IMG/VR virus record: IMGVR_UViG_2551306526_000008 | Span: 1 to 40,415 of that record | Length of the DNA: 40,415 nt | Direction: 5' to 3' (one strand) | Source: a virus | Taxonomy: Duplodnaviria; Heunggongvirae; Uroviricota; Caudoviricetes | Shown: one piece after another, positions 1 through 40,415 of the stretch | Layout of the letters: every line of letters starts with the position of its first letter | Position numbering within the stretch: position 1 is the stretch's first letter | The notes under the pieces: generated by a model | Told to the model about the DNA's origin: nothing | Database searches by the model: none | What the model saw: the letters and a program-made list of their open reading frames with translations, nothing else | Position numbers and translations under genes: made by a program

Positions 1-933
1 ATGGACAACGACAAAATTGATCAACACAGCGACGAAATTGAAGTTGAGAGCGAAGAAAAAGAGCGCGGCAAAAAAATAGAAATAGATGAAGACCGACTCC
101 CCTCCCGGGCGATGGCAATTCATGAGCATATCCGCCAGGATGGTGAAAAAGAGCTGGAACGCGACGCAATGGCGCTACTGTGGTCAGCCATTGCGGCGGG
201 TCTGTCGATGGGCGCTTCGTTACTGGCAAAAGGGATATTTCATGTCGAACTGGAAGGTGTGCCGGGCAGCTTCTTACTGGAGAATCTCGGTTATACCTTT
301 GGTTTTATTATCGTCATTATGGCCCGCCAGCAATTATTTACCGAAAACACCGTGACTGCGGTACTACCCGTCATGCAAAAACCGACAATGAGCAACGTCG
401 GCTTACTTATGCGATTATGGGGCGTCGTGCTGCTGGGTAATATTCTCGGGACAGGTATTGCTGCATGGGCATTTGAATATATGCCTATCTTCAATGAAGA
501 AACTCGCGATGCATTTGTCAAAATCGGCATGGATGTGATGAAGAACACCCCCAGCGAGATGTTTGCCAACGCGATCATTTCCGGCTGGCTGATCGCCACT
601 ATGGTATGGATGTTTCCTGCAGCAGGTGCGGCAAAGATTGTGGTGATTATATTGATGACCTGGCTTATTGCCCTGGGTGACACCACCCATATCGTGGTCG
701 GTTCTGTTGAAATCCTCTATCTGGTGTTTAACGGTACGCTGCACTGGAGCGATTTCATCTGGCCCTTCGCACTACCTACTTTAGCGGGGAACATCTGCGG
801 CGGCACCTTTATCTTCGCGTTAATGAGTCATGCACAGATTCGTAACGACATGAGCAACAAGCGTAAAGCAGAAGCACGCCAAAAAGCAGAACGTGCGGAA
901 AACATTAAGAAAAATGATAAAAACCCGGCATAA
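1..933 (+). CDS. yfdC: YfdC inner-membrane protein (formate/nitrite transporter family), host gene
   Basis: 310-aa ORF starting at window base 1; N-terminus MDNDKIDQHSDEIEVESEEKERGKK and hydrophobic core match recalled E. coli YfdC, which lies beside argW. Confidence 0.9.
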   Translation: MDNDKIDQHSDEIEVESEEKERGKKIEIDEDRLPSRAMAIHEHIRQDGEKELERDAMALLWSAIAAGLSMGASLLAKGIFHVELEGVPGSFLLENLGYTFGFIIVIMARQQLFTENTVTAVLPVMQKPTMSNVGLLMRLWGVVLLGNILGTGIAAWAFEYMPIFNEETRDAFVKIGMDVMKNTPSEMFANAIISGWLIATMVWMFPAAGAAKIVVIILMTWLIALGDTTHIVVGSVEILYLVFNGTLHWSDFIWPFALPTLAGNICGGTFIFALMSHAQIRNDMSNKRKAEARQKAERAENIKKNDKNPA

Positions 934-1008
934 ATGGCGAGGGTTTAAGCAATCGAGCGGCAGCGTACTTACCCCGCACTCCATTAGCGGGTATACTCAT
1001 GCCGCATT

Positions 1009-1083
1009 GTCCTCTTAGTTAAATGGATATAACGAGCCCCTCCTAAGGGCTAATTGCAGGTTCGATTCCTGCAGGGGACACCA
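1009..1083 (+). tRNA. argW: tRNA-Arg (anticodon CCU), argW
   Basis: 75-nt sequence gtcctcttagttaaatgg...ttgcaggttcgattcctgcaggggacacca with CTCCTAA anticodon loop and GGTTCGATTCC T-arm; ends in CCA. Confidence 0.9.
1069..1083. repeat. attL core: 15-bp direct repeat ctgcaggggacacca (3' end of argW) shared with attR
   Basis: Exact 15-bp match with 39300-39314; integrase gene immediately adjacent. Confidence 0.85.
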
Positions 1084-1199
1084 TTTATCAGTTCGCTACC
1101 ATCCGTACCAGTCCGCAAAATCCCATGAATATCAAGCCTTCCGTAGATTCGCAGTTCGTAATGGTTCGCGTCAGATCGTTGACAGCCGCACTCCATGAC

Positions 1200-1244
1200 G
1201 GGTAAAAAGTGGATAAAATAATTTTACCCACCGGATTTTTACCC
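1200..1244. promoter_or_regulatory. Cluster of GGGTAAAA/TTTTACCC motifs just upstream of int (candidate Int/Xis arm sites or int promoter)
   Basis: gggtaaaaa at 1200-1208 and its inverse ttttaccc at 1223-1229 and 1237-1244; same motif recurs twice beside attR. Confidence 0.4.
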
Positions 1245-2402
1245 ATGCTCACCGTTAAGCAGATTGAAGCAGCAAAGCCGAAAGAAAAACCATACCGCCT
1301 GCTCGATGGTAATGGCCTATACCTTTATGTCCCTGTATCAGGGAAAAAGGTATGGCAGCTTCGCTACAAGATTGACGGTAAGGAGAAAATCCTGACCGTC
1401 GGAAAATATCCGCTTATGACTTTGCAGGAGGCAAGGGATAAAGCATGGACCGCGAGGAAAGACATCTCGGTTGGCATCGATCCGGTAAAAGCGAAAAAGG
1501 CTTCGTCTAACAACAATTCCTTTAGCGCCATTTACAAGGAATGGTACGAGCACAAGAAGCAAGTATGGTCAGTAGGCTATGCAACTGAACTTGCCAAAAT
1601 GTTTGATGACGACATTTTACCCATCATCGGCGGCCTTGAGATTCAGGATATTGAGCCGATGCAACTGCTGGAAGTAATCCGCAGATTTGAAGATCGCGGT
1701 GCAATGGAGCGAGCCAACAAAGCCCGCAGAAGATGCGGCGAGGTTTTCCGTTACGCTATTGTCACTGGTAGGGCTAAATATAACCCGGCACCTGACCTTG
1801 CTGACGCCATGAAGGGATACCGCAAGAAGAACTTCCCATTTTTACCTGCCGACCAGATCCCGGCATTCAACAAAGCACTTGCAACATTTTCAGGAAGTAT
1901 CGTATCGCTCATTGCTACTAAAATTTTACGCTACACCGCCCTAAGAACGAAAGAGCTTCGTTCCATGCTATGGAAGAACGTCGATTTTGAAAACAGGATT
2001 ATCACCATCGACGCCAGTGTGATGAAAGGACGCAAAATTCATGTGGTCCCGATGTCAGACCAGGTGGTTGAACTTCTCACTACGTTAAGCTCCATCACCA
2101 AACCAGTATCAGAGTTTGTTTTTGCCGGGCGCAACGATAAGAAGAAGCCAATCTGCGAGAATGCGGTACTGCTTGTGATCAAACAAATCGGCTATGAGGG
2201 TCTGGAAAGCGGTCACGGATTCAGGCATGAATTCAGCACGATTATGAACGAGCACGAATGGCCTGCTGACGCTATTGAAGTGCAACTGGCACATGCCAAC
2301 GGCGGATCTGTGCGCGGGATTTACAACCATGCTCAGTATCTCGATAAGCGCAGAGAAATGATGCAGTGGTGGTCGGACTGGATTGATGAAAAGGTGGAGT
2401 GA
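1245..2402 (+). CDS. intS: Tyrosine integrase, IntS (KplE1/CPS-53 type)
   Basis: ORF 1209-2402; start moved to MLTVKQIEAAKPKEKPYRLLDGNG, which matches recalled IntS N-terminus; sits next to tRNA attachment site. Confidence 0.9.
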   Translation: MLTVKQIEAAKPKEKPYRLLDGNGLYLYVPVSGKKVWQLRYKIDGKEKILTVGKYPLMTLQEARDKAWTARKDISVGIDPVKAKKASSNNNSFSAIYKEWYEHKKQVWSVGYATELAKMFDDDILPIIGGLEIQDIEPMQLLEVIRRFEDRGAMERANKARRRCGEVFRYAIVTGRAKYNPAPDLADAMKGYRKKNFPFLPADQIPAFNKALATFSGSIVSLIATKILRYTALRTKELRSMLWKNVDFENRIITIDASVMKGRKIHVVPMSDQVVELLTTLSSITKPVSEFVFAGRNDKKKPICENAVLLVIKQIGYEGLESGHGFRHEFSTIMNEHEWPADAIEVQLAHANGGSVRGIYNHAQYLDKRREMMQWWSDWIDEKVE

Positions 2403-2427
2403 CCAACCTTAACCACTATCGGATAGT

Positions 2428-2462
2428 ACAAAGCTTTGCAATCCAGACAAGGCTTTGTTTTG
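2428..2462 (+). terminator. Candidate intrinsic terminator between int and tailspike
   Basis: Inverted repeat acaaagc (2428-2434) / gctttgt (2452-2458) followed by T-rich run. Confidence 0.35.
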
Positions 2463-2493
2463 TCTAAGTTTGGTCACATTAGATGTGAAATCT

Positions 2494-4497
2494 TCAAATC
2501 AGCCCATAAATAACATTATGCAAATGAAGAGAGCCTGCTTCACCGGAAACATCAAAATCAATCCTAACTTTGCTTGCTCCAGGAGGAACAATATCTATTA
2601 ATGCGTAGAAATTCCATGTGGAGCCTGGTGGAATTGTAAATGTTGCTTTTCCCTGAACAGAGTTCCCTTCTTTATCAAAAAACTCAATGCCAGCGATTGT
2701 TGTCACTTGATTCTTAGCCCAAAAACCTAACTGGAAATATCGTCCTGGTGAGCAGTCGGAGCACTCCTGATAAAATTTTGCAGATGCTCCTATAGATGGT
2801 ATTGCTACATACAAAGACCTGGAAAACATAATATCATTTGGAACATCAGAATCCGTTCCTGCTGTAACAACACCTGAACCAGTTTGTTGAAGGCTCCAGT
2901 TAGAGTAGTTTAAAAACTGTCCACTGCCATTCGACAATGAGTTTATGTAAGCACTAACAATGTTACCTTTATCCCAATTTGCTGTTATAAAGCCAGCCCT
3001 GGGATAACAACCATAAGACATTACTTTCTTACTGTTCCCACCAATAATTTGACGCGCAGCAGCACCAGCGGCAATCTCTGTTTGCTCATATAGAGGAAGC
3101 GAACAGTTTGTTAGCGAGACGACCGCATCATCATTTGCAACGATTGGTATAGCTGAATATCCAGATGTAGTTAGCAGCGTTGAATCTTTAATACTCAATC
3201 TGGAACTGCCGCCAACCACAAATGCAACAAAACTTTGACTTGGTTGAAATTCAATGTTGCCATTTGCGTAAACAACTGTTGCGTTATCTTCAATAAAAAC
3301 AGTAGAATCAAAATAACCTTCTTTCTTACCTGCTGGCATAGAGCAACAGTTAAAAATAAATTGACCATTTCTCATGGTCAATGGACCTCCATTATCAACA
3401 ACCCAACAATTATTAAATGTCATTACCTCGCCTGAGTTTGATGGAGAATTAAATATAATTGTGTTGTTTAGACATCTTGATATTGTTACTTTGTCAAATA
3501 AAATTCTATATGAATTATCAAGAAACTCAATTCCAGCAGATGATATGAATGAAGAATTACTTATTCTTAACTCTGCTAATTCACCAGTGCCAATACCGCC
3601 AAGTAAAATCTTTTTAGATCCTAGCATCTTAAAAGATATGCCATCTAAAATTGATGTTGCATTTATTTCATCCCTATTATCATAAGAAATATTAGAGTTG
3701 CTTAACCTAATTGCATAATCACCTGATATCCCATTAATCTCAGTTAAAACGCATTTATTCGATCCTCTTAACCCACCCTTCGCGAAATCAATATCAATTA
3801 AACTCGAGAATTCTCCACTACATGGAACAACGCAATCATAACCTAGAGAGTTTATTTTATTAATAAATAATGCAATATCCCCAGCGCCGCTGTAACCAGC
3901 GTCATATACAGAAAACTCAAGGCTTGGGTTTATTCTCTTCCAATTTACACCGTTACCTTCTAAAACCATTACGTTATCAACTGCAATTGACTTGTCTACA
4001 GCTACAACAAACCCACCACCAAGTTCGAGTCCGGATACGTATGACTTTAAATATAATTTATCAGATATCGACATTCCTTGTATATCTTTAAGGGAGTTAG
4101 CGCTCTCTACCATTCCAATGTATTTGTAGCCAATATTACTTGATAGTTTTATAGATAACTGATCAGGATCATACTTCAGCACATTAGGAAAATAAAACTG
4201 CTGCGCACCATATGCATCATAAACAGCCATAGAATGGCCTTGCACAGTTACGAACTTGGCAATCTGTCCGTTATATACAGGGTAACCAGCAGCGTTAATG
4301 ATGATTGGTTGCGAAACAGGAACGTGAGAGCCATCTTCGTTTTCCACATAAACCTGAATCTGGTTTTCAGGATTTACCGGGTCAGTGTCAATTTTACCGA
4401 TATAAATTTTGCCATTGGCTACGGCTTTAAAAGAACGCGCCATAGTGAAGAGTTGCGATGGCATACTTACTACAACATTGGCTGTAATGTCTGTCAT
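2494..4497 (-). CDS. Tailspike protein: P22 gp9-like N-terminal head-binding domain with divergent receptor-binding/depolymerase body
   Basis: 667 aa; N-terminus [46 protein letters not shown]...VLKYDPDQ closely matches recalled P22 gp9 N-terminus; remainder not P22-like. Confidence 0.85.
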
Positions 4498-4633
4498 TTA
4501 ATTTGCTCCAGATACAAGGAATCGCCGCAGCGTAGCTACGGTGAGTATTTGTTTGCTTTTTGCACTACACTTTTTGTGTAGTGCTATCCATCAAGGCCAT
4601 CGCCGCTTAGTTGCTGCGGTGAATTTTGGGCAT

Positions 4634-4660
4634 AAAAAAACCCAGCCGAAGCTGGGTCGT
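4634..4660 (-). terminator. Intrinsic terminator downstream of ant
   Basis: Minus-strand hairpin cccagcttcggctggg followed by U7 (plus strand aaaaaaacccagccgaagctgggtc). Confidence 0.6.
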
Positions 4661-4675
4661 TGCGTTGGTTATCTG

Positions 4676-5599
4676 TCAGTAGTTATGTACTGAAGGAGGT
4701 AATTCTTTATTCTTAAGTCTCATCCATGCGGAAAGATTCGTTGGTCCGTCTGGCTCATTGATATCAACATCTCGTGTGTGATTGATTAAAACGTCTCTCG
4801 CCATTCCGATAACATACGAGAATTCATGACCGTAGTCGTAGCATCTGCCGGAATAGTTCGATTGAATTTGTTTTAATGCCGGATACAGTTCGCGGAATAA
4901 TGCCTGTGAGCGGTTGGCATAATCCCATAGCCATACAAGGCTGTTTGCTTCTTTTGCAGAAAGCTCGTTGGTTTTCTTCTCTTGTTTGCCAATGAACTCA
5001 CCTTCAAGCGGAACTCGAGCTGCAAGTGACAGTGCTTCGGTAAACTGCTCCTCACTGATTTCTTTGTATGAACATCCAAAATGGGATTTCAGTGACGACC
5101 ACATGGTGATCATCGCCTTAGCCTGTTTTTCCTTTGGCAGAGACTGACCGCGACTCATGACGAGTTGTTTAATGGCTTCCTGCTGTTCAGTGGTGATTTT
5201 ACCCGGCAACGCCTTTTTAGCTTTGCGTGGGTTAACTACATGACCTTTAGTCCAGTACTCGTAGAGCACATCGTCACACTCTTCCTGATACTGGATTACA
5301 TTGTCGCGGATTTCAGGGCGGACTTTGTTAGGGCTGATGGTTTGCAACCAGCCATTCAGTTTACGTAAAGCAAGGCAAATCATGGTCTGCACACCGCCAA
5401 CTGAAGGTATTGCGATTTCCACAATACCTTTAGCAAATCTTTGTTTTAACTTTGTAAACTGTGAAGCCCAATCCATACCCATTCCCTCAACGATAGGTTT
5501 CATTGGGGTGTACGGCTCACCGTTGTGATTGACAACATAAAGCTCTGCGCCGTGGAATGGTACATTGATAGTAGATACTGCTGTTGCTATACTTTTCAT
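4676..5599 (-). CDS. ant: Antirepressor Ant (P22 immI)
   Basis: ORF 4676-5665; start chosen at [17 protein letters not shown] (AGGA Shine-Dalgarno upstream), leaving a 68-nt arc-ant spacer as in P22; P22 antirepressor-like N-terminal domain; lies beside arc and mnt. Confidence 0.8.
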
Positions 5600-5667
5600 G
5601 TCAATATTTCCTAAGACGATTTGTTGATACCGAAGCCCTGACTGTTCCCGCAGTTGGGGCTTCAACT

Positions 5668-5829
5668 TTACGCACCAATGCGCCCTTCCTTCTTAAAGCT
5701 TTCCATTACTCGCTGATAAATCTCAGAATTAACAGACCGACCATTTTCTTCCGCCACCTTGCGTACCAAATCCAATACTTCTTTAGGCCACCGCAAATTG
5801 AACTGTGGCATTTTGCTCATTCCTTTCAT
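5668..5829 (-). CDS. arc: Arc repressor (53 aa)
   Basis: [53 protein letters not shown] is near-identical to recalled P22 Arc; track ORF 5668-5892 trimmed to internal ATG. Confidence 0.9.
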
Positions 5830-5843
5830 GTTCACCTCACAAT

Positions 5844-5864
5844 ATAGGTCCACGGTGGACCTAT
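5844..5864. promoter_or_regulatory. Mnt operator (Omnt) palindrome ataggtccacggtggacctat
   Basis: Perfect 21-bp palindrome between arc and mnt matching recalled P22 mnt operator. Confidence 0.8.
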
Positions 5865-5871
5865 TGAGAAT

Positions 5872-5892
5872 ATAGTAGAGTGCTTCTATCAT
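5872..5892. promoter_or_regulatory. Arc operator (Oarc) within divergent Pant/Pmnt region
   Basis: atagtagagtgcttctatcat is the reverse complement of the recalled P22 arc operator ATGATAGAAGCACTCTACTAT. Confidence 0.8.
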
Positions 5893-5919
5893 GTCAATAC
5901 ACTAACTTGGAGTGATGGC

Positions 5920-6174
5920 ATGGCTAGAGATGATCCGCACTTTAACTTCCGTATGCCTTTGGAAGTAAGAGAAAAATTGAAATTAAGAGCCGAGGCTAAC
6001 GGAAGGTCAATGAACTCTGAGTTATTACAAATCGTTCAGGATGCACTATCAAAACCATCACCGATTACAGGATATCGCGACGAAGCTGAACGCTTGGCTG
6101 ATCAGCAGGCTGAGCAGTTCAAGGCTATAGTGTTTGAGACACTTAAAAAGATTTATGAAAAGGATTTGAAATGA
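5920..6174 (+). CDS. mnt: Mnt repressor
   Basis: MARDDPHFNFRMPLEVREKLKLRAEANGRSMNSELLQIVQDALSKPSP matches recalled P22 Mnt. Confidence 0.9.
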   Translation: MARDDPHFNFRMPLEVREKLKLRAEANGRSMNSELLQIVQDALSKPSPITGYRDEAERLADQQAEQFKAIVFETLKKIYEKDLK

Positions 6175-6506
6175 GATTTCTATCACTGTTCTTGTTAGCA
6201 GTTGTCTCTTCTTCCAGTGCTGAGCTGCGCGAGCTTCAAACGGGTAATGACCTTCTTTACAACATTCAACAAGGTAAAAAGGGTGATGATTTTTCATCGC
6301 TTTACATTACTGGATATTTGCGCGGAGTAACTGACTCATTGATACTAATTGGTTCTCTATGTCCTCCTGATGGCGTTGACATGTATCAATACACCGATAT
6401 CGTTGAGAAATATCTAAACAAAAACCCAGAATCAAGAAATGAGAGTGCAGTTATACTAACCGCCCTAGCAGTAGGAAAAACATTTCCGTGCAAAAAGAAT
6501 CAATAA
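6171..6506 (+). CDS. Hypothetical secreted protein (signal peptide), moron translationally coupled to mnt
   Basis: 111 aa; start overlaps mnt stop (ATGA); N-terminus MRFLSLFLLAVVSSSSA looks like a signal peptide; two Cys in mature part; no recognised family. Confidence 0.6.
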   Translation: MRFLSLFLLAVVSSSSAELRELQTGNDLLYNIQQGKKGDDFSSLYITGYLRGVTDSLILIGSLCPPDGVDMYQYTDIVEKYLNKNPESRNESAVILTALAVGKTFPCKKNQ

Positions 6507-6521
6507 CAATAAGGGCTTAAA

Positions 6522-6911
6522 ATGAAATTGATTATAGCAATGGCTTTCCTTGTCTTCTCGTTTTCTGTCTCAGCAGAGTGCTGGGTCGTTGGAGATATGC
6601 ACGGAATAAGCTATTCAGAACGAAATAATTTTCAACCGGAAGAAGATGGTTTTAGTGGAACATTCATCATTAAGACAAACGGTGAAGATGCCAGTATCAC
6701 ATATTCTGGGACGGATGCGGGCGGCATGGCTTACAAAGCATTGTCTAAAAACTCCATCATTGGAATCGGCGCGAATGGCGAAACTCAACGAGTTATCGAC
6801 TCATGGGTAATACATCCTAATGGAACAGTTTTAATGTCGAAAACCATTTCTGGTTATGGGAATATGGATTCAACCAAAGCTTTTGTTGGAAAAGTAAAAA
6901 GAAAATGTTAA
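6522..6911 (+). CDS. Hypothetical secreted protein (signal peptide), second gene of mnt-linked moron
   Basis: 129 aa; MKLIIAMAFLVFSFSVSAEC signal-peptide-like N-terminus; Cys near both ends of mature protein; starts 16 bp after previous ORF. Confidence 0.6.
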   Translation: MKLIIAMAFLVFSFSVSAECWVVGDMHGISYSERNNFQPEEDGFSGTFIIKTNGEDASITYSGTDAGGMAYKALSKNSIIGIGANGETQRVIDSWVIHPNGTVLMSKTISGYGNMDSTKAFVGKVKRKC

Positions 6912-6935
6912 CGATTGAATCCAATTCCCCATACG

Positions 6936-8777
6936 TTACTGCTGTGTTGCCTCAGTAGCAAGCAGCGGCCTGATGGCATTTGCAGCGTTACTCAACGCTC
7001 TTTCATAGGCTGGCGTTCCAGCTTTAGTGTTTGCCAGACGTAAGAGAGCATTCCTTGCTGCTTTGGACTCATACAAACGCATCATTGCACCAAAGCCAGC
7101 CTCAAGCCCCATTGATACACCAAGAGTCGCAGTTGCGCCAATCGTCCTTATCCTGTTGGCTTGTGATTGCCCCGTCTGAGTTACTACATTTGCGGTGTCT
7201 GACCTTGCTGTTTGCTGTAGAACTTCATGAAGAGCATCAAGCTCTTTCATGTGCTTTCCAGAAAAAATAGTGTTGTAAATTTCACCGCCTGACTGAGATT
7301 TCAGCTTATTAACTTCAGTGATGAACTTGGCTGGAGAGTCACCGGCCTTTTCCGCTATTTTGCTGACGTAAGCTGCACGCATAGCATCTTTCCCTTTATC
7401 ATCCAGGGCGCTCCATATTCGTTTCACGTCAGATGGTTTTCTGCTTAATACAACGGTATTTATAAGTTCAGGACTGGCTTCACTGCTTGCCTTGTTGAGC
7501 TTGTTAGCAATGTTTTTATTAAGCACCTTATTATAAACGTTTGCATAATCAGAATTTGCTTTAAGGTATTTTGCTGCGTCTGATGCACCGAGGTTTTTAG
7601 CAACTGCGTTACGAAGGTCTTTTGACATTGCATTCTCTACCATATTGGTAGCTGCTTTTGCCTGGTTGGGGAAGACCATAGCATCTCCCTGAACATTAGA
7701 TCTAAATGCTGTTCTGTGCTGACGCAAGAGATCAAACGTAACATCCAAATCAGTTGCAGGGTTTGCTAATTCTTCACGTAGGTTACGCAAGGATGTAAGC
7801 AGGCTTTGATTGGCAGACGTCCCAAGCCGTTCCTGTCTTGCGATCGCTGTATTCAGAGCATTCATGGTATTTGTGGTATCAACTGCGGCATTACCCATTT
7901 TATTGGTGACGTCATTGATAACAGCGCCAGCGGCATCCTTCCGCCCCCTTAACGTGGTGGTAAGAGATTTCACCACATCATCAGGGTTGTACTCACCAAA
8001 ACGGTCAAAATAATTACTTACCAGCTTACTACGCGTTGCATATTGCTCCGCTCGCTTTGAGCCTGTCCCGAGCAAAGCCCCCTCGGCATCCTGAGTTAGG
8101 CCGCGAGTGAAAGCATTTTTCGGCGGGATAACATCAGATGTCATTGGTGTCACGCCCATCGATTCTGATGTGGCAATTTTCTTCGCCACTTCTGGCGCAA
8201 TATCACCTTTTATAGCCGTTATTCCACGCCCTATTCCCTTTGCTGCTGCGGAAAGAACACCCTGAGTGGCAAGGTTAACTCCGGCATTTTTAGCTGCATT
8301 TTGTGCGAAATCGCCTTTCTGATTTGCGGCCTCTGCCAGTGATCCAATAGCCATGCTTCCTGCCGTTCCAACTCCTGGAACTAAATACCCACCAATTGTT
8401 TCACCGGCTTGCGCGTAGGGGTCTGTCGGTCTGTCTACTGGACGATAAACATCATCCAAAACCTTGGGTCCACCAAGCCCCTGACTGATTGCATTAATCA
8501 GACTTGCGCCGCCCTGCAATACGTCAAATGGTATGTTTACCAGACCACGACCAGCCTGTTCTGCAATTTGCCCTGCACTTTGACCACCAGTGAGCCAATC
8601 GCCAGCTTGTTGCATCAATGATGGTTCTTCCCGTGTTGGTGCATTATTGGCCTGATTAACTGTTTGTTGCTGAACAGCCTGACCAGCAAAATACTCATCA
8701 ATGGCGGTGCCAATATCTTCGGTGCTCGTACCATCAGGAAAGGTAAATGTCTTACCGTTTGCAGTTACTTTCATCAT
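6936..8777 (-). CDS. Ejection/DNA-transfer protein, P22 gp16-like
   Basis: 613 aa; N-terminus [29 protein letters not shown] as recalled for P22 gp16; P22 gene order. Confidence 0.85.
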
Positions 8778-10180
8778 TCCACCGTAAATTGAATGCCTGA
8801 TTTTGAGGTATATGATCCAACCTGATTCCGTGGTTCTCCTGAAGGTGTCGAATCTTGTGCTGGCGCTGCGTCAGTATTCATTGACATATACCGCTTAACG
8901 GCACTCCCCAATGATTCACCTTTTTTAACATCCAACCCCAATATCTGACCGCCATTACGCGATTGTCCAGGGTTGCCATTCGCGCTCATCCACTCGGCTT
9001 TAAACTCATTAAACTGCGCGTTTCGTCGCTCAAGGTTTGCCATTGCATCAAGCCATCTTGCGACCGTCTCAGGGTTATCCATGTCAGTTGGCGCACCCTG
9101 TCGAACGATCTCAACGTCTTTATCCGTTGCTGGGCCGGGAGGTAGGAATTTAAGAACCTGACTGTTAACAAGGGCATTTTGGCGAATGCGCAAATCACGC
9201 AATGTTGTATCGCTTCCGGTAAGTTTTGCGAACATGTTCTGTGCGTTACCGAACAAACCTGTCGTTGGTTTTTCTGCTCTGAACTGTTGAGCAAGAGCAC
9301 TCATAGAATTGGCTGAGTTTGATGATGCTGTAGCATTGTTTACAGCCGTCTCGATGCCTTTTTCCATGTTTACTGACAGCTTAGGTGCTTCGCTAATCAA
9401 CTGCTGAGCCTTTTCCTGCGCTTGCTGCATCTTAAACCCGAACTCTTGCTGATCCAGAGCCAAGCGTTGTGCTGCGATATTGTGCCCAGTCATTGCTGAC
9501 TGATAGGAAAGGTTTTGCCCTCTCGCCTGAAGTGCTTCACCAGCCTGATTGCTGCGGATTGTCTCTGCCAGTCTGCCTCGGTCAATCTCACGACCAGCCA
9601 TCTTGTCCTGAACATTGAAGTAGTCAATCGGACCGAGAGCAGCCATCCCAAGGTGATCAACAAACTCACCAAATCCTGAAGGATTCTGCTGATACATCTG
9701 AGCAACGCTGTTAGGGTCAACACCGACGCGAGTCAGTTCCTTGGCGTTGTTTTGCAGCCATGATTGCATTGCTTCTGGAGACGATGACGCAAGGCGTGCG
9801 CCAGCCGCTAAGGTGCCGATAGAATTACGCTGGTCTTCATCAATGAATCCCATGCCTTTACGAACGGATTCAATCTGGTCTGGATATTGAGTAGCCAACT
9901 GACGCAAAGCACCGCGATCACCAGACGCATAAGCATTAGCGTATGCCTGCTGAAATTCTTTCTGCCGCTGAGCCTGCTTTTCCTGCTGAAACACCCCCGC
10001 AATACCTGAAAGGCCTTGCAAAGCAGTCAGCCCAACATTGTTAGCGCCTGAACGCTCAATATCATTGTTCTGCCTGATAAGCTGAAGCGTATTGCCGATG
10101 TCATTTACGCTCGGAGCGTTTGAGTTGACGCCGCCGATACCAGCCAACAATCCGCCGTTTGTTCCTTGCCAAGTAGCCAT
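8774..10180 (-). CDS. Ejection protein, P22 gp20-like
   Basis: 468 aa, [11 protein letters not shown]-terminus; position between gp16 and gp7. Confidence 0.8.
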
Positions 10181-10189
10181 GATTACCCC

Positions 10190-10882
10190 TTAAAACAACG
10201 AGCCAAGCAATCCGATACCAGCACCAATGCCAGCGCCCCAAGGCGTTGATGTTCCCAAAAGGCTGGCAAGACCTGCACCGGCAATCGCACCAGACGTGCC
10301 ACCGCTAATTGCAGTCTGAAGACTTGATGGTTTATTGGCATTAGCAGCGGCAAGTGCTGCGCTTTGCTGTGCAATGCTGCTCATGTTGTTGGCGTATGTC
10401 TGCCCGGCGTTTGCCTGACCTTGCAGCGCACCAAGCCCAACGTTTGCCAGATTGTTGTAATTGCTCATCTGGTTTGATAACCAAGACTGACCGAGAGTCG
10501 GCGCGATCGTAGCCAGTTGATTGCTTGTGGCTGTCGAACCAAGTCCCCCCGTCGCCTCCGCAGCAGTAAGACTCTGGTAACGAGCCTGACCTGCAAGGTC
10601 TTTATACTGCTGAGAGTTGTAATACTGATTAAGTGCCTGCCCCTGACCTTCTAAACTGGAAAGGTTCTGAAGCTGGTTAACATACTGCTCCGCAAGAGGC
10701 GTGAACGGAGCAAGGTTTTTCATGATCGTCTGCCACTGCTGATTTTGCAGGTCTGCGGCATACTTCTGAGCTTCTGCTGCATACTTTGCGCTTTTATCAG
10801 AGCTGCCACCTTTCCCGCCTTTTTCAGGGCAATAAGGTTCCTCGCCGCGCAGTTTTCTGCCCAGCTTAAATGCATATAACAT
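10190..10882 (-). CDS. Ejection protein, P22 gp7-like
   Basis: 230 aa, MLYAFKLGRKLRGEEP N-terminus; gene order. Confidence 0.8.
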   Translation of the reverse strand: MLYAFKLGRKLRGEEPYCPEKGGKGGSSDKSAKYAAEAQKYAADLQNQQWQTIMKNLAPFTPLAEQYVNQLQNLSSLEGQGQALNQYYNSQQYKDLAGQARYQSLTAAEATGGLGSTATSNQLATIAPTLGQSWLSNQMSNYNNLANVGLGALQGQANAGQTYANNMSSIAQQSAALAAANANKPSSLQTAISGGTSGAIAGAGLASLLGTSTPWGAGIGAGIGLLGSLF

Positions 10883-10884
10883 GG

Positions 10885-11340
10885 CTATCTCCCGTGATTC
10901 AGGAAGTCGATTAGTTCTTCGCGTGTAGCACTGTAAAATGTCACGTCATCCACGCCTTTGAAGTATTTCTTGATGGTTCCTACACGCTTAAGGCCAATCA
11001 TTGCGCAGTACATCTGACCGTGGCGGAATTTGCGTGCAGCGAACGATGTGACGCACTGAACGGTGGTGTTAGTCAGAATGTATCGCCAGAACGCAAGCCC
11101 GATTTCCTTGCTGAAGCCGCGAACCTCTGGCAGGTACATGGCGTGGCAATCGAATGTCAGCGGCTGAATCTCCTGATAGTAAACAATGCCGCCGAACTGC
11201 CCGTGCACGTTCACCTCAAAGTAACGGCAATCATGTTTATAGTCGTATCCATCACCGTTGTTGCTCCCGGCAATAATGTCAGGGTGATTTCCGACTGCTT
11301 CGATCAAGTCGATGTTTCGCGTTGGTTTGAATGTAATCAT
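10885..11340 (-). CDS. P22 gp14-like virion protein
   Basis: 151 aa at the gp14 position between tail needle and gp7. Confidence 0.65.
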   Translation of the reverse strand: MITFKPTRNIDLIEAVGNHPDIIAGSNNGDGYDYKHDCRYFEVNVHGQFGGIVYYQEIQPLTFDCHAMYLPEVRGFSKEIGLAFWRYILTNTTVQCVTSFAARKFRHGQMYCAMIGLKRVGTIKKYFKGVDDVTFYSATREELIDFLNHGR

Positions 11341-12041
11341 CAGTCAATCAGCCCATGTAATCTAAGTGCTGTTTCAAGCGCCAGAATACGCTGCCGCGCC
11401 TGCTGCAAACCTGTAGCGAGAGCCGCGACTTCGGATTGTGTGTACGTAGTGCCGACCGTGTATGACTGGTTAGCGTTGAATGAGCCAAGAAGAGGTGTAC
11501 CTGTGGCTGCAGTCCATCCGGTATTTCTTGCTCCAACAACCTGAATTCCATCAACTGAATATGATGTTTTTACATCCAGCGGTGACGCAAGAGACTGCGA
11601 TTCGGTTACGGTTTTCGATACGTAATCACTCTTAATGTCAGATACATCGCTTTCTACGCCATCCAGTCTTTGGTCAACAGTGACCAGATGCGCCTGAATA
11701 TCGATAACCTCATCCAGCAAGTAATCAACATCGCTACGCAGTACGACTATCTTCCCTTCGGCGGTTGTTAACCTGACCTCAAGGAGATTTATCGCTTTTG
11801 TGTTTGCGGTGATTCTTGCATCGTGGTCAGCCAGTTCGACATCCTGCTCATCGTTCCTGACCTGTGCATCATAAGCGCCCTGTCCGGCCTCGTTGGCCTT
11901 GTTAGCCACGTTACCAACATCAGTGCCCTGTGCGATAACGTAAAGCAGATACGACTGCGAGAAGATATTGCGTGGAAGGACTGATGTGTCGAGCCGTGTA
12001 GCCTGAATGATTACCGGCACATTGAGATTCGAATCCGCCAT
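11340..12041 (-). CDS. Tail needle protein, P22 gp26-like
   Basis: 233 aa; N-terminus [43 protein letters not shown] and C-terminal ...[12 protein letters not shown] resemble recalled P22 gp26. Confidence 0.85.
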
Positions 12042-13459
12042 TACTCAATCCTTATCTGAGCGCCAGACAGAGTGACAGGTGACTTCGTGATAACGCGCAA
12101 TTTGAAACCAATGTTTTTCCTGATGCGCCCTACTTTCTTCCACAAAACGCGTTTGTCGTAAACGAACGGCTCATTCTGCTCAATCATCTGCTCACGACCG
12201 TAATTTATGCCGTCAGTGGTTGCAGAGAGGAACAGGCGGTCGGCGTACTGCGCAACGCCAGTTGACGATTCAACCTCAAGGTCGAACACTCTGGCGTTAT
12301 CCGCTTTGAACAACGGAGTAAACAGCAGGTGTTCCTGTTGAAGGCTATACTGACTGCTGATATCGAACTGCAATTTCCCGGTCACGGAATCCAGCTTATC
12401 GCCGCACGTTATCTGATTACCTTCGTAAATGAAGTCGATAGCGCGGTACACATCGTCATACAGTCCTGTTTTCAGCACACACCATTGCGGACCATTAGCG
12501 CTTGAAGATGCGTCATACACAAGGACGTGGCGCGTAAGATGGATAATCAGCAACTCATGAGCATCAAATCGCAGAGACTCCATCACGCCATCAGCCAGTT
12601 CATCAGCAGTGTAGGAGCGGAGAATTTTCTCAATGCTCGCGCTGGCTATTGGTGACACCTGCCCGGAGCCGATGATATACACAGACGGCGCACCTGTTGC
12701 CGGATTGCTGATAAACGCATACGAATCAGCGAATGGCGTTTTGCAGTAAGTCCCGGCAATGCCTTTTTGCACCATCAGTGATGGCTGTGCGACATACAAA
12801 GCGGCACCAACAGTGGTTGCGCCCGTCAGGGAGAAATATTCAATCGTTGATGAACCAAAGCAGACGATGAAGTCTCGCCATGTTCCGATGCCGATGATGC
12901 CGTCAGGCTGCGATTCTGCACGATATTGTGCGCTATATCGGTCAGGATGTGATTCATCTTCAAGGTCAGTGATGAACCATGAATCAGTTCCGTCTTTTGA
13001 CCACGCATAACGCCCACGTAAGCGCGTAATGTCGCGGACTGAGCCTAACTCATACTGCGTGAATCCGCTGTCTGTAGGCCAGTTTGAGACGGTTTTAACC
13101 GTGCCATCATAGCGATACTCGACCAGTTGACCATTAACGCCTACCGCCTGTGATGTCCGACCATGCGCCATTGATACACGACCACTTCCGGCAACATCAC
13201 CGACTTCGCTTTCGCCCTTATACAGCTTGCCCCCGCACACGCGATAAACAGCACTCTGCGCCATGTTGTACTCGACGCCGCGAGATACGCCGTTCACATC
13301 AGAGCGTTTGGCAATGCCCGGGAATGAGCGAAGATATCCGCTGCTGTTGAGTATTTCTTTGGGTGTAGCCAGCATATTCACTGGCAGATAGTCGATATAG
13401 TCGGCGTTTCGAAAGTCTTTGCCGACACCTTTCATAAGCGGAAGTTGCTGAATCGGCAT
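12041..13459 (-). CDS. Tail accessory (head-completion) protein, P22 gp10-like
   Basis: 472 aa, same length and position as P22 gp10. Confidence 0.8.
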
Positions 13460-13468
13460 TTATTCACC

Positions 13469-13930
13469 TCACGTACTCGGATCATCTTTCTCGATGTAAA
13501 ACCGATTCCACGTAAACGCGCTTTTGTTACCACTACCGCGAGGCATGTCATTTCGCCGCTCAAGTGGTGGTATTTTGGTTAAAGCGATACAGATTGTCTG
13601 ATATGCACTGTCAGCAGCGGTAAGGAGAGCGTCTGACGGCTGAATGACGTTATCCATGCACACTTGCACAGCGAGTTTCAAAGCGACGCCATTATTTGCC
13701 CATGCAGGGATACCTGAATCATCGTCAGGTAACGGCATGATGCCGTTTTCTGTATCAGCAAACTGATATCCAAGCTCGATACCTTTAGCCTGCCATGCTG
13801 CCATCATGTCTTCGAGGTCATTAATGGCATCTTCAATTGCCTGAGGGTCAGCATCTGTCAACGTGGCATTGGAATACAGCCCGGCTTTTCGTAAAGCCTT
13901 AAGAACGAGATCACCCTTCGTTTTCGCCAT
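13469..13930 (-). CDS. Tail accessory / head-tail adaptor protein, P22 gp4-like
   Basis: 153-aa ORF at the gp4 position just downstream of coat. Confidence 0.7.
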   Translation of the reverse strand: MAKTKGDLVLKALRKAGLYSNATLTDADPQAIEDAINDLEDMMAAWQAKGIELGYQFADTENGIMPLPDDDSGIPAWANNGVALKLAVQVCMDNVIQPSDALLTAADSAYQTICIALTKIPPLERRNDMPRGSGNKSAFTWNRFYIEKDDPST

Positions 13931-14099
13931 CTTCTTCCGCCTTAGCCACTTTATGCTTCGTTGCGGTTTCTTCAGGAGTTTTTACCCAGCCTTTTTTCAG
14001 GTGAGATTTAACTTCTTCGTCATCAACAATGATGTAATCGACAGCAAACTGACCACAGGTGATCATGTTGCCAGGCTTATAGAGCATTGTTCGTGCCAT
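13911..14099 (-). CDS. Small hypothetical protein between coat and gp4
   Basis: ORF 13911-14138 trimmed to ATG at 14099 with GGAGA Shine-Dalgarno; 62 aa. Confidence 0.4.
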   Translation of the reverse strand: MARTMLYKPGNMITCGQFAVDYIIVDDEEVKSHLKKGWVKTPEETATKHKVAKAEEDGENEG

Positions 14100-14140
14100 T
14101 GTCTTCTCCCAATAAAAATGGGGCCGAAGCCCCACCAAAA

Positions 14141-15394
14141 TTACTGCCCGGCAATAACGATGCCCGTATATTCAGGAACAAGTACAGAGCAACCGTACAG
14201 GGTGGTGAAACGCGCAGTGGTTACACCTTTGATGTGGTCGAAGGCGTAAGACATGATCAGCGTAGCGCCCTGCTCGGTGGTTGCTGTCATTACCTGTGGA
14301 CCCTGACCAGTCGGGAACGCCAGTTTGCCGTACATCAGTTCAACAGAACCATCAGCCCAGAACAGGTTAGCCGGTGCGGCATTTTTGTTGAGAATGGTGA
14401 TTGCTGCGCTACTTGCCGCATTAGCATCAACGTTTGCATATGGACGGCTGGCGACATCCGCGTTGTCAGGCGGCAGAATTTTCGGGGATATAGTTACTGT
14501 CGTTCCGCTAACTGCCAGAACGCGGAATACCTGCGGCTGCCCAGTGGTATCTTTGGTGATCTGGTGTACGGAATTCACCCCTGCGATGGTAAACGCATCG
14601 CCAACCTGCAAACCTTCAGCAGATACCGTAATGGTCCCCTGTCGGTTATCCACTGGCATATCGTTAGCATCTTTCGCTTCAACCTTGTGCGCAGGTGCTG
14701 CTGCCAGCGTAATGGAAGTTGCTGTACCCTTCGGAACACGACCGGAAATATCGGTCTTGTAGCTATCGAAGGACGCAACCGGAGGGATCTGCGCTTTTTC
14801 GTATGCTGTCAGGGTTGCGCCCTGAGCATAAGCACGGTGACCAAGCTCGCCAGCAAGGTCTTTATAGTTGAAGGGATTCCAGAAAGAGCGGCGGTTGATA
14901 CCCTGTGGTACACCAATCGCCGTCATGGTGGCATCAATACCTGCCGCACAGTTCCACAAATCACGGCCCTGTGAACCAGTGGTTGAGTCAGCCATTGTGA
15001 TCACGTTAGTAGCACGCTGCGTGACCATGGAAATCAGGTCAGAGTCAATCTGTGCAGCAAGGCGCATACCTGCGGCGCGACCAGCTTCAGTTTTATGCTC
15101 AGGGTCACGCATTTCACGCGCATCCAGAGTGTACAGAATGTTTTTCGGCTCCTTGAACACAGAAGGAACAAGGCGCTGAACCAGTGCTGTTGGCGTTTTG
15201 CTGCTGAGATCGAGGCCTTCTTCAATGTTCATGTGGTAATGCTGCGGACGATACAGAACATCACCTGCTCGCTGCATTGCTGTATCACCGGGACGGAATT
15301 TTTTAGCGTTACGGGAAACTACGCAGGCGGCCTCAAAGCCTTCAACGTAGTTTTCGAACATGATTTCAAGGTCTTTTGCTAATTGGTTAGTCAT
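14141..15394 (-). CDS. Major coat protein (P22/Sf6-like)
   Basis: 417 aa between scaffold and gp4; C-terminal region (NLFWADGSVELMY) echoes P22 gp5 (NVFWADDAIRIV). Confidence 0.8.
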   Translation of the reverse strand: MTNQLAKDLEIMFENYVEGFEAACVVSRNAKKFRPGDTAMQRAGDVLYRPQHYHMNIEEGLDLSSKTPTALVQRLVPSVFKEPKNILYTLDAREMRDPEHKTEAGRAAGMRLAAQIDSDLISMVTQRATNVITMADSTTGSQGRDLWNCAAGIDATMTAIGVPQGINRRSFWNPFNYKDLAGELGHRAYAQGATLTAYEKAQIPPVASFDSYKTDISGRVPKGTATSITLAAAPAHKVEAKDANDMPVDNRQGTITVSAEGLQVGDAFTIAGVNSVHQITKDTTGQPQVFRVLAVSGTTVTISPKILPPDNADVASRPYANVDANAASSAAITILNKNAAPANLFWADGSVELMYGKLAFPTGQGPQVMTATTEQGATLIMSYAFDHIKGVTTARFTTLYGCSVLVPEYTGIVIAGQ

Positions 15395-16307
15395 GCTTAA
15401 TGCTCCGATAGGTTATTTTTTTTGCCTTTTTAGCGGCGAAATACGGCGTCCAGTCACCAGTTTCCAGCGCCTTGGCTTTCAGTTTGTCGAGGTTATTGAT
15501 TACTGCGCCGTTGCTCCCCTTAACTGTCGGGGTTGTGGCTGCCGTGGTTTTTGCTTTTGGCATGATTCTGGCCTTCGATTCGATACGTTCCAGCAGACGA
15601 CCAATTGCTACGGGGTTAGTAGCTTCTGCCAGTTGCTTGCGCAGTTCAGCGTTGCGACCGAGCGCCAGAACAACGATTTCCGGCTTCTCTGACTCAAACA
15701 GGATCGCGTTTTGTGTCTCGATGGGAATTTCCTCGAGTACGGCCTGCTCAGCTTCCTGATAGCCAGGAACTTTGAGAGCCTTAACACGTTGCTGATATTT
15801 GGATAATCGCTCTTGATAGGCAGCCTGAAGCTCCTGCTCCTTCTGCTTGCGAGCCATCTCCTGTTGCTGGTACTTTCCGTTATCCTCTGCCCACTTAGCC
15901 ATGCGTTGCTGATAGATTTCTTCATCGAAACCGATGTCCTCATCATCCAGTTTTGGCATTCGCGGTGGTTGAGTGATTACCGGCTGCTGCTCGACGGGTT
16001 TCTGAGACTGACGCATCAGCTCTTTCAGCTCGCGGTCTTTCTCTTTAATCGTCTTGCGCAGGTGTTTTACCAGTCCATGCTCTGCGCTATCTTCGCTGGT
16101 TGGCGAATCCAGCTTTTCGTCACCAAAGTAGAATTCCTGTTCTGATTCGTCGTCATCAGTTTCAGTAGCTTCCTCTGCATCATTGCCGGAGGACTCACTG
16201 CCATTTTCTGTTTCGACTTCTTCAACCAGTTCGACATCATCAGGAATCTGCTCTGACGCGTCGGTTTCGATTTCAACTTCTGGTGTGTTTTCTGCCATCT
16301 GGTCCAT
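15387..16307 (-). CDS. Scaffolding protein
   Basis: 306 aa, acidic and helix-rich, located between portal and coat as P22 gp8. Confidence 0.8.
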   Translation of the reverse strand: MDQMAENTPEVEIETDASEQIPDDVELVEEVETENGSESSGNDAEEATETDDDESEQEFYFGDEKLDSPTSEDSAEHGLVKHLRKTIKEKDRELKELMRQSQKPVEQQPVITQPPRMPKLDDEDIGFDEEIYQQRMAKWAEDNGKYQQQEMARKQKEQELQAAYQERLSKYQQRVKALKVPGYQEAEQAVLEEIPIETQNAILFESEKPEIVVLALGRNAELRKQLAEATNPVAIGRLLERIESKARIMPKAKTTAATTPTVKGSNGAVINNLDKLKAKALETGDWTPYFAAKKAKKITYRSIKHD

Positions 16308-16397
16308 TTGTTACCCCTGTTTACTCGATGTTCAGCCCATCGGAAGGCAATAGGGTGCCAGGCCTCATAAAGACAGCCATTGCACGTTATGGGTTAA

Positions 16398-18596
16398 TTA
16401 CTGCTGTGGTTGTTGTTGAGTTGATTTTTGCAGGATGCTGCTGATGTCCATGCGCTGCGCATGACCCTGTGCCTGACTTTTCAGGACAAGCTCTGCATCA
16501 GCACGGGCATTGTCTCCTTGCTGTTGCTGGAACTGTCCGAGCAGTTTCAGAGCCTCGCGGATATCAGATTTCTGCTGACTATCGGCAGATGCGAGTATTT
16601 TCACAACATTTGCCGCTGCAACCTGAGCATCAGTCTGTGCCTGGAATGCTTTAACCTGAATGGCTGCCTGTTCGTTCTGCGCTTTCTGCAATTCAGCCTG
16701 ACCAGCAAGAAGCTGACCTTGCGCAGCAACCATAGCCGGATCTGGCTGACTGGCCTGTTGTTGTTTCGCCTGCTCAACCATCTGCTGTTCTTCTGGTGTT
16801 CTCGGCTTGATAACTCCAGACAGAAGCAACTGATTGCGGTTGTATTCTTTAAGGTCGCCCATCCCTTCGCCGTCCATATTGTCGAGAATCATCGACGATA
16901 CAAGGTCGTGCTTCGGCGTTCCTGGTGGGATAAGTGCCAGCATGGAAAGTAACGACTTAACCGTTGCATCACGGCGAGTAGCGAACGACTGACCAACATC
17001 GACAGTCACTTCATAGTTACCCTGCGAAAGGTCGTTAAGCGCGATAACCTGCCCTGTCTGACGGTCAACCACTTCACCAGTCATCAGCGCCACGTCATCG
17101 CTGCCGTCCTCATTAACGATACGCATCGGCGTATCACTGCCATAGACCTCACGCGCCATAGAAAGCCACACAACGCCAGCGCGGCGCATGGATTTAGCCA
17201 TGTTGTCCATGTAGATATAGGACTGCGTGTCCATCCGGTTAAAAATGCTATCAACGGTATCGGTGGCGACGTTGCTCGGCATGTTCTCAAGCTGCGACGC
17301 ACCTGTAATTTGCTGAATAGCCGTTCCGGTGTACTGCAATAGCCCGGCAAGAGCTGGCGGCATTTGTGTCGGAGGTGTCCAGCCAGCAACCTGAGCTTCT
17401 GAAATGACTGTTCCGTTTTTGTCCTTCTTGCTGGTCATAGGAAGAACTGCAGGTCTTTTCTTATTCCTCTCTGCCCAGTGATTCATTAATGGGCCGGGAA
17501 TGAAATCAACATCCACGATAGGAATGCCATCACCGCCAGCCTGAGTAGCGTTATCTGCAATCATGGAAACCATCAGGTTCTCAAGACGCTGTGCATCCAT
17601 CGCTTTTGCTGCGTGACCTTCGATTCGCTCCTGATTATCAACAAATGAGCGACGCCCATATACCGGGATGAGAGGAATATGTTCGCCCGGAATACGCTTC
17701 GGTTCTTCCAGCCATTCAGCGCCAGACAGAAGACCGCAATAAACTCTGCGTTTCTTCACTGTCCGCTCACCAATCAGTTCGAATGCGCCATCGGTCAGCT
17801 CGTCGACAATATCTTTGATTTGCTCTTCATCATAGATTGCCGTTTCTCCGCTAACAGGGTTGCGCCACGCCGTGAGCTTCACCTTCTCTATGCGAACTTC
17901 GTAGTAGCGACCAACATAGATGGCATCTGGCGTTGACCAGTCATATTGAGTGCCAGTGTCATCACGAGAAAGGCTTGCCGCGATGGAATCAGGGTATTCA
18001 GCCTCGAACGCTTTAGGCGTCATGGAGAACATTTCCATAGCCCACATAGCATCAGAGCGGTCATATTGCTTGCTGTCCTGATCGAAGAAGACGCATGTCG
18101 CTGGGTCGTAAACAGGAAGAAGGCTGATGCGTCGCTGCTCGTTACTCGGATCCATTTCATCTTCGTAATCGGCACACATGCGGAAACAACCGAATCCGCC
18201 CGTTACAGCATCATCAAATGCGTTATCACACGCTTCGCCACCGGATGTTTCCTGATAGTCAGCGCGGAATTTGCCGTTCATCTTTTCGGCTAACGCTTCC
18301 GATGCCTTATCGTCCTTCGGTCTGAATTTAACGCTTATGCGATTCTGTCGATACTCGCCAATGATGCGATCACATTCGCGGGCAATCTTATTCAGTTCAA
18401 AGCGCGGATAATGCTCAAACCTGCCTTCATCAAATGAGTAACCAGCGTTTGTGCTGCCTTCCCACTGTGCGCCGGACACCCGGACGAAACGTTGAGCCTC
18501 AATAATCTGCTCACGCATATCCTGCGTTGCTGACCAGGCATTATCAAAGTTGCACAGCACCTTGCGATGCCAGTCAGTCATCTTTTTTTCTGCCAT
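16398..18596 (-). CDS. Portal protein (P22 gp1-like)
   Basis: 732 aa with Gln-rich C-terminal tail; immediately downstream of terminase large subunit. Confidence 0.85.
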   Translation of the reverse strand: MAEKKMTDWHRKVLCNFDNAWSATQDMREQIIEAQRFVRVSGAQWEGSTNAGYSFDEGRFEHYPRFELNKIARECDRIIGEYRQNRISVKFRPKDDKASEALAEKMNGKFRADYQETSGGEACDNAFDDAVTGGFGCFRMCADYEDEMDPSNEQRRISLLPVYDPATCVFFDQDSKQYDRSDAMWAMEMFSMTPKAFEAEYPDSIAASLSRDDTGTQYDWSTPDAIYVGRYYEVRIEKVKLTAWRNPVSGETAIYDEEQIKDIVDELTDGAFELIGERTVKKRRVYCGLLSGAEWLEEPKRIPGEHIPLIPVYGRRSFVDNQERIEGHAAKAMDAQRLENLMVSMIADNATQAGGDGIPIVDVDFIPGPLMNHWAERNKKRPAVLPMTSKKDKNGTVISEAQVAGWTPPTQMPPALAGLLQYTGTAIQQITGASQLENMPSNVATDTVDSIFNRMDTQSYIYMDNMAKSMRRAGVVWLSMAREVYGSDTPMRIVNEDGSDDVALMTGEVVDRQTGQVIALNDLSQGNYEVTVDVGQSFATRRDATVKSLLSMLALIPPGTPKHDLVSSMILDNMDGEGMGDLKEYNRNQLLLSGVIKPRTPEEQQMVEQAKQQQASQPDPAMVAAQGQLLAGQAELQKAQNEQAAIQVKAFQAQTDAQVAAANVVKILASADSQQKSDIREALKLLGQFQQQQGDNARADAELVLKSQAQGHAQRMDISSILQKSTQQQPQQ

Positions 18597-18597
18597 A

Positions 18598-20013
18598 TCA
18601 ACCTACACCACAAGGAATTGAGTAACTGGAATAGTCGGGTTGCGCAGCCGACTCCGGGCAATGCATACACATCATCAGAGCATCAGCCAGGTTGGGAGAT
18701 GGAATACCGAGCTTCTGCTTCATTTCGACCTTAGTCATTAGCTCCAGCTTCCCGTTGTTATTGAATTTGCGCTGAATCTGCGTCAGTTCTGCAAACAGCT
18801 TCTCCAGCATCTTCTCGCCTATCGCTTCTTTGTCGAAACTCAGCATGTCGTCGGGGTCTGCATACTCACCGTGAACAACCGCCCGATATGTCAGATACAG
18901 CCTGTCAGCCAGCGCGTAATAGAATTGCGCTCGCTTATTGCGGAATACATCGCCAATAGTGCGAACGTTGTCGCCCTGTACGACTTCATCAGCCCATGCT
19001 CCGGCCTGATACGGAGCATCTTCATCGAATGGCGATTCGCTGCCCTTGAACATCGTGGCGGTGATTTTCTTGCCGGAGAAAGCTTCCGTTGTCTGTCTGC
19101 GTAGCCCAGCACCAACACCATCACCATCCCACAGGTAATGGTCAGCGCCGTCTTCAATCGCCAGCGAAGTAGCCCAGTCAGCACCCTCGTTGATGTCCAT
19201 CAGCAGGCCTTCGGCAATGCGCTTAACAACCGAACCGTGACGCGATGCATAACCTTTAGCATCCGGCCCTGTATCTGATGGGTCATGCGCAGAAACAACC
19301 GCGCCTTTCGCTTTCCATCCGAGTTTCTTGTGCGCATCGGTTGCGGCTTCAAGCCATTCACGTTTGATGATTGCCATATCACTTGCGCTTACTGGCTCAC
19401 CAAGCCAGATGTGACGATACAATGTCGGATTTCTGCGTTTGCACTCTTCCATCTCCAGACGGAGAACTTCAGGAAAGTGCGGGTTGTCGGTGTAGTTCAC
19501 CGTCAGCAGACAAATATCATCGGGAGGGTTTACTACGAATCGCTGATAGGTATCGTCGAGGATGTTTTTCGGGTTGAAGCTCACCCATATTTCGGAAAAT
19601 GGCTTGCGGATGGTTGGTATCAGGATATCCCATGATTCCTTCGTTACCGCTTCCGCTTCCTCCACCCAGCAGATATCAATACCTTCGAGCGATTTAATCT
19701 TCGTCGGGTTGTTTTTGATGCCGTAGAACATGAATTCAGCATTCGTTCCGAGATGACGAATCATGGAACGCTGAATTTCAAACTCAGCCGAATACCCTTC
19801 ACGCTCGATGGTATCTTCAAGCAACCGGATTACCGAATCGCTGATACTGTTTTGTAGTTCACGAGCGCAGAGAATACGCACTGGCTGCCGACGCGCCGCT
19901 TCAACAAGCAGCCTCGCAATTGCCCATGACTTACCGCTACCTCGACCGCCTTTGGCGACTTTGTAGCGATGCGCCTCAATGAACGGTTCAAAGATAGGAT
20001 TAATCGAGGTCAT
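18598..20013 (-). CDS. Terminase large subunit
   Basis: 471 aa; Walker A KGGRGSGKS near N-terminus; follows small terminase. Confidence 0.9.
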   Translation of the reverse strand: MTSINPIFEPFIEAHRYKVAKGGRGSGKSWAIARLLVEAARRQPVRILCARELQNSISDSVIRLLEDTIEREGYSAEFEIQRSMIRHLGTNAEFMFYGIKNNPTKIKSLEGIDICWVEEAEAVTKESWDILIPTIRKPFSEIWVSFNPKNILDDTYQRFVVNPPDDICLLTVNYTDNPHFPEVLRLEMEECKRRNPTLYRHIWLGEPVSASDMAIIKREWLEAATDAHKKLGWKAKGAVVSAHDPSDTGPDAKGYASRHGSVVKRIAEGLLMDINEGADWATSLAIEDGADHYLWDGDGVGAGLRRQTTEAFSGKKITATMFKGSESPFDEDAPYQAGAWADEVVQGDNVRTIGDVFRNKRAQFYYALADRLYLTYRAVVHGEYADPDDMLSFDKEAIGEKMLEKLFAELTQIQRKFNNNGKLELMTKVEMKQKLGIPSPNLADALMMCMHCPESAAQPDYSSYSIPCGVG

Positions 20014-20438
20014 TTTCCGAATAGAGTGCTCATCGGTGATGTTTCAATCTGGATTGCGCCGCCGTCCTTACCGACAAGCTCGTTAGTTACCTTGTCGCCA
20101 TACTTACGGGGATTCATTCGGGCCAACGCCCATTTGCGTGTATCAACGCGAAGTCTTGCCTTTGCCACTTCAGCAGCATCTGGAATCGCATTGTCAGCAA
20201 TTTCGAATATCTCTTCGAAAATAGAATCAGCTCGTGCCTCAGTTGCCTTCGCGTACTTGTCGCGAAAATCCTCATGCTTTGCCAACCAGCGGAAAACAGT
20301 GGACTTATCCGGCATACCAGGACGCTTACATACTTTCAGCAAACTTTCGCCAGAAGAAAGCAACGAGCAGATATCGTCAGCCACCTCCGGCATATAATCA
20401 GAGGGGCGACCAGCTTTTGGTTCAGTCGCCATATTCAT
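20010..20438 (-). CDS. Terminase small subunit (Sf6 gp1-like)
   Basis: 142-aa ORF; sequence from MATEPKAGRPSDYMPEVADD matches recalled Sf6 small terminase. Confidence 0.85.
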   Translation of the reverse strand: MNMATEPKAGRPSDYMPEVADDICSLLSSGESLLKVCKRPGMPDKSTVFRWLAKHEDFRDKYAKATEARADSIFEEIFEIADNAIPDAAEVAKARLRVDTRKWALARMNPRKYGDKVTNELVGKDGGAIQIETSPMSTLFGK

Positions 20439-20455
20439 CTCACTTAGTTGTTATT

Positions 20456-20635
20456 TCAGGCTGAGGACTCTTTCGCGCCTTCAATCAGTGACTGCTTCAG
20501 CAATTCAAGTGTGCCAATCGCCTCGCATAAACTGATTTCACCATCGTAATCATGGATGACGCTTTCCAGCCGCTTGTATAGCTCTTGAGTAATTGGGAAT
20601 TTCTTCTCCTTACCAAGATCAACGACGCTTGTCAT
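20456..20635 (-). CDS. Small hypothetical protein (59 aa) upstream of terS
   Basis: Untracked ORF read by hand: MTSVVDLGKEKKFPITQELYKRLESVIHDYDGEISLCEAIGTLELLKQSLIEGAKESSA; tightly packed in late operon. Confidence 0.4.
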   Translation of the reverse strand: MTSVVDLGKEKKFPITQELYKRLESVIHDYDGEISLCEAIGTLELLKQSLIEGAKESSA

Positions 20636-20644
20636 AGAGGATTC

Positions 20645-20932
20645 CTATAATTTTGAATATCCAGACTCAAATACCTCAGCAGGAGAATATGATTCATATC
20701 CATCCTCATAGACAACGTAATAGCCTCCAGACATTGGTCGGTGCTTACAGATATATTCCGCGCTAACATCAAATGCTGCGTATTTCTTATCATCCGGATG
20801 AATAATTGCCCCATAACTAGAAGATCCAGTCTTACCAGACTGATCTGGGTTTGGCTTATGTTCTATAGATCCAATCTTCAGGGCGCGAACTTTTTTGTGG
20901 CACTGGTATCTCGGCATTTCTTGTTCAGTCAT
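20645..20932 (-). CDS. Hypothetical late-operon protein
   Basis: 95-aa ORF, co-oriented and tightly spaced with neighbours. Confidence 0.5.
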   Translation of the reverse strand: MTEQEMPRYQCHKKVRALKIGSIEHKPNPDQSGKTGSSSYGAIIHPDDKKYAAFDVSAEYICKHRPMSGGYYVVYEDGYESYSPAEVFESGYSKL

Positions 20933-20935
20933 CTC

Positions 20936-21178
20936 TTACACTCCGGTGGTGAACAGGTCTAACGCTTCCTTCGATTTACGCACCGCTTCGATAGTGCGAG
21001 ACGTGAAGTCTGGATTTGCACCGCCATCGTTGTAGTGCAACTTGAACAATTCCAGTTTCAGCTGGTCAGCACCAATGAATGCAAAGGCTTCCTCTGCCGC
21101 TGAATTGTTCTTAGATAGCAGTCGGTAAATTTCTAACTTGAATTTCTGTTCTTCAGTCATGGGAATAATCTCTGCCAT
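20936..21178 (-). CDS. Hypothetical late-operon protein
   Basis: 80-aa ORF, 3 bp from next gene. Confidence 0.5.
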   Translation of the reverse strand: MAEIIPMTEEQKFKLEIYRLLSKNNSAAEEAFAFIGADQLKLELFKLHYNDGGANPDFTSRTIEAVRKSKEALDLFTTGV

Positions 21179-21324
21179 TGTTGGCTCCGTTTATCCGTTA
21201 AAAGGGATATCAGTTAAGTTATCCCGTGTAGGGTATAAGCCATTATCAAAGCCACTCTGTAGGGAATGGCTTTTGTGATGGCAATAAAAAAGGCCGACTT
21301 AGCGACCAATTTAATAATTAATTA

Positions 21325-21567
21325 TCAATAATGTGGGAATTGGCTACTATTTTGCAAGATAACCCAAGATGGGCGAAACAAGTCAAAAACATTGATGCTT
21401 AACAGGGCTTCATTTATTGATTTTTTTTCATCCGTAGAAACTCCACGTCCTGCATTTGACATTACAAGCTGACAATTAACTATTTCACTACATTGTTTTA
21501 CATAACTACCTGGCGGCATTGATTGAAAGTTACATGTACCATTTATTATTTTATCAATTTCACTCAT
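21325..21567 (-). CDS. Hypothetical Cys-containing small protein in AT-rich moron
   Basis: 80-aa ORF with GAGG Shine-Dalgarno; locally AT-rich DNA (about 21300-21600) unlike flanking phage genes. Confidence 0.45.
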   Translation of the reverse strand: MSEIDKIINGTCNFQSMPPGSYVKQCSEIVNCQLVMSNAGRGVSTDEKKSINEALLSINVFDLFRPSWVILQNSSQFPHY

Positions 21568-21861
21568 ATCAACCTCGTCTAGTTGTTCGTCATAGATTCA
21601 GTGGCTGGCGGTGACGATTCCGCTTTTCGGGAGCTACCCTAGCCACTGTTTTATTCTATCCGATGTCTTTCCATCAGTCCGCCACCACAAAGAATCTTTT
21701 TTGCCATAAGGCTGGAGGTTCATCTTTCAGTGGCTGCCAGTGTTATTTCCCCACTTACTGGCTTGGGTTGTATCGCTGTACTGCCGTAACTGGTTGCCCA
21801 GAATAAATTCCGGTTTCATTATCAAGCCCACCCGTAGATAGGCTTTGTAATGCCTACATGG

Positions 21862-22341
21862 TTAAATGATTTGCCAGTCTTCAGCCATCAGGTCGCCAAT
21901 GGATGGAACCCATGTAGCAAGGCGGTTCTGTGAGTTTTTCAATACAAGCGTGTCATTGAAAGTTGGCTCGCCAACATATTCGCCAAAGCCATAACCCAAC
22001 GCAGACGCTAATTTTTCCCCTTTCACGAGATAAACAAACTGGTCTTTCCCATTCCATCCTGCCCGCTGCAAACTTTTGCCCTGTTTTAACGCTTCCATGG
22101 CAAGGCCGAAACTTAGCCCTGATACCGGACGATAAGCCTTTTCGAATACTTCTTTTGGACTCCAGCTAACGTAGCCATCAAAGCGATCGGTGTTAGGTTT
22201 TCCGCCATCCAGATATTCAACCAGATAGCCTTCGTCCTCGCCGTTTTCTCCGGCAGGAAGCTGCCAGCCACGAAAATCGTTATATGCCTGTCTCGTCATC
22301 GGAAAGGCGTTAATCAGTTTTACGCCAATATGCTGGGTCAT
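21862..22341 (-). CDS. Hypothetical protein with C-terminal DUF2829-like (Tad2-like) domain
   Basis: 159 aa; C-terminal ALKQGKSLQRAGWNGKDQFVYLV...WVPSIGDLMAEDWQII fits recalled DUF2829 motif pattern (GWNGK ... LAEDW); N-terminal half looks like a degenerate repeat of it. Confidence 0.6.
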   Translation of the reverse strand: MTQHIGVKLINAFPMTRQAYNDFRGWQLPAGENGEDEGYLVEYLDGGKPNTDRFDGYVSWSPKEVFEKAYRPVSGLSFGLAMEALKQGKSLQRAGWNGKDQFVYLVKGEKLASALGYGFGEYVGEPTFNDTLVLKNSQNRLATWVPSIGDLMAEDWQII

Positions 22342-22564
22342 AAAATTACCTATGGAGTTGGGAATAAAAAGCCCCGCGAATGCGAGGCTAAATCCTGGGT
22401 ATTTGTAATGAACTGGCTCTTATCTCAACGCAGCCCCTTACCGCGCGCCAGATGCTCAACTTCAAGCATCAGCAATGAGATGTTTAATCTGGATTCACTC
22501 CAGAAGTGATCACCACCCTGTCTACAGAGCCAGATGTGAAGGATGATGAGTAAAATTATCGCTA

Positions 22565-23002
22565 TCATCGAAGGCATTGCGTCCTGATGTATTCCTGCAA
22601 GTAGTTAACCTGCGCGGTTATCTTGTCGATTCCACTTCTGAGACGGTAATAATTGAGTTCAGCATCTGCTGTAAGTCTTGGGCTTTCTCCATCGCCCATG
22701 CTGCTGGCTCCGGTCGTTGACTTTGCACAGGTGGCGGCGACTTGCAGCCGCTTACGCCCAGCAGAAACATCAGCACGGAGACTTTCGATAGTCGCGTTAG
22801 CATCAGCAAGCTCCTTTGTGTATCTGGCGTCGAGTTCTGCTACATCACGTTGACGCTTCTGCATGTCAGCGATGATGTACGTGGCTTTATCGCGCTGTTC
22901 TTTATAGGTAATGGCGTTATCACGGTAATGATTAACAGCCCATGACAGACAGACGATGATGCAGATAACCAGAGCGGAGATAATCGCGGTGACTCTGCTC
23001 AT
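22565..23002 (-). CDS. Rz: Rz i-spanin
   Basis: 145 aa; [34 protein letters not shown] matches recalled lambda Rz N-terminus; follows endolysin. Confidence 0.85.
22618..22809 (-). CDS. Rz1: Rz1 o-spanin lipoprotein embedded in Rz (+1 frame)
   Basis: 63-aa ORF wholly inside Rz; lipobox-like LLGVSGC followed by Pro-rich segment. Confidence 0.6.
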
Positions 23003-23475
23003 ACATCAATCTCTCTGACCGTTCCGCCAGCTTCTTTGAATTTTGCAATCAGGCTGTCAGCCTTATGCTCGAACTGACCATAACCAGCGCCCGGCAGTGA
23101 AGCCCAGATATTGCTGCAACGGTCGATAGCCTGACGAATATCACCGCGATCAATCATCGGTAAAGCGCCACGCTCTTTAATCTGTTGCAATGCCACAGCG
23201 TCCTGGCTTTTCGGAGAGAAGTCTTTCAGGCCAAGCTGCTTACGATAGGCATCCCACCAACGGGAAAGAAGCTGGTAACGTCCGGCTGCTGTTGATTTTA
23301 GTTTTGGGTTTAGCGTGACAAGTTTGCGAGGGTGATCGGAGTAATCAGTGAATAGCTCTCCGCCTACAATGACGTCATAACCATGATTTCTGGTTTTCTG
23401 TCGTCCGTTATCAGTTCCCTCTGACCACGCCAGCATATCGAGGAACGCCTTACGTTGATTATTGATTTCCACCAT
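22999..23475 (-). CDS. R: Endolysin R (lambda-type lytic transglycosylase)
   Basis: 158 aa, essentially identical to recalled lambda R ([35 protein letters not shown]...). Confidence 0.95.
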
Positions 23476-23782
23476 CTTCTACTCCGGCTTTTTTAGCAGC
23501 GAAGCGTTTGATAAGCGAACCAATCGAGTCAGTACCGATGTAGCCGATGAACACGCTCGTTATATAAGCGAGATTGCTACTTAGTCCGGCGAAGTCGAGA
23601 AGGTCACGAATGAACCAGGCGATAATGGCGCACATCGTTGCGTCGATTACTGTTTTTGTAAACGCACCGCCATTATATCTGCCGCGAAGGTACGCCATTG
23701 CAAACGCAAGGATTGCCCCGATGCCTTGTTCCTTTGCCGCGAGAATAGCGGCTAACAGGTCATGTTTTTCTGGCATCTTCAT
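23459..23782 (-). CDS. S: Holin S (lambda S107-type)
   Basis: 107 aa, [39 protein letters not shown] matches recalled lambda S. Confidence 0.95.
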
Positions 23783-24222
23783 GTCTTAGCCCCAATAAGG
23801 GGATTTGCTCTATTTAATTAGGAATAAGGTCGATTACTGATAGAACAAATCCAGGCTACTGTGTTTAGTAATCAGATTTGTTCGTGACCGATATGCACGG
23901 GCAAAACGGCAGGAGGTTGTTAGCGCGACCTCATGCCGCCCGCTTTCACGAAGATCATGTGTAGAAGGCCGCAGCATAACTATCACTGATGAATTCAGGA
24001 CATCCAGTGGCTACGGCTCAGTTTGGATTGTGGCGACCGGTGCTGATCTCCGGTTTGCTGCAACTGCCTACAGCTGGCTACGTGGCCATACCGAATCCAG
24101 CGAAAGATTCTTGCCCTTACACATCAGCCTGTGCATTCACCACAACGATAAGAGCACTGCGCGGCACCTTTCACCAATTCCGCGAGGTCTGCGGGTTCAA
24201 TGCTCTTACCTGTTGTGCAAAC

Positions 24223-24265
24223 AAAAAAAAGCCACCGTTGCAACTTAAGAGTCACTAACGGCAGC
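24223..24265 (-). terminator. Candidate tR'-like intrinsic terminator downstream of late promoter
   Basis: Minus-strand RNA gcugccguu...aacgguggc forms ~9-bp stem followed by U8 (plus strand A8 at 24223-24230); flanking sequence aligns with recalled lambda tR' region. Confidence 0.55.
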
Positions 24266-24310
24266 TTATGCGAATAGTGTTGCTCATTTGCTCAATGATG
24301 TCAACACGTT
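24266..24310 (-). promoter_or_regulatory. Candidate Q-dependent late promoter (pR'/qut region)
   Basis: Between Q stop and terminator; minus-strand TTGACA -35 hexamer at 24300-24305; -10 element not confidently assigned. Confidence 0.4.
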
Positions 24311-24799
24311 CTATGCTACATGTTTAATTTTCTCTACACGTTTCCGGTTTTTAAACGCACCATCCAGAACAGGGTAAATCATAAACAACGAGGAATTGAG
24401 GATTTCGTCAACTTCCCGGCGACAGGTTGCGAGCGATGGTTTTTGAATGCGCCCGCCGCCCCGGCATAACATCTTGCGAGGTCTTGCGACGCGATGATAG
24501 TAAGATGCAATGGCGTGCTTGGAAGAGCCGTGGGCGTAGTAACTGAGGAGGATGCCAAAGGCTTTCTTGTCAATGTACATGACGGAATCGACGACCTGAG
24601 AAATCAACATTCCATCATCATCATTACACATTGGCCTTGTCATAACTCTTCCCGGCTCTACGCTCTCCATGAACTTCGCTATTACGCTGCTCATGCGCTT
24701 TTCCAGACGACCCGAATAAACCCATGCGCCCCACAGTTCAAGCCATCCATTCAGCCAATCGTGCTGCTCTTTGGTGAGGTTTAGTTCTCTTATGCTCAT
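24311..24799 (-). CDS. Q: Late antiterminator Q
   Basis: 162-aa ORF directly upstream of late promoter and lysis cassette, downstream of nin genes. Confidence 0.7.
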   Translation of the reverse strand: MSIRELNLTKEQHDWLNGWLELWGAWVYSGRLEKRMSSVIAKFMESVEPGRVMTRPMCNDDDGMLISQVVDSVMYIDKKAFGILLSYYAHGSSKHAIASYYHRVARPRKMLCRGGGRIQKPSLATCRREVDEILNSSLFMIYPVLDGAFKNRKRVEKIKHVA

Positions 24800-24984
24800 C
24801 GTCTTCCCCTCTTGCCCTGTTTGACCATCAGGACGCCGTTAACTATTATGTGACGCTCACCTTTGCTGTCTCGGTTGTACTTGAGCACTGTTCCTCTTGC
24901 ACAGGAAAGCATCCTCGCCACTTCGGTCTGATTTCCTCGTGTCTGGATAAGAAGCTCTGGTATCGTTTGAATTGTGGCGTTCAT
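24796..24984 (-). CDS. ninH: NinH
   Basis: 62 aa; IPELLIQTRGNQTEVARMLSCARGTVLKY resembles recalled lambda NinH. Confidence 0.8.
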   Translation of the reverse strand: MNATIQTIPELLIQTRGNQTEVARMLSCARGTVLKYNRDSKGERHIIVNGVLMVKQGKRGRR

Positions 24985-25343
24985 ACGTTCTCCAGTTCGG
25001 TGATTTTTATTCCAAGCCGTCCGCCTGGTACTTTCACACCACGAATTACGCGAATGTCATCGAATTGCTCGTCGTCTTCCGCAAATCCGGCGTGGATAAG
25101 GGAGTCGAGTAAACCTTTCAGGATGTTGTCGAGGTCGCGGCGGCGGGAGTCTGGAACGTCTGCGATGACTTTGATACGGAGTCGTGATTTGGTGAAAATG
25201 TCTAACTTGAGTTGGCGAATGATTTGCTGAACGTCTTTTCGGTATTTCTGGCCTTTATCGCTGATGTAGTATTGGCTTCCCCGTCTTCTCCAGTAGGTAT
25301 TCAGCGACGGCGGGTATGGAAGCACAAACTGATATTCGTTCAT
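24981..25343 (-). CDS. rusA: RusA-family Holliday-junction resolvase
   Basis: 120 aa; LPYPPSLNTYWRRRG ... DSRRRDLDNILKGLLDSL matches recalled RusA motifs. Confidence 0.85.
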   Translation of the reverse strand: MNEYQFVLPYPPSLNTYWRRRGSQYYISDKGQKYRKDVQQIIRQLKLDIFTKSRLRIKVIADVPDSRRRDLDNILKGLLDSLIHAGFAEDDEQFDDIRVIRGVKVPGGRLGIKITELENV

Positions 25344-25630
25344 GGTTTAATCTTCCCCTCCTTCAGCAGTATCGCCTGCGTCCTGATCACGCCTTCGAGG
25401 TGGTAAAGTCTGGCGTCTTTGTTGTCGAGGTTATGGGTGCGTCGGTCGATCTCCGCGTGGCAGTCGCTACAAGCCCATGCGCCGATCAGGTCGTCAGGCT
25501 TCATCCCCGTTCCGCAAATTCCAGCCATCCGGTAATGTGCCAGAACTGTAGTTTCAGGATTGCAATTGCATACGCCGTAAATACGTACCTGGCATTCTCT
25601 GCCGCGCGCTTCTTTGCGTAGGTTAGCCAT
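25340..25630 (-). CDS. YbcO-like (DUF1364) putative nuclease
   Basis: 96 aa, Cys/His-rich; position upstream of rusA as in DLP12 ybcO. Confidence 0.6.
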   Translation of the reverse strand: MANLRKEARGRECQVRIYGVCNCNPETTVLAHYRMAGICGTGMKPDDLIGAWACSDCHAEIDRRTHNLDNKDARLYHLEGVIRTQAILLKEGKIKP

Positions 25631-26355
25631 TAAGCAGCCTCCCCGGTTACTTTCAGCATTCCGTTATCGAGCAGCTTTCTGGTCAGCCACTGTTGACCAC
25701 GCCCGGTGATTTTTGTGGTGAACGATATCTGTATTCCGTGATTTGTGTTGACCGCTGTTTCTTTCACTGTGAAATAGCCGCGCTCCATATATTCCTGCAT
25801 TGGCACATTGCGCCGGGCACCTGAAGCAATAAGGATTTTGTGATCGCGCATCCACGCAAACAGTTTGTTTGGACCAATACCAACAACCTTTGCAAAGTTT
25901 CCAATCAAAATTCCACTGGCCTCGCCAACTCGATCGGCAAACTCAACTTTAGGTGCGGCAATTGCGAGCTGGTTTTCCAGTTGCATTTTCTGCTCAGCAA
26001 GATCAGCAGCAAGGCGCAACGCTTCCGGTAGCGTTTTGGGGATATTAACCGCAGCTTCTTCAAGCTCTCGCCAGCGGTCAACAAGGCGAGCGGTGAATTC
26101 CGGCGACAACTGGGCAACGACAATAATGCTATCGCGCTTACCTTTTTCGCCTTCGAAGACGTAGAAATCACGCTTCCCGGTAATAACACCTAAATCATTG
26201 ATTATGTTAGTGTGCTGCAATGCAGGAGGCTTGATAACGCCACGTTTCACCAATCTATCTATGGATACTTTTACATTGCTATGGCGGCTTTCTACCAACT
26301 CAGCGATTTCAATGCTTGTCATTTTGATGGCATTGCCATTTATTAACTCATTCAT
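25630..26355 (-). CDS. rha: Rha-family phage regulatory protein / antirepressor
   Basis: 241 aa; N-terminal MTSIEIAELVESRHSNVKVSIDRLVKRG is Rha-like, with a C-terminal antirepressor-type domain. Confidence 0.75.
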   Translation of the reverse strand: MNELINGNAIKMTSIEIAELVESRHSNVKVSIDRLVKRGVIKPPALQHTNIINDLGVITGKRDFYVFEGEKGKRDSIIVVAQLSPEFTARLVDRWRELEEAAVNIPKTLPEALRLAADLAEQKMQLENQLAIAAPKVEFADRVGEASGILIGNFAKVVGIGPNKLFAWMRDHKILIASGARRNVPMQEYMERGYFTVKETAVNTNHGIQISFTTKITGRGQQWLTRKLLDNGMLKVTGEAA

Positions 26356-26518
26356 CGTCTTCTTCCTCGTACATTGAGCTATTCGGATCGCTCATCAGTT
26401 CTGCGCAGCAATCGGAGCACACGTGAACTTCCAGCACATGCAGCTTCTGACCGCAGTTAGCGCACGTTAAAGCCCGCTCGACGCTTTCTTGTTCGTAACT
26501 TCGATTTGGGTCAATCAC
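26348..26518 (-). CDS. ninF: NinF
   Basis: Untracked 56-aa ORF with GTG start: [56 protein letters not shown], near-identical to recalled lambda NinF. Confidence 0.75.
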
Positions 26519-26697
26519 CTTGTTTTCCTCGCACGTTCTCTAAGCCACCGGATATCCCACAGGTGAGCCGTGTAATTGAAGGTTTTTACGTCAGATTCTT
26601 TTGGGATTGGCTTGTGTTTATTTCTGGAGCGTTTCGTTGGAAGGTATTTGCAGTTTTCGCAGATTATGTCGGTGATACTTCGTCGCTGTCTCGCCAC
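26515..26697 (-). CDS. ninE: NinE
   Basis: 60 aa; [52 protein letters not shown] matches recalled lambda NinE. Confidence 0.85.
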
Positions 26698-26837
26698 ACG
26701 TCCTCCTTTTCCTGCGGTAGTGGTAACACCCCTGTTGGTGTTCTTTCACACCGGAGACACCATCGATTCCAGTAAGGTTGATTTGGTCGGAAGCGGTTAT
26801 CTTCTTTGCATTCACCGCACCGATAACATCGCATCAT
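26664..26837 (-). CDS. NinD-like small zinc-ribbon protein
   Basis: ORF 26664-26897 trimmed to [11 protein letters not shown] start abutting ninB stop; CxxC...CxxC; 57 aa like lambda NinD. Confidence 0.45.
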
Positions 26838-27274
26838 GCTGCCCGGTCTCCCCATCTCGCTTTCCACTCCAGAGCCAGTCGCGCTTCGTCTGACCACTTA
26901 ACGCCACGTTCTGTACCGAATGCCTGTATAAGCTCTAATAGCTCCGCAAATTCGCTTACACGCATCCTGCTGGTTGACTGGCCTATTACAACAAAGCCAT
27001 TCCCGGCAAGGTTAGGAACAACGTCCTGCTGCTTTAATGCTGCTGTAAAAACGCACTTCCAGCTTTCTGCATCCAGCCAGCGACCATGCCATTCAACCTG
27101 ACGAGAGACGTCACCAAGGCAAGCCCAAAGCTTTCGGTTTTGGTCTAAGCTGCGGTTGCGCTCCTGAATGGTTACTACTATTGGTTTGGTTGGGTCTGGA
27201 AGGATTTGCTGTACTGCGTGAATAGCGTTTTGCTGATGTGCTGGAGATCGAATTTCAAAGGTTAGTTTTTTCAT
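26834..27274 (-). CDS. ninB: NinB (Orf-family recombination mediator)
   Basis: 146 aa; [55 protein letters not shown] matches recalled lambda NinB. Confidence 0.9.
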
Positions 27275-27467
27275 GACTCCCCTCTCTAACAGATTTCAGG
27301 TTATTCCACTCCGTTACCGCACTGCGATAATTCGCGGCCGCCACAGCGGCGTGGTTAGCGCAGTAGATTTGGCACCCGTTCTCCATGTCGAATATTGTCG
27401 GTGATTTTCCGCATTTACATTTTTTGGCACGCGGTGCGTCTGAACACATTCCGTTAACGGTGTCCAT
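27255..27467 (-). CDS. Hypothetical small Cys-rich protein
   Basis: 70-aa ORF between helicase and ninB with Cys pairs CKCG and CQIYC. Confidence 0.4.
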   Translation of the reverse strand: MDTVNGMCSDAPRAKKCKCGKSPTIFDMENGCQIYCANHAAVAAANYRSAVTEWNNLKSVREGSHEKTNL

Positions 27468-27551
27468 CAGGATCTCCCTCGTTCTTAATCCAATAAAAAA
27501 GGGCTACTGTGTAAATAGCCCCTGTTATTATCTCAGTGATGTAGACGGTCA

Positions 27552-29003
27552 TCAGAATCCTCCTTTCTTCTTGGACTGCGGTTCCTCTCGTTCACGTCGG
27601 CGCATTTCAGCGGACTGTTGGTCTGTGTCATAAATAGCGCCATTTGCCTGAATGCAATACACCGTGCCGGTATTGCCATGACGATTGAGACGAAGGATTA
27701 GTTCGGTTTCACCAGGTGGAACACTGTCATCAAAAGCACCTTCACGATGGATCCCCACCCAATAATCGCAATCCTGTTCAATCTGCCCTGTATCTCGTGA
27801 GTCACTTGGTAATGGGCGTTTATTGGTTCTGCTTTCCAGTGCGCGGTTAAGCTGCGTCAGAAGCACAACAACGCAATCAAGCTCTTTGGCAAGGTTCTTC
27901 AGTCCTTTGGTGATCATGCCGTAAGCAAGGTCGTTGCGATCGGCCTTCTCAGCAGTCATTAGTGTCAGGTAATCGACCAGAATCATGCCAACACATCCTT
28001 TTTCTCGCTTGATTCGACGGCTTTCGCTAACGATTTGAGCCAGAGATAATCCCGGCGTGTCGTCGATGTAAAGCAGGTCGATTTCACTCAAACGATTAGC
28101 TGTTTCGATCGCCCTGTTGAAGTCACCATCGTAATCACCCTGATAGCCGTCATCAGCGTCATTTGTCGCCGGAAGGTAAAAAATATTCGGGTTAACACCA
28201 GACTTCTGCCCTACCAGTTTTTCCAGTATCTGATCACCTGGCATTTCAAGGCTGAACATCAGAGCGGGCTTTTTCTCATGCACTGCGCAGTTGATTGCCA
28301 TCTGGCTGTATAGCGTCGTTTTCCCCATCTTAGGGCGAGCGCCAATGACAAACAGAGAGCCTTTCACCAGACCTTTCGGTGACAGCATCCTGTCCAGCGA
28401 TGGGATCCCTGTGCTCATTCCTCGTTGTTCGCCTGACGGGTCAAATCGCTTCTCAAGGTCGCTAACCCAGTCTTCCATGACCTCACCAAATGAGCGAAGG
28501 CCGCGACGCGATCCGGTTTTTGCATGGTCTGTCAGTTGCGTGAAAATCGCCTGAATAGCTTCGTACTTCTGCGTCGCAGTCATTCCGTTGCGGGAATAGA
28601 GCAATTCCGTCGCTTCAGTCATGCGGTTGATGGCGTAGCGTTCCATTGCGGTTTCACGAACCTGCATTGCATAGGCAACGATGTTTGCTGCGCTTGGCGT
28701 GTTCTTTGCGATCTCAGCGATATAAGCAAAACCGCCAACAGACGCCGTTAACGATTTGCGATCCAGTTCATCGAAAAGCGTCAGGCCATCTACTGGCTTT
28801 TGCTCCCGGTGCATTCTGGTTATTTCTTCGAAAAGGATTTTGTGTGGTCGGCTGTAAAATGAATCAGGCTTCAGCATCGCCAGAACTTTCTGGACGCGCT
28901 CACTGCTGTCATCATCCAGAAGCAATCCACCAATCACCGCCTGCTCTGCCTCGATGCTATGGGGCGGCGCATAAAAATTATCGGTCATCGTGTTCACCCT
29001 CAC
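27552..29003 (-). CDS. Replicative DNA helicase (DnaB family)
   Basis: 483 aa; DnaB-like N-terminus HSIEAEQAVIGGLLLD and Walker A GARPKMGKTT. Confidence 0.9.
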   Translation of the reverse strand: MRVNTMTDNFYAPPHSIEAEQAVIGGLLLDDDSSERVQKVLAMLKPDSFYSRPHKILFEEITRMHREQKPVDGLTLFDELDRKSLTASVGGFAYIAEIAKNTPSAANIVAYAMQVRETAMERYAINRMTEATELLYSRNGMTATQKYEAIQAIFTQLTDHAKTGSRRGLRSFGEVMEDWVSDLEKRFDPSGEQRGMSTGIPSLDRMLSPKGLVKGSLFVIGARPKMGKTTLYSQMAINCAVHEKKPALMFSLEMPGDQILEKLVGQKSGVNPNIFYLPATNDADDGYQGDYDGDFNRAIETANRLSEIDLLYIDDTPGLSLAQIVSESRRIKREKGCVGMILVDYLTLMTAEKADRNDLAYGMITKGLKNLAKELDCVVVLLTQLNRALESRTNKRPLPSDSRDTGQIEQDCDYWVGIHREGAFDDSVPPGETELILRLNRHGNTGTVYCIQANGAIYDTDQQSAEMRRREREEPQSKKKGGF

Positions 29004-29868
29004 GAACTTTCAGGTAGGTATTATCGTTAAGCAGGAAATCAAATCCCTTTTTGTGCCAGACAGTTCCGCGTTGATGGTTTGGGCGCTCTTCGAACATCCA
29101 TCGGCAATTTTCTCCTACGTAGCTCAAATAATTTCTCCAGTCCTGCATCGTGAACCCATGCCCGTCAAGCTGGCGGGTTATCACTCCGGCTTTGCGCCAG
29201 AACGTTCGGATCTGGTTTTTACGCTTGTCATTCAGTGCGCGGATTCTTGGCGCTTCAGGAAGGATTTCGTGGTAAGCATCGACAACATCCTGACAGCTAA
29301 CGGAAGGTTTTTTCTTGTCAGACTTTTTGTCTGCTGTGGCACTCTCTAATACGTCAGTATTAGAGATATTATTTATATTATTGTTTATGGACAACCGTTG
29401 GACAACCGTTGGACAATCTCCGCTGAGAGCCGCGCCATTACTGGTGTTTGCGTTGGACAACCGTTGGACAACCGTTGGACAATTTTTTGCCTGAAAATCG
29501 TCATATTTAACGATTGTAAACAGGCTAAATTTCTTCCCCATCGAGGAAATATTAAGCATCCCTTTCGACTCAAAAGTCCGTAATAAGCTCCGAACTTTGT
29601 TGTCGGGGATGAATGTTTCTCTGACCAGCGACGGGCGTCCAGTTATCATCTGACCGCGATCAACAGTTATCGGACCGATATCCGTATTGACGACAGTAGA
29701 TTCGTGATTAGCCTTGAGGATTAAGTGAAGCCAAAGATGTACTGCCTGAGAGTCCTTATAGAGCCTGCTGTCCATAAACTGGCGGTGTATAGAGACATAC
29801 CCCATACTGGATGCCTCCTGATGTTGTACAGGGTTATGCCTGTAATCAGCTAACTTAACGACGCCCAT
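28978..29868 (-). CDS. Replication initiator (lambda O-like) carrying the origin iterons
   Basis: 296 aa; internal repeated peptide CPTVVQRLS encoded by iteron DNA; lies upstream of helicase as O-P pair. Confidence 0.8.
   Translation of the reverse strand: MGVVKLADYRHNPVQHQEASSMGYVSIHRQFMDSRLYKDSQAVHLWLHLILKANHESTVVNTDIGPITVDRGQMITGRPSLVRETFIPDNKVRSLLRTFESKGMLNISSMGKKFSLFTIVKYDDFQAKNCPTVVQRLSNANTSNGAALSGDCPTVVQRLSINNNINNISNTDVLESATADKKSDKKKPSVSCQDVVDAYHEILPEAPRIRALNDKRKNQIRTFWRKAGVITRQLDGHGFTMQDWRNYLSYVGENCRWMFEERPNHQRGTVWHKKGFDFLLNDNTYLKVREGEHDDR
29388..29484. repeat. Replication origin iterons: two clusters of 3 x 11-bp tggacaaccgt repeats, with adjacent AT-rich tract at about 29345-29385
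   Basis: Directly visible tandem repeats at 29388-29419 and 29451-29484 inside the O-like gene. Confidence 0.8.
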
Positions 29869-30016
29869 GTTTCACTCCTGCTTTGGCTAGTCTGTAAACA
29901 CCAACAAGGCGCTCTGCGAACGCCCTGTTATTTGCTGCGGCTACCACTAATCCCTCAGGTGAATCAGGGTGTCGAATCTCTTCTTTTTCCTGGTATTTCT
30001 TACGACGTTTTGTCAT
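29855..30016 (-). CDS. Small basic hypothetical protein (53 aa) between cII and O
   Basis: Untracked ORF MTKRRKKYQEKEEIRHPDSPEGLVVAAANNRAFAERLVGVYRLAKAGVKHGRR; overlaps O start by 14 nt. Confidence 0.3.
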   Translation of the reverse strand: MTKRRKKYQEKEEIRHPDSPEGLVVAAANNRAFAERLVGVYRLAKAGVKHGRR

Positions 30017-30048
30017 AATTACTCCTGTGGATTGATCCAGTAATTCCC

Positions 30049-30345
30049 TCAGAATTGCATATCAATTTGCTTAAAATCCTCGGTGGCGGCCGGGGATTTT
30101 TTCTTTGTGATTCCATCAAGCGCATACTTAAAAGCCCTGCTAATCGGACTGATGTCTGATGCCATTCCGAAAGCACACAAGACCGAAGCAATAAATCTCC
30201 AGTCCGTTCTGCTTATCTTCGATTCATGACAGCCAATCATCTTTGCCAGACCGCGCTGGGTAAGCGTTGACAGGTTGATGAGTAAATCAGTTTCAGCGCG
30301 ATCAACGTCACGCTGTGATAGTTTGCTGTAACTTGTTTGTTCCAT
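30049..30345 (-). CDS. cII: CII-like transcriptional activator
   Basis: 98 aa; helix-turn-helix TQRGLAKMIGCHESKISR and C-terminal KKSPAATEDFKQIDMQF resembling lambda CII tail KKRPAATERSEQIQMEF. Confidence 0.75.
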   Translation of the reverse strand: MEQTSYSKLSQRDVDRAETDLLINLSTLTQRGLAKMIGCHESKISRTDWRFIASVLCAFGMASDISPISRAFKYALDGITKKKSPAATEDFKQIDMQF

Positions 30346-30464
30346 TTCTTATGATTTCCATAGATAAATAATTTGGTTTTTTATTGTGCACCATTGACAG
30401 TCGTCCATGACCACGCCGGGCACCCGACCGTATACCGGGCCGTTCGGTATAAAAATTTGCTTTA

Positions 30465-30695
30465 TTAAGCTGCTTTGTTCGGATTGGGGAACAAAGCGGA
30501 TAAATCAGGGCGAATCAGGTATGCAGGGACGCTTCCATTGGTAGCCATTTCAATGCGCTTGGCATTTTCAGCGGATACCCTTTTCTTCCCATGCAACCAA
30601 GCCCATACAGACGGCTGCTTAACACCGCAGGCATCAGCTAACTTTTGCTGACTTCCTACTGAGTCAATAGCCGCTTTAATAGCCTCGTTGACCAT
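30465..30695 (-). CDS. cro: Cro-like repressor (HTH)
   Basis: ORF 30465-30719 trimmed to ATG at 30695 with AGGAG Shine-Dalgarno; HTH QQKLADACGVKQPSVWAW; divergent from cI across operators. Confidence 0.75.
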   Translation of the reverse strand: MVNEAIKAAIDSVGSQQKLADACGVKQPSVWAWLHGKKRVSAENAKRIEMATNGSVPAYLIRPDLSALFPNPNKAA

Positions 30696-30729
30696 AAAAA
30701 TAACTCCTACTGAATCCACAATCAGAATA

Positions 30730-30792
30730 ATAGCTAAAGCTATTCAGAAAGTAAATAGCTTTGGGTATTTGACTAATAATAGCTGTAGCTAT
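30730..30792. promoter_or_regulatory. Right operator region (OR) with divergent pR/pRM: ATAGCT-nn-AGCTAT-type sites
   Basis: atagctaaagctat (30730-30743), atagctttgggtat (30755-30768), atagctgtagctat (30779-30792) between cro and cI. Confidence 0.7.
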
Positions 30793-30803
30793 AGGTTGTA
30801 CGA

Positions 30804-31535
30804 ATGAAACTAGATACTTTTTCTCAAAGGCTTACATACGCGATGGATCAGGCTGGGTTTACTCAGGCTTCTCTTGGCAATGCTGTTGGCATGTCTCAGC
30901 CAAGCGTCTGGAAACTTACGTCTGGAAAAACACGCAATACGCGCAAACTTTTTGAAATATCAAAAGTGCTTGGAGTTCGTACGGAATGGCTTTCCGATGG
31001 AACTGGGCCAATGCGTGATGAGGGAGTTGAACCTTATAATCCAAAATCTTCTATTCCTCATGAAAGCACGTGGGGATATTTGGACCCATGGGATGGAGGA
31101 ACGCCTTTAAGAGGTGATGAAGTTGAAATTCCTTACCTTAAAGATATTGAGTTTGCATGCGGGGATGGTCGGGTGATTGATGAAGATCACAACGGCTTTA
31201 TGTTGCGCTTCTCCAAATCAACCCTTCGCAGAGTTGGCGCGAACAGTGATGGAAGCGGTGTTGTTTGTTTTCCGGCTCGTGGCAACAGCATGGAGCCAAA
31301 CATTCCTGATGGAACAACAGTTGCTGTTAACACCAACGATAAGAAAATAGTTGACGGAAAGATTTACGCCATTAACGAGAACGGTTGGAAACGCATTAAG
31401 ATTCTCTTTCGATCAGGGCCTGACAAGGTAAGCATTAGAAGCTTTAACTCACTGGAGTACCCACAAGAAGAAAAGAATCTAAGCGATATCGAGATCATCG
31501 GAAGAATCTTCTGGTGGTCTGTAGTTGACTACTAA
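30804..31535 (+). CDS. cI: CI-type prophage repressor (HTH plus S24 LexA-like autopeptidase domain)
   Basis: 243 aa; N-terminal HTH QASLGNAVGMSQPSVWKL; C-terminal GNSMEP...K catalytic dyad motif. Confidence 0.85.
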   Translation: MKLDTFSQRLTYAMDQAGFTQASLGNAVGMSQPSVWKLTSGKTRNTRKLFEISKVLGVRTEWLSDGTGPMRDEGVEPYNPKSSIPHESTWGYLDPWDGGTPLRGDEVEIPYLKDIEFACGDGRVIDEDHNGFMLRFSKSTLRRVGANSDGSGVVCFPARGNSMEPNIPDGTTVAVNTNDKKIVDGKIYAINENGWKRIKILFRSGPDKVSIRSFNSLEYPQEEKNLSDIEIIGRIFWWSVVDY

Positions 31536-31552
31536 CCTCATCACACCACAAC

Positions 31553-31576
31553 AAACCCGCTTTTTGCGGGTTTTTT
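31553..31576 (+). terminator. Intrinsic terminator after cI
   Basis: aaacccgc ttttt gcgggttt hairpin followed by T-run. Confidence 0.7.
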
Positions 31577-31659
31577 ATTGCCCAAAAAACACCAAATCTC
31601 ACATACAAGAAAAATAAATTACATTAGATATCAATGACTAAATAACCAAAGGAGTTATT

Positions 31660-31700
31660 TTATAACTATAGCTATTTACAGCAATAATAGCTTTGGATAT
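31660..31700. promoter_or_regulatory. Left operator/pL candidate (OL): ATAGCT-type repressor sites
   Basis: tatagctatttacagcaataatagctttggatat repeats the OR half-site motif; located right of cI where early-left transcription should start. Confidence 0.5.
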
Positions 31701-31860
31701 AGTTAAGCCATGTCGAACGGCGCGACATTAAACCATGCGTCGGGAGCGCGGCGGGTTCAGGATGAACGGCAATGCTGCTCATTAGCGAGAAGGCTTTTTT
31801 GCTTTTAGTCACAAAAAGCAAAGCAGCTTTTTGATATAGAAAAAGAAAAAGGAGGCTGAT

Positions 31861-32304
31861 TTGAAGAGTGCTACAGTTTACACGGCAATGAGAGTTAAGC
31901 AATATGGCGGCGTACCTTCGGTAGAGGTAAGGTGTGATGATAAAAGAACCAAAGTTGTTACTGATTGCCTTCTGCTTTTTAAAAGCATAGATGAGGTAAT
32001 TTTTATTGGCGCTGAAAATCTTCACCCTTTGATAAAAGCAGAGATGAAGCAATGTGCAATCGATGCATTGGGAGTTGGGCAAGGCAAGTCTCAGATCGAA
32101 GCAAAGCAAATGCTTACAGAGCTTGAAAGCAGCAGACGTAGACAAGCAAGCAGGGCAAGACAATTTCACGATGCGATCGCAGGATGGAGCAGAGAGCTTA
32201 TGTCTTTAAATGTAGACATACAGAGAGGAATTGATATTCCAACAATAAGGTCAAGAATAGGTACGATCGCAGAGAACATGGAAAAGCTAAATCCAAAGAA
32301 ATAA
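31861..32304 (+). CDS. Hypothetical first early-left protein (possible antitermination factor by position)
   Basis: 147-aa ORF with TTG start preceded by GGAGG; internal Arg-rich segment SSRRRQASRARQFHDAIAGW; start codon uncertain. Confidence 0.45.
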   Translation: MKSATVYTAMRVKQYGGVPSVEVRCDDKRTKVVTDCLLLFKSIDEVIFIGAENLHPLIKAEMKQCAIDALGVGQGKSQIEAKQMLTELESSRRRQASRARQFHDAIAGWSRELMSLNVDIQRGIDIPTIRSRIGTIAENMEKLNPKK

Positions 32305-32328
32305 TAACCCGCTAAGGCGGGTTTTTTA
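32305..32328 (+). terminator. Intrinsic terminator
   Basis: aacccgc taag gcgggtt hairpin followed by T6. Confidence 0.7.
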
Positions 32329-32439
32329 TTACATAAATAACCGTATTTACTACCGCAAGCCACGCAGTGAAATGGGTGTGACTTGTGTTGGTCGCCAGAA
32401 AATGAAATTAGGCAGCAAACCACTTATTTGAGGTGATAT

Positions 32440-32691
32440 ATGGAATTTCATGAAAGTGCGATTTATGATTTTCGCGCTAACGCAAATTCAGTAAAACCAC
32501 AGCCAATTGCAGTTCTTTTTAAAACAATGGGTGCGTGGGCTGTTTTATGCTTCGCCTCTGATGACACTGACGCAAGAATGGCAATAGGTCAAGAGATGGA
32601 GATGGACCCGACAAACGATGAATTCATAATTTATGGCGCTCCATCTAATTACTTACTTGATACCTGCAACATTTACAACAAGGCTGCCTGA
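32440..32691 (+). CDS. Hypothetical protein
   Basis: 83-aa ORF in early-left operon; no recognised family. Confidence 0.45.
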   Translation: MEFHESAIYDFRANANSVKPQPIAVLFKTMGAWAVLCFASDDTDARMAIGQEMEMDPTNDEFIIYGAPSNYLLDTCNIYNKAA

Positions 32692-32827
32692 CGGTGGCCT
32701 TTATTTTTGGCATAAACAACAGAATAAACACTGCACTGTGTATTCATTCCAACGAGTGAATACACGGAGCAATGTCGCTCGTAACTAAACAGGAGCCGAC
32801 TTGTTCTGATTATTGGAAATCTTCTTT

Positions 32828-32854
32828 GCCCTCCGATGTGAGGGCAATTTTTTT
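32828..32854 (+). terminator. Intrinsic terminator immediately upstream of coiled-coil gene
   Basis: gccctc cgatgt gagggc hairpin followed by aattttttt. Confidence 0.65.
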
Positions 32855-32866
32855 GATGGAGGATAT

Positions 32867-33835
32867 ATGAGTGAAGTAACAGATTTAGTTGTTATTGAAA
32901 AAGCAAATGCAATGACTGTATTTCAGTCTGCCGACCAGATTGAAGAAATCCTTCAAAAGGTTGAACGTGAAGTTATGTCCTTTGTGCCTGATATCACAAC
33001 GGCAAAGGGCAGGAAGGAGATCGCTTCTCTGGCGTATAAAGTTGCGCAGACGAAAACATATCTCGATGGTCTTGGCAAAGACCTTGTTGCTGAACTGAAG
33101 GAAATTCCAAAGCTAATTGATGCCAACCGCAAAACAGTGCGTGATCGCCTTGATGAACTGAAAGCCAAGGCGCGCCAGCCTCTTACTGATTATGAGGAAG
33201 AACAGGCGCGGATTAAAGCCGAAGAAGAAGCTAAGGCAGCAGCTGAAGCTCTCGCAAAGCAAATTGAGTCTGACCATGAAATAGCGATTTTGATGGATCG
33301 CGAATTTGACCGCCAAAGAGAAGAGGCAAGACTCAAAGCGGAGCAGGAAAAGCGAGAGCATGAAGAACGCTTAAAAAGAGAAGCTGAAGAGAAAGCCAGA
33401 GCAGAAGCCGAAGCAAAGGCAAAAGCCGAAATTGAAGCAGCAGCAAGGCGAGAAGCAGAAGCTAAGGCCGCAGAGGAACGTGCAGAGCGTGAACGCATTG
33501 AAGCCGAGCAACGAGCACAGCGCGAAGCAAAAGAGGCAGCAGAACGAGCTGAAAGAGAAAAGCAGGCAGCAATTGAAGCAGAACGCAGAAAAGCACAGGA
33601 GGAGGTTGAACGAATCCGTCGCGAGGCTGAAGCAAAAGAGCAAGCCAGAATAGCAGAAGAAAAAAGAATCAATGACGAAGAAGAGCGCAGAGCAAAGGAT
33701 AAAGCTCACCGGAAAGAAGTAAATAACAAAATACTTGCTGACCTTATCAAGGTTGGCGCATCAGAAGATGTTGCTAAAAATATCATAACAGCCATCGTAA
33801 AAGGCGAAGTATTCGCAACAAAAATAACCTACTAA
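32867..33835 (+). CDS. Hypothetical protein with long E/R/K/A-rich predicted single alpha-helix or coiled-coil region
   Basis: ORF 32813-33835 trimmed to ATG at 32867 after GGAGG; ~190-residue low-complexity charged helix (AEAKAKAEIEAAARREAEAKAAEERAERER...). Confidence 0.65.
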   Translation: MSEVTDLVVIEKANAMTVFQSADQIEEILQKVEREVMSFVPDITTAKGRKEIASLAYKVAQTKTYLDGLGKDLVAELKEIPKLIDANRKTVRDRLDELKAKARQPLTDYEEEQARIKAEEEAKAAAEALAKQIESDHEIAILMDREFDRQREEARLKAEQEKREHEERLKREAEEKARAEAEAKAKAEIEAAARREAEAKAAEERAERERIEAEQRAQREAKEAAERAEREKQAAIEAERRKAQEEVERIRREAEAKEQARIAEEKRINDEEERRAKDKAHRKEVNNKILADLIKVGASEDVAKNIITAIVKGEVFATKITY

Positions 33836-33859
33836 TAAAACCAACATAAGGAACCACCC

Positions 33860-33991
33860 ATGATTTACGCAATCGCGGGAGGCGCTCGCATGGGTGCCTT
33901 CCAACTAAATGAATCTTTACTTGAAAGAATCACCCGTAAATTACGTGACGGATGGAAAAGAGTTGAGGTCTTATTATGCGCAATGAAATAG
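33860..33991 (+). CDS. cIII: CIII-like protease inhibitor
   Basis: Untracked 43-aa ORF MIYAIAGGARMGAFQLNESLLERITRKLRDGWKR..., matching recalled lambda CIII core (ESLLERITRKLRDGWKR). Confidence 0.7.
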   Translation: MIYAIAGGARMGAFQLNESLLERITRKLRDGWKRVEVLLCAMK

Positions 33992-34128
33992 CCATCAATC
34001 ACCAGATGCTTCGTGCTGCACAGAACAAAGCAGTAATAGCCAGATTTATTGGTGATTCAAAAATGTGGCTTGAAGCAAATAAAGCGATGAAATCAGCTAT
34101 CAACCTTCCGTGGTATCGCAGGAAATGA
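33976..34128 (+). CDS. kil: Kil-like protein
   Basis: Untracked 50-aa ORF MRNEIAINHQMLRAAQNKAVIARFIGDSKMWLEANKAMKS... resembling recalled lambda Kil; directly follows cIII as in lambda. Confidence 0.5.
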   Translation: MRNEIAINHQMLRAAQNKAVIARFIGDSKMWLEANKAMKSAINLPWYRRK

Positions 34129-34283
34129 GCTTTACAGATAACTGGTCAGACGAAGAATTCATTCGTCAGATGAAAGAATTAATCGGCAACGAAGGAGATA
34201 TTCATGTCACTTGCAACCACAGTGAAGGAGAGCAAGTTACAGAGACGCATGTACACACAGAAAGCTCTCTGGTATCGCCATAA
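34125..34283 (+). CDS. Small hypothetical protein (52 aa)
   Basis: Untracked ORF whose ATG overlaps kil stop (ATGA). Confidence 0.35.
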   Translation: MSFTDNWSDEEFIRQMKELIGNEGDIHVTCNHSEGEQVTETHVHTESSLVSP

Positions 34284-34382
34284 TGGTGACCGCGAAGGAA
34301 TGCGGGTATGCCTTAATTTGTCCCGAGTCGAAGTATTAAATCAGCGTTATTTCCTTGGGCCATGTCCATTCTGAGGTGAATT

Positions 34383-35090
34383 ATGGATTTGAATAAATTC
34401 GATGAGCCATTCAGCCCTGAAGATATCGAATGGCGAATACAGCAAAGCGGTAAAACACGCGATGGCAAGGTGTGGGCTATGGTGCTGGCTTATGTCACGA
34501 ACCGGGCAATCATGAAACGCCTGGACGATGTTTGCGGCAAAGCAGGATGGCGCAATGAATACCGCGATATTCCCAACAACGGCGGAGTTGAATGCGGCAT
34601 ATCAATCAAGATTGATTCCGAATGGGTAACCAAATGGGATGCTGCTGAAAACACGCAGGTAGAAGCCGTCAAAGGTGGTCGTTCCGGTGCAATGAAGCGT
34701 GCTGCCGTTCAGTGGGGAATCGGTCGGTATCTGTATAACCTTGAGGAAGGTTTCGCACAAACATCTCTCGATAAAAAGCAGGGGTGGCACAGGGCAAAAC
34801 TGAAGGATGGAACAGGATTTTACTGGCTCCCTCCATCGCTGCCGGGATGGGCAATCCCAGCATCAGATAACAAACCATCACCAGAAAATACCAACCAGAA
34901 ATCTCCATCGGTTGACTGCGAACAAATCCTGAAAGACTTCAGCGATTATGCGTCAACAGAAACTGACAAGAAAAAACTCATCGAGCGTTATCAGCGTGAC
35001 TGGCAATTAATGGCTGGCAATGAGGATGCGCAGGCTAAATGCGTTCAGGTAATGAACATCAGAGTTAACGAACTAAAACAGGCGGCATAA
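34383..35090 (+). CDS. Single-strand annealing recombinase: Rad52/Sak-like N-terminal domain with Erf-like C-terminal tail
   Basis: 235 aa; C-terminal ILKDFSDYASTETDKKKLIERYQRDWQLMAGNEDAQAKCVQVMNIRVNELKQAA closely matches recalled P22 Erf C-terminus; N-terminal region is not Erf-like. Confidence 0.7.
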   Translation: MDLNKFDEPFSPEDIEWRIQQSGKTRDGKVWAMVLAYVTNRAIMKRLDDVCGKAGWRNEYRDIPNNGGVECGISIKIDSEWVTKWDAAENTQVEAVKGGRSGAMKRAAVQWGIGRYLYNLEEGFAQTSLDKKQGWHRAKLKDGTGFYWLPPSLPGWAIPASDNKPSPENTNQKSPSVDCEQILKDFSDYASTETDKKKLIERYQRDWQLMAGNEDAQAKCVQVMNIRVNELKQAA

Positions 35091-35606
35091 ATGGCAAGCA
35101 GAGGCGTAAATAAGGTGATCATTATTGGTCGCCTTGGGCATGATCCAGAAATCAGATATTCACCATCAGGAACGGCATTTGCAAACCTTACAGTTGCTAC
35201 GTCAGAACAATGGCGTGATAAGCAAACTGGAGAGCAAAAGGAGCAGACGGAGTGGCACCGTGTGGTAATGAGCGGGAAACTGGCAGAAATTGCCAGCGAA
35301 TATCTGCGAAAAGGCTCTGAGGTTTATCTTGAAGGCAAATTGCGGACAAGAAAATGGCAGGATCAAAGCGGACAGGATCGGTTCACTACCGAAGTCATCG
35401 TGGGCGTTGGTGGAACCATGCAAATGCTTGGTGGCAAGCAAGGAGGCAATGAACAGTCTTCACCTCAGCGAAATAATGGTCAGCAACAAAGACAGCAACC
35501 TCAGCAGCAGGGAAATCACAGCGAACCACCTATGGATTTTGACGACGATATCCCCTTTGCACCAGTAACTCTCCCCTTCCCTCGTCACGCTATTCACGCA
35601 ATTTAA
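35091..35606 (+). CDS. ssb: Single-stranded DNA-binding protein with 15-aa extension beyond DDDIPF
   Basis: 171 aa; OB-fold N-terminus [23 protein letters not shown], Gly/Gln-rich linker, DFDDDIPF followed by [15 protein letters not shown] before the stop. Confidence 0.85.
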
Positions 35607-35614
35607 GGACTTAC

Positions 35615-36163
35615 ATGAATCACTTGATGGTTGACCTTGAAACAATGGGCAACGGGCCATACGCGCCAGTTATTTCTATTGGGTCGGTATTCTTTGACCC
35701 GAATACCGGAGAAACAGGAGAAGAGTTCTCGGTAAATATCTCGCTTGAATCATCAATGCGATATCGAGCGCGTCCTGACGCTTCAACGATTTTATGGTGG
35801 CTGGAACAGAGTGAAGAAGCCAGAAAATCGCTAACCAGCAACACTCAGGAGCTTTCAACGGCTCTTTCATGGTTATCTGAATTCATCATAAAGAACGCCA
35901 ACCACAAACTCGTTCAGGTTTGGGGGAATGGAGCATCATTTGACTGCGTTATTCTCCGCAACAGTTATTCGCTGACAGGGCAGCCAGTTCCGTGGCAGTG
36001 GTGGAATGACCGCGACGTAAGAACAATCGTCGAACTTGGGAAGGTAATAGGATTCGATCCTAAGCGAGATATGCCATTCAAAGGAACTCGCCACAACGCG
36101 CTTGATGATGCCATCCACCAAGCCAAATACGTTTCAGCGATCTGGAAAAAGTTAGCTAAATAA
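35615..36163 (+). CDS. DEDDh-family 3'-5' exonuclease
   Basis: 182 aa; Exo I motif MVDLETMG and Exo III motif HNALDDAIH. Confidence 0.7.
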   Translation: MNHLMVDLETMGNGPYAPVISIGSVFFDPNTGETGEEFSVNISLESSMRYRARPDASTILWWLEQSEEARKSLTSNTQELSTALSWLSEFIIKNANHKLVQVWGNGASFDCVILRNSYSLTGQPVPWQWWNDRDVRTIVELGKVIGFDPKRDMPFKGTRHNALDDAIHQAKYVSAIWKKLAK

Positions 36164-36179
36164 TCAACAGGAGAAAACC

Positions 36180-36473
36180 ATGCCAGCGCCTCTGTATGGT
36201 GCGGATGACCCGCGCCGCTGTTCCGGCAATTCCGTATCGGAGGTGCTGGATAAATTCAGAAAAAACTACGATCGGATAATGTCGCTACCGCAGGAAACGA
36301 AAGAGGAAAAGGAATTTCGTCACTGTATATGGCTCGCAGAGAAAGAAGAACGCGAGCGAATTTACCAGACATCAATCCGACCATTCCGCAAAGCCACATA
36401 TACCCACTTCCCTGAAATTGACCCGCGCCTGCGTAATTACCGCTCACGCTATGGCGCTATCAGTAATGACTGA
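36180..36473 (+). CDS. Hypothetical protein
   Basis: 97-aa ORF in co-directional early operon. Confidence 0.5.
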   Translation: MPAPLYGADDPRRCSGNSVSEVLDKFRKNYDRIMSLPQETKEEKEFRHCIWLAEKEERERIYQTSIRPFRKATYTHFPEIDPRLRNYRSRYGAISND

Positions 36474-36483
36474 GGAATTAACA

Positions 36484-36774
36484 ATGAAAACAATGAAGCT
36501 GAACATCGACCTCGGAAAATACGTTATTACCGGAACCAAACACGACCTGATTCTTAGCGAAAGAGGAATTATCAAAGAAGGTGAGAATGCAGGGAAAGAA
36601 ACACTAAGCCGTATCGGTTATTACAGCAAGTTTGAGCATCTGGTTAAAGAGTTATGTAACCGTGAAATCCTGTTATCTCAGGCGCAGACGCTACAGGATA
36701 TTCAGCAGCATATCGAAACTTTAGGTATGTCACTTAGCATGGCTATTGACCAGTTCGTGGAGAGTAAATCATGA
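36484..36774 (+). CDS. Hypothetical protein
   Basis: ORF 36418-36774 trimmed to ATG at 36484 after GAGGAA. Confidence 0.5.
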
Positions 36775-36938
36775 GAGGACTTGCATACAATCCCGGCATT
36801 CTTCCGGCAGAAATGATTATTCGCCAACGCGTAAAGCCAATGCCATCGAGAGAGGAATTGCTTAAGAGAAATTCTTTTCCATCAGTTAATCAAAACAAAT
36901 ATCTGAATGCAATGTGGCGCAAAGGAGGCAACCAGTGA
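36771..36938 (+). CDS. Small hypothetical protein (55 aa)
   Basis: Untracked ORF coupled on both sides by ATGA and GTGA overlaps. Confidence 0.35.
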
Positions 36939-37609
36939 GCGAAATTAATTACCAGGTACTGCGTGAGGCGGCAGAGAAAGCAACGTGGGGAGACTGGGAC
37001 TCATATAAACCACACCGTGGCGCACGTGGTTATGAGGTCCGACTAAGTAGTCAGGCCATTGCGCAACACGTTCTGAAAAACAACGCTGAATTTATTGCTG
37101 CCTTTAATCCAAAGATTGCATTGGCACTACTGGATGAACGGGAAAGAAACCAGCAATACATCAAATCACGCGACCAGGAGAACGAGGATATTGCGCTTAC
37201 GGTTGGGAGGCTGCGCGTTGAGCTGGAAGGCAAAGACAGCAAAATAGCCAATCTTACCGCCGAACGCGATGCTCTTCGTGAAGGTGAGATGGGCGACGCT
37301 AGGCATAGCAACACACGGGCCGCAGCTGATATCTACTTCCAACTGGTCGAGGAATGCGAAATTCCTGCTGGCGGATCTCTGGTCGAGTACGTTGACGATA
37401 TGCGCGAGAAGCTGGAAGCCGCAGAGAAGCGCATTGCTGAGCTGGAGTTGCGGGAGGTTGTGCTTCCGCAATGCTATAGCATGTTGCATCGCGTCGATTT
37501 TGACGAGCCTTACCACACTGAAATGGTTTACAGGCAGCATCAGGTTCTTGAGGCACTGCACAACGCTGGAATAAACGTCACCGAAGCAGGTAAAGGAGAG
37601 GCATCATGA
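36935..37609 (+). CDS. Ead/Ea22-like family protein
   Basis: ORF 36914-37609 trimmed to GTG at 36935 after AGGAGG; [12 protein letters not shown] motif and coiled-coil middle typical of Ead/Ea22-like proteins. Confidence 0.65.
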
Positions 37610-38181
37610 GCACTATCACAAGAGAATGGCTGCAGCAGGCTATCAACGATTATGAAAGCGTTCGTGATGAGCTTCCTTTCGGGCTTGATGATTACCAGGG
37701 GAATATCCTGTCTGCCCTGCGTATCGCACTGGCATCGCTGGAAGCAGAGCCGGTGGCGTGGAAGGTAACATTCACGAAAATTGACCGTGAATATAACACG
37801 TTCACTGGTATGTATTCTGACAAAGCAGAAGTCGAACGGTGGGTGCGGCTGCATAAAGCATGTGATTTTCGGGCAGATATAACACCGCTTTATACCGCCA
37901 AGCCAGTGCCGGTAACTCCGGATGGTTGGATAAGCTGTAGTGATCGAATGCCTGTAATTGGCGAGCTAAATTGGAGAACTAGTTTTCCTTTACTGGTTGC
38001 GTGTGAGATCGGCGTTATATCAGCTTATTACGGCTTTGTGAGCGTTAATGGGGATAGGCATTATGGCTTTATGGAGAGTCTTAAATACGGAGACGATAGC
38101 GGCAACCATCCTCAAACTAATGAATATGGTCTGATTAGCAATGTAACCCACTGGATGCCGCTACCAGAGCCTCCACTTTGA
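37606..38181 (+). CDS. DUF551-like hypothetical protein
   Basis: 191 aa; C-terminal domain ending HWMPLPEPP as recalled for DUF551 proteins. Confidence 0.55.
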   Translation: MSTITREWLQQAINDYESVRDELPFGLDDYQGNILSALRIALASLEAEPVAWKVTFTKIDREYNTFTGMYSDKAEVERWVRLHKACDFRADITPLYTAKPVPVTPDGWISCSDRMPVIGELNWRTSFPLLVACEIGVISAYYGFVSVNGDRHYGFMESLKYGDDSGNHPQTNEYGLISNVTHWMPLPEPPL

Positions 38182-38277
38182 AAGCGAAGCTTATACATAT
38201 CTTTTACATCAGCAATCTATTGTTAATCTCCAATCAATGTTACGTTGTCATCTCACTCATGCTTTGGAGGTAGTGAT

Positions 38278-38457
38278 ATGTCTTGTCCAAAATGCGGTTC
38301 TGGAAATATTGCAAAAGAAAAAACAATGCGTGGATGGTCTGGAGATTATGTGTGCTGCGATTGCGGATACAACGACTCTAAAGACGCATTTGGAGGGCGT
38401 GGTAAAAACGAGTTTGTTAAAATTAATAAAGAAAGCGAAGGCAACGAAAAAAGCTAA
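38278..38457 (+). CDS. Small zinc-ribbon protein
   Basis: ORF 38245-38457 trimmed to ATG at 38278 after GGAGG; CPKCGSG ... CCDCGY. Confidence 0.5.
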   Translation: MSCPKCGSGNIAKEKTMRGWSGDYVCCDCGYNDSKDAFGGRGKNEFVKINKESEGNEKS

Positions 38458-38521
38458 TTTATTTATTCATATATGAAAACAATGTAACCAATATTCGAAT
38501 TGAAGAACTGAAAGAACACCA

Positions 38522-38544
38522 AGCCGCCTGATGGCGGTTTTTTA
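38522..38544 (+). terminator. Intrinsic terminator
   Basis: agccgcc tgat ggcggtt hairpin followed by T6. Confidence 0.65.
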
Positions 38545-38557
38545 TTGGAGACAAGAA

Positions 38558-38902
38558 ATGTCAGATTTGGCTATGAAGGTTTTGAAATGGCAATCGACTG
38601 GCGATGTCGGAATCAGTAGCGCAACTCTTGCCTCAATCGCATGTGGACTGAAAAAGAATATCTATGGTCATCACTTCGGTGCTCCACATGACGCAGCCGA
38701 TTTCCGACGATGCGTTGCACTTGTTGAGCAGATTCCAGAAATCAGGGATTCATTCGACAAGGTTGCAAAGCGCGTTCCGGCATTCAAAGGAATCCTCAAC
38801 GAATGGGATTCCCTCGTTGCTCTGTTGAAGTCTGAAATGAAGATACACGGAAACAAAGCACCAGAGACTTACAGAAGAATCAGCGAGCTACGCAAGGACT
38901 AA
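38558..38902 (+). CDS. Hypothetical protein in terminator-insulated unit at prophage right end
   Basis: ORF 38531-38902 trimmed to ATG at 38558; 114 aa; no recognised family. Confidence 0.5.
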   Translation: MSDLAMKVLKWQSTGDVGISSATLASIACGLKKNIYGHHFGAPHDAADFRRCVALVEQIPEIRDSFDKVAKRVPAFKGILNEWDSLVALLKSEMKIHGNKAPETYRRISELRKD

Positions 38903-38946
38903 CCCGCCTCACACTCGATGAGGCATTTTCATTTATCAAGATATCC

Positions 38947-38975
38947 AGACCTACCATCGCCGCATCAATGCGGTT
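38947..38975 (+). terminator. Intrinsic terminator upstream of torI
   Basis: ccgca tcaa tgcgg hairpin followed by T7; a second hairpin gcctca...tgaggc at about 38905-38930. Confidence 0.6.
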
Positions 38976-38980
38976 TTTTT

Positions 38981-38996
38981 ATTGCCTGATTTGCAG
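38981..38996. repeat. 16-nt copy of argW T-arm segment (ttgcaggttcgattcc)
   Basis: Exact match to tRNA positions 1054-1069; lies 300 bp left of attR core. Confidence 0.6.
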
Positions 38997-39025
38997 GTTC
39001 GATTCCCTATTCGGAGATAGCACTC

Positions 39026-39226
39026 ATGCAACACGAACTACAACCTGATTCACTGGTTGATTTGAAATTCATCATGGCCGATACTGGCTTCGGTAAAACC
39101 TTCATCTACGACCGGATTAAGTCCGGCGACCTGCCAAAAGCCAAAGTTATCCACGGACGAGCAAGATGGTTATATCGTGACCATTGTGAGTTCAAAAATA
39201 AGCTCTTAAGTCGCGCCAATGGGTAA
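39026..39226 (+). CDS. torI: Excisionase / recombination directionality factor TorI
   Basis: 66 aa; MQHELQPDSLVDLKFIMADTGFGKTFIYDRIKSGDLPKAKVIHGRARWLYRDHCEFKNKLLSRANG matches recalled E. coli TorI. Confidence 0.85.
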   Translation: MQHELQPDSLVDLKFIMADTGFGKTFIYDRIKSGDLPKAKVIHGRARWLYRDHCEFKNKLLSRANG

Positions 39227-39299
39227 AATAGCGGGTAAAATATTTTTCACATATAAAAAATACCATTCCAATCAATCCCCTGCCGCTTCAAGTAGATGT

Positions 39300-39314
39300 C
39301 TGCAGGGGACACCA
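39300..39314. repeat. attR core: 15-bp direct repeat of argW 3' end (pawZ-like pseudo-tRNA fragment)
   Basis: ctgcaggggacacca identical to 1069-1083; GGGTAAAA motifs at 39221-39228 and 39233-39240 just upstream. Confidence 0.85.
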
Positions 39315-39755
39315 GATACCCTTCAAACGAAATCTACCTTCACCCCGTAAAAGATGGGTTTGGCAGCACACTTGCCTTATATCTACTCATTTTTACTGCA
39401 ACAGGTTGAAATCTCAGCACTGTCAGAAAGCGCTGATGACTAAACAGCCCTGGGCCGGGCGATGTAACCATCACACAGAATCCTGATAGCGAAATATGGC
39501 GTGACTCGATACTTCACTCCGCAATGCATTCCTTGATGAATTCGCAGGACCGTGATACACGGGACAGGTCACTGAATGACGACAATGTCCTGGAAATCAG
39601 CGAACCGCGCATCTGAAGTACATTTGAGCGACTGTACCAGAACATGAATGAGGCGTTTGGATTAGGCGATTATTAGCAGGGCTAAGCATTTTACTATTAT
39701 TATTTTCCGGTTGAGGGATATAGAGCTATCGACAACAACCGGAAAAAGTTTACGT

Positions 39756-40415
39756 CTATATTGCTGAAGGTACAGGCGTTTCCATAACTATTTGCTCGCG
39801 TTTTTTACTCAAGAAGAAAATGCCAAATAGCAACATCAGGCAGACAATACCCGAAATTGCGAAGAAAACTGTCTGGTAGCCTGCGTGGTCAAAGAGTATC
39901 CCAGTCGGCGTTGAAAGCAGCACAATCCCAAGCGAACTGGCAATTTGAAAACCAATCAGAAAGATCGTCGACGACAGGCGCTTATCAAAATTTGCCACGC
40001 TGTATTTGAAGACGGATATGACACAAAGTGGAACCTCAATAGCATGTAACAGCTTCACTAATGAAATAATCCAGGGGTTAACGAACAGCGCGCAGGAAAG
40101 GATACGCAACGCCATAATCACAACACCGATAAGTAATGCATTTTTTGGCCCTACCCGATTCACAAAGAAAGGAATAATCGCCATGCATAGCGCTTCGAGT
40201 ACCACCTGGAATGAGTTGAGATAACCATACAGGCGCGTTCCTACATCGTGTGATTCGAATAAACCTGCATAAAAGACAGGAAAAAGTTGTTGATCAAAAA
40301 TGTTATAGAAAGACCACGTCCCCACAATAAATATGACGAAAACCCAGAAGTTTCGATCCTTGAAAACTGCGATAAAATCCTCTTTTTTACCCCTCCCGCA
40401 TCCGCCGCTACGCAC
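39756..40415 (-). CDS. LacY-family oligosaccharide:H+ symporter, C-terminal 219 codons (N-terminus beyond window); possibly sucrose permease CscB
   Basis: Polytopic hydrophobic ORF running off the window end; csc genes are known to lie beside argW in some E. coli, but identity is from recall only. Confidence 0.6.
   Translation of the reverse strand: MRSGGCGRGKKEDFIAVFKDRNFWVFVIFIVGTWSFYNIFDQQLFPVFYAGLFESHDVGTRLYGYLNSFQVVLEALCMAIIPFFVNRVGPKNALLIGVVIMALRILSCALFVNPWIISLVKLLHAIEVPLCVISVFKYSVANFDKRLSSTIFLIGFQIASSLGIVLLSTPTGILFDHAGYQTVFFAISGIVCLMLLFGIFFLSKKREQIVMETPVPSAI

Follow-up and report, generated by a model that had tools for sequence, protein, structure and literature searches.

Rap1a of Serratia marcescens gives immunity to Ssp1, and Tai4 of Agrobacterium tumefaciens to Tae4, both of them Tae4-class amidases. 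Such immunity genes also occur as orphans; SAIDI-1 of Salmonella Typhi carries orphan immunity genes, a Tai4-like one included, without effectors on acquired DNA (PMC7400221). In the reference record of phage P22 the superinfection exclusion gene sieA lies downstream of mnt, where it is convergent with gene 16 and abuts it with a gap of 22 nt. The SieA product is a multi-pass inner-membrane protein, and P22 mutations that escape it map to gp16 and gp20 (PMC10883804). The Hex protein of phage 434 was named for heterologous exclusion, in that Salmonella lysogens of lambda-imm434 exclude P22 and hex mutants do not (PMC3564112); its gene is downstream of cI on the PRM transcript, with codons that overlap those of cI. 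The locus analysed here has features in common with each of these systems.

The mnt region of a P22-like prophage of E. coli

We analysed a stretch of 40,415 nucleotides ("the window"; IMG/VR record IMGVR_UViG_2551306526_000008) whose source is an E. coli P22-like prophage beside tRNA-Arg(CCT) and an integrase gene. The part of interest, positions 5900-6935, has 100% identity in ten complete E. coli genomes, strain C included, among the matches listed. The features of this part and its surroundings are collected in table 1. The ant and arc genes (together 4676-5832, minus strand) are the divergent half of the immI region, and mnt, which encodes an Arc/Mnt-family maintenance repressor, is the first gene of the operon on the other strand. 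It is followed by two small genes, here called ORF1 and ORF2, and then by a homologue of P22 gene 16 that converges on ORF2 with 24 nt between them (Pfam Phage_P22_gp16 matches the gene 16 orthologues at related loci). The initial annotation had equated this slot with the P22 sieA position, and the layout of the P22 reference record bears this out.

Table 1. Features of the immI region of the window and its surroundings
Feature	Positions	Strand	Evidence or remark
Tailspike gene	2494-4497	-	ORF list
ant	4676-5665	-	ORF list; 56% identity to P22 Ant (tblastn)
arc	5671-5832	-	ORF list; 98% identity to P22 Arc (tblastn)
Promoter-like sites, face-to-face	5864-5897	both	Consensus scan
mnt	5920-6174	+	Pfam Arc 3.7e-28, Repressor_Mnt 1.3e-11; 81% amino acid identity to P22 Mnt
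ORF1, Rap1a/Tai4-family immunity-type protein, predicted periplasmic	6171-6506	+	111 aa
ORF1 predicted signal peptide	6171-6221	+	Sequence features
ORF2, Hex-family predicted secreted beta-barrel	6522-6911	+	129 aa
ORF2 predicted signal peptide	6522-6575	+	Sequence features
Gene 16 homologue (ejection protein)	6936-8777	-	74% identity to P22 gp16

The ATG of ORF1 overlaps the TGA of mnt as ATGA, and ORF2 starts 15 nt past the ORF1 stop codon. Both are on the mnt strand and both have suitably spaced Shine-Dalgarno-like sequences (AGGA 7 nt upstream of the ORF1 start and AAGGG 6 nt upstream of that of ORF2). The coupling-type spacing and the close gap between the two genes agree with the initial annotation, except that its 16 bp between them counts as 15 nt. 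Upstream of mnt, a consensus scan finds a Pmnt-like site on the plus strand (TTGAGA-17-TATCAT) facing a Pant-like site on the minus strand (TTGACA-17-TATATT); their layout resembles that of the annotated overlapping Pant/Pmnt of the P22 reference record, and from their sequences we infer that they act as promoters. A further promoter-like site lies within ORF1 (6376-6403). The consensus scan found no intrinsic terminator on the plus strand from mnt to ORF2; shuffled sequence gives consensus terminator matches at least as often as this region does, and we therefore assign no end to the operon. It is presumed that mnt, ORF1 and ORF2 are co-transcribed, and ORF1 and ORF2, as the distal part of the mnt operon, would probably be made in the lysogen together with Mnt.

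The N-termini of both proteins have the build of Sec signal peptides, with a basic residue, a hydrophobic core and then a small-x-small motif, as had been claimed for them at the outset. In ORF1 this segment is MRFLSLFLLAVVSSSSA, with predicted cleavage before ELR, and in ORF2 it is MKLIIAMAFLVFSFSVSA, with predicted cleavage before ECW (the calls come from a heuristic on sequence features). The N-terminal hydrophobic segment is kept in all 54 sequences of the Rap1a clade and all 115 of the Hex family (below). Both products are therefore predicted to be periplasmic proteins, which would be exported by cleavable Sec signal peptides and probably be stabilised by one disulfide each. The possibility that ORF1 and ORF2 are chance open reading frames was considered and discarded: in comparisons of ORF1 with homologues of 51-77% amino acid identity synonymous sites are saturated and dN is 0.15-0.39, its dN/dS against the Tatumella homologue is 0.13, and that of ORF2 is 0.28-0.33, values which indicate purifying selection.

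ORF1 and its relatives

ORF1 is clearly a member of the Rap1a/Tai4 type VI immunity family. It matches Pfam PF18602 (Rap1a) with 55.3 bits (cut-off 27.7; E 9.7e-15) over model positions 1-90 of 90, and the same domain is carried by all but one of the 53 matches in its profile search. A sequence-only search of the PDB finds just Agrobacterium Tai4, and that weakly (E 0.01-0.08), so a comparison of structures was needed to confirm the family. The AlphaFold model of ORF1 (built on 54 homologues, pLDDT 90.5) has four main helices, and its best seven Foldseek matches in the PDB are all Rap1a or Agrobacterium Tai4, each with probability 1.00. The entries matched are 4bi8 (Serratia Rap1a with Ssp1), 3zfi (Rap1a), and 6ije and 6ijf (A. 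tumefaciens Tai4), with target-normalised TM-scores of 0.72-0.74; all of the matches that come after these have E values above 0.3. NCBIfam and PADLOC contain no match to ORF1. In RefSeq (PGAP) the protein is already named "Rap1a/Tai family immunity protein", and it is present in 26 of 5426 complete E. coli genomes. The initial annotation had found no family for either protein and had proposed HMM and structure searches; these place ORF1 through PF18602 and Foldseek, and ORF2 is a homologue of 434 Hex (below), so that neither can be called unplaceable.

ORF1 resembles Rap1a and Tai4 in its predicted all-alpha fold, in its size (some 95 residues when mature), in its predicted signal peptide and in a pair of conserved cysteines (Cys64 and Cys107, each kept in at least 90% of the 54 homologues). 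Unlike the characterised members, to which it is only about 25% identical, it is encoded on a P22-like prophage, is translationally linked to mnt, and has no adjacent effector or type VI cluster.

The closest relatives of ORF1 (52-79% identity) are found in the mnt-to-gene-16 slot of Serratia and Tatumella prophages and of a Buttiauxella prophage remnant, and the members of its clade with at least 50% identity are all prophage-borne and in the immI slot. In Serratia fonticola (79% identity to ORF1) the order is mnt, Rap1a gene, a second, divergent Rap1a gene and gene 16, and these tandem divergent genes look like an immunity array. In Serratia sp. JSRIV002 (75%) mnt and the Rap1a gene are followed by a gene at the gene 16 position that encodes an SLT domain, and in Tatumella terrea (52%) mnt, again with an ATGA overlap, is followed by the Rap1a gene, a gene for a 157-aa lipoprotein and gene 16. 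The Buttiauxella agrestis remnant (60%) has an mnt fragment, the Rap1a gene and genes for two exported proteins, and a second E. coli lineage (65-67%) has mnt, the Rap1a gene and a Hex-like gene whose product is 48-49% identical to ORF2. At the loci examined, no type VI gene or cognate effector lies beside any member of the ORF1 clade, and since ORF1 has no effector beside it we call it an orphan. In this it resembles the orphan immunity islets of the SAIDI-1 type, where immunity-family genes are likewise without effectors on horizontally acquired DNA; it differs from them in that the carrier is a temperate phage, in that the gene is part of an operon of the phage immunity region, and in that only one recognisable immunity gene is present. 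More distant relatives are found in larger phages. One of about 40% identity belongs to a cluster of early genes in an 82-kb phage contig with a thymidylate synthase gene, and one of about 30% to a cluster of early genes in phage DSL-LC04 (61.5 kb), close to the gene for DNA polymerase I; a Bacillus phage also contains a weak match. Type VI immunity would be a less obvious benefit for larger phages with such genes in their early clusters.

ORF2, the Hex family and the sieA position

ORF2 is 29% identical to Hex of phage 434 over its full length of 129 residues (BLASTP E 8e-15), and further full-length homologues are gp38 of Sf6 and proteins of HK633, HK446 and Sf101 (tblastn, BLASTP). In 434, Sf6, HK633, HK446 and Sf101 alike, the Hex-type gene comes after the gene of the cI repressor. 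When 1.84 billion cluster-representative proteins were searched with a profile, the family expanded to 140 clusters at 50% identity, mostly of 120-140 aa, and the same search also recovered the short annotated form of Hex (E 3.9e-6). Among 115 aligned members, 105 have the small-x-small motif followed within three residues by a Cys plus an aromatic residue; a Cys among the last 12 residues occurs in 111, and many have a second Cys pair in addition. In ORF2 the conserved terminal pair is Cys20 and Cys129. The AlphaFold model of ORF2 (pLDDT 94.8) is all-beta, an up-and-down barrel of about nine strands, in which the first and last strands would pair and so put Cys20 beside Cys129. PGAP starts ORF2 at an internal Met, giving a 104-aa protein that has lost the signal peptide and the conserved Cys; conservation in the family supports the 129-aa form.

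There is no real Pfam family for ORF2 or for the 115 Hex-family members, ORF2 has no match in NCBIfam or PADLOC, and the sole family profile that it matches is a PHROG without an assigned function. The PDB, when searched by sequence with ORF2, returned noise only, and comparison of its model with the PDB gave generic barrel matches only. A periplasmic lysozyme inhibitor of the PliC/MliC type was considered, and no specific structural match to the inhibitor barrel was found. ORF2 was also considered as a lipoprotein, an idea that was discarded since a lipobox is lacking: the position ahead of the Cys usually has a charged residue. Lastly, ORF2 is not a SieA homologue; a tblastn search of the window with P22 SieA found no P22-type sieA (best E 0.73, at an unrelated place), and ORF2 has a single N-terminal hydrophobic segment with a cleavage motif, so it does not have the inner-membrane character of SieA.

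The resemblances of ORF2 to the Hex proteins of 434, Sf6 (gp38), HK633 and HK446 include the signal peptide, the ECW that follows the predicted cleavage, and the C-terminal Cys, and the genes of both lie behind the gene of a lysogeny-maintenance repressor, with a start that overlaps or nearly so. On the other hand ORF2 is behind mnt in immI, not behind cI as is 434 hex, and it abuts gene 16; it has also diverged from Hex, and the phage that it excludes may differ. With P22 sieA it shares its place downstream of mnt, convergent with gene 16 and abutting it, and, as proposed here, expression from the prophage and DNA delivery by P22-like phages as the target. The proteins themselves are unlike, SieA being a multi-pass membrane protein and ORF2 a predicted soluble secreted beta-barrel.

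The initial annotation had also suggested a survey of this slot across P22-like prophages. For this, 80 P22-like IMG/VR contigs were retrieved whose ORF2 alleles have 87-100% identity, and in every one the Hex-like gene lies directly against gene 16. A Rap1a gene is present between mnt and the Hex-like gene in 13 and absent from the other 67, which have 0.4-3 kb of variable cargo in its stead; this includes genes for a PEGA-like lipoprotein, a P63C-domain protein, a ClpP-like protease, a SocA/Panacea toxin-antitoxin module, a PIN-domain protein and a homologue of P22 orf59a. The Hex-like gene is thus the constant occupant of the sieA position, and the Rap1a gene is one of many cargos of a hotspot. 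Even an ORF2 relative of only about 30% identity abuts a gene 16-like gene, one that encodes 1362 aa with a gp16 domain. Other Hex-family genes are found in a siphovirus tail-region accessory-gene slot beside RexA and RexB, in an integrase-flanked island, in an array of small DUF genes that all point one way, next to a gene for reverse transcriptase, and at two stand-alone chromosomal sites; a profile scan of genome contigs with a narrow alignment returned a single locus. In about ten distinct contexts sampled, no type VI gene or recognisable toxin adjoins a Hex-family gene.

Possible functions of the pair

We propose that ORF1 and ORF2 are a lysogen-expressed envelope-defence pair, ORF1 as an orphan type VI immunity protein and ORF2 as a periplasmic superinfection exclusion protein, and we put the probability of this reading at roughly 0.45. 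ORF1 would bind and block a Tae4-class peptidoglycan amidase injected by the type VI system of a competitor, and lysogenic conversion would be the route by which the host receives this orphan immunity gene. This function is assigned from family and fold, by analogy with the Rap1a-Ssp1 and Tai4-Tae4 pairs, and we consider inhibition of a Tae4-class amidase by ORF1 to be somewhat better than an even bet; if it is an immunity protein, it most probably acts against bacterial toxins rather than phages. ORF2 would be a periplasmic factor that keeps P22-like phages from superinfecting, and so would replace inner-membrane SieA in function but not in homology. The argument for ORF2 is that exclusion of P22 is the one genetic phenotype of the Hex family, that the linkage to gene 16 is tight down to about 30% identity, and that SieA, whose escape mutations lie in gp16 and gp20 (PMC10883804), is encoded at the same position. 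We advance this part tentatively, at a little less than even odds, and 29% identity to Hex is no guarantee of the same target. Less likely is a wider version in which Hex-family proteins are periplasmic disulfide-closed barrels that block the gp20/gp16 conduit as a soluble alternative to SieA, any anti-RecA activity is secondary or an artefact, and the Mnt operon combines them with an orphan type VI immunity gene (Rap1a). Of the novel exclusion, envelope-modifying or immunity function first suggested for these genes, exclusion or immunity is still the best-supported reading, and the novelty is lower, as both families are known. Homology to an already characterised phage protein had been named as something that would speak against that suggestion; such homology exists in part, in that 434 Hex is genetically characterised.

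The two proteins might instead both be immunity proteins against interbacterial toxins, with ORF2 directed against some periplasm-acting effector and the whole slot an acquired interbacterial-defence cassette. The second position of the slot is occupied by another Rap1a gene in Serratia fonticola and by other exported proteins or lipoproteins in Tatumella and Buttiauxella, there are two diverged forms of the pair of Rap1a and Hex-like genes (65-67% and 48-49% identical), which travels together among prophages that differ in their mnt and gene 16 alleles, and the DUF array that includes one Hex-family gene resembles an immunity array. However, the contexts sampled are without type VI genes or recognisable toxins beside the Hex-family gene and are mostly phage accessory-gene slots, the Hex-like gene lacks a Rap1a partner in most of the P22-like contigs, and phage exclusion is the only known genetic phenotype of the family, so we regard this idea as unlikely. 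Both proteins could also be directed against phages, ORF1, like Sp of T4, inhibiting a virion-borne or lysis-associated peptidoglycan hydrolase of the incoming phage while ORF2 blocks the ejection-protein conduit. The wholly prophage-borne ORF1 clade in the immI slot, the distant relatives in the early regions of the 82-kb contig and DSL-LC04, and the defence-type cargo (SocA/Panacea, PIN, ClpP-like) that otherwise fills the interval between mnt and the Hex-like gene would all fit, and inhibition of a phage-borne wall hydrolase is the main alternative function for ORF1. But type VI amidases are what all characterised proteins of the Rap1a/Tai4 fold neutralise, this fold has no known phage hydrolase target, and the wall-degrading activities of P22-like virions are of the glycosidase type and not NlpC/P60 amidases; that both proteins are anti-phage factors is in our opinion improbable.

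The published work on Hex points in yet another direction, namely a cytoplasmic role in which it inhibits the RecA-stimulated autocleavage of the 434 and P22 repressors (PMC3564112). Deletion of hex raises spontaneous induction about 30-fold, in recA+ cells only, and a fragment of Hex prevents, in vitro, the RecA-stimulated cleavage of the repressor of 434; it also prevents that of the P22 repressor (PMC3564112). The P22 result is relevant to a P22-like prophage. This is the only published Hex biochemistry, and by extension ORF2 would be a cytoplasmic factor that damps repressor autocleavage and so lowers spontaneous induction. Against this, all 115 Hex-family members have an N-terminal signal peptide as judged by sequence features, and nearly all have the terminal Cys pair, which is typical of oxidised periplasmic proteins. 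[quoted passage not shown] Counting from the DNA given in the methods of that paper, E43 is the residue right after the predicted signal-peptidase site, which falls between ANS and ECW, and the active fragment is half of the predicted beta-barrel. The paper contains no mention of a signal peptide or the periplasm for Hex, and export was never considered in it. The start at E43 and the lethality are more consistent with an exported Hex, a reading that differs from the conclusion of its authors, and the cytoplasmic mechanism does not fit the export signals of the family; we think it very unlikely that ORF2 has such a role.

The family and annotation of ORF1 are already known, as is the membership of ORF2 in the family of a named phage gene. 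In the open-access literature that we searched, we found no description of the linkage between a Rap1a gene and mnt seen in the P22-like prophages of several genera, of the Hex family as a regular occupant of the sieA position, or of the export signals of Hex, and no paper on P22-like phages as vehicles of type VI immunity. If ORF1 protects as proposed, temperate P22-like phages would be vehicles of orphan type VI immunity among the gut Enterobacteriaceae, and lysogeny would be linked to how cells survive contact-dependent warfare between bacteria. Should ORF2 prove to be a periplasmic exclusion protein, a direct test would become possible of how the Hex phenotype, known for decades, comes about; the cytoplasmic model of Hex in the literature would be called into question, and the sieA locus would have a second solution, unrelated to the first. 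Between mnt and the Hex-like gene there is a clear cargo hotspot that is worth mining for defence genes, and, if the wider version of the proposal is true, a single repressor-linked transcript would guard the envelope of the lysogen against both phages and bacterial attackers.

Start codon and predicted export of the Hex-family protein

The Hex-family gene of the window (ORF2, 6522-6911) is assigned an internal methionine start (window 6597) by RefSeq/PGAP. This gives a protein of 104 aa (6698-7012 in L001, the E. coli C prophage locus) that has neither the signal peptide nor Cys20, which is invariant in the family. The pattern of conservation in 115 homologues favours the longer product of 129 aa.

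A stable fragment of the phage 434 exclusion protein Hex has its N-terminus at E43 of the 158-aa frame (PMC3564112). The predicted signal-peptidase site of 434 Hex, between ANS and ECW, matches the N-terminus of this fragment exactly; export of Hex was never considered in that paper.

Sequence features in the window and in related loci
Feature	Locus	Position	Strand	Setting or remark
Promoter-like site TTGACA-16-TATCGT	window	6376-6403	+	within ORF1; 10/12 matches
Phage 434 hex	L003	2001-2405		
Rap1a/Tai4-like gene with signal peptide	L101	7001-7339		early small-gene cluster, 82-kb phage genome
Rap1a/Tai4-like gene with signal peptide	L120, phage DSL-LC04	2932-3258		early small-gene cluster, 61.5-kb genome

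Gene content and possible transcripts between mnt and gene 16

The E. coli C prophage (NZ_CP029371.1 4293770-4306805) is a short remnant, flanked by intS and torI/dsdC. Its block of tailspike, ant, arc, mnt, Rap1a, Hex-like gene and gene 16 is intact, with 100% identity.

Across 80 P22-like contigs of IMG/VR (L017-L096), mnt and the Hex-like gene are separated by 0.4-3 kb of DNA that forms a hotspot for cargo. Its contents include a PEGA-like lipoprotein, a P63C-domain protein, a ClpP-like protease, a SocA/Panacea module, a PIN-domain protein and a further secreted protein (105 aa, L087), as well as additional Arc-like and antirepressor genes. Where such cargo lies on the opposite strand, the Hex-like gene must have a transcript of its own, and in the window a separate ORF2 transcript could arise from the promoter-like site inside ORF1. 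An ORF2 relative of about 30% identity (L104, 7001-11497) is convergent with, and adjoins, a gene of 1362 aa that encodes a gp16 domain, so the Hex-like gene and gene 16 stay linked even at deep divergence.

Relatives of the two genes in other settings

Hex-family genes are also found in other surroundings. One occupies an accessory-gene slot in the tail region of a siphovirus, adjoining rexA and rexB homologues (L010, 6001-7822); the same slot in its sister contig L009 is without rex genes. Another Hex-family member (L012 and L013) is part of a one-directional array of >12 small genes with gaps of about 70-140 bp, among them HEPN, DUF4272, DUF1761, DUF6678 and DUF6953 genes, and this arrangement resembles an immunity-gene array.

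The mnt slot of a Serratia fonticola P22-like prophage holds two tandem Rap1a-family genes (L004, 8001-8715) that are only about 30% identical to one another. Bacillus phage vB_BspP_Dartukuta gives a weak Rap1a/Tai4-like match. This match, like the presence of Rap1a/Tai4-like genes in DSL-LC04 and in the 82-kb genome, is odd if the role is purely one in type VI immunity.

Follow-up and report, generated by a model that had tools for sequence, protein, structure and literature searches.

The orphan gene considered here is preceded by a copy of the int-alpA RNA (Rfam RF02996), a structured element that, judging from sequence comparison, probably acts in cis as a leader controlling the translation of mobile cargo genes. 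The gene and its leader lie in a window of 40,415 nucleotides, i.e. the whole stretch of DNA analysed, taken from a virus of the Caudoviricetes (IMG/VR record IMGVR_UViG_2551306526_000008). Comparisons across relatives show RNA-level constraint on the three-way junction of this element, on a loop with two alternative candidate partners and on a predicted hairpin bearing the Shine-Dalgarno (SD) sequence, all at a fixed distance from the start codons of unrelated genes; since pairing persists in P1, P2, the P3 variants, the loop–box pairs and P4 despite differences in sequence, the structure of the RNA appears to be under selection. The preliminary description of the locus had pointed to an AT-rich segment of acquired cargo with an 80-aa ORF and a pair of 17-bp direct repeats; what it observed is partly confirmed and what it made of these observations is partly supported. 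For the window itself, the outcome is mostly clarification: the "repeats" dissolve and the locus is an ordinary moron with an orphan gene.

The window is a P22/Sf6-like Escherichia coli prophage, as follows from the set of neighbouring genes together with the sar RNA and the tRNA-Arg(CCU) that are also encoded in it. The genes around the locus are all on the minus strand, in the order holin, endolysin (23475-22999), Rz (23002-22565) and a 159-aa protein (22341-21862) containing a Tad2-like (Thoeris anti-defence 2-like) domain (E=6e-22). Downstream of the latter come a 294-bp stretch (21861-21568), the 80-aa ORF (21567-21325) and a DUF2560 protein (21178-20936), beyond which, still on the minus strand, two small ORFs precede the small terminase (20438-20010) and the large terminase. 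The slot holding the cassette is a variable cargo site situated between the lysis genes, accompanied by the Tad2-like gene, and the DUF2560/terminase genes.

Concerning base composition, the low GC content claimed for the locus was borne out by a windowed calculation (200-nt windows), which gave 0.33-0.335 at 21300-21599 as against approximately 0.44-0.50 in both flanks. The AT-rich segment, originally drawn from 21300 to 21860, is nevertheless AT-rich only in the ORF, the RNA leader just upstream having 56% G+C. The non-coding stretch, given before as roughly 295 bp, is indeed one: it measures 294 bp (21568-21861) and its longest ORF on either strand does not exceed 47 aa. A 34-aa ORF at 21831-21727 was considered as a gene and rejected, its frame being broken in the phages L, Sf6 and P22 by indels and insertions; a relic of a tRNA or tmRNA was also sought in the non-coding stretch and none was found.

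The comparison with related phages, proposed as a check in the preliminary description, identifies the segment as an insertion, the backbone being continuous on both sides and other DNA occupying the same slot. Upstream, the window aligns with P22, Sf6, L, HK544 and Huey as far as ...GACATC(G), at about 21661, past which each of six aligned phages carries different DNA; downstream, homology to the compared phages resumes at AT(C/T)ACAAAAGCC, at about 21279. The cargo cassette between these boundaries (21280..21660, minus strand; about 380 bp) consists of a -10-like box, the int-alpA leader, the ORFan and a terminator. The backbone spacer upstream of the slot, about 200 bp long (about 21661..21857, minus strand), is not part of the cassette; among the 203 phage records matching the 294-bp non-coding stretch, most have it at 90-97% identity, and it is intergenic in P22 (rha to orf25), Sf6 (g65 to g66) and HK544. 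The DNA flanking the slot is shared, with 90-97% conservation, by about 200 P22-like and lambdoid phages in which this point is occupied by other cargo.

The cassette is closed by an intrinsic-terminator-like hairpin, GGUCG-CUAAGU-CGGCC followed by U6 (21286..21307, minus strand), recognized by consensus match only. The same hairpin also closes the cassette of the Salmonella phage BIS08P22, in which the same leader (93% identity) and this terminator enclose different ORFs. The whole cassette is present in 15 of 5,426 complete E. coli genomes, where its RefSeq label is just hypothetical protein; one E. coli carrying it is 8GC (NZ_CM136786.1, 1457442-1457817). Because the slot is filled differently in relatives, and because of the deviant GC content (0.33), the terminator-like hairpin and the rarity of the ORF, the reading of the segment as an acquired moron cassette, already advanced in the preliminary description, is supported. 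At the other end of the cassette, the hexamer TAGAAT (21653..21658, minus strand), lying 4 nt upstream of P1, is a -10-like box read from the sequence and accompanied by no convincing -35. Promoter and sRNA prediction, likewise suggested beforehand, thus had a mixed outcome: the int-alpA RNA was matched, but the TAGAAT box was not called by a scan for consensus sigma-70 promoters. It should be pointed out that the window promoter, as a -10-like box alone and uncalled by the scan, is weak evidence. The scan did report a promoter-like site elsewhere (21572-21545), which is uninformative and overlaps the start codon.

A related arrangement is offered by the pid moron, located between orf25 and orf80 of P22, an interval that we take to correspond to the lysis-to-terminase slot of the cassette. 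Both are extra transcription-unit-like inserts in a P22-like late region, each with an orphan gene; the two differ in that their ORFs are unrelated and in that the leader of the cassette belongs to a conserved RNA family and its promoter is putative. The location of pid in the P22 late region is given in PMC3573128, and its weak promoter, long 5' UTR and Rho-independent terminator stabilizing the transcript have been described (PMC8835761).

The 80-aa ORF itself (21325..21567, minus strand) is an ORFan with a GC content of about 0.33 and three predicted helices. It is present as announced, although its product contains three cysteines, not four, and close homologues contain two. The absence of a recognizable family, too, stands: no family was found in Pfam, PHROGs or PADLOC. 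Its DNA has no match among 50,697 phage records, and a search of 5.8 billion proteins yielded only six clusters of homologues (at the 90% identity level), 73-100% identical to the query, all the clusters with a source name being from E. coli. Homology and structure prediction, also proposed as a check in the preliminary description, remained unproductive; apart from the missing family, AlphaFold returned a low-confidence three-helix model (pLDDT 67), for which Foldseek found no match in BFVD (best E=1.7). In the phages Huey and Louie, some annotators give an anti-CRISPR label to genes in this slot. A role of the 80-aa protein in host interaction or anti-defence is only a guess, prompted by the Tad2-like neighbour and by these labels in the same slot.

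The leader of this ORF is, according to both score and fold, a member of the Rfam int-alpA family. The match (21587..21649, minus strand) reaches 42.0 bits in cmscan, the gathering score being 35.8, with E-values of 1e-6 (region) and 1.6e-5 (whole window), and it covers the model full-length (positions 1-71). In a relaxed Rfam scan of 20400-22900, int-alpA was the sole significant match, the other families at the relaxed threshold being represented only by a chance-level AbsR28 match; in the whole window, it is the only non-tRNA, non-sar Rfam family above threshold. The three-way junction, supported by the minimum-free-energy (MFE) fold and the int-alpA model alike, is formed on the minus strand by P1 (21648-21641 with 21606-21599), P2 (21639-21637 with 21631-21629) and P3 (21623-21620 with 21611-21608), P3 being capped by the loop AAUCGUCA (21619-21612) and the junction strands in the window being CUA, GAAAA and C(U/A)G. 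The MFE fold of 21652-21562 yields the same junction plus an additional hairpin, P4 (z=-2.3).

Two short boxes on the same strand can pair with the P3 loop. Box A (UGACGA, 21587..21592, minus strand), positioned single-stranded just 3' of the junction, forms 6 bp with the P3 loop bases UCGUCA and is a candidate pseudoknot partner. Box B (GACGA, 21579-21575, minus strand) lies in the loop of P4, the hairpin CAACU/GGUUG of the MFE fold (21570..21585, minus strand). The SD sequence GAGG (21576-21573, minus strand) is divided equally between the P4 loop and the 3' arm and ends 5 nt ahead of the AUG (21567).

With the int-alpA family the window copy shares the above-threshold score, the P1/P2/P3 junction, the conserved strands and a proteobacterial host. 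It differs by its location in a P22-like late region—surrounded by lysis, Tad2-like, DUF2560 and terminase genes and without any integrase/alpA context—20 nt before the SD of an orphan gene, as well as by the absence of a U-run after P1, where it reads AAUCUAU and the consensus reads ...gcuuuuuuu. Many phage copies likewise lack the U-run; some int-alpA copies do have a U-tract after P1. It should be noted that Rfam types int-alpA as an sRNA and that its consensus has a U-run after P1, which counts against the cis-leader reading. The data presented here, in contrast to that typing, point to a cis leader, and this reading extends the Rfam annotation by candidate elements, box A and P4/box B, that its structure line does not include. 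Among the papers searched, int-alpA is named only in a listing of its presence in genomes, with no function, and there was nothing on RF02996 and nothing relevant on a characterized leader of comparable kind. The motif goes back to Weinberg et al. 2017 (PMC5737381), the main text of which does not discuss it.

The identification of the leader also settles the nature of the two 17-bp repeats, which had been suggested to be protein-binding sites or the ends of a small embedded element. The two 17-mers do exist, at 21597..21613 (plus strand) and 21726-21742, 129 bp apart and identical in 15 of 17 positions; they do not, however, make up a functional pair. Read on the minus strand, the first copy starts with the final 2 nt of the P3 loop, runs through the P3 3' strand, the junction and the P1 3' strand and ends 2 nt beyond the latter, i.e. 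it is int-alpA RNA, while the second copy lies within the conserved backbone spacer outside the cassette. First-order Markov shuffles of the window each yield 1.2 +/- 1.0 pairs of 17-mers that match in at least 15 positions and lie within 300 nt; the pattern-specific chance expectation for this very pair is 0, but that figure is post hoc and leaves the verdict of the shuffles unchanged. The second copy is intact in P22, Sf6, L, HK544 and Huey, all of which are without the int-alpA segment, and the first copy varies along with the covarying P1, the helix sequence of which is entirely different in other int-alpA copies. It follows that the resemblance is confined to this combination of subfamily and backbone. 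Moreover, part of the identity is contributed by a U-to-A junction variant that is present in the window and absent from most relatives. Since about 1.2 such pairs are met per shuffle and the two copies are of different evolutionary origin, one from the cassette and the other from the backbone, we conclude that the pair represents a coincidental resemblance of the P1 3' strand to backbone sequence. Neither recurrence beyond chance nor co-inheritance, as would be expected from iteron- or operator-type repeats or from element termini, was found for the two 17-mers, and the cassette boundaries (about 21660 and about 21280) are away from both of them. Apart from the near-identity and close spacing of the copies, little speaks for paired protein-binding sites or termini of a small element, which are hence hardly credible. 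The idea that the backbone 17-mer is what is left of another int-alpA was also rejected, there being no Rfam match at that place at E up to 1.

With regard to relatives, IMG/VR and GTDB genomes were scanned with a pattern of the junction core, and at least 120 loci were taken from each (about 240 in all). The pattern fixed CTAG, CGAAAAGCGG and CCGCC, and the invariance of these and of the P3 stem in the collection is thus by design; some of the pattern matches in GC-rich genomes, devoid of P1, are spurious. All 18 related loci that were re-tested passed the Rfam gathering score. The genomes are assigned by GTDB to at least six phyla besides proteobacteria, and across phyla the junction nucleotides are highly conserved. 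Over the approximately 240 loci, the motif is co-oriented with the next ORF and usually found 35-60 nt before its start codon. What follows varies widely: the 97 distinct downstream proteins of the viral loci fall into 73 clusters, including HNH, GIY-YIG and endonuclease VII nucleases, Dam and other methyltransferases, DUF1376 replication-type, Rha, DUF551 and ParB-like proteins and many small orphans. At the genome loci, the downstream proteins are mostly of unknown families, an integrase being downstream in only one of 49. No hint of a riboswitch-type ligand emerged from the gene associations of the viral and genome loci.

Among enterobacterial phages, a nearly identical leader is joined to at least 18 different ORFs, with the breakpoint within a few nt of the ATG. 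The int-alpA segment is also shared down to the ATG by the Edwardsiella phage GF-2 and the Pseudomonas phage IME307, each of them having a different small ORF behind it, and in both cases the homology stops at the start codon. Such breakpoints could mean that the leader, with or without the terminator, acts mainly at the level of DNA, as a patch of homology or a homing-endonuclease target for the exchange of ORFs. The sharing of leader and terminator but not of the ORF with BIS08P22 would fit this, as would the prominence of HNH and GIY-YIG endonucleases, which are met more often than any other cargo that can be identified. Preservation of pairing in spite of sequence change, however, is a signature of selection on RNA structure and not on a DNA site, and a mainly DNA-level role, even though it could coexist with one of the RNA, is accordingly very unlikely.

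Evidence for such preservation comes from each part of the structure. For P1 and P2, covariation was assessed in 49 relatives; the MAFFT alignment is in register only for the inner P1, P2 and P3, and these were counted. In P1 and P2, 91% of cells are paired compared with 35-47% for slid partners, and the covariation score is 0.386 compared with 0.087 in shuffles. As for P3, copies found only by the Rfam model change GCGG/CCGC to CCGG/CCGG and to GCAG/CUGC. The loop–box pairs and P4 were evaluated by shuffle- and cross-controlled scripts. With 60 distinct loops, box A forms at least 6 contiguous bp with its own P3 loop in 68% of cases versus 9.6% of cross-pairings (p=4e-27), and box B does so in 53% versus 25% (p=2e-9), the latter control being high because many loops resemble the anti-Shine-Dalgarno sequence. 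The Rfam consensus, too, has a loop, aaCCuUua, complementary to its tail, uaAgGG. Of 75 relatives, 80% have a P4-type hairpin of at least 5 bp shortly ahead of the start codon, compared with 46% of shuffles (p=1e-10); the arm pairs are of 65 different sequences, and a complement of the P3 loop lies inside the P4 loop in 58 of 69 hairpins.

The transcriptional context of the motif is of two main kinds. At 61 of 144 loci, it begins no more than 40 nt after an upstream co-directional stop codon, without enrichment of -10 boxes; the motif is therefore often intercistronic, not the 5' end of a transcript. At 54 loci with a longer gap—the class to which the window copy belongs—a -10-like hexamer is found 2-12 nt before P1 in 29, as compared with 10 of 54 in a control window; a divergent upstream gene is present at 21 loci. 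One Brocadiia MAG contains an array of three int-alpA copies about 2.4 kb apart, two of which share the same loop. The presence of several copies per element, some of them with identical P3 loops, is easier to reconcile with action in cis than with one immunity RNA working in trans.

These contexts could also be accounted for by a static element, i.e. an insulator, stabilizer or processing signal that provides a context-independent 5' end and ribosome site, maybe through self-cleavage or an RNase, and does no switching. RiboJ, an engineered part, has a comparable layout, in which a three-way-junction ribozyme is followed by a hairpin presenting the ribosome-binding site. A motif that precedes unrelated genes, is often intercistronic (4-40 nt past the upstream stop) and also follows -10-like boxes, keeps its junction nucleotides across phyla and occurs in arrays with one copy per gene would suit such a function. 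The two mutually exclusive, covarying loop partners, boxes A and B, would nonetheless be needless for a static fold; the core departs from the hammerhead consensus, J1/2 being CUA and not CUGANGA, and no Rfam ribozyme family matches. Taken together, a static element is an unlikely explanation. A hammerhead-like core as such was rejected, as the junction strands do not fit.

The complementarity between the P3 loop and a box next to the ribosome-binding site of the downstream gene on the same transcript is a trait of another known system. The c4 RNA of P1/P7, with the targets a1b1/a2b2, silences icd/ant, and the CI RNA of P4 targets seqA/seqC; both resemble the leader as structured RNAs upstream of their own target, with a loop complementary to the ribosome-binding-site region and a duplicated target. 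In a regulation of this type, the junction would be excised and its P3 loop would pair with box B, in cis as well as in trans on sister copies, to silence the cargo. The second target copy, the sRNA class assigned by Rfam, a closing helix of 7-8 bp resembling the stem of a processed RNA and the great diversity of loop and box sequences (60 distinct loops) would agree with it. The leader, however, exhibits no sequence or covariance-model similarity to c4 or CI—the C4 model (RF01695) has no match in the window, either at E up to 1 or at the gathering score—and it has one recognition loop instead of two, with no conserved 3' CCA or other sign of processing. The multiple copies per element and very diverse cargo, mostly not of antirepressor or immunity function, are different as well, and the identical loops within one element give no sign of diversifying specificity there. 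An antisense RNA of the c4/CI type is thus improbable.

The cis-acting leader, favoured here, would work as follows. Read on the minus strand, the cassette would proceed from the -10-like box through a structured leader of about 85 nt and the AT-rich 80-aa gene to the terminator, with the P3 loop partitioning between box A and box B. When held by box A, the P3 loop would leave the P4 loop and the SD available and the ribosome site free; when kissing box B, it would mask or remodel that site. The opposite sign is conceivable, with the pairing being activating, as in the pseudoknot of the IncI-alpha/IncB plasmids. In those plasmids, the pseudoknot activates translation and is blocked by an antisense RNA acting in trans. 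Their repZ/repA leaders (Rfam PK-repZ and PK-repBA) are similar to the int-alpA leader in that a loop pairs next to a structured ribosome site and in that upstream translation could remodel the fold; they differ in that the activating pseudoknot and the trans antisense belong to plasmids, the pairing in the leader being a candidate one.

The conserved junction may be the part responding to an input, whether a ligand, a protein or ribosomes that complete translation of the gene upstream. That the junction strands are strictly conserved across phyla points to a binding partner of the junction or to the need for a precise tertiary fold. With respect to ribosomes, the upstream stop codon lies 4-25 nt from P1 in many copies, where a terminating ribosome would melt P1, and this position suggests coupling to upstream translation. 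The conserved junction, together with an SD-linked alternative pairing, might represent an aptamer with its expression platform.

In its broadest form, which can be put forward only tentatively, int-alpA would not be a trans-acting sRNA but a widespread portable cis-regulatory adaptor, whose junction senses an input and toggles the P3 loop between the decoy box and the loop of the SD hairpin. It is equally tentative that the adaptor would serve, in phages and prophages of many phyla, a cargo of homing endonucleases, methyltransferases, replication starters and orphans or anti-defence candidates. The wider value of the locus lies in its leader, a representative of an orphan Rfam family, and not in the features that first drew attention to it. 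If confirmed, int-alpA would be reclassified from an sRNA to a cis-acting expression module of mobile genes, and a leader of about 110 nt joined to a reporter would make a simple system for the expression of cargo independently of the insertion context. If true, the adaptor would represent a new class of riboswitch-like or coupling device, by means of which cassettes would be expressed correctly wherever they are inserted.

The non-coding spacer of approximately 200 bp located at 21657-21857 exhibits 90-97% identity across some 200 phages of the P22-like and lambdoid types, HK022 and P22 being among them, and matches no Rfam family and contains no conserved reading frame. The genes preceding it are unrelated between the phages, covering rha, kilA-N, Tad2-like and Sf6 g65. 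Concerning the cargo slot, i.e. the variable interval between the lysis genes and the DUF2560/terminase genes, it has one copy of a repeated element on each side, consisting of a hairpin followed by GATAATG (AAAGCC...GGCTTTGATAATG; 21241-21255 and 21817-21831, or, in a wider delimitation, about 21245-21283 and 21812-21849). The element is also conserved in the phages Sf6, HK544 and Huey and is similar to what has been annotated as "boundary sequences" in Sf6; its role may be that of a joint for recombination or of a terminator working in both directions.

The int-alpA leader RNA of the cassette occupying the slot is found in exactly the same form, the rare junction A variant included, in a related locus (L096; about 9090-9210 in + strand coordinates, the motif itself lying on the - strand), where it is followed by a 71-aa DUF551-like ORF in place of the 80-aa ORF, the point of exchange between leader and ORF being no more than about 3 nt away from the ATG. 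The int-alpA arrays seen have one copy per gene: three copies, all on the - strand, in a Brocadiia MAG (L184; 802-870, 3172-3240 and 5612-5678), two of the three sharing identical P3 loops; two in tandem on the + strand in a Planctomycetota MAG (L199; 1641-1708 and 2052-2120); and two divergent ones in a viral contig (L016; 1660-1727 on the - strand and 3843-3914 on the + strand). Another viral contig (L023) harbours an int-alpA copy together with a Proteo-phage-1 RNA (RF03044, 69 bits; 2653-2735, - strand). The translation-initiation region of the cassette ORF (21565-21587; AACAACUAGACGAGGUUGAUAUG) is 74% identical to that of the small terminase gene (20430-20452; AACAACUAAGUGAGAUGAAUAUG).

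With regard to the window as a whole, 12 pairs of near-identical 17-mers not more than 300 nt apart are present versus 1.2 expected, the majority of them being clustered at 29386-33524 and about 36472, where they presumably serve the immunity/replication region as operators or iterons. The P22-type immI region is marked by the sar antisense RNA (RF00262, 73 bits) at 5601-5667 on the + strand, and the tRNA-Arg(CCU) near the window start (1009-1083, + strand) is probably the prophage attachment site.

Immediately upstream of the cargo slot there is a gene for a 159-aa protein (22341-21862, - strand) carrying a domain of the Tad2-like type (DUF2829; Thoeris anti-defence 2-like) with E=6e-22; it shares phrog_872 with a 95-aa ORF (20932-20645), which matches the N-terminal part of this PHROG. 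In the phages Huey and Louie, some annotators have labelled genes in the slot anti-CRISPR. Based on the Tad2-like gene and the ORF of the same PHROG, the lysis-to-terminase interval looks like a hotspot for accessory or anti-defence genes.

Follow-up and report, generated by a model that had tools for sequence, protein, structure and literature searches.

What does the short gene lying between the lysis and packaging genes of this prophage encode, and does any part of its product go beyond what routine annotation already provides? The gene belongs to a window of 40,415 nucleotides (the whole stretch of viral DNA analysed here), whose genes identify it as a P22-like (Lederbergvirus) prophage of E. 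coli and whose DNA matches phages HZ41, Huey, Kapi1 and IME10. In the ORF listing of the window, it is a minus-strand ORF (21862..22341) with an ATG start, encoding 159 aa plus stop, and the ATG at 22341 is the first start codon past the upstream stop, which rules out a longer alternative. The initial annotation had read the C-terminal half of the product as DUF2829/Tad2 and the N-terminal half as a degenerate second copy of it, quoting two sequence strings that are both present in the translation. We favour, with a probability of about 0.72, a two-domain phage counter-defence protein carried as late-operon cargo, in which a gcADPR-sequestering Tad2 sponge would be joined to an N-terminal oligomerisation or stabilisation module; of what enters this explanation, the homology, the fold, the conserved residues, the distribution of the domains and the locus are observed.

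The window carries a tRNA-Arg(CCT) (1009-1083), an integrase (1209-2402), a tailspike (2494-4497), a portal (16398-18596) and the large (18598-20013) and small (20010-20438) terminase subunits, together with Rz and its embedded Rz1 (22565-23002), an endolysin (22999-23475), a holin (23459-23782) and a Q antiterminator (24311-24799). The gene does lie, as first annotated, between lysis and packaging functions, with holin, endolysin, Rz and Rz1 on one side and the terminase small subunit on the other. Its left boundary is a minus-strand 50-aa ORF of the Sf6 gene 65 type (22425..22577; phrog_11822, E 8.6e-38), in a position equivalent to Sf6p65, and its conserved right-hand neighbour is a minus-strand DUF2560 gene (20936..21178; PF10834, E 5.5e-37), the equivalent of Sf6p67 on the Sf6 map. 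The equivalent slot of Sf6, from gene 65 to the DUF2560 gene, holds gene 66 of the PF13876/Acb4 family (E 3.6e-35), and other P22-like phages show Rha-type regulators or a GIY-YIG nuclease within the match to the slot region. The interval that runs from the gene-65-type ORF as far as the DUF2560 gene is a variable cargo slot.

The hairpin previously noticed just upstream of the start is also present. On the minus strand it runs over 22389..22370 as AGCCTCGC-ATTC-GCGGGGCT followed by TTTTATT, and the terminator scan describes it as 8 pairs, 6 of them G-C, with a loop of 4 and the tail TTTTATTCCC, the whole intrinsic-terminator-like feature with its T-run spanning 22360..22389. The minimum-free-energy fold also contains this hairpin, which lies downstream of the 50-aa gene-65-like ORF and 28 nt ahead of the ATG, and a 'terminator' feature is annotated in phage epsilon34 within the match to this region. 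From Rz to the ATG, the minus strand shows no predicted sigma-70-like promoter. In the late transcription of lambdoid phages, RNA polymerase modified by Q passes terminators of this kind, and the late-operon position of the gene therefore suggests late, Q-dependent expression; during lytic growth, the gene would be transcribed from the late operon by read-through of the hairpin terminator, a timing that we infer. Sponges have been argued to be most effective when made early (Yirmiya et al., bioRxiv 10.1101/2023.05.01.538930), an argument that counts against our explanation for a gene belonging to the late operon.

The full ORF matches phrog_872 over its full length (E 1.9e-69) and has 2928 homologs, the best 120 of which are mostly full-length two-domain proteins of ~154-175 aa. 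It is 100% identical to a gene of E. coli 55989 and other strains, named "DUF2829 domain-containing protein" in RefSeq, and is carried by 45 of 5426 complete E. coli genomes, on the chromosome in every case. Two parts can be delimited on the minus strand, namely an N-terminal companion domain (residues 1-74; 22120..22341), absent from Pfam, NCBIfam and PDB, and a Tad2-like sponge domain (residues 75-159; 21865..22119). In phage Kapi1, a 100%-identical N-terminal domain is joined to a different, longer Tad2 domain in a protein of 173 aa, which points to recombination within the gene. Given the DUF2829 label already present in RefSeq, the protein is an ordinary addition to the known Tad2/DUF2829 family, and its companion domain, moderately interesting and uncharacterised, is the sole part exceeding routine annotation.

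The Tad2 reading of the C-terminal half is borne out by several independent comparisons. The PF11195 profile (Thoeris anti-defense 2-like) matched residues 77-159 over profile positions 2-73 of 73 with 78.3 bits (E 6.4e-22), against a gathering cut-off of 25 bits and far beyond chance. Among PDB sequences, the best phmmer matches were SPO1 Gp34.65 (Tad2; 8SME, 8WJE; E 3e-26, 95 bits), followed by Myroides ModTad2 (9EIB, 8V3E; about 2e-18, 70 bits), while weaker matches to HgmTad2/AcrIIA7 and SptTad2 were confined to residues 76-111 or 76-113. Residues 75-159 align with SPO1 Tad2 without a single gap over 85 residues, at 48% identity (41/85). An AF2 model of the full protein built from 35 homologs (mean pLDDT 87.5) placed helices at residues 78-86, 108-115 and 148-152 and strands at 91-93, 102-106, 131-135, 141-143 and 156-158 of the Tad2 part. 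Searched with Foldseek against the PDB, this model returned only Tad2-family chains in the first 24 positions, SPO1 Tad2 chains reaching E values down to 3e-9 and TM scores of 0.84-0.92 (normalised to the target), and beyond the family only noise (E>0.5). Furthermore, the alignment equates W25, N26, W73, D79 and S76 of SPO1 Tad2 with W96, N97, W144, D150 and S147 here; W96, W144 and D150 are invariant among 35 family members, and conservation is 90% or higher at N97 and S147. Profile, fold and ligand residues all place the protein in the Tad2/DUF2829 family.

The N-terminal domain raises a different question. Modelled alone, residues 1-74 gave a very confident AF2 prediction (pLDDT 94.6) with a beta(10-14), alpha(17-24), beta(38-43), beta(57-62), alpha(63-69) topology. 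Neither phmmer nor a 49-sequence profile found a single match for these residues among PDB sequences, NCBIfam gave none, and no fold match to any nucleotide-binding domain was obtained. A HMMER scan of 1.84 billion cluster representatives nevertheless matched residues 1-74 to 1566 proteins at E<=1e-3, and to 838 at E<=1e-10. In the top 149 representatives, the host proteins measure 72-370 aa, with the domain in N-terminal, middle or C-terminal position, and a Pfam scan identified as fusion partners Tad2-like domains (PF11195) in 51, the crAss001_48 domain (PF21825), that of the Sequestin sponges (Tal et al.), in 38, and Phage_gp49_66 (PF13876), the Acb4 sponge family, in 22. The order of the fused parts varies, as illustrated by P0123 (N-terminal domain, Tad2, Sequestin), P0262 (Acb4, N-terminal domain, Sequestin) and P0132 (Acb4, N-terminal domain). 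In the supplementary tables of Tal et al., the GYLVEY and SWSP motifs of the domain occur at least 85 times among Sequestin homologs, and 2 Lockin homologs carry a short-loop variant, while the text of that study never mentions the domain. In total, five unrelated sponge families, namely Tad2, Acb4, Sequestin, Lockin and RyR-Tad, include fusions to this domain or to a recognisable relative, the versions joined to Lockin and RyR-Tad being diverged relatives.

This distribution extends over phages of diverse hosts. By tblastn, the domain was detected in 131 INPHARED phage records, including those of Escherichia (50), Vibrio (17), Klebsiella (14), Pseudomonas (12) and crAss-like phages (6), among others, with identities of 50-65% in most listed Escherichia, Vibrio, Pseudomonas, Klebsiella and Rhizobium phages and 41-44% in crAss-like phages. 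BFVD, in which all matches are unnamed viral proteins, includes stand-alone relatives 65-92 aa long. The domain is also better conserved than the sponge to which it is attached, with a mean pairwise identity of 71% against 53% for the Tad2 domain across 113 full-length homologs, the beta2-beta3 insertion of the latter (residues 106-130) falling to 32% with many indels. Across the 149 representatives of many architectures, G38 is invariant, and at least 90% conservation is reached at G6, K8, A12, M15, R17, Y20, N21, R24, W26, P29, E32 and D36, at L40, V41, E42, Y43, D45, G46, G47, N50, G56 and Y57, and at S59, W60, S61, P62, F66 and Y70. Within this set, K8, R17, Y20, N21, R24, W26, Y43, Y57 and W60 are nearly invariant. 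Such conservation, above that of the sponge, and the occurrence of the domain on its own are more than a plain oligomerisation module would appear to require and count against our explanation.

Experimental evidence on a related domain comes solely from RyR-Tad (gp68 of Pectobacterium phage vB_PatP_CB1), whose N-terminal domain was matched by our profile of residues 1-74 (A3) with a hhalign probability of 96.1% (E 3.3e-9, 33% identity, 64 aligned columns). In that protein, the C-terminal RyR Repeat12-like domain sponges gcADPR, while the isolated N-terminal part, gp68_N (residues 1-86), is inactive against type I Thoeris (Fedorova et al., bioRxiv 10.64898/2026.06.04.730250). The crystal reported in the same preprint, a structure not found in the PDB copy that we searched, shows the N-domain as a strand-swapped dimer in which beta1 completes the five-stranded sheet of the partner, and both domains of gp68 contribute to dimerisation. 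From these data, we therefore consider that oligomerisation or stabilisation of the sponge is the most likely role of residues 1-74, with a further activity being possible. The assay reported for gp68_N concerned type I Thoeris only, and gp68_N is a diverged and shorter form of the domain.

The domain could alternatively be an anti-defence module itself, sponging another nucleotide signal or binding a host immune protein, so that two pathways would be blocked at once, as with the Acb4-Tad2 and Acb4-Sequestin fusions. This proposal is compatible with our reading of the Tad2 part, and it draws on the repeated fusion to Tad2, Sequestin and Acb4, on the presence of the domain motifs in Sequestin homologs and of its short-loop form in Lockin homologs, on the homologous domain preceding the sponge of RyR-Tad, and on the identities and nearly invariant residues listed above. 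Moreover, Sequestin was itself discovered through exactly this kind of fusion to known sponges, using Pfam domain architectures (Tal et al.), and such a Pfam-based search is therefore blind to a domain that has no Pfam model. Against it stand the inactivity of gp68_N towards type I Thoeris and its dimerisation role in the crystal, the net acidic character of the domain (counted directly from its sequence), opposed to the positively charged pockets of known sponges, and the absence of a nucleotide-binding fold match. Since the high conservation and stand-alone occurrence of the domain go beyond what a pure oligomerisation handle would call for, we retain this second inhibitor as a tentative possibility.

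A distant relative of the domain resides in the same slot, as a minus-strand ORF encoding a stand-alone protein of 95 aa (20645..20932; phrog_872, E 1.3e-9). BLASTP detected a motif match between this ORF and the N-terminal domain (E 7e-6), and hhalign linked their respective profiles (A4 and A1) with a probability of 86.7% (E 4.4e-6). Its 444 homologs are mostly about 95 aa long, one of them being fused to Sequestin. The N-terminal domain and its stand-alone relatives, including this ORF, might constitute a further unnamed phage family acting against immune signalling, a proposal that we regard as rather doubtful; its members could act on an un-assayed signal, as sponge or as enzyme, or bind some component of host immunity.

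Several described proteins were also considered as identities for the N-terminal domain, and set aside. Lockin was rejected on three grounds, as it is absent from INPHARED where the domain occurs in 131 records, its pocket is hexameric and K-rich, and the short-loop form of the domain precedes the Lockin part in two Lockin homologs. Acb5 was rejected because its R10, W38 and H61 have no counterpart in the domain (which lacks a conserved histidine) and because the phage hosts differ, and TadIV-1 because it is a 92-aa protein restricted to Straboviridae. Tad3 is unlikely, given that Fedorova et al. annotate it in the same figure in which they call the N-domain of gp68 a fold of unknown function. 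Finally, PDB 6E3C, named in one methods section as a frequent extra sponge domain, is the Dec protein of phage L, and the N-domain profile did not match it.

Turning to the signal held by the Tad2 domain, the comparison with solved relatives is informative. SPO1 Tad2 holds 1''-3' gcADPR through W25, N26, W73 and D79, with S76 coordinating a water (Yirmiya et al., bioRxiv 10.1101/2023.05.01.538930), and it bound gcADPR isomers only, none of the other cyclic nucleotides tested (Li et al., PMC10680739). Cyclic-dinucleotide binding by HgmTad2 and SptTad2 needs an insertion of 35-41 residues, missing from SPO1 Tad2, which is located between beta2 and the next core strand and forms the cGG/cGAMP pocket (Li et al., PMC10680739). 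The gap-free alignment with SPO1 Tad2 implies that the beta2-beta3 insertion of the protein is of the short type, and not the long insertion of HgmTad2 and SptTad2; combined with the data of Li et al., a short insertion would therefore predict binding of gcADPR-type signals and not of cyclic dinucleotides. By analogy with SPO1 Tad2, the domain would assemble into a homotetramer whose two inter-protomer pockets, lined by W96, N97, W144 and D150, would hold 1''-3' gcADPR (3'cADPR), the TIR-made signal of Thoeris, and probably 1''-2' gcADPR too. With the signal held by the sponge, the Thoeris effector would stay inactive. The N-terminal domain adjoins helix alpha1 directly, an arrangement that weighs against a confident prediction of the tetramer. 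Cyclic dinucleotides would not be expected to bind, unlike in HgmTad2.

This assignment to a gcADPR-type signal, made by homology, is likely but not certain. Individual Tad2 homologs act against Thoeris (types I, II and IV), CBASS or Pycsar (2025 preprint), a functional diversity such that homology alone cannot fix the ligand, and the secondary contacts have changed relative to SPO1 Tad2 (T78->G, I63->L, T65->N, D67->Q, H71->A). Both this diversity and these five altered contacts count against our explanation. The Tad2 domain might accordingly sequester another signal, be it the His-ADPR of type II Thoeris, the N7-cADPR of type IV Thoeris or the cCMP/cUMP of Pycsar, as homologs with such specificities exist (2025 preprint) and ModTad2, solved with His-ADPR, is a strong match (E 1.6e-18). 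Among solved relatives, however, SPO1 Tad2 is by far the nearest (95 against 70 bits), its four main contact residues are identical here, and its reported binding is restricted to gcADPR isomers (PMC10680739), so that we consider another signal unlikely.

The initial view of the N-terminal half as a degenerate tandem copy of the Tad2 fold did not withstand comparison. Its support is limited to a vague likeness by eye (a helix, then G-W, then YLV) and a BLASTP alignment of 48 residues at 29% identity, but this alignment has an E value of 1.6, the profile-profile comparison of the N and C halves of the family alignment returned a probability of 0.2%, PF11195 covers none of residues 1-74, and the fold comparison agrees in rejecting such a copy, leaving a tandem duplication very improbable. 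An AcrIIA7-like anti-CRISPR function is hardly credible either, although homologs in phages Huey, Louie and Mimir124 are annotated 'anti-CRISPR protein' and a weak partial match to AcrIIA7/HgmTad2 exists (residues 76-111 only, E 4e-6 to 2e-5): E. coli is not known to have type II CRISPR-Cas, the label on some phage homologs traces to AcrIIA7, whose reported anti-Cas9 activity (AcrIIA7/HgmTad2) was not reproduced by Li et al., and Yirmiya et al. make the case that DUF2829 proteins counter Thoeris and not CRISPR.

Taken by itself, the Tad2 call adds little, as the DUF2829 label in RefSeq, the Tad2-like name in Pfam and several crystal structures of the family already exist. Of wider interest is the P22-like slot between lysis and terminase genes, in which the anti-signalling cargo is interchangeable, being Tad2 here and a member of the Acb4 family in Sf6. 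This makes the slot a practical place to seek further counter-defence genes in phages that have been studied very closely. The N-terminal domain, more conserved than the sponge to which it is attached and found even in the model phage N4, has neither a name nor a Pfam model, and the function assigned to it so far amounts to the strand-swapped dimer observed in one preprint. It may serve sponges in general as a handle for oligomerisation, or act as a second inhibitor.

These features can be situated among known systems, beginning with SPO1 Tad2 (Gp34.65; 8SME, 8SMF, 8SMG, 8WJE), the founding Tad2/DUF2829 sponge. The protein shares with it the predicted fold, the four main gcADPR contacts and an equally short beta2-beta3 insertion. 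In contrast, SPO1 Tad2 is a single-domain protein of 89 aa from a Bacillus myovirus, whereas the protein described here adds an N-terminal domain of 74 aa, is encoded, in a temperate P22-like phage, by a gene of the late-operon cargo slot, and differs at five secondary pocket residues. The same two-domain architecture is found in gp49 of phage N4 (EF056009.1 34003-34485, 160 aa), with an N-terminal domain 54% identical to ours and a Tad2 domain matching PF11195 (E 8e-24). In N4, a lytic schitovirus whose locus is unlike that of the prophage gene, gp49 directly follows gp48, an Acb4-family protein, and the region carrying gp48-gp49 in N4-like phages has been called an anti-signalling hotspot (Fedorova et al., bioRxiv 10.64898/2026.06.04.730250).

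RyR-Tad has the same layout, its N-terminal domain (residues 2-66, a homolog of residues 1-70 in the prophage protein) preceding a domain that sponges gcADPR, but this sponge is all-helical, RyR Repeat12-like and dimeric, and not a Tad2. Its shorter, diverged N-terminal domain lacks the DGGKPN loop and most of the R17/N21/R24/W26 helix motif, while keeping the strand core (K8, the PMT motif, GYLV-Y, SWSP and VF). The multi-sponge fusions, such as Acb4-Tad2 of Pm86, Tad2-Sequestin, and Acb4-Sequestin of Ab09 and YH6, are likewise modular 'beads on a string', and their chains sometimes include the N-terminal domain seen here, as in P0123 and P0262. Both parts of these fusions are proven sponges, whereas the protein described here combines one predicted sponge with a companion domain. 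Finally, Sf6 gene 66 (PF13876, Acb4 family) occupies the same P22-like slot, from the gene-65-type ORF to the DUF2560 gene, with an unrelated fold and family, being a member of a sponge family for CBASS signals and not for Thoeris signals.

The region lying between the gene-65-type ORF (22425-22577) and the DUF2560 gene (20936-21178) carries interchangeable cargo among P22-like phages, as revealed by comparing window positions 20456-22577 with phage Sf6 (L004, 201-1376). The window harbours there the gene fusing the N-terminal domain to Tad2, versus gene 66, of the Acb4 family, in Sf6, while in other P22-like phages the annotation of this region includes Rha regulators or a GIY-YIG nuclease. 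We propose this slot as a candidate anti-defence hotspot.

In the GenBank record of phage N4 (L002, 1109-1962), the PF13876 domain ("N4 Gp49/Sf6 gene 66", Acb4) is located in gp48, and gp49 is the protein combining the N-terminal domain and Tad2; the Pfam family name and the numbering of the N4 record are therefore offset by one gene.

Within the slot, an AT-rich island (21292-21600, minus strand; GC 0.33 vs about 0.48 in flanking sequence) contains an 80-aa ORF (21325-21567, minus strand) with no PHROG match and nothing significant in Pfam. This ORF is flanked on both sides, by a promoter-like site (21572-21545, minus strand) and a terminator-like hairpin (21307-21292, minus strand), and a 682-bp query including it (21180-21861) reached at least 80% coverage in no phage record. 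The island and its ORF may represent a self-transcribed moron.

Further along, a 95-aa ORF (20645-20932, minus strand) encodes a protein that stands alone and is distantly related to the N-terminal domain (86.7% probability in hhalign). Its family comprises about 444 proteins, mostly of about 95 aa, one of which is fused to Sequestin, another sponge family. The 95-aa ORF ends in TAA and is followed in the same frame by a 59-aa ORF (20456-20635, minus strand; phrog_3546); in some genomes (P0270-P0273), a Glu codon replaces this TAA, resulting in a single 158-aa protein.

At the prophage end, a tRNA-Arg(CCT) gene adjoins the boundary with the integrase immediately beside it (1009-2402), and this end is likely the attachment site.

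Finally, the beta2-beta3 insertion of Tad2 (residues 106-130, window 21940-22026) is hypervariable and indel-rich, with 32% mean identity in the gene family, whereas the N-terminal domain is nearly constant across the same family. Since phage Kapi1 (L001, 3204-3725) moreover combines an N-terminal domain identical to that of the window with a different insertion, these patterns suggest recombination or diversifying selection acting on the insertion, which in other Tad2 proteins makes up the second ligand site.

Follow-up and report, generated by a model that had tools for sequence, protein, structure and literature searches.

The early-left (pL) operon of the phage studied here is studded with intrinsic terminators and must therefore depend on antitermination, which raises the question of what carries RNA polymerase past them. 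The phage, a member of the Caudoviricetes, is held in IMG/VR as record IMGVR_UViG_2551306526_000008, and we refer to the whole stretch of 40,415 nt that was analysed as the window. An earlier note on this DNA had described a lambda-like leader, with a boxA, a boxB-like hairpin, and an ORF carrying an N-like arginine-rich motif. Our analysis points elsewhere: the leader is very probably an HK022-type putL RNA that would act by N-independent antitermination, with no required part in it for the ORF. The putL and putR antiterminator RNAs of HK022 were reportedly treated by King et al. in 1996 and by Banik-Maiti et al. in 1997, and further put sites are said to have been covered by King et al. in 2011. 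A cryo-EM study of HK022 put has been published (Hwang et al. 2022, PMC9378689), and HK022 antitermination needs no phage protein (PMC9378689).

Across the whole window, the only Rfam 15 matches are a sar antisense RNA of the P22 immI type (5601-5667, 73 bits), a tRNA (1009-1080), and an int-alpA RNA (21587-21649, minus strand). Because of these matches we assign the DNA to a P22-like phage; they point to a prophage, possibly adjoining a tRNA gene, and the best-matching phage is Wanchaivirus PDP110P2. At gathering thresholds, the same whole-window Rfam scan gave no match over putL or putR. The locus represents a system already described, put antitermination of the HK022 type, here in another phage, a P22-like prophage that is for the most part unannotated.

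The early-left control region

The earlier note placed the early-left leader just 3' of the OL operators, and we find both pL and the OL palindromes there (Table 1). pL is the best promoter-like match in the region (10/12), and its placement agrees with that of the annotated HK022 pL in O276 and X16093. Palindromes of the AATAGCTnnnGCTATT type, as at OL, recur three times at OR (30729-30744, 30754-30769, and 30778-30793).

Terminator-like sites are abundant between 30300 and 33200 (10 observed vs. 2.5 expected), and three of them, at 32306, 32680, and 32826, lie inside 1.15 kb of pL, in support of the antitermination dependence that had been proposed for the operon. The three terminators named in that proposal do exist, but one of them, at 31553, lies past the cI stop (31535) and ahead of the pL -35 element (31675), and thus outside the early-left operon, and the site at 32680-32701 had been overlooked.

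Table 1. Features of the immunity and early-left region, in window coordinates
Feature	Position	Strand	Basis or remark
Predicted putR antiterminator RNA of the rightward operon, in the cro-cII gap	30384-30449	-	Alignment and core pattern
cI-type repressor gene (HTH and S24 peptidase)	30804-31535	+	ORF list; Pfam Peptidase_S24 (3.7e-15), HTH_3
Intrinsic terminator, end of the cI transcript	31553-31579	+	8-bp stem and T-run (terminator scan)
OL operators, two 16-bp palindromes (31661-31676 and 31686-31701) overlapping pL	31661-31701		
pL promoter	31675-31703	+	-35 TTTACA, 17-nt spacer, -10 TATAGT (31698-31703)
Predicted putL antiterminator RNA	31710-31782	+	Equivalent to HK022 nucleotides +1 to +74
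Long A/U-rich hairpin just 3' of putL	31790-31830	+	Core stem 31797-31806/31814-31823
Putative equivalent of the HK022 C94 backtrack pause, suppressed by putL	31802	+	Placed by HK022 numbering
Shine-Dalgarno AGGAGG, 5 nt 5' of the TTG	31850-31855	+	
147-aa ORF, TTG start, phrog_13686, early-left cargo gene	31861-32304	+	ORF list
Intrinsic terminator directly 3' of the 147-aa ORF, tL1-like position	32306-32329	+	Terminator scan
3' relic of an N gene of the phage 21 type, dead (final ~30 codons, start codon absent)	32339-32431	+	
83-aa ORF (phrog_2471, no assigned function), followed by the terminator at 32680-32701	32440-32691	+	
Intrinsic terminator, 9-bp stem, overlapping the end of the 83-aa ORF	32680-32701	+	Terminator scan
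Third intrinsic terminator within the pL operon, just 5' of a 322-aa coiled-coil gene	32826-32854	+	Terminator scan

The leader as an HK022-type putL RNA

Sequence identity, structure conservation, gene content, and genomic context are established directly from the window and its relatives. In a megablast search of 31536-32440 against phage genomes, the stretch 31704-31841 is 96.4% identical to HK022, HK75, and O276, and in those three records the matching stretch carries the pL -10 hexamer and an annotated putL. The onset of putL at ~31710, right after the end of the pL -10 hexamer at 31703, is the expected location of a put element. Aligned with HK022, the window is identical from putL through 31828, beyond which HK022 continues into nun and the window into the 147-aa ORF.

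For comparison with the structure, the HK022 numbering was rebuilt from the cryo-EM paper (PMC9378689), with window position equal to 31708+n for n >= 4. In that structure, A3-G7 pair with C15-U19, further pairs are A9-G35, G12-U32, G42-U65, G43-A64, and C44-A63, U68 of stem II is unpaired, C72 is its last paired base, and a -10-like element spans +23 to +28 (PMC9378689). The stems of putL, namely the helices 3-7/15-19 and 10-14/30-34 and stem II (36-72), keep every pair in the window copy. Only four differences separate this copy from HK022 putL, the loss of A3 and the substitutions A5U, U17A, and U19A; together they turn two A-U pairs into U-A in the helix 3-7/15-19, which stays paired through these compensatory flips. 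The U-A pair of the window at position 5/17 is also the state of 17 of the 22 distinct putL variants that we collected. A3, missing here, belongs to this same helix, and HK022 putL is inactivated when nucleotides 3-7 are removed (delta 3-7). Mutations that inactivate put hit A9, U28, G35, G45, and A64 (PMC9378689), and the equivalents of all five are retained (31717, 31736, 31743, 31753, and 31772), as is the -10-like AACCAT (+23 to +28) at 31731-31736.

Minimum free energy (MFE) folding separated neither element from its shuffles (z about 0 for putL, with putR likewise indistinguishable). For putL this null result is expected because of its pseudoknot-like helix and non-canonical pairs; MFE folding is uninformative for putL and putR, and therefore covariation was used instead. 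A degenerate put core pattern run over IMG/VR matched 117 stretches, and all collected loci together with the window hold 95 putL-type and 91 putR-type matches, the two often paired on opposite strands ~1.2 kb apart. When the cryo-EM pairing scheme is laid over the 22 distinct putL variants (from the 95 instances, IMG/VR), 97.7% of cells are paired, compared to 22-54% in a control with the partners slid by 1-3 columns. Seven pairs show changes on both sides among these variants, for example A37-U71 to C-G or U-A, G40-C67 to U-A or C-G, and U48-A58 to C-G. The covariation over the 22 variants supports the cryo-EM pairing of putL. The pattern scan suggests that put elements are common, and the leader of the window itself is matched in about 38 of 5,426 complete E. 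coli genomes.

The putL fold also accounts for the stretch that had been taken as boxA. The boxA of lambda-type nut sites is conserved, single-stranded, and of the CGCTCTTTA or TGCTCTTTA type. The letters tgctcatta are present at 31776-31784, and they are U68-U74 of putL plus two more nucleotides, which places them on the 3' strand of stem II. Their 8/9 match to TGCTCTTTA is at chance level (15 such matches across the window vs. 12 +/- 3 expected), they lie on a paired strand, and the ATTA, or 3' half, is not conserved among putL relatives. The boxA assignment is accordingly abandoned.

putR and the remnant of an N gene

A second element, putR, lies between cro and cII, just as putL lies right after pL, and both positions are those found in HK022; a putR is expected a few hundred nt 3' of pR. 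It aligns nearly base for base with the annotated putR of HK022 and O276, with few differences from HK022, and fits the put core pattern including the 7-nt spacer of the putR type.

The operon had been expected to encode an N-like product of unclear identity and start. We find none encoded: a tblastn search of the whole window with six N proteins and Nun returned a single match, at 32336-32428, where the identity to the C-terminal 31 residues of phage 21 N is 90%. This is the 3' relic of Table 1: the nucleotides of 32339-32440 share 98% identity with the 3' end of the phage 21 N gene, and their translation, NRIYYRKPRSEMGVTCVGRQKMKLGSKPLI followed by a stop, matches the phage 21 N C-terminus. 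A phage with putL and putR and without N has the HK022 arrangement.

The absence of N recurs in the family. Among 80 distinct regions downstream of putL, 79 are without a full N and one has a possibly complete N-like ORF, and an N 3' fragment is present in 35. In most loci that bear the 147-aa ORF, such fragments stand directly after the ORF terminator, and this includes phages with a full N upstream. The conserved N 3' end is probably a recombination joint, marked by these fragments.

The hairpin 3' of putL

The hairpin proposed as boxB is real, with a folding energy of -14 kcal/mol (z -2.55; 3 of 200 shuffles were equally stable). A boxB is a short, GC-rich stem of 5 bp with a GNRA-like pentaloop, and it is the assignment that fails: the stem is 10 bp (16-18 bp when extended) and A/U-rich, the loop is the 7-nt AGUCACA, and the hairpin is missing from most other putL lineages. 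Its sequence is identical in HK022, where a record from 1989 labels it 'put. nutL equivalent', and it accompanies putL in just 23 of the 95 instances, where the gene that follows is nun in some and the 147-aa ORF in others.

Taken as a structure, the hairpin is far more widespread. We examined the 55 nt that follow putL in loci L012-L128 (e.g. L013, L020, and L024), and a long hairpin is found in 46 of the 49 distinct segments, typically at about -17 kcal/mol (range about -15 to -22), with sequences that are unrelated between lineages. Within lineages, compensatory variants occur, such as GATCGCT/AGCGATG vs. GATCACT/AGTGATG. The structure after putL is conserved without conservation of its sequence.

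RNase III processing hairpins have an extended double-stranded stem of roughly two helical turns, and the lambda N leader also has an RNase III site. For HK022, Sloan et al. are said to have found in 2007 that RNase III cuts just 3' of putL and that antitermination is unaffected. Because of that finding, the hairpin of the window is probably an RNase III processing site; it would be equivalent to the site reported for HK022, which has the same sequence and is likewise predicted to form about 16-18 bp of double-stranded RNA directly 3' of putL.

A different role for the hairpin is possible and in our view unlikely: it may serve putL by pausing the polymerase or delaying folding, or control translation of the ORF, and not be an RNase III site. 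The recurrence of a long, varying hairpin after putL in 46 of 49 lineages, whatever gene follows, does fit a role related to put, but the known pause (C94; 31802 in the window) comes before the hairpin is synthesized, and the cleavage just 3' of HK022 putL reportedly found by Sloan et al. also stands against it. For the translational version, the MFE fold pairs 31824-31832 (CAGCUUUUU) with the Shine-Dalgarno region of the ORF at 31850-31858 (AGGAGGCUG); that pairing, however, is rich in G-U, has no counterpart in HK022, whose sequence downstream is different, and is probably not meaningful. The pause itself was reported in HK022 at C94, 21 nt beyond stem II, and the same paper cites Sloan et al. 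2007 for antitermination being independent of RNA tethering (PMC9378689). In the window, 31802 belongs to a run of U residues that makes up the 5' arm of the hairpin. RNase III processing remains our preferred reading of this element.

The 147-aa ORF is a conserved cargo gene

The earlier note had left the start of the ORF in doubt. All homologues begin (MKS...) at the same position, with ATG in L006, L008, L009, L152, and L158 and with TTG in the E. coli and Salmonella lineages, which settles the matter. Compared to 11 homologues, pN is 0.06-0.28 and pS is 0.67-0.88 (near saturation), and dN/dS is about 0.1 or lower. Given the conserved start, the strong Shine-Dalgarno sequence, and the low dN/dS, the ORF is a genuine gene. 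Escherichia phage APC_JM3.2 (L003, about 2290-2380, compared to window 31829-31870) has a mosaic boundary just inside the ORF start: the two sequences agree in cI, pL, putL, the hairpin, and the Shine-Dalgarno sequence and as far as codon three or four of the ORF (TTGAAGAGTG), and are wholly different beyond that.

The family is narrow. We found 15 homologues or clusters (at 90% identity) that are 65-99% identical to the ORF, and an exhaustive HMM search of 1.84 billion representatives returned just four clusters (at 50%) and no remote homologues. The family is present in 6 of 50,697 phage records, always annotated as hypothetical. Neither Pfam nor PADLOC gave a match, PHROGs gave only a family without a function, a sequence profile search of the PDB gave nothing below E = 1, and comparison with solved and viral predicted structures gave no match. 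The AF2 model (pLDDT 84.5, pTM 0.56) predicts a four-stranded sheet (residues 5-49) and helices at 56-70, 73-121, and 126-142, and the protein is basic (pI 9.4).

The arginine-rich motif followed by a tryptophan that had been noticed mid-ORF is present. The ORF contains SSRRRQASRARQFHDAIAGW, with 5 Arg in 10 residues. Among the mechanical ORFs of the window that are 60 aa or longer (166 in all), only 4 reach this density, and the Arg cluster is a real compositional feature. It belongs to the most conserved part of the protein, with R92, R94, R98, and W109 invariant, and in the AF2 model residues 90-100 and W109 fall inside a confident 49-residue helix (73-121).

What does not hold is the N-like reading of this motif. 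In an N protein, the arginine-rich motif (ARM) is N-terminal and a C-terminal region binds RNA polymerase. The ORF has no match to Pfam N_peptide or N36, BLASTP gives E of 4 or more against lambda N and E = 29 against HK022 Nun, and hhalign against an N alignment gives a probability of 0.4%. By these comparisons, the 147-aa protein is not an N protein.

The genomic positions of the ORF lead to the same result. In the window, phiEt88, and others, it directly follows putL; in Salmonella prophages, L006, L008, and L149-L155, it is directly preceded by a complete N that has its ARM at the N-terminus in the classical manner; and in the L077/L146 lineage, which has both genes, it comes after a nun homologue. 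As the first gene after putL, the ORF is found in 19 of the 95 instances and nun in 10 (both in one instance), and other loci have HNH/AP2-like endonucleases of about 170-180 aa, small Cys-rich proteins of about 55-70 aa, or others. Cargo in the slot after putL is hypervariable. Because the ORF may follow N, nun, or putL, and other genes fill the slot elsewhere, it counts among the many cargo genes that occupy the first position of pL operons; and because it follows putL in only 19 of 95 instances and a complete N in the Salmonella prophages, L006, and L008, it is independent of put and N.

These findings bear directly on the possibility that the leader is a nut site (boxA at 31776-31784, boxB at ~31798-31817) and that the ORF encodes an antiterminator like N, with its Arg-rich segment as the part that contacts the hairpin, a reading that we find hardly credible and consider already largely refuted. 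The hairpin is real, the Arg-rich stretch followed by Trp is conserved, and the same hairpin in HK022 was once labelled a nutL equivalent. However, the two partners are separable, with the hairpin joined to nun in HK022 and the ORF occurring without the hairpin in L009 and L010. The ORF coexists with genuine N genes and is without sequence or profile similarity to N or Nun, and its Arg-rich stretch is mid-helix, not in a free N-terminal peptide. The boxA match, for its part, occurs at chance frequency in a base-paired putL strand whose ATTA part is not conserved, and antitermination in HK022 is independent of any phage protein (PMC9378689).

On the side of transcription, a scan of the interval from putL to the ORF found no promoter-like site, against the model of a moron with its own promoter; in O276, by contrast, nun has its own promoter. 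Among 31 distinct homologous loci, 20 have a perfect-stem terminator within 160 nt of the ORF stop, and some of the other 11, e.g. L004 and L009, have imperfect-stem terminators by eye. In most loci, the ORF travels with its own terminator.

Another way to read the ORF is as a Nun-like or otherwise transcription-directed factor, whose basic helix would bind RNA, Nus factors, or RNA polymerase without being the antiterminator of its own operon. If so, it could exclude rival phages or tune early transcription. Like the ORF here, HK022 Nun is encoded by the first gene after putL, and both proteins have an Arg-rich stretch and a Trp; yet they share no sequence similarity, and in Nun the ARM lies at the N-terminus and the functional Trp at the C-terminus. 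In all 36 loci (36/36), the ORF adjoins an antitermination determinant (putL, N, or Nun), always ahead of the first early-left terminator, but this slot may just be a variable cargo position, since HNH endonucleases are also found there. The protein is basic with its Arg-rich helix the most conserved part, but there is no fold or sequence match to nucleic-acid-binding proteins and no PADLOC match. In a natural in-frame fusion, P0018 (L159, 1195-1491), residues 1-33 are an Arg-rich N-terminus like that of lambda N and are followed by the helical portion of the ORF family; this fusion was found on one metagenome contig of 1.67 kb, amid recombination scars. A 106-aa relative, P0017 (L160, 3001-3321), ends just past the Arg-rich helix and Trp, and L159 and L160 each have several N 3' fragments. 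On balance, we regard a transcription-directed role as improbable and retain the reading of the ORF as a cargo gene.

A model of early-left antitermination and its implications

In the model that we propose for this lambdoid prophage, transcription from pL, repressed through OL1 and OL2, would begin at ~31710, and the first ~73 nt of the transcript would be putL. RNA folding on the polymerase, binding to beta', and read-through are carried over from the work on HK022. As there, nascent putL would fold into a V-shaped RNA of two stems and bind the zinc-binding domain of the beta' subunit of the very polymerase that transcribes it. It would suppress the nearby pause (the equivalent at 31802) and keep the elongation complex terminator-resistant, and the polymerase would then pass the terminators at 32306, 32680, and 32826 and reach the recombination genes. 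On the minus strand, putR would play the same role for the rightward operon. No N protein would be needed, and none is encoded. The hairpin would stand apart from putL, most likely as a site of RNase III processing, and the 147-aa ORF would be the first translated cargo gene, encoding a conserved basic protein with no required antitermination role.

With HK022, the window shares 96% identity in this stretch, the two-stem structure, the critical residues, the pause tract, the hairpin, and the lack of an N gene; it differs in being a P22-like phage with another repressor and other operators. With the N/nutL system of lambda, it shares the genomic slot and the purpose, tL read-through in the early-left operon, and of N itself the window retains the relic. 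It differs from lambda in that an intact N is missing, as are a conserved boxA and a hairpin of the boxB type, and where the modifier in lambda is a complex of protein, RNA, and Nus factors, that of the window would be a cis-acting RNA.

The dead N 3' piece, kept by many put phages, probably marks the joint through which put modules replaced nut/N modules. The main value of the present analysis is a correct annotation of the leader in these E. coli prophages, as an RNA-only antiterminator of a kind that is missed by standard gene annotation and by this Rfam scan.

What the first reader, a model, noticed from the sequence alone, without database searches (positions are those of the whole stretch)
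35091..35606. Phage SSB whose acidic DDDIPF tip is internal rather than C-terminal
The protein is clearly SSB-like up to DFDDDIPF, but the reading frame continues for 15 more residues ([15 protein letters not shown]) before the stop. In bacterial SSB the DDDIPF tip is the very C-terminus and is the docking site for partner proteins, and C-terminal additions are known to impair this. This could be a frameshift artefact, a pseudogenising mutation, or a phage variant with altered or dominant-negative partner interactions.
Basis: partly seen in the sequence, partly recalled or inferred. Interest (0 to 1): 0.5.

Follow-up and report, generated by a model that had tools for sequence, protein, structure and literature searches.

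The report
Phage SSB with a capped tip
The 15 extra residues after the DDDIPF tip of this phage single-stranded-DNA-binding protein are not an error but a common, conserved, selected "cap", and the tip/cap junction is also where a mobile nuclease gene inserts in sister phages.

Summary
In detail: window 35091-35606 (+) encodes a 171-aa SSB whose DDDIPF tip (residues 151-156) is followed by [15 protein letters not shown].

It is not a frameshift, sequencing error or pseudogene. The same in-frame tail is present in:
- 39 of 80 closest relatives fetched with the OB domain alone;
- prophages of 409 of 5426 complete E. coli genomes;
- 115 of the 120 best protein clusters (E. coli, Klebsiella, Citrobacter, Salmonella, Enterobacter).

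The tail is as conserved as the OB fold, has pN/pS of about 0.06, and belongs to a wider set of 'DDDIPF+AP...' tails found on at least five ssDNA-binding families.

In Sf6-type phages a 0.45-kb cassette replaces exactly the Ala157 codon. It supplies a stop after Phe, and its HNH-like ORF reads into the old tail. That nuclease family lacks the tail elsewhere. In 6 of 8 blind checks it sits directly behind a gene ending in ...DIPF. The window therefore carries the cassette-free, capped-tip allele.

The function of the cap is inferred, not shown. The likeliest effect is loss of canonical docking of host partners, which needs the free carboxylate of the terminal Phe, with the tail acting as a lineage-specific motif. 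I found no description in the open-access literature searched.

The parts
35091..35606 (+). ssb gene, 171 codons plus TAA; cassette-free, capped-tip allele
   Evidence: 98-100% identical copies in phages ECP1 and HZ41 and in E. coli prophages
35106..35405 (+). OB-fold ssDNA-binding/tetramerisation domain (residues 6-105)
   Evidence: PF00436, E 2e-38; majority fraction 0.90 in alignment A2 over residues 1-115
35436..35525 (+). Gln/Gly/Pro-rich variable linker (residues 116-145)
   Evidence: majority fraction 0.60, no invariant column
35526..35558 (+). host-like acidic tip [11 protein letters not shown] (residues 146-156), here internal; DDDIPF is 35541-35558
   Evidence: majority fraction 0.95; identical to the end of canonical SSB profiles
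35559..35603 (+). 15-residue cap/tail [15 protein letters not shown] (residues 157-171)
   Evidence: majority fraction 0.90, invariant P158 L161 F163 R165 H166; pN/pS 0.058; motif family A-P-[IV]-[GT]-L-[PMQ]-[FY]-P-[RS]-H-A-I-[HY]-A-[ILV]
35559..35561 (+). Ala157 codon (GCA): the exact segment replaced by the 0.45-kb stop+RBS+HNH-like ORF cassette in Sf6, CurroJimenez, IME10 and N7
34383..35090 (+). Rad52/Rad22-type single-strand annealing protein; its stop abuts the ssb ATG
   Evidence: PF04098, E 5e-26; always upstream of APVTL-tail SSBs
35615..36163 (+). DnaQ-like 3'-5' exonuclease (Rv2179c-like), 8 nt after the ssb stop
   Evidence: PF16473, E 5e-72
36180..36473 (+). Abc2 anti-RecBCD protein; end of the recombination module
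   Evidence: PF11043, E 6e-64

Best explanation
SHOWN. The window, a P22-like E. coli phage or prophage, carries an intact recombination-module ssb gene. Its host-like acidic tip ([11 protein letters not shown]) is followed by a conserved, translated 15-residue cap ([15 protein letters not shown]). This is the commonest allele of its clade. It is one member of a wider set of 'DDDIPF + AP...' capped tips found on several unrelated phage ssDNA-binding scaffolds. The tip/cap junction is also the insertion point of a mobile HNH-like endonuclease cassette. In Sf6-type phages the cassette replaces the Ala157 codon with a stop codon, a ribosome-binding site and a 159-aa ORF. That ORF runs in frame into the old tail and uses its stop codon. 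The window is the cassette-free allele.

INFERRED. (1) Host SSB partners anchor the alpha-carboxylate of the terminal Phe, so the cap should weaken or abolish canonical docking of host partners such as ExoI, RecQ, PriA and chi, while leaving ssDNA binding and the acidic tip's in-cis roles intact. Phage-SSB-coated ssDNA would then be 'private' to the phage recombination functions and less visible to host nucleases or tip-sensing defences. (2) The conserved longer tails act as short linear motifs for a host-lineage-specific partner that is not yet identified. (3) The endonuclease family homes to the tip-coding DNA (GAYGAYGAYATHCCNTTY). On that view the window's canonical tip sequence is a cleavable target, and the altered tips next to the cassette (DDSDIPF and similar) are co-converted, possibly immune, variants.
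For: Prevalence:
- 39 of 80 OB-anchored relatives are capped; 32 of 80 have cassette plus free tip; 8 of 80 have a free tip with no tail.
- 409 of 5426 complete E. coli genomes carry the junction.
- About 92 of 126 tail-bearing IMG/VR loci are SSB-tail.
- 115 of the 120 best protein clusters across five genera are capped.

Selection:
- Eight distinct nucleotide sequences encode the identical tail.
- pS 0.366, pN 0.021 in the VTL clade, on codons the scan left unconstrained.
- Tail conservation 0.90 against linker 0.60.

Modularity:
- The same tip+AP-tail sits on phrog_44, 743, 9002, 378 and 112 (gp2.5-like) scaffolds.
- Tail class follows locus GC rather than scaffold.
- The 9-residue class occurs in SSBs related to those of Pseudomonas phages.

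The tail is foreign to the nuclease:
- Homologues elsewhere end soon after ...KPIY.
- PHROG 2340 matches residues 1-143 only.
- AF2 pLDDT is 97-98 for residues 1-145 and 59 in the tail.

Cassette and homing signature:
- Window versus CurroJimenez: flanks are 98.6-98.9% identical, while the last 45 columns of ssb are 71% identical, with 13 differences including a 3-nt insertion.
- The 'SD' tip is found in 32 of 32 loci with the cassette and 0 of 47 without.
- The cassette ORF is intact in 31 of 32 loci.
- 6 of 8 blind-picked homologues, and all six with at least 40% identity, lie 0-52 nt behind a gene ending in ...DIPF, on four different scaffolds. Pseudomonas phage Aurca01 adds a further case.
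- A decayed cassette occurs in phiKp_30.

Premise for the cap effect: PMC10164576 and PMC7293020.
Against: No experiment or complex model addresses the cap. A 15-residue peptide is not GFP, and some partners might tolerate it.

Sf6, CurroJimenez and similar phages are viable with a free tip in the same module, so the cap is not essential for growth.

The strict conservation of the internal DDDIPF could equally mean that the tip is exposed later by processing.

No neighbouring gene co-varies with the tail, so no partner is identified.

The AF2 model of the SSB was too poor to say anything.

NFDDSDIPF joined directly to the tail exists as a natural allele. The altered tip next to the cassette may therefore be hitch-hiking rather than immunity.

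The Genome Research 2025 survey treats the HNH genes as likely recombination-module members rather than selfish elements.

The ranking favours tail-bearers, and the scan fixed 'AP'.
Confidence: 0.6

Rival explanations
1. Sequencing or assembly error, frameshift, or a recent stop-loss that pseudogenises the SSB or leaves a neutral run-on.
For: A 15-codon run-on is about what chance gives after losing a stop. Canonical SSB models end at residue 156.
Against: The identical in-frame tail occurs in hundreds of independent phage, prophage and metagenome records. Synonymous-only variation gives pN/pS 0.058. The tail is as conserved as the OB fold. Diverged tail versions keep a motif. No indel is seen in alignments.
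Confidence: 0.01
2. The tail is a scar. It was originally the C-terminus of the HNH-like gene, and a deletion of that gene fused it to ssb.
For: In Sf6 and Huey the tail is the C-terminus of the endonuclease ORF. Deletion chimeras of the cassette do exist: P0024, P0027, P0037, P0066, P0073, P0076, and phiKp_30.
Against: Homologues of the nuclease outside this locus lack the tail. The PHROG profile ends at residue 143. The tail is disordered in a confident model. The capped allele contains tip codons plus GCA that are absent from cassette-bearing alleles, so it is not a simple deletion product. Diverse capped tails occur on SSBs and on other scaffolds with no such nuclease nearby.
Confidence: 0.04
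3. The tail is conserved mainly as DNA, for instance as the right half of the endonuclease recognition site or as a recombination 'boundary sequence' between modules, and the peptide is incidental.
For: The 45-nt tail is nucleotide-identical in E. coli, Shigella and Salmonella phages whose ssb bodies are only about 75% identical. It lies between exchangeable modules: ssb types A and B upstream, exo or abc2 downstream.
Against: Outside that recent population the tail accumulates synonymous changes, up to 6 in 13 codons with no replacement, and even a different stop codon. The diverged classes keep an amino-acid motif rather than a nucleotide one. The ribosome-binding sites of the downstream genes lie after the stop codon.
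Confidence: 0.1
4. Pro-SSB or degron. Either the tail is removed by a protease to unmask a canonical tip at the right time, or its hydrophobic C-terminus (...HAI, ...YAL, ...LAGA) targets the protein to an AAA+ protease such as ClpXP, limiting phage SSB levels.
For: The internal DDDIPF remains strictly conserved, as expected if it is eventually used as a terminus. Tails end in aliphatic residues. The resemblance to ssrA-type (LAA) and MuA-type (RRKKAI) ClpX signals is from memory only. Free-tip variants are viable.
Against: Very short caps (APCM, APEWR, a single N) do not look like degrons. No protease gene is associated.
Confidence: 0.13
5. The tail is a new docking motif that redirects the SSB to a specific host hub, such as the beta sliding clamp, rather than merely blocking the tip.
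For: P-[IV]-[GT]-L-[PQM]-[FY] resembles hexapeptide clamp-binding motifs such as QLSLPL (from memory, not tested). The tail class follows the host-lineage proxy rather than the scaffold. The tail is disordered, as short linear motifs are.
Against: The 9-residue and shorter classes do not fit that motif. There is no structural or binding evidence. The motif occurs nowhere else in the window.
Confidence: 0.12

Closest known systems
E. coli-type SSB (PF00436 / TIGR00621; SSB-Ct hub model)
   Same: OB domain, variable Gln/Gly/Pro linker, and an acidic tip [11 protein letters not shown] identical to the end of the enterobacterial SSB profile.
   Different: The tip is not the C-terminus. Fifteen conserved residues follow it, so the Phe alpha-carboxylate that partner pockets anchor (PMC10164576) does not exist. 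The gene is phage-borne and sits in a recombination module.
Lambdoid 'SSB-1' recombination-module proteins of Sf6 and ES18 (Genome Res 2025, PMC12315714)
   Same: Same protein family and gene position (SAP - ssb - nuclease - abc2); 97-98% nucleotide identity to Sf6 ssb up to the tip.
   Different: Sf6 and ES18 have free tips (NFDDSDIPF*, NFDDEIPF*) followed by an endonuclease gene, while the window has the capped tip and no endonuclease. The survey does not mention the tail and says these proteins have not been studied experimentally.
Free-standing homing endonuclease genes of phages (HNH / His-Me finger type; general knowledge, e.g. T-even mobE and seg genes, SPO1 I-HmuI)
   Same: Presence/absence polymorphism between near-identical genomes, insertion next to a highly conserved coding sequence, a cluster of substitutions at the junction, decayed copies, and the same gene family always beside the same target gene.
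   Different: The cassette is placed inside the 3' end of the ORF, brings its own stop codon for ssb, and reads in frame into the host gene's residual 14 codons. The nuclease has no Pfam or NCBIfam model, and its activity and target are untested.
HK620 SSB (HkaK, tip NDYPPF) with Sak4 (PMC5928155); T7 gp2.5 acidic tail ending in Phe (general knowledge)
   Same: Precedent that phage recombination or replication proteins read the last residues of their cognate SSB. A gp2.5-like scaffold also appears among the capped proteins.
   Different: Those tips are terminal; here the tip is internal.

Membership tests
Bacterial-type SSB (PF00436 / TIGR00621) | N-terminal OB-fold SSB domain | tested here: met
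   PF00436, E 2e-38, residues 6-105; TIGR00621 184.7 bits against a cut-off of 53.95
Bacterial-type SSB (PF00436 / TIGR00621) | Low-complexity, poorly conserved linker between OB domain and tip | tested here: met
   Residues 116-145 are Gln/Gly/Pro-rich; majority fraction 0.60, no invariant column
Bacterial-type SSB (PF00436 / TIGR00621) | Acidic tip motif D-F-D-D-D-I-P-F | tested here: met
   Residues 149-156; conserved at 0.95
Bacterial-type SSB (PF00436 / TIGR00621) | Tip is the extreme C-terminus (free alpha-carboxylate on Phe), as required for SSB-Ct docking | tested here: not met
   Fifteen residues follow Phe156. All full-length SSB profiles end at residue 156. For the requirement itself see PMC10164576 and PMC7293020.
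Bacterial-type SSB (PF00436 / TIGR00621) | Homotetramer that binds ssDNA | not testable with these tools
   The monomer AF2 model was poor (pLDDT 53); no multimer or binding assay is available
Homing-endonuclease target locus (cassette-free allele) | Presence/absence of the nuclease gene between otherwise near-identical genomes at one precise site | tested here: met
   Window versus CurroJimenez: 98.6-98.9% identical flanks; a 444-nt insert plus recoded tip replaces the Ala157 codon
Homing-endonuclease target locus (cassette-free allele) | Inserted ORF is a site-specific DNA endonuclease (HNH / His-Me finger) | tested here: inconclusive
Homing-endonuclease target locus (cassette-free allele) | The nuclease gene family is consistently associated with the same target gene across diverged genomes | tested here: met
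   6 of 8 blind picks, and 6 of 6 with at least 40% identity, lie 0-52 nt behind a ...DIPF-ending gene on four scaffolds; also Aurca01
Homing-endonuclease target locus (cassette-free allele) | Target sequence is altered in nuclease-bearing alleles (self-immunity and/or co-conversion) | tested here: met
   The 'SD' tip is found in 32 of 32 loci with the cassette and 0 of 47 without. There are 13 differences in the last 45 columns. Non-canonical tips sit next to the nuclease in independent lineages. Whether this confers immunity is not tested.
Homing-endonuclease target locus (cassette-free allele) | Enzyme cleaves the cassette-free allele, and the cassette is inherited at more than 50% in crosses | not testable with these tools
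   Requires biochemistry and phage crosses
ClpX-type C-terminal degron | Exposed non-polar C-terminal tripeptide recognised by ClpX, with protease-dependent turnover | not tested
   Only a remembered resemblance (...HAI, ...LAGA versus LAA and RRKKAI); no tool available
Beta-clamp-binding motif (QL[SD]LF / QLxLxL) | Motif match plus binding in the clamp's hydrophobic cleft | not tested
   P[IV][GT]L[PQM][FY] loosely resembles QLSLPL (from memory); other tail classes do not fit

The most novel reading that the evidence does not exclude
Capping the host-like SSB tip is a widespread, modular phage strategy. By adding as little as one residue and up to 15 after the terminal Phe, phages keep the acidic tip's in-cis functions but uncouple their SSB-coated ssDNA from the host SSB interactome (ExoI, RecQ, PriA and others) and from defences that sense free phage SSB tips. 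The longer tails serve as host-lineage-specific docking motifs. Independently, a dedicated HNH family parasitises the tip-coding DNA and, by inserting, converts capped SSBs into free-tip SSBs.
Probability: 0.3. Interest if true: 0.8.

Novelty: new variant of a known kind. Interest (0 to 1): 0.66.

Why it matters
The SSB C-terminal tip is the textbook docking site of the bacterial genome-maintenance hub, and its free terminal Phe is considered indispensable. A large, selected family of phage SSBs in which that tip is deliberately internal would therefore matter in several ways.

- It gives natural 'cap' variants with which to dissect which SSB functions need a free tip.
- It suggests how phages insulate their recombination intermediates from host nucleases, or from SSB-sensing defence systems. 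A 2026 preprint links a phage SSB-like tip and ExoI to DRT10 activation.
- It is relevant to recombineering tool design, where SSB-tip/annealase compatibility limits portability.
- Many phage annotation pipelines call these proteins plain 'SSB', so the feature is flagged for them.

The companion result is a nuclease gene family that is almost always found right behind ...DIPF codons. That family is a candidate for a new, easily testable homing-endonuclease specificity. It also explains why sister phages differ at this spot.

Tried and rejected
At 46 aa it returned only fragments.
- Pfam and NCBIfam on Sf6 gp26 and the Huey ORF: no hit. Foldseek against PDB: nothing significant.
- AF2 of the window SSB with a shallow alignment: pLDDT 53, tail 31-38, uninformative. 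Complexes cannot be modelled with the tools.
- Search for a co-varying neighbour gene that might be the tail's partner: none. The APVTL class always follows the Rad52-type annealing protein, but other classes follow ATPase, DnaQ-like or RdgC-like genes.
- Second copy of the tail motif elsewhere in the window: none.
- Literature: no paper in the held library contains the tail sequence or describes capped tips. The 2004 Sf6 genome paper is not held.
- 'Single-base indel near codon 156': rejected, since alignments show clean in-frame continuity.
- 'The recoded tip was engineered by the cassette': weakened, because NFDDSDIPF plus tail exists as a natural allele with its own synonymous differences. 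Co-conversion from the donor lineage is the better reading.
- Aurca01: I tested whether its gp26-like ORF ends in the Pseudomonas-type tail. It does not.

Full report
**1. The observation**

Window 35091-35606 (+) is an ATG-initiated ORF of 171 codons ending in TAA.
- Residues 6-105 match the Pfam SSB domain (PF00436, E 2e-38).
- Residues 116-145 are a Gln/Gly/Pro-rich linker.
- Residues 146-156 read [11 protein letters not shown].
- [15 protein letters not shown] follows in frame (35559-35603).

The tip is therefore internal in a formal sense.

The gene sits in a recombination module. A Rad52/22-type annealing protein lies at 34383-35090, and its stop abuts the ssb ATG. A DnaQ-like 3'-5' exonuclease lies at 35615-36163, and Abc2 anti-RecBCD at 36180-36473. 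The window as a whole is a P22-like E. coli phage or prophage.

**2. Not an artefact or a pseudogene**

The whole 516-nt gene, extension included, is found at 95-99% identity in phages ECP1, HZ41 and CP-1639. It is found at only 75-78% nucleotide identity, but with the same tail, in mEp235, mEpX2, epsilon34, g341c and HK75.

The tip/tail junction is present in prophages of 409 of 5426 complete E. coli genomes, where it is annotated as an intact ssb.

I fetched 80 relatives from IMG/VR using the OB domain alone, so the sample is not biased by the C-terminus:

| C-terminal form | Count |
|---|---|
| Internal tip plus tail | 39 |
| Free tip, 444-nt insert, then the tail DNA | 32 |
| Free tip, no tail (mostly the more distant relatives) | 8 |

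In the 5.8-billion-protein collection, 115 of the 120 best 90%-identity clusters carry [AS]P[VI]TLPFPRH[AT][IV][HY][AV][IL]. These clusters come from E. coli, several Klebsiella species, Citrobacter, Salmonella and Enterobacter, at 75-98% identity. One cluster alone has 1030 members. That ranking favours tail-bearers, so it shows breadth rather than frequency.

No indel is involved. Where relatives have a free tip, a stop follows Phe directly and unrelated DNA follows.

**3. The tail is a selected peptide**

I scanned IMG/VR for a degenerate back-translation of DDDIPFAP. This leaves codons 3-15 of the tail unconstrained. It gave 21 distinct 39-nt tails.
- Within the VTLPFPRH clade, pS = 0.366 and pN = 0.021 (ratio 0.058).
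- Single variants carry up to six synonymous changes and no replacement, and one uses a different stop codon.
- Eight different nucleotide sequences encode the identical 15 residues.

In an alignment of 40 capped SSBs, majority-residue conservation is 0.90 for the OB domain, 0.60 for the linker, 0.95 for the tip and 0.90 for the tail. P158, L161, F163, R165 and H166 are invariant.

Within E. coli, Shigella and Salmonella phages the 45-nt tail is nucleotide-identical even where the ssb bodies are about 75% identical. This points to recent spread through a module boundary, or to an additional DNA-level constraint. The wider data show that the primary constraint is on the protein.

**4. A wider phenomenon**

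The same scan uncovered several tail classes:
- a 15-residue class, A-P-[IV]-[GT]-L-[PMQ]-[FY]-P-[RS]-H-A-I-[HY]-A-[ILV], including APIGLPYPRHAIYVI, APIGLMYPRHLINVI and APIGLPFPSHSIYAL;
- a 9-residue class, AP[LMH]H[HY]L[AN]G-x;
- short caps such as APEWR, APAWLI and APCM.

Elsewhere I saw a one-residue cap, DDDIPFN*.

These tip+cap modules sit on at least five ssDNA-binding families that BLAST does not link: phrog_44 (canonical SSB), phrog_743, phrog_9002, phrog_378 and phrog_112 (gp2.5-like).

Tail class follows locus GC content rather than scaffold. The 15-residue class occurs at 46-54% GC on two scaffolds, and the 9-residue class at about 60% GC on the same two scaffolds. Numbers for the second scaffold are small. 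SSBs of the 9-residue class are most similar to Pseudomonas phage SSBs.

No single adjacent gene co-varies with the tail. Because 'AP' was fixed by the scan, other cap starts are under-sampled, such as 'SP' in Klebsiella.

**5. The tip/tail junction is an insertion site for a mobile nuclease gene**

In Sf6, CurroJimenez, IME10 and N7 the SSB ends ...PPMNFDDSDIPF*. Nine nucleotides later a 159-aa Cys/His-rich ORF starts, and it ends ...[22 protein letters not shown], which is the window's tail minus its first residue. The Sf6 record already noted '14 contiguous amino acids identical to E. coli SSB'.

Window and CurroJimenez are 98.6-98.9% identical in the annealing-protein gene, most of ssb and the exonuclease gene. 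The cassette replaces exactly the GCA (Ala157) codon. The last 45 alignment columns of ssb carry 13 differences, including a 3-nt insertion.

The tail is not native to the nuclease:
- Among 77 homologue clusters, only the copies next to ssb have it; the others end shortly after ...NKPIY.
- PHROG 2340 ('endonuclease', E 3e-47) covers residues 1-143 only.
- A confident AF2 model (pLDDT 97-98 for residues 1-145) drops to about 59 in the tail.

Other variants were seen:
- Huey has a diverged member of the same family behind a type-B ssb ending NFDDEIPF*, again reading into the tail.
- ES18 and S135 have an unrelated HNH_3 gene after NFDDEIPF*, and no tail.
- phiKp_30 retains a decayed cassette.

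**6. Family-wide test of the ssb association**

I picked eight diverged homologues of Sf6 gp26 without looking at their context. All six with at least 40% identity lie 0-52 nt downstream of a gene ending in an SSB-type tip:

| Locus | Tip | Upstream protein |
|---|---|---|
| L322 (Cronobacter) | DFDDSDIPF* | divergent OB SSB |
| L325/L326 | DYDQDIPF* | PF00436 SSB |
| L324 (Hafnia) | DFDDDIPFN* | phrog_743-like |
| L323 (145-kb Pectobacterium phage) | DFDLDIPF* | 405-aa protein |
| L329 | DFSDDIPF* | phrog_9002-like |
| L330 | NFDDDQDIPF* | 153-aa protein, no Pfam hit |

The two most distant picks (37% identity) are elsewhere. Pseudomonas phage Aurca01 adds another case: FDSFDSDIPF*, with a gp26-like ORF 23 nt downstream and no tail.

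Tips next to the nuclease are mostly non-canonical. In the OB-anchored sample the 'SD' tip is found in 32 of 32 cassette-bearing loci and in 0 of 47 cassette-free loci. The cassette ORF is intact in 31 of 32 loci.

A natural NFDDSDIPF+tail allele with its own synonymous differences exists. The altered tip in Sf6-type phages is therefore best read as a co-conversion tract from the lineage in which the cassette arose. Whether it also protects against self-cleavage is open.

All of this is the population-genetic signature of a homing endonuclease that targets the tip-coding DNA. Cleavage and super-Mendelian inheritance remain untested. A recent survey regards these HNH genes as probable recombination-module members.

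**7. What the cap most likely does (inference)**

Partner pockets for the SSB tip have three parts: a hydrophobic pocket for the terminal Phe, a basic lip that anchors its alpha-carboxyl group, and a basic ridge for the Asp residues. The carboxylate contact is among the most important (PMC10164576). Appending GFP to the C-terminus leaves ssDNA binding intact but abolishes ExoI binding, and such fusions appear to need a wild-type ssb copy for viability (PMC7293020).

The one property shared by every cap class, from one to 15 residues, is removal of that carboxylate. My best reading is therefore as follows:
- Capped phage SSBs coat ssDNA but do not recruit host partners in the canonical way.
- The conserved internal tip keeps its in-cis role or a phage-specific role.
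- The longer conserved tails act as lineage-specific short linear motifs.

Two pieces of context fit this reading. A phage annealase depends on the last six residues of its cognate SSB (PMC5928155). A phage SSB-like protein with a host-like FDDDIPF tip is needed to trigger the DRT10 defence, which ExoI antagonises (bioRxiv 10.64898/2026.04.29.721553).

Against a strong requirement for the cap: free-tip, cassette-bearing phages are viable and common. Rivals I cannot exclude are proteolytic unmasking or a C-terminal degron, and a new docking motif such as a clamp-like one. Both rest on remembered resemblances only.

**8. Novelty and verdict**

The held literature contains neither the tail sequence nor a description of capped SSB tips. 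[quoted passage not shown] The library is open-access only, and the 2004 Sf6 paper, which may comment on gene 26, is not held.

I rate the finding as a real, ordinary-looking gene with an unusual, conserved feature. It is a new variant of a known kind (SSB), coupled to a probable new homing-endonuclease specificity. Confidence is high for the descriptive and evolutionary claims and moderate to low for the mechanism of the cap.

Noticed in passing
L319 2037-2504; L321 (Hafnia phage Pocitis76) 384-908; 'cluster 11' in several IMG/VR loci, e.g. L025: A different HNH_3-type endonuclease gene is wedged between the annealing-protein gene and ssb, overlapping the ssb start. The 5' end of ssb therefore looks like a second insertion hot spot.
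   Followed up: partly
L003 (ES18) 2010-2531; L009 (S135) 2034-2531: An unrelated HNH_3 / zf-His_Me endonuclease (T7 gp7.7-like by annotation) follows ssb ending NFDDEIPF*. No tail DNA remains before abc2. This looks like an independent invasion of the same junction that removed the tail.
   Followed up: partly
L007 (Klebsiella phage phiKp_30) 1951-2146: A decayed cassette. The first ~30 nt and last ~30 nt of the Sf6-type ORF flank an unrelated GC-rich hairpin-like stretch, and the tail is mutated (…RHAAYAI). The region is unannotated in the record.
   Followed up: partly
Proteins P0024, P0027, P0037, P0066, P0073, P0076: Chimeric ORFs in public data: SSB fused to the C-terminal half of the nuclease, and the nuclease N-terminus fused to the downstream 3'-5' exonuclease. 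These are consistent with deletions that erode the cassette.
   Followed up: no
L324 1055-1759 (Hafnia psychrotolerans prophage): A phrog_743-like ssDNA-binding protein ends DFDDDIPFN*, a single-residue cap on an otherwise canonical tip, with a gp26-family gene 42 nt downstream.
   Followed up: no
L136 ('MAG: Actinomycetes bacterium', 3.9-kb contig) and L138 ('Chryseobacterium sp. 18061', 799-kb contig): Both records carry enterobacterial-phage-type ssb/HNH/tail sequence; L136 matches the E. coli phage sequence over the junction segment inspected. This is probably contamination, mis-binning or a mislabelled assembly.
   Followed up: no
H34: NZ_CP026085.1 1445149-1445429 ('E. coli DH5alpha', 4.83 Mb): A 100% identical match to the window's ssb 3' end and exonuclease start, in an assembly labelled DH5alpha that is larger than I expected for that strain (from memory). 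It may carry this prophage and could be the source or a close relative of the window.
   Followed up: no
L131 (E. coli EC931) 2501-2559: Only the last 59 nt of ssb (tip plus tail) survive, abutting a truncated holin pseudogene and followed by abc2 and an IS5. This is a rearranged prophage remnant.
   Followed up: no
L130 (E. coli VE-T10) 2057-2558: The 0.5-kb stretch between a 157-aa free-tip ssb and abc2, which contains the tail at 2501-2545, has no annotated gene in RefSeq. The cassette ORF may be missed by the annotation pipeline or disrupted there.
   Followed up: no
window 35088-35093 and 35604-35617: Tight gene packing. The annealing-protein stop (TAA) directly abuts the ssb ATG. The ribosome-binding site of the exonuclease gene (AAGGA) overlaps the ssb stop codon, suggesting translational coupling along the module.
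   Followed up: no

Follow-up and report, generated by a model that had tools for sequence, protein, structure and literature searches.

The window, by which we mean the whole 40,415-nt stretch of viral DNA analysed here (IMG/VR record IMGVR_UViG_2551306526_000008), contains an intact Sf6/HK620-like podovirus prophage integrated at argW (Table 1). A pL-like early leftward promoter lies just downstream of the cI gene and the cI terminator, coincides on alignment with the -35/-10 positions annotated for HK022 pL in phage O276 and is, from its sequence, the predicted start of the operon containing a 114-aa gene, ORF114. Genes from pL to torI are found on the plus strand only, in the order kil, Rad52/Erf-like, ssb, exonuclease, abc2, DUF5405, Ea22, DUF551, EaG, ORF114 and torI. 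ORF114 thus lies between the recombination genes and the excisionase, co-directional with pL, as a delayed-early accessory gene would, and is the penultimate gene of the pL operon, in the region that lambda workers name exo-xis. The reading frame called in the first-pass annotation was confirmed, with a ribosome-binding site 7 nt 5′ of the ATG, as was its position immediately before torI and attR. A longer, 123-aa version starting at ATG 38531 was rejected: this start lies within the T1 hairpin and has no ribosome-binding site, and homologues start MSDLAMK. The small zinc-ribbon ORF just upstream, previously described as uncharacterised, is a real ORF but corresponds to P22 EaG and matched PHROG 2945 at E = 7e-31. 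Its assignment to Lar was not accepted, as PF14354 reached 22.8 bits against a cut-off of 28.6 (E = 1e-4) and TIGR03655 reached 12.2 against 39.6.

Table 1 Features of the prophage relevant to ORF114, with positions in the window
Feature	Position	Strand	Description
argW	1009-1083		3′ end holds att core copy 1069-1083
putR	30386-30442	-	antiterminator RNA of the rightward early operon, between cro and cII; near-identical to annotated HK022/O276 putR
cI	30804-31535		own terminator at 31553-31573
pL-like promoter	31675-31703	+	early leftward; TTTACA-17-TATAGT, 10/12 consensus match
putL	31718-31780	+	antiterminator RNA, HK022 type; coordinates mapped from O276 misc_RNA annotation
Early pL operon terminators (three)	32306-32323, 32680-32701, 32826-32847	+	intrinsic; from terminator scan
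EaG	38278-38457	+	zinc-ribbon protein, 59 aa; 92% identical to P22 EaG; RefSeq name 'Eag protein'
orf55 relic	38484-38531	+	non-coding; 3′ end of lambda orf55, VTNIRIEELKEHQAA and stop, running into T1; translation identical to HK630/lambda Orf55 C-terminus
T1	38523-38543	+	intrinsic terminator; stem GCCGCC/GGCGG(T) 38523-38538, loop TGAT, six T 38538-43
RBS of ORF114	38547-38550	+	GGAG, read from sequence
ORF114	38558-38902	+	114-aa gene, PHROG 1229 family; ATG 38558, TAA 38900-38902
T2	38906-38934	+	hairpin with weak T-rich tail, cassette 3′ end; stem GCCTCA/TGAGGC 38906-38924, 7-nt loop
T3	38959-38980	+	intrinsic terminator, diverged T1-type copy directly 5′ of torI; stem 38959-38974, seven T 38974-38980
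pI-like region	38982-39010	+	TTGC-N5-TTGC, abutting T3; homologous to Sf6 feature annotated 'pI; possible integrase expression promoter'
torI	39026-39226	+	excisionase (recombination directionality factor); annotated torI in RefSeq relatives; near-identical to K-12 torI
attR core	39300-39314		CTGCAGGGGACACCA; 15-bp exact repeat of argW 3′ end (1069-1083)

The right end of the prophage is rich in hairpins, with 12 terminator-like sites found in 36500-40415 compared to 3.6 +/- 2.2 in shuffled sequence. Three of these hairpins, T1, T2 and T3, lie around ORF114 and are conserved in many phages; no Rfam family matched at E <= 1 in 36000-40415. T1, which had been placed at 38522-38544 and proved to be a strong candidate, has five GC pairs and a predicted minimum free energy of -13.4 kcal/mol (z = -2.8). 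Both T1 and T3 fit the form of predicted Rho-independent terminators, a GC-rich hairpin followed directly by a U-tract, and share the pattern CCGCn-loop-nGCGGTTTTTT(T)ATTG, with the loop-closing pair changed from C-G to A-U. T3, with four GC pairs, also precedes a lambda-type xis in three loci and is degenerate in K-12 KplE1, while contexts of the SfX/mEp043 type are without it, so that a terminator right before xis is not universal. The pI-like region abuts T3, just as the cII box of the lambda pI adjoins T1.

Two terminators had been noted downstream of the gene, and both hairpins are indeed present, T2 beginning 4 nt and T3 57 nt past the stop codon. T3 is strong, although the interval originally given for it, 38947-38975, was slightly too far left. 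T2 folds well (minimum free energy -9.1, z = -4.1) but its T-tail, ATTTTCATTT, is interrupted and weak, and is weaker still, CTGTTCATTTCTC, in most relatives. The T2 stem is kept, with a variable loop, in K-12 KplE1 and in every 114-aa cassette whose sequence was read past the stop codon. Given the poor U-tract in most relatives, T2 may function in RNA stabilisation or processing and not as a terminator.

T1 is 96-100% identical in about 200 phage records. Lambda, P22, Sf6 and Stx phages carry near-identical copies, most often with xis directly after them, and the P22virB-3 and HK140 records annotate T1 as a terminator. [quoted passage not shown] 2014, PMC4195576), where small non-essential early genes likewise lie between predicted intrinsic terminators. 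The lambda genes ea8.5 and orf55, with predicted t3/t4 and t5 (PMC4195576), share with ORF114 the ea22-to-xis position at distal pL and the same orientation, but Ea8.5 (homeodomain/zinc finger) and Orf55 (alpha/beta) are unrelated to the 114-aa protein. The link to lambda extends to the sequence leading into T1, which is a relic of the last 15 codons of orf55, kept together with T1 in lambda, P22 and Sf6.

Such identity over very different phages, in an element carrying a dead gene fragment, may come from recent recombination rather than functional selection. The boundary sequence bsq2 in the Sf6 record (Casjens) begins right after T1, and mosaic joints coincide exactly with T1, T2 and T3. It could be argued from this that the hairpins are mere recombination scars, or 'boundary sequences', without a regulatory role, and that the gene is simply transcribed with its operon. 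We regard this as very unlikely, since both T1 and T3 have the canonical make-up of a GC-rich hairpin and 6-7 U, the pair change between them is compensatory and preserves the stem, the T2 stem is kept while its loop varies, and T1 was predicted as a terminator both by other annotators and by ARNold. The roles of scar and terminator are, in any case, not mutually exclusive.

The distribution of ORF114 supports the view that T1, the gene and T2 form a discrete, mobile single-gene cassette, bounded by hairpins, in a variable slot just 5′ of the excisionase. Of 120 IMG/VR loci, 53 have lambda pI/xis next after T1, 39 a torI-type leader, 22 the 114-aa gene and 1 P22 eaC. The gene is absent from this position in Sf6, K-12 KplE1, lambda and P22 and present in mEp043 and in Stx phages, and the protein was found in 963 of 5426 complete E. 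coli genomes (~18%), Stx phages being among the carriers. Proteins that are 100% (mEp043 gp29, whose record notes similarity to HK022 p30) or 98-99% identical (Stx2a_F349 and Stx1a phages) have the same T1 on the 5′ side and the same T2 on the 3′ side. The excisionase and integrase types downstream differ in these phages (SfX-like, AlpA-like), mEp043 lacks T3, and the Stx phage records list a 'hypothetical protein' beside xis. P22 has the arrangement eaG-terminator-eaC-xis, again with one gene between T1 and xis, and shares the spacer, T1, the ribosome-binding site and the first seven ORF bases (ATGTCAG), with one base of the RBS-ATG spacer differing. The occupant in P22, however, is the dissimilar 211-aa EaC, which was rejected as a homologue (BLASTP E = 2.1), and P22 has neither T2 nor T3. 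Antitermination in P22 is provided by gp24, an N-like protein.

In enteric phages, excisionases of at least five unrelated types (torI-type, lambda-type, SfX/mEp043-type, AlpA-type and others) directly follow the T1-ORF-T2 cassette, and in a Burkholderia prophage and a Citrobacter prophage the homologue is the last gene before an xis-like gene or int. This adjacency would be accounted for if the 114-aa protein were an accessory factor of site-specific recombination, modulating excision or integration together with Xis/TorI. More distant homologues point elsewhere, as the PY54 gene has no integrase or excisionase annotated within 3.5 kb, Vibrio phage homologues have no integrase nearby and the Arthrobacter phage homologue lies ~2 kb and six genes from int. 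When eight diverse contigs were sampled for homologue neighbourhoods, six had no integrase within 4 kb of the gene, and in six the homologue sat within a co-directional array of small early genes. The isoelectric points of family members also range from 4.5 to 9.7, indicating no conserved DNA-binding charge. A role in recombination is therefore very unlikely, and the adjacency to xis in enteric phages is attributed to the shared T1 joint. Short conserved sequences acting as recombination joints would explain why the T1-gene-T2 cassette stands before so many different excisionases.

The protein itself belongs to a large family with no functional annotation. It matched PHROG 1229 at E = 7.1e-52 (residues 1-114 on profile positions 1-113 of 116), and a homologue search at E <= 1e-3 gave at least 1862 cluster representatives (clusters at 50% identity), with members in enterobacterial, Vibrio, Burkholderia and actinobacterial phages. 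Neither the sequence alone nor a profile of 45 sequences matched anything in Pfam, NCBIfam, PADLOC or PDB sequences, in keeping with the original statement that the family was not recognisable, and a literature search by accession and family identifiers returned nothing on the protein. The AF2 model is confident and all-alpha (pLDDT 95.8) and has no structural neighbours in the PDB. When 69 members of the family, and 47 longer ones with N-terminal extensions, were scanned against Pfam, scattered sub-threshold matches and no informative domain fusion resulted, and a PHROG scan of the long members matched unannotated families only. A polar cluster of S20, S21, D45, D48, R51 and C52 is invariant in the family. 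Several candidate links were discarded. The 'lipoprotein' label in one Stx record does not fit the sequence, which lacks a signal peptide and whose Cys29 is not kept across the aligned family. E. coli fusions to PF04447, ERF, Kil or Ea22 domains were read as recombination or frameshift chimeras, the matching part being 90-100% identical, and Sf6 gp19 was tested as a homologue and rejected.

The first-pass annotation had interpreted ORF114 as a terminator-insulated unit at the prophage end, of a kind that often carries lysogenic-conversion or defence cargo. Morons of HK97/HK022-type phages are promoter-gene-terminator insertions, and the present locus resembles them in part: a single extra gene, with a terminator-like hairpin directly past its stop codon (T2, then T3, although the T2 U-tract is weak), stands between elements that are adjacent in relatives, T1 being followed by xis in lambda, Sf6 and 92 of the 120 IMG/VR loci. 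The position at the prophage end, the frequency of the gene in E. coli genomes and the orphan fold of its product also suit a cassette that is expressed in the lysogen independently of pL and isolated by terminators. The gene differs from these morons in having neither a promoter of its own nor a compositional shift, and in lying within an antiterminated early operon. A scan for promoter-like sites on the plus strand of 36500-39600 found none, and the best relaxed sigma-70-like match in 38380-38575 scored 8/12, the median for windows of that size, and lies upstream of T1, whose T-run stops 14 nt short of the ATG. The sequence accordingly gives no support to a promoter directly 5′ of the gene, no site standing above chance in a sigma-70 consensus scan, a type of search that weak or non-sigma-70 promoters could escape. 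The G+C content of the ORF (0.46-0.47) shows no step relative to adjoining windows (0.38-0.50).

The proposed defence role fares no better, as none of the PADLOC-DB v2 defence profiles matched the protein at E <= 1. T1, moreover, is an old element of the pL operon rather than one specific to the cassette, and homologues lie inside long early operons and in phages with no integrase near the gene. The protein shows clear homology to a routine phage early protein, the observation that the original proposal had itself named as counting against it, being identical to mEp043 gp29 and having relatives encoded in the early regions of phage PY54 and of Vibrio and Arthrobacter phages. A discrete cassette bounded by hairpins is thus what remains of the insulated unit; autonomous expression and separateness from the surrounding operon do not, and a moron-like cassette expressed in the lysogen is improbable.

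How the gene would be reached by polymerase is suggested by the antitermination signals. The window from 31704 to 31841, containing putL, is 96.4% identical to putL of HK022, HK75 and O276, and alignment to annotated putL indicates that the two-stem pairing is kept, the sole difference in stem I being a swap of a paired U-A to A-U. The presence of putR in addition indicates that put-type antitermination would be used on both early operons of the prophage, where lambda uses N and nut. [quoted passage not shown] The pL operon therefore appears, from its sequence, to be equipped with a device able to carry polymerase over internal terminators. Such read-through would be required for expression of kil, the erf-like gene, ssb and abc2, which lie downstream of the three early terminators, the last of which (32826-32847) matches in position the 'tL2A' annotation of Sf6.

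We consider it most probable, at roughly three chances in four, that ORF114 is an ordinary and very common pL-operon accessory gene lying between terminators that are crossed by put-modified polymerase. The gene would be transcribed only once cI repression of pL is lifted. Nascent putL RNA would then render RNA polymerase resistant to terminators, and the modified polymerase would cross ~7 kb and six of them (32306, 32680, 32826, T1, T2 and T3), yielding on the way the products of the recombination genes, the accessory genes, ORF114 and lastly torI. In this view T1 is an ancient lambdoid element, the orf55 relic plus the terminator, normally found right before xis and the cII-dependent pI, with T3 as a diverged second copy. 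Polymerase without the put modification would be halted by T1, T2 and T3 before torI, and the hairpins would not serve to insulate cargo. We infer both put read-through and the termination efficiency of T1-T3 in this prophage from their likeness to known elements.

The value of such an arrangement can be seen in what is known of the argW/torI module, in which intS is constitutive at a low level and TorI production alone is enough for excision (PMC2951348). With integrase constitutive and TorI sufficient, torI would be the step that needs to be leak-proof, and the stacked T1-T3 most plausibly gate it. It is plausible, then, that torI is gated by stacked terminators that only put-modified polymerase overrides, as a safeguard of lysogen stability. 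Transcription termination was reportedly described by Menouni et al. in 2013 as a control of maintenance in this prophage family, and the gating idea agrees with that form of control.

As for the protein, it is a small, soluble, all-alpha early protein that would most likely act on a host or defence component during lytic growth. A bolder extension, which we hold to be possible but rather doubtful, is that it would be the first representative of an extensive phage family yet to be named, whose all-alpha fold would be new. Its Ser-Ser / Asp-x-x-Asp-x-x-Arg-Cys residues would form a ligand-binding or catalytic site, and it would serve early in infection to disable some widely conserved host function or immune signal, which would place it in a new class of anti-defence or host-takeover effectors. 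In the same scheme, the T1-type terminator would double as a portable recombination joint, creating a cargo slot before excisionase genes.

These results suggest that a terminator-bracketed gene at a prophage end is not necessarily insulated cargo. In the distal pL operon of lambdoid phages, intrinsic terminators are frequent and are passed over by antiterminated polymerase; it is the evidence for a promoter that separates a moron from an ordinary early gene. With its presence in about 18% of complete E. coli genomes, a confident orphan fold, invariant polar residues and no entry in Pfam or NCBIfam, the family is a reasonable target for curation and for anti-defence and host-takeover screens.

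The window contains a complete ~38-kb prophage inserted in argW, and the location of int and torI at its opposite ends is the split arrangement of KplE1, HK620 and Sf6 (PMC2951348). The nearest phages are Sf6/HK620-like podoviruses, with which 33-45% of positions 30000-40415 is common at 96-98% identity. Past attR lies a sucrose permease gene, named 'oligosaccharide MFS transporter' in RefSeq relatives; this cscB-like host gene (39756-40415, − strand) points at attR and torI, antisense to torI, and a weak terminator-like site (39854-39836) within its 3′ end is the sole one there. Two Rfam matches were also obtained: sar RNA, which in P22 is the antisense regulator of ant (5601-5667, + strand; 73.4 bits, gathering score 43), which indicates a P22-type immI region, and int-alpA RNA (21587-21649, − strand; 42 bits, gathering score 35.8), which is located mid-prophage and far from the integrase gene. 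The cro and cII genes are on the strand opposite to cI, and all genes from ~31.7 kb through torI are on the + strand, in the order kil, Rad52/Erf-like annealing protein, ssb, exonuclease, abc2, DUF5405, Ea22, DUF551, EaG, 114-aa ORF and torI. This order places the 114-aa ORF at the promoter-distal end of the early leftward operon (pL), corresponding to the lambda exo-xis region. The zinc-ribbon ORF just upstream, described as uncharacterised in the first-pass annotation, proved to be a homologue of P22 EaG; its similarity to Lar fell under the family cut-offs.

Features of the prophage and of the region around the 114-aa ORF
Feature	Position	Strand	Remarks
tRNA-Arg(CCT) (argW)	1009-1083
15-bp att core	1069-1083, repeated 39300-39314		CTGCAGGGGACACCA
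Tyrosine integrase	1209-2402	+	left end of prophage
putR	~30386-30442	-	between cro and cII; identity to HK022 type at least 96%
cI repressor gene	30804-31535	+
pL-like promoter	31675-31703	+	TTTACA-17-TATAGT
putL	~31718-31780	+	mapped from O276 annotation
First gene after putL	31861-32304	+	147 aa, PHROG 13686; position of HK022 nun
pL-operon terminators before T1	32306, 32680, 32826	+
Zinc-ribbon ORF (EaG)	38278-38457	+	92% identical to P22 EaG; PHROG 2945
T1 (hairpin upstream of the ORF)	38523-38537, then six T 38538-38543		GCCGCC-TGAT-GGCGG; MFE -13.4 kcal/mol
114-aa ORF	ATG 38558 to TAA 38900-38902	+	RBS GGAG 38547-38550
T2 (hairpin between ORF and torI)	38906-38924		GCCTCA-CACTCGA-TGAGGC; tail ATTTTCATTT
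T3 (hairpin between ORF and torI)	38959-38974		GCCGCA-TCAA-TGCGGT; seven T
torI	39026-39226	+	right end of prophage

Directly after the pL-like promoter, the segment 31704-31841 is 96.4% identical to HK022 putL, and the matching sequence is labelled 'antiterminator RNA' in both HK75 and O276. Stem I departs from HK022 only by a compensatory change, in which a U-A pair has become A-U. Nothing resembling an N protein was recognised in the prophage. put RNAs bind the elongating polymerase (PMC9378689), and the put elements of this prophage are, judging by their homology, probably active. With six + strand terminators in the pL operon (32306, 32680, 32826 and T1-T3), the delayed-early genes would all need read-through; the terminator at 32826 occupies the position of the annotated tL2A in Sf6, and T1 is 6.8 kb from putL, well inside the documented put range. 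HK022-type putL and putR are carried here by an Sf6/HK620-like podovirus prophage. The PHROG 13686 protein encoded just after putL has no Pfam match and may be an exclusion factor like Nun, or the product of some other gene expressed in lysogens. A bidirectional-looking terminator belonging to this gene follows it (32306-32323).

The 114-aa ORF, the terminator upstream of it and the hairpins downstream, before torI and attR, were confirmed by the sequence and by a terminator scan, which found 12 terminator-like sites in 36500-40415 compared to 3.6 +/- 2.2 in shuffles. The T-tail of T2 is weak in the window and weaker still in most relatives (CTGTTCATTTCTC). Only 14 nt separate the end of the T1 T-run from the ATG, and these contain the RBS. 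A consensus scan of 36500-39600 gave no + strand promoter-like site, and the best match in a relaxed scan of 38380-38575 was 8/12, equal to the median best score of all same-size windows of the sequence, with both 8/12 candidates upstream of the T1 hairpin. G+C over the ORF is 0.46-0.47, no different from the flanks. By these promoter and composition criteria, it does not qualify as a moron, that is, an autonomous promoter-gene-terminator cassette. The proposal of insulated cargo therefore survives as a mobile, terminator-bounded accessory cassette and not as a unit of autonomous or insulated expression, as no promoter rises above chance and the G+C resembles that of the flanks.

The T1 block (38490-38547) is 96-100% identical in ~200 phage records, among them lambda, HK630, P22, Sf6 and many Stx phages. 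[quoted passage not shown] Translated, the 48 nt at 38484-38531, which reach into the T1 hairpin, give VTNIRIEELKEHQAA and a stop, the exact C-terminus of lambda/HK630 Orf55, indicating that the block is an orf55 relic with its terminator; because EaG ends at 38457, the relic is non-coding in the window. This 15-codon 3′-end relic is joined to T1 in P22 and Sf6 as well. T1 is an old lambdoid element. In lambda it adjoins xis and the cII box of pI, and in Sf6 the annotated pI and the torI homologue, whereas P22 has the same EaG-spacer-T1-RBS-ATGTCAG as the window but for one base, followed by an unrelated 211-aa EaC. Among 120 IMG/VR loci that match T1 exactly, the next element was lambda pI/xis in 53, a torI-type leader in 39, the 114-aa ORF in 22, P22 eaC in 1 and other sequences in 4, the sequence being too short to classify in 1.

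T1 and T3 have the common form CCGCn-loop-nGCGG, then T6-7 and ATTG, with a loop-closing pair that is C-G in T1 and A-U in T3, and T3 is a diverged copy of the T1 terminator type. Directly 3′ of T3 is TTGC-N5-TTGC (38982-39010), homologous to a possible integrase promoter, pI, annotated in Sf6; the lambda cII box, TTGC-N6-TTGC, has a spacer one base longer. The prophage also encodes a CII-like protein (30049-30345, − strand). The T1-ORF-T2 cassette with T3 precedes both torI-type and lambda-type xis; it also precedes SfX/mEp043-type xis without T3, AlpA-type xis, where another hairpin and T-run are present, and two other leaders. Comparison with window 38903-39025 showed that the defective KplE1 prophage of E. 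coli K-12 MG1655 (L003 5230-5310) lacks the 114-aa gene and has, before torI, an intact T2 and a degenerate T3 (GCCGTCATAGAGCGTATTTTT). Since hairpins bound the cassette ahead of several xis types, they are also mosaic joints, in agreement with Casjens' 'boundary sequence' annotation (bsq2) at the same spot in Sf6.

In the KplE1/HK620/Sf6-type recombination module, intS expression is constitutive at a low level and excision needs no more than TorI production (PMC2951348), so that polymerase reaching torI without an induction signal would cure the prophage. Stacked before torI, T1-T3 may act as a simple gate that only put-modified polymerase could pass. This gating reading is weakened by the SfX-type contexts, in which T2 alone precedes xis. 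A PNAS 2013 study by Menouni et al. reportedly found KplE1 maintenance to be under the control of termination upstream of torI.

The 114-aa protein is a full-length match to PHROG 1229 (E = 7e-52). Searches of Pfam, NCBIfam, PADLOC and PDB sequences gave no match, which bears out the initial view that it lacks a recognised family. It is 100% identical to mEp043 gp29, the record of which notes similarity to HK022 p30, and 98-99% identical to Stx2a and Stx1a phage copies. The gene is carried by 963 of 5426 complete E. coli genomes, in at most 4 copies and always annotated as hypothetical. The name 'lipoprotein' given to the copy in the Stx2a_F349 phage record (L010, 3001-3345) looks spurious, as the protein lacks a signal peptide and conservation in the family does not extend to the cysteine concerned, C29. 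At E <= 1e-3, an exhaustive HMMER search returned 1862 cluster representatives. Within the phage collection, tblastn hits came from phages of Vibrio (150 records), Salmonella (34), Escherichia (30) and Arthrobacter (6), among others, and a homologue is also present in a Burkholderia prophage.

In eight diverse contigs, the family gene was the last before a xis-like gene or int in two (Burkholderia, Citrobacter); in the other six it lay within long runs of small early genes on one strand, with helicase, primase, exonuclease, methylase or nucleotidase genes as neighbours, and none of these six had an integrase within 4 kb. PY54 has no integrase or excisionase within 3.5 kb of the gene, and the contexts in Vibrio and Arthrobacter phages are consistent with the early-array picture. 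These contexts indicate a routine early-region accessory protein, the link to xis in enteric phages being positional, and this clear homology to routine phage early proteins counts, by the criterion of the first-pass annotation itself, against its cargo reading. Likewise, nothing indicates the defence role suggested in the first-pass annotation, and PADLOC gave no match. Ten residues are invariant in a 69-sequence alignment (W11, G18, S20, S21, P43, D45, D48, R51, C52 and W83), the N-terminal extensions of longer members contain no recognised domain, and the pI ranges from 4.5 to 9.7 across the family, a spread that speaks against a conserved role in DNA binding or DNA mimicry. Our best guess is that the protein may be an early host- or defence-directed effector acting through the invariant polar cluster. 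The gene is thus an exo-xis accessory gene of an already known kind in an antiterminated pL operon, and the one mildly interesting point is its uncharacterised, orphan-fold protein family.

Follow-up and report, generated by a model that had tools for sequence, protein, structure and literature searches.

A 16-mer, TTGCAGGTTCGATTCC, that stands in the 5' leader of the excisionase gene torI and repeats part of the host tRNA gene argW letter for letter, is, we are confident, a conserved leader element carried by the phage. We give somewhat better than even chances that the leader contains a short element resembling the T arm of tRNA-Arg(CCU), of which this 16-mer is the part kept best. Our best guess, made from sequence comparison, is that the element is a candidate cis-regulatory leader of torI, working either as an anti-Shine-Dalgarno hairpin or as a copy of an attB half-site. 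The prophage that carries it is intact, P22-like and of the HK620/Sf6/CUS-3 type, and it sits in argW in a window (the whole stretch of DNA analysed) of 40,415 nt.

The only tRNA that ARAGORN found in the window is argW, a tRNA-Arg(CCT) at 1009-1083. The interior of the prophage matches Huey, CUS-3, phiv205-1, Kapi1 and Sf6 at 95-96% identity, as a P22-like genome. A direct repeat of the argW 3' end (CTGCAGGGGACACCA[T]) bounds the prophage, and both flanks match the empty site. The 15-mer, CTGCAGGGGACACCA, stands at 1069-1083 and at 39300-39314 of the window. We take this 15-bp repeat as the boundary because an empty argW site in E. coli AMSHJX01 (yfdC-argW-GATACCCTTC...) is identical to the window from 39315 on. 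In K-12, the core is given as 16 nt, CTGCAGGGGACACCAT (PMC2951348), and pawZ is the 15-nt core alone. argW is a busy integration hotspot, and many different element arms follow it in IMG/VR. The features at the two boundaries are as follows.

1009-1083, + strand: argW, tRNA-Arg(CCT), by ARAGORN; the phage copy of the core restores its 3' end
1054-1069, + strand: variable-loop and T-arm segment of argW, identical to the 16-mer by sequence match
1069-1083, + strand: attL copy of the 15-bp core, by sequence match
39300-39314, + strand: attR copy of the 15-bp core; corresponds to pawZ, a pseudogene of K-12; the bacterial flank starts at 39315

The window contains the 16-mer in exactly two places, 1054-1069 inside argW and 38991-39006. 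Shuffles with up to 2 mismatches allowed gave an expectation of 0.01 matches, and with identity at 16 of 16 positions a chance match is ruled out. The initial annotation had recognized the identity with argW 1054-1069, but it placed the copy 10 nt too low, at 38981-38996. The remainder of its geometry was accurate. The 15 nt at 39300-39314 equal argW 1069-1083 exactly and form the attR core; the two pieces share one C in tRNA coordinates and, joined with this one-base overlap, rebuild the last 30 nt of argW; and the roughly 300 bp said to lie between them are 293 nt (39007-39299) with torI inside, at 39026-39226. The link that it drew between the 16-mer and the tRNA also held up, both by the expected number of chance matches and by the tie of the 16-mer to argW-integrating modules. 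Rfam gave no tRNA match in 38800-39450 at E-values up to 10, where ARAGORN again gave argW alone for the window. The only known RNA families to appear there were isrK and ncS025, at an insignificant 14-17 bits against gathering thresholds of 46-50, and these weak matches fall on upstream terminators and off the motif. The leader is laid out as follows.

38959-38980, + strand: intrinsic terminator, GCCGCATCAATGCGG then T7, directly upstream of the 16-mer region
38991-39006, + strand: the 16-mer, TTGCAGGTTCGATTCC, identical to argW 1054-1069
38994-39007, + strand: cross-lineage conserved core, CAGGTTCGATTCC(C), from lineage comparison
39007-39025, + strand: rest of the torI leader, with 6-7 variable nt, then the GGAG Shine-Dalgarno at 39013-39016, then the spacer to the ATG
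39026-39226, + strand: torI, recombination directionality factor (RDF), 66 aa, 100% identical to HK620 HkaC and Sf6 gp18 (PMC3509656)

The 16-mer travels with the phage. HK620 and Sf6 align to 38959-39314 of the window, a span that takes in the 16-mer, torI and the core, at about 96% identity, and an alignment with the K-12 region places the 16-mer at the same position in KplE1. About 170 prophage copies in IMG/VR are nearly identical. HK022, HK97 and Huey are common to 38850-38979 only, and since HK620 and Sf6 share 38959-39314, the terminator at 38959-38980 is a mosaic joint. This joint separates the early-left genes from the recombination module, and that exchangeable torI-attP-intS module has its left edge about 10 nt before the 16-mer. 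One of the two origins offered by the initial annotation was a second, older integration recorded here. A local scar of this kind would suit a hotspot with as many element arms after argW as IMG/VR contains, but the segment lies inside the prophage boundaries, is identical in the free phages HK620 and Sf6, and leaves no extra tRNA fragment at the empty argW site of E. coli AMSHJX01. Because the 16-mer is identical in free phage genomes, it is no scar of an earlier event in this strain, and we consider that an older argW integration here is almost certainly not the explanation.

The recombination functions around it are conventional, and the locus is a standard member of the KplE1/HK620/Sf6 argW recombination module. 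intS adjoins attL and torI adjoins attR, and the records of HK620 and Sf6 have the order xis-attP-int. By their motifs, attL has five predicted TorI sites (1090-1178) and TAAA-type predicted IntS arm sites (1200-1244), as in the published system, in which the TorI sites have the motifs GTTCG, GTCCG and GATCG, TorI represses intS via such sites, and the P' sites have a conserved TAAA (PMC2951348). The features of the module are these.

1090-1178, + strand: predicted TorI (RDF) sites I1-I5 of attL, from the K-12 coordinates and motifs of PMC2951348
1090-1096, + strand: I1, AGTTCGC
1110-1116, + strand: I2, AGTCCGC
1153-1158, + strand: I3, AGTTCG
1163-1169, + strand: I4, GGTTCGC
1173-1178, + strand: I5, AGATCG
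1200-1244, + strand: predicted IntS arm-type P' sites, GGGTAAAA / TTTTACCC repeats, which overlap the intS promoter
1245-2402, + strand: intS integrase gene, an ORF whose product is 98-99% identical to the CUS-3, Sf6 and HK633 integrases
39203-39314, + strand: phage part of the minimal attR for in vitro excision, starting at the attR-IHF2 primer site (PMC3509656)
39221-39230 and 39233-39242, + strand: arm-type repeats GGGTAAAATA, within the minimal attR
39276-39309, + strand: conserved inverted repeat, TCCCCTGC at 39276-39283 and GCAGGGGA at 39302-39309, in all lineages seen

An attR of 135 bp suffices for in vitro excision, and the attR-IHF2 primer at its start (primer sequence from PMC3509656) corresponds to 39203-39222 of the window. 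The 16-mer is therefore dispensable for in vitro excision, since it lies 197 nt outside this attR.

We gathered relatives in three ways: by protein similarity in phage records, by protein similarity with one genome per species, and by a motif scan of viral contigs. A motif core, (CA)GGTTCGATTCC(C), stands about 20 nt upstream of the start codons of TorI-family genes whose proteins are 36-88% identical. The leader before these highly diverged genes reads (C)AGGTTCGATTCC(C), N4-7, GGAGAT, N6-8, ATG. The following lineages give the range of Xis similarity to TorI and the form of the motif.

HK620 type: Xis 100% to TorI, motif TTGCAGGTTCGATTCC
Erwinia phage Midgardsormr38: Xis 88%, two tandem motif copies with a 17-nt period
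Serratia fonticola: Xis 85%, CAGGTTCGATTCCTG
Edwardsiella and Pantoea stewartii prophages: Xis 74%, GACAGGTTCGATTCCCTGTC
Salmonella g341c and Emek: Xis about 50%, cAAGTTCGATTCCC
Erwinia phiEt88: Xis 39%, tAGGTTCGATTCCC

Across 13 lineages the 14-mer is 86-100% identical to the window copy, an invariance that is partly ascertainment because many of the IMG/VR examples were found with a pattern containing the motif. The same 13 lineages are 43-78% identical to the window in the 37 nt upstream, 56-79% in xis DNA and 36-88% in Xis protein, so the motif core GTTCGATTCC(C) has been kept while the flanking non-coding and coding DNA drifted. In 34 species-level loci that were picked by protein similarity without reference to the motif, the exact 10-mer is present in 10 and near variants (GATTTCC, GATTTCT, GTTCTATTCCC) in 4. 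The motif is missing from the other 20, although a clear argW-type core is present in at least 11 of these. Klebsiella RCIP0114 and Erwinia EhrS_49 are among the relatives without it, and two motif-less leaders (L220 and L239) read TTATTGCCTG joined directly to GAGGAAAGC and then the ATG. The element thus behaves as a discrete indel of about 24 nt that is missing in some relatives and doubled in one. No major Xis clade is without it, and every motif carrier found has an argW-type core downstream of xis. The initial annotation would give up its reading for a generic T-arm motif upstream of torI whatever the integration site, but the carriers found all target argW and so offer no contrast of sites. 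Among distant IntS relatives, Pseudomonas VW-6S, Acinetobacter Ab105-3phi, Rhodobacter RcAqua and F116 have another arrangement than xis-attP-int and carry no weight on how general the motif is.

For the origin of the 16-mer we compared a split copy with a second copy. The split is close to the other proposal of the initial annotation, a longer tRNA segment in attP with the excisionase gene inserted into it. It supposes an ancestral attP with at least 30 nt of the argW 3' end, into which a 293-bp cassette of torI and the P arm was inserted between 1069 and 1070. The T-arm half would have been left upstream of torI, and the acceptor half would be the present core. The HK620-type pieces do abut exactly in tRNA coordinates, with a one-base overlap, as a split would predict, and Erwinia-type pieces abut with zero overlap. 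Related phages also carry long tRNA identity blocks, such as the 43 bp of argU in epsilon34 (PMC2629481), and a motif found in all major Xis clades could be ancestral. However, the part that is widely shared is only CAGGTTCGATTCC (13 nt, or 10-13 nt across lineages), and the TTG that makes it 16 nt is specific to the HK620 type. The Serratia, Pantoea and Edwardsiella copies, moreover, do not stop at the supposed break. CCTG, the 3' strand of the T stem, follows in Serratia L218 and Pantoea L221, and L224-L226 continue into CCCTGT(C/T), which gives a complete T-arm-like hairpin, GACAGGTTCGATTCCCTGTC. In Proteus, Morganella and Edwardsiella the T stem of the tRNA itself is ACAGG/CCTGT. These CCTG and CCCTGTC extensions duplicate bases that are already in the core copy.

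The core copy itself is not truncated at 1069, as a split would have left it. The bases to its left are T-loop-like at the correct register, TTCGATgtaTGCAGG, and in 67 distinct attP/attR sequences they read (A/G)TT(C/A)GATGT(C/A) followed by TGCAGG. The match to the T.GAT of the tRNA holds in 87-100% of these 67 sequences, with the full TTCGAT in many. Given these bases beside the core and the leader motif as well, there are two T-loop-like segments in attP. Set side by side, attP and attB suggest a core made of a half-site GAT(G/T)(T/C)(C/A), a 7-bp overlap TGCAGGG and a half-site GACACC (reverse complement GGTGTC), which places the following putative sites in the window.

1060-1069, + strand: putative left (B) core half-site of attB, GTTCGATTCC
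1070-1076, + strand: putative 7-bp overlap of the attL core, TGCAGGG
1077-1082, + strand: putative right half-site of the attL core, GACACC
39295-39300, + strand: putative left (C) half-site, GATGTC, flanked by the TCCCCTGC/GCAGGGGA inverted repeat

We also looked for an attP with an unsplit block by searching the viral contigs of IMG/VR for the contiguous 25-mer GGTTCGATTCCTGCAGGGGACACCA. Among the matches listed, the 112 informative ones were each preceded by the entire tRNA, and a truncated argW block of at least 25 nt carried by a phage was not among them. An insertion within a functional core would, in addition, need to have left recombination working. The short shared part, the 3' extensions, the T-loop-like left half-site and the lack of an unsplit relative among the matches listed all weaken the split, which we think is unlikely. 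With these extensions, this half-site and no contiguous fragment among the matches listed, we favor a second, separate partial tRNA-like copy over the left half of a copy split by torI, and we regard it as the more probable origin.

E. coli F404 has its leader joined to the core and could be mistaken for the unsplit form. This is ruled out, since F404 has a torI deletion that runs from the leader into the core (junction GGTTCGATTCCCTATTCG followed by GACACC; the F404-type junction is GGTTCGATTCCCTATTCGGACACCA).

As for the ultimate source, the comparison leads us to believe that the motif quite probably descends from the argW T arm. The deepest shared 12-mer, GGTTCGATTCCC, presumably also matches the T arm of tRNA-Gly(GCC), which makes the tRNA descent of that 12-mer ambiguous. 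Host-only tRNA sequence could have entered the phage by illegitimate-recombination capture from an attL junction or by decay of a once longer identity block; we note both as candidate routes.

What the element might do for torI is best approached through its position in the leader. The motif would be kept by selection for cis control of torI expression. Transcripts reading through the upstream terminator would carry the leader. In it, the Shine-Dalgarno GGAG(A)U could be covered by AUUCC(C), and in most lineages an AACC just before the AUG could be paired with GGUU as well. Such pairing would damp TorI translation and with it accidental excision. Our scan predicted no sigma-70-like promoter here, and the terminator is directly upstream. 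Across lineages, 84.6% of cells are paired in the proposed helix, and the figure is 31-63% when the register is slid. In the motif variants GATTTCC and GATTTCT, a U-A pair replaces a C.A mismatch, and variants in the HK620-type population fall mostly in the loop. Covariation for the leader helix was no higher than in shuffles, and folding is weak (-3 to -12 kcal/mol, with z-scores of -1.7 to +1.0 that are not significant). The HK620-type leader does not have the AACC partner and folds in a different register, and a conserved CG in the motif is unexplained by the helix. We hold the anti-Shine-Dalgarno mechanism as a tentative possibility.

The same bases may instead be a copy of the attB left half-site that serves the integrase. 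The motif 10-mer is identical to argW 1060-1069, the putative left half-site derived from the 67 attP/attR sequences, and GTTCGATTCC would be the B core-type half-site, whose recognition in argW is required of all integrases of this family. IntS, constitutive in the lysogen, would then bind the ribosome-binding region of torI, maybe delivered from the arm-type sites about 215 bp away, and would either hinder torI expression or join the attP architecture. The suggested core, GAT(G/T)(T/C)(C/A) - TGCAGGG - GACACC, does put the tRNA T loop in the left half-site, and carriers that differ in Xis and Int arm specificity have nothing constant but host argW. After the motif, most lineages have 7 nt and then GAGATA, a loose likeness of the overlap plus GACACC, and in F404 the deletion connects leader and core precisely where the overlap meets the right half-site. 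Against this, the phage C half-sites vary far more than the leader motif, and because they tolerate more variation, integrase binding alone leaves the constancy of TCC unaccounted for. Lone core-type sites are weak targets for lambda-type integrases. In addition, GAGATA does not track the altered right half-site AACGCC of Edwardsiella, and F404 may simply have arisen by a microhomology deletion, with GGA shared at its junction. We assign this half-site reading a low probability.

A third function would be autoregulation. The motif contains GTTCG, the core of a TorI site, at 38997-39001, and through it TorI could bind its own leader. GTTCG, GTCCG and GATCG are the sites through which TorI represses intS (PMC2951348), some lineages have CAGTTCGA, which is like sites I1 and I3, and the Erwinia phage has two copies. 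These copies, though, are 17 bp apart versus 10 or 20 bp in attL, and the 11 invariant bases far exceed the 5-bp need of a TorI motif. In phiEt88, the RDF has another recognition helix and the arm repeats are GTAACC/GTTACC, but the leader is still AGGTTCGATTCCC; the leader motif, unlike the arm sites, does not co-vary with RDF specificity there. We judge a TorI operator to be very unlikely.

The GenBank record of HK620 annotates a promoter and a cII binding site at the equivalent of 38980-39018 of the window. In this reading, TTGC repeats flank a -35 element, and a cII-activated promoter drives hkaC (torI) and int during lysogenization. The repeats are TTGC-N5-TTGC, however, and the spacing of lambda cII-type repeats is N6. 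The first TTGC is TTAC in K-12 and many prophages, and the repeats are missing in g341c, the Erwinia phages and phiEt88, all of which have the motif. The promoter scan found nothing sigma-70-like, making excisionase while lysogeny is being established would be counterproductive, and the annotation is older than the identification of HkaC as an RDF. We see very little chance that this promoter is real, and the old annotation of a cII-dependent promoter is corrected here.

What stays the same across motif carriers is the host, in its machinery and in its argW sequence, and for this reason two candidates remain, the RNA hairpin and the integrase half-site. We put the hairpin slightly ahead of the half-site, with low confidence in both. 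A broader proposal would cover either case: occupancy of the leader half-site copy by integrase, or an RNA mimic of the T arm, might gate synthesis of the directionality factor, with the element recruited from captured host tRNA DNA. The proposal is quite unlikely to be right. If it were true, such gating would be a previously unrecognized feedback that locks lysogeny where int and xis are transcriptionally uncoupled. From the constant low-level activity of intS, the Ansaldi group concluded that prophage excision in this family has to be controlled at the RDF gene (PMC2951348), and cis elements controlling torI are not described in PMC2951348 or PMC3509656. A leader element that is better conserved than its gene is a concrete candidate for this control. 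It also means that sequence once found only in the host tRNA, from the 5' side of the T arm and outside the crossover block, now belongs to a phage module that is widely exchanged. The payoff is confined to one well-studied module and an element of 10-16 nt known from its sequence.

Compared with known systems, the window does not differ in kind from the KplE1 (CPS-53)/HK620/Sf6/CUS-3 module, of which it is an intact P22-like member. It has the same core repeat (15-16 bp), a TorI that is 100% and an IntS that is 98-99% identical, the same TorI sites and arm-type repeats in attL, and torI as the last gene before attR. The published attR is defined from inside the 3' end of torI onward (PMC2951348, PMC3509656), and a T-arm-like leader is not mentioned in these two papers, although the original footprinting paper could mention it. 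The K-12 argW pseudogene pawZ is, like the leader 16-mer, a displaced copy of a tRNA 3' end at attR. However, pawZ is the 15-nt core, whereas the 16-mer, which carries no annotation, is a piece of its own that lies on the phage side, 293 nt upstream. epsilon34 and DLP12, which integrate at argU, have a 43-bp block of tRNA identity in attP (PMC2629481), and so likewise carry tRNA-derived sequence that includes the T arm. Their block is contiguous and is the crossover site, whereas here the T-arm-like piece is detached, stands in a gene leader and is dispensable in vitro. Hairpins that sequester a Shine-Dalgarno sequence, and the sib retroregulation of int/xis in lambda, would share with the proposed leader the logic of a cis RNA structure that limits a recombination protein. 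The likeness would be one of function alone, as the leader helix has neither covariation nor a processing site in its favor.

Comparison of attP with attB at the argW integration site, which covered window positions 39290-39313 and 1060-1082 together with 67 attP/attR sequences from the loci fetched for comparison, suggests a core laid out as GAT(G/T)(T/C)(C/A) - TGCAGGG - GACACC. With this layout, the left integrase half-site of attB would be formed by the T loop of the tRNA. The features around torI and attR are as follows.

38906-38924: second terminator-like hairpin
38959-38980: intrinsic terminator, at the mosaic joint
39219-39350: 43-codon ORF, homologue of HK620 hkaB and Sf6 gene 17
39276-39283 and 39302-39309: perfect 8-bp inverted repeat, TCCCCTGC / GCAGGGGA, flanking the left core half-site

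The inverted repeat is kept in all of the lineages we examined, and it may serve as an integrase site or form a hairpin in the transcript 3' of torI. The 43-codon ORF overlaps the torI stop codon, crosses the attR core and extends into host DNA, so the phage and prophage versions have different C-termini. This ORF is unlikely to be a real gene.

A deletion in the argW prophage of E. coli F404 (L004 1500-1560, equivalent to window 39014-39308) has removed torI together with the P arm and half the core. The junction reads GGTTCGATTCCCTATTCGG|ACACCATCC, with the crossover within a GGA that is common to both sides, and it falls where the inferred core layout passes from the overlap to the right half-site. 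With this deletion, the prophage should be locked in place.

Other elements also use this site. At least ten different element arms lie 3' of an intact argW end in IMG/VR loci (L253-L331, sequence after argW), so that argW is much used by unrelated elements as an integration hotspot. In one Edwardsiella piscicida chromosome (L226 ~3200-3400, compared with L224), xis and a core with a variant tRNA end, TGCAGGGAACGCCA, are followed by P'-arm-like phage sequence rather than host flank; this arrangement may represent tandem elements or an unintegrated copy.

Upstream of torI, DNA up to 38979 is common to the window, HK022, HK97 and Huey, and from 38959 on it is shared with HK620 and Sf6. Rfam matches to isrK and ncS025 on the hairpin pair (38906-38924 and 38959-38980) were weak and non-significant. 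In the HK620 GenBank record, a stretch 5' of hkaC, the torI homologue, is annotated as a 'phage integration' promoter activated by cII (L001 1522-1560, corresponding to window 38980-39018). This annotation looks wrong: the repeats have the form TTGC-N5-TTGC and are unconserved, and the gene downstream is the excisionase.

TorI-family genes of Leclercia (L237 3001-3742) and Proteus hauseri (L231 3001-4567) have no T-arm-like leader and are convergent with genes for tRNA-Arg(TCT) and tRNA-Arg(CCT), respectively; this is another module layout. The T stem of the Proteus tRNA (ACAGG/CCTGT) resembles the leader hairpin of Edwardsiella and Pantoea prophages. In Erwinia phage Midgardsormr38 (L005 1480-1516), the T-arm-like motif CAGGTTCGATTCCC sits ahead of the excisionase gene in two tandem copies, 17 nt apart.
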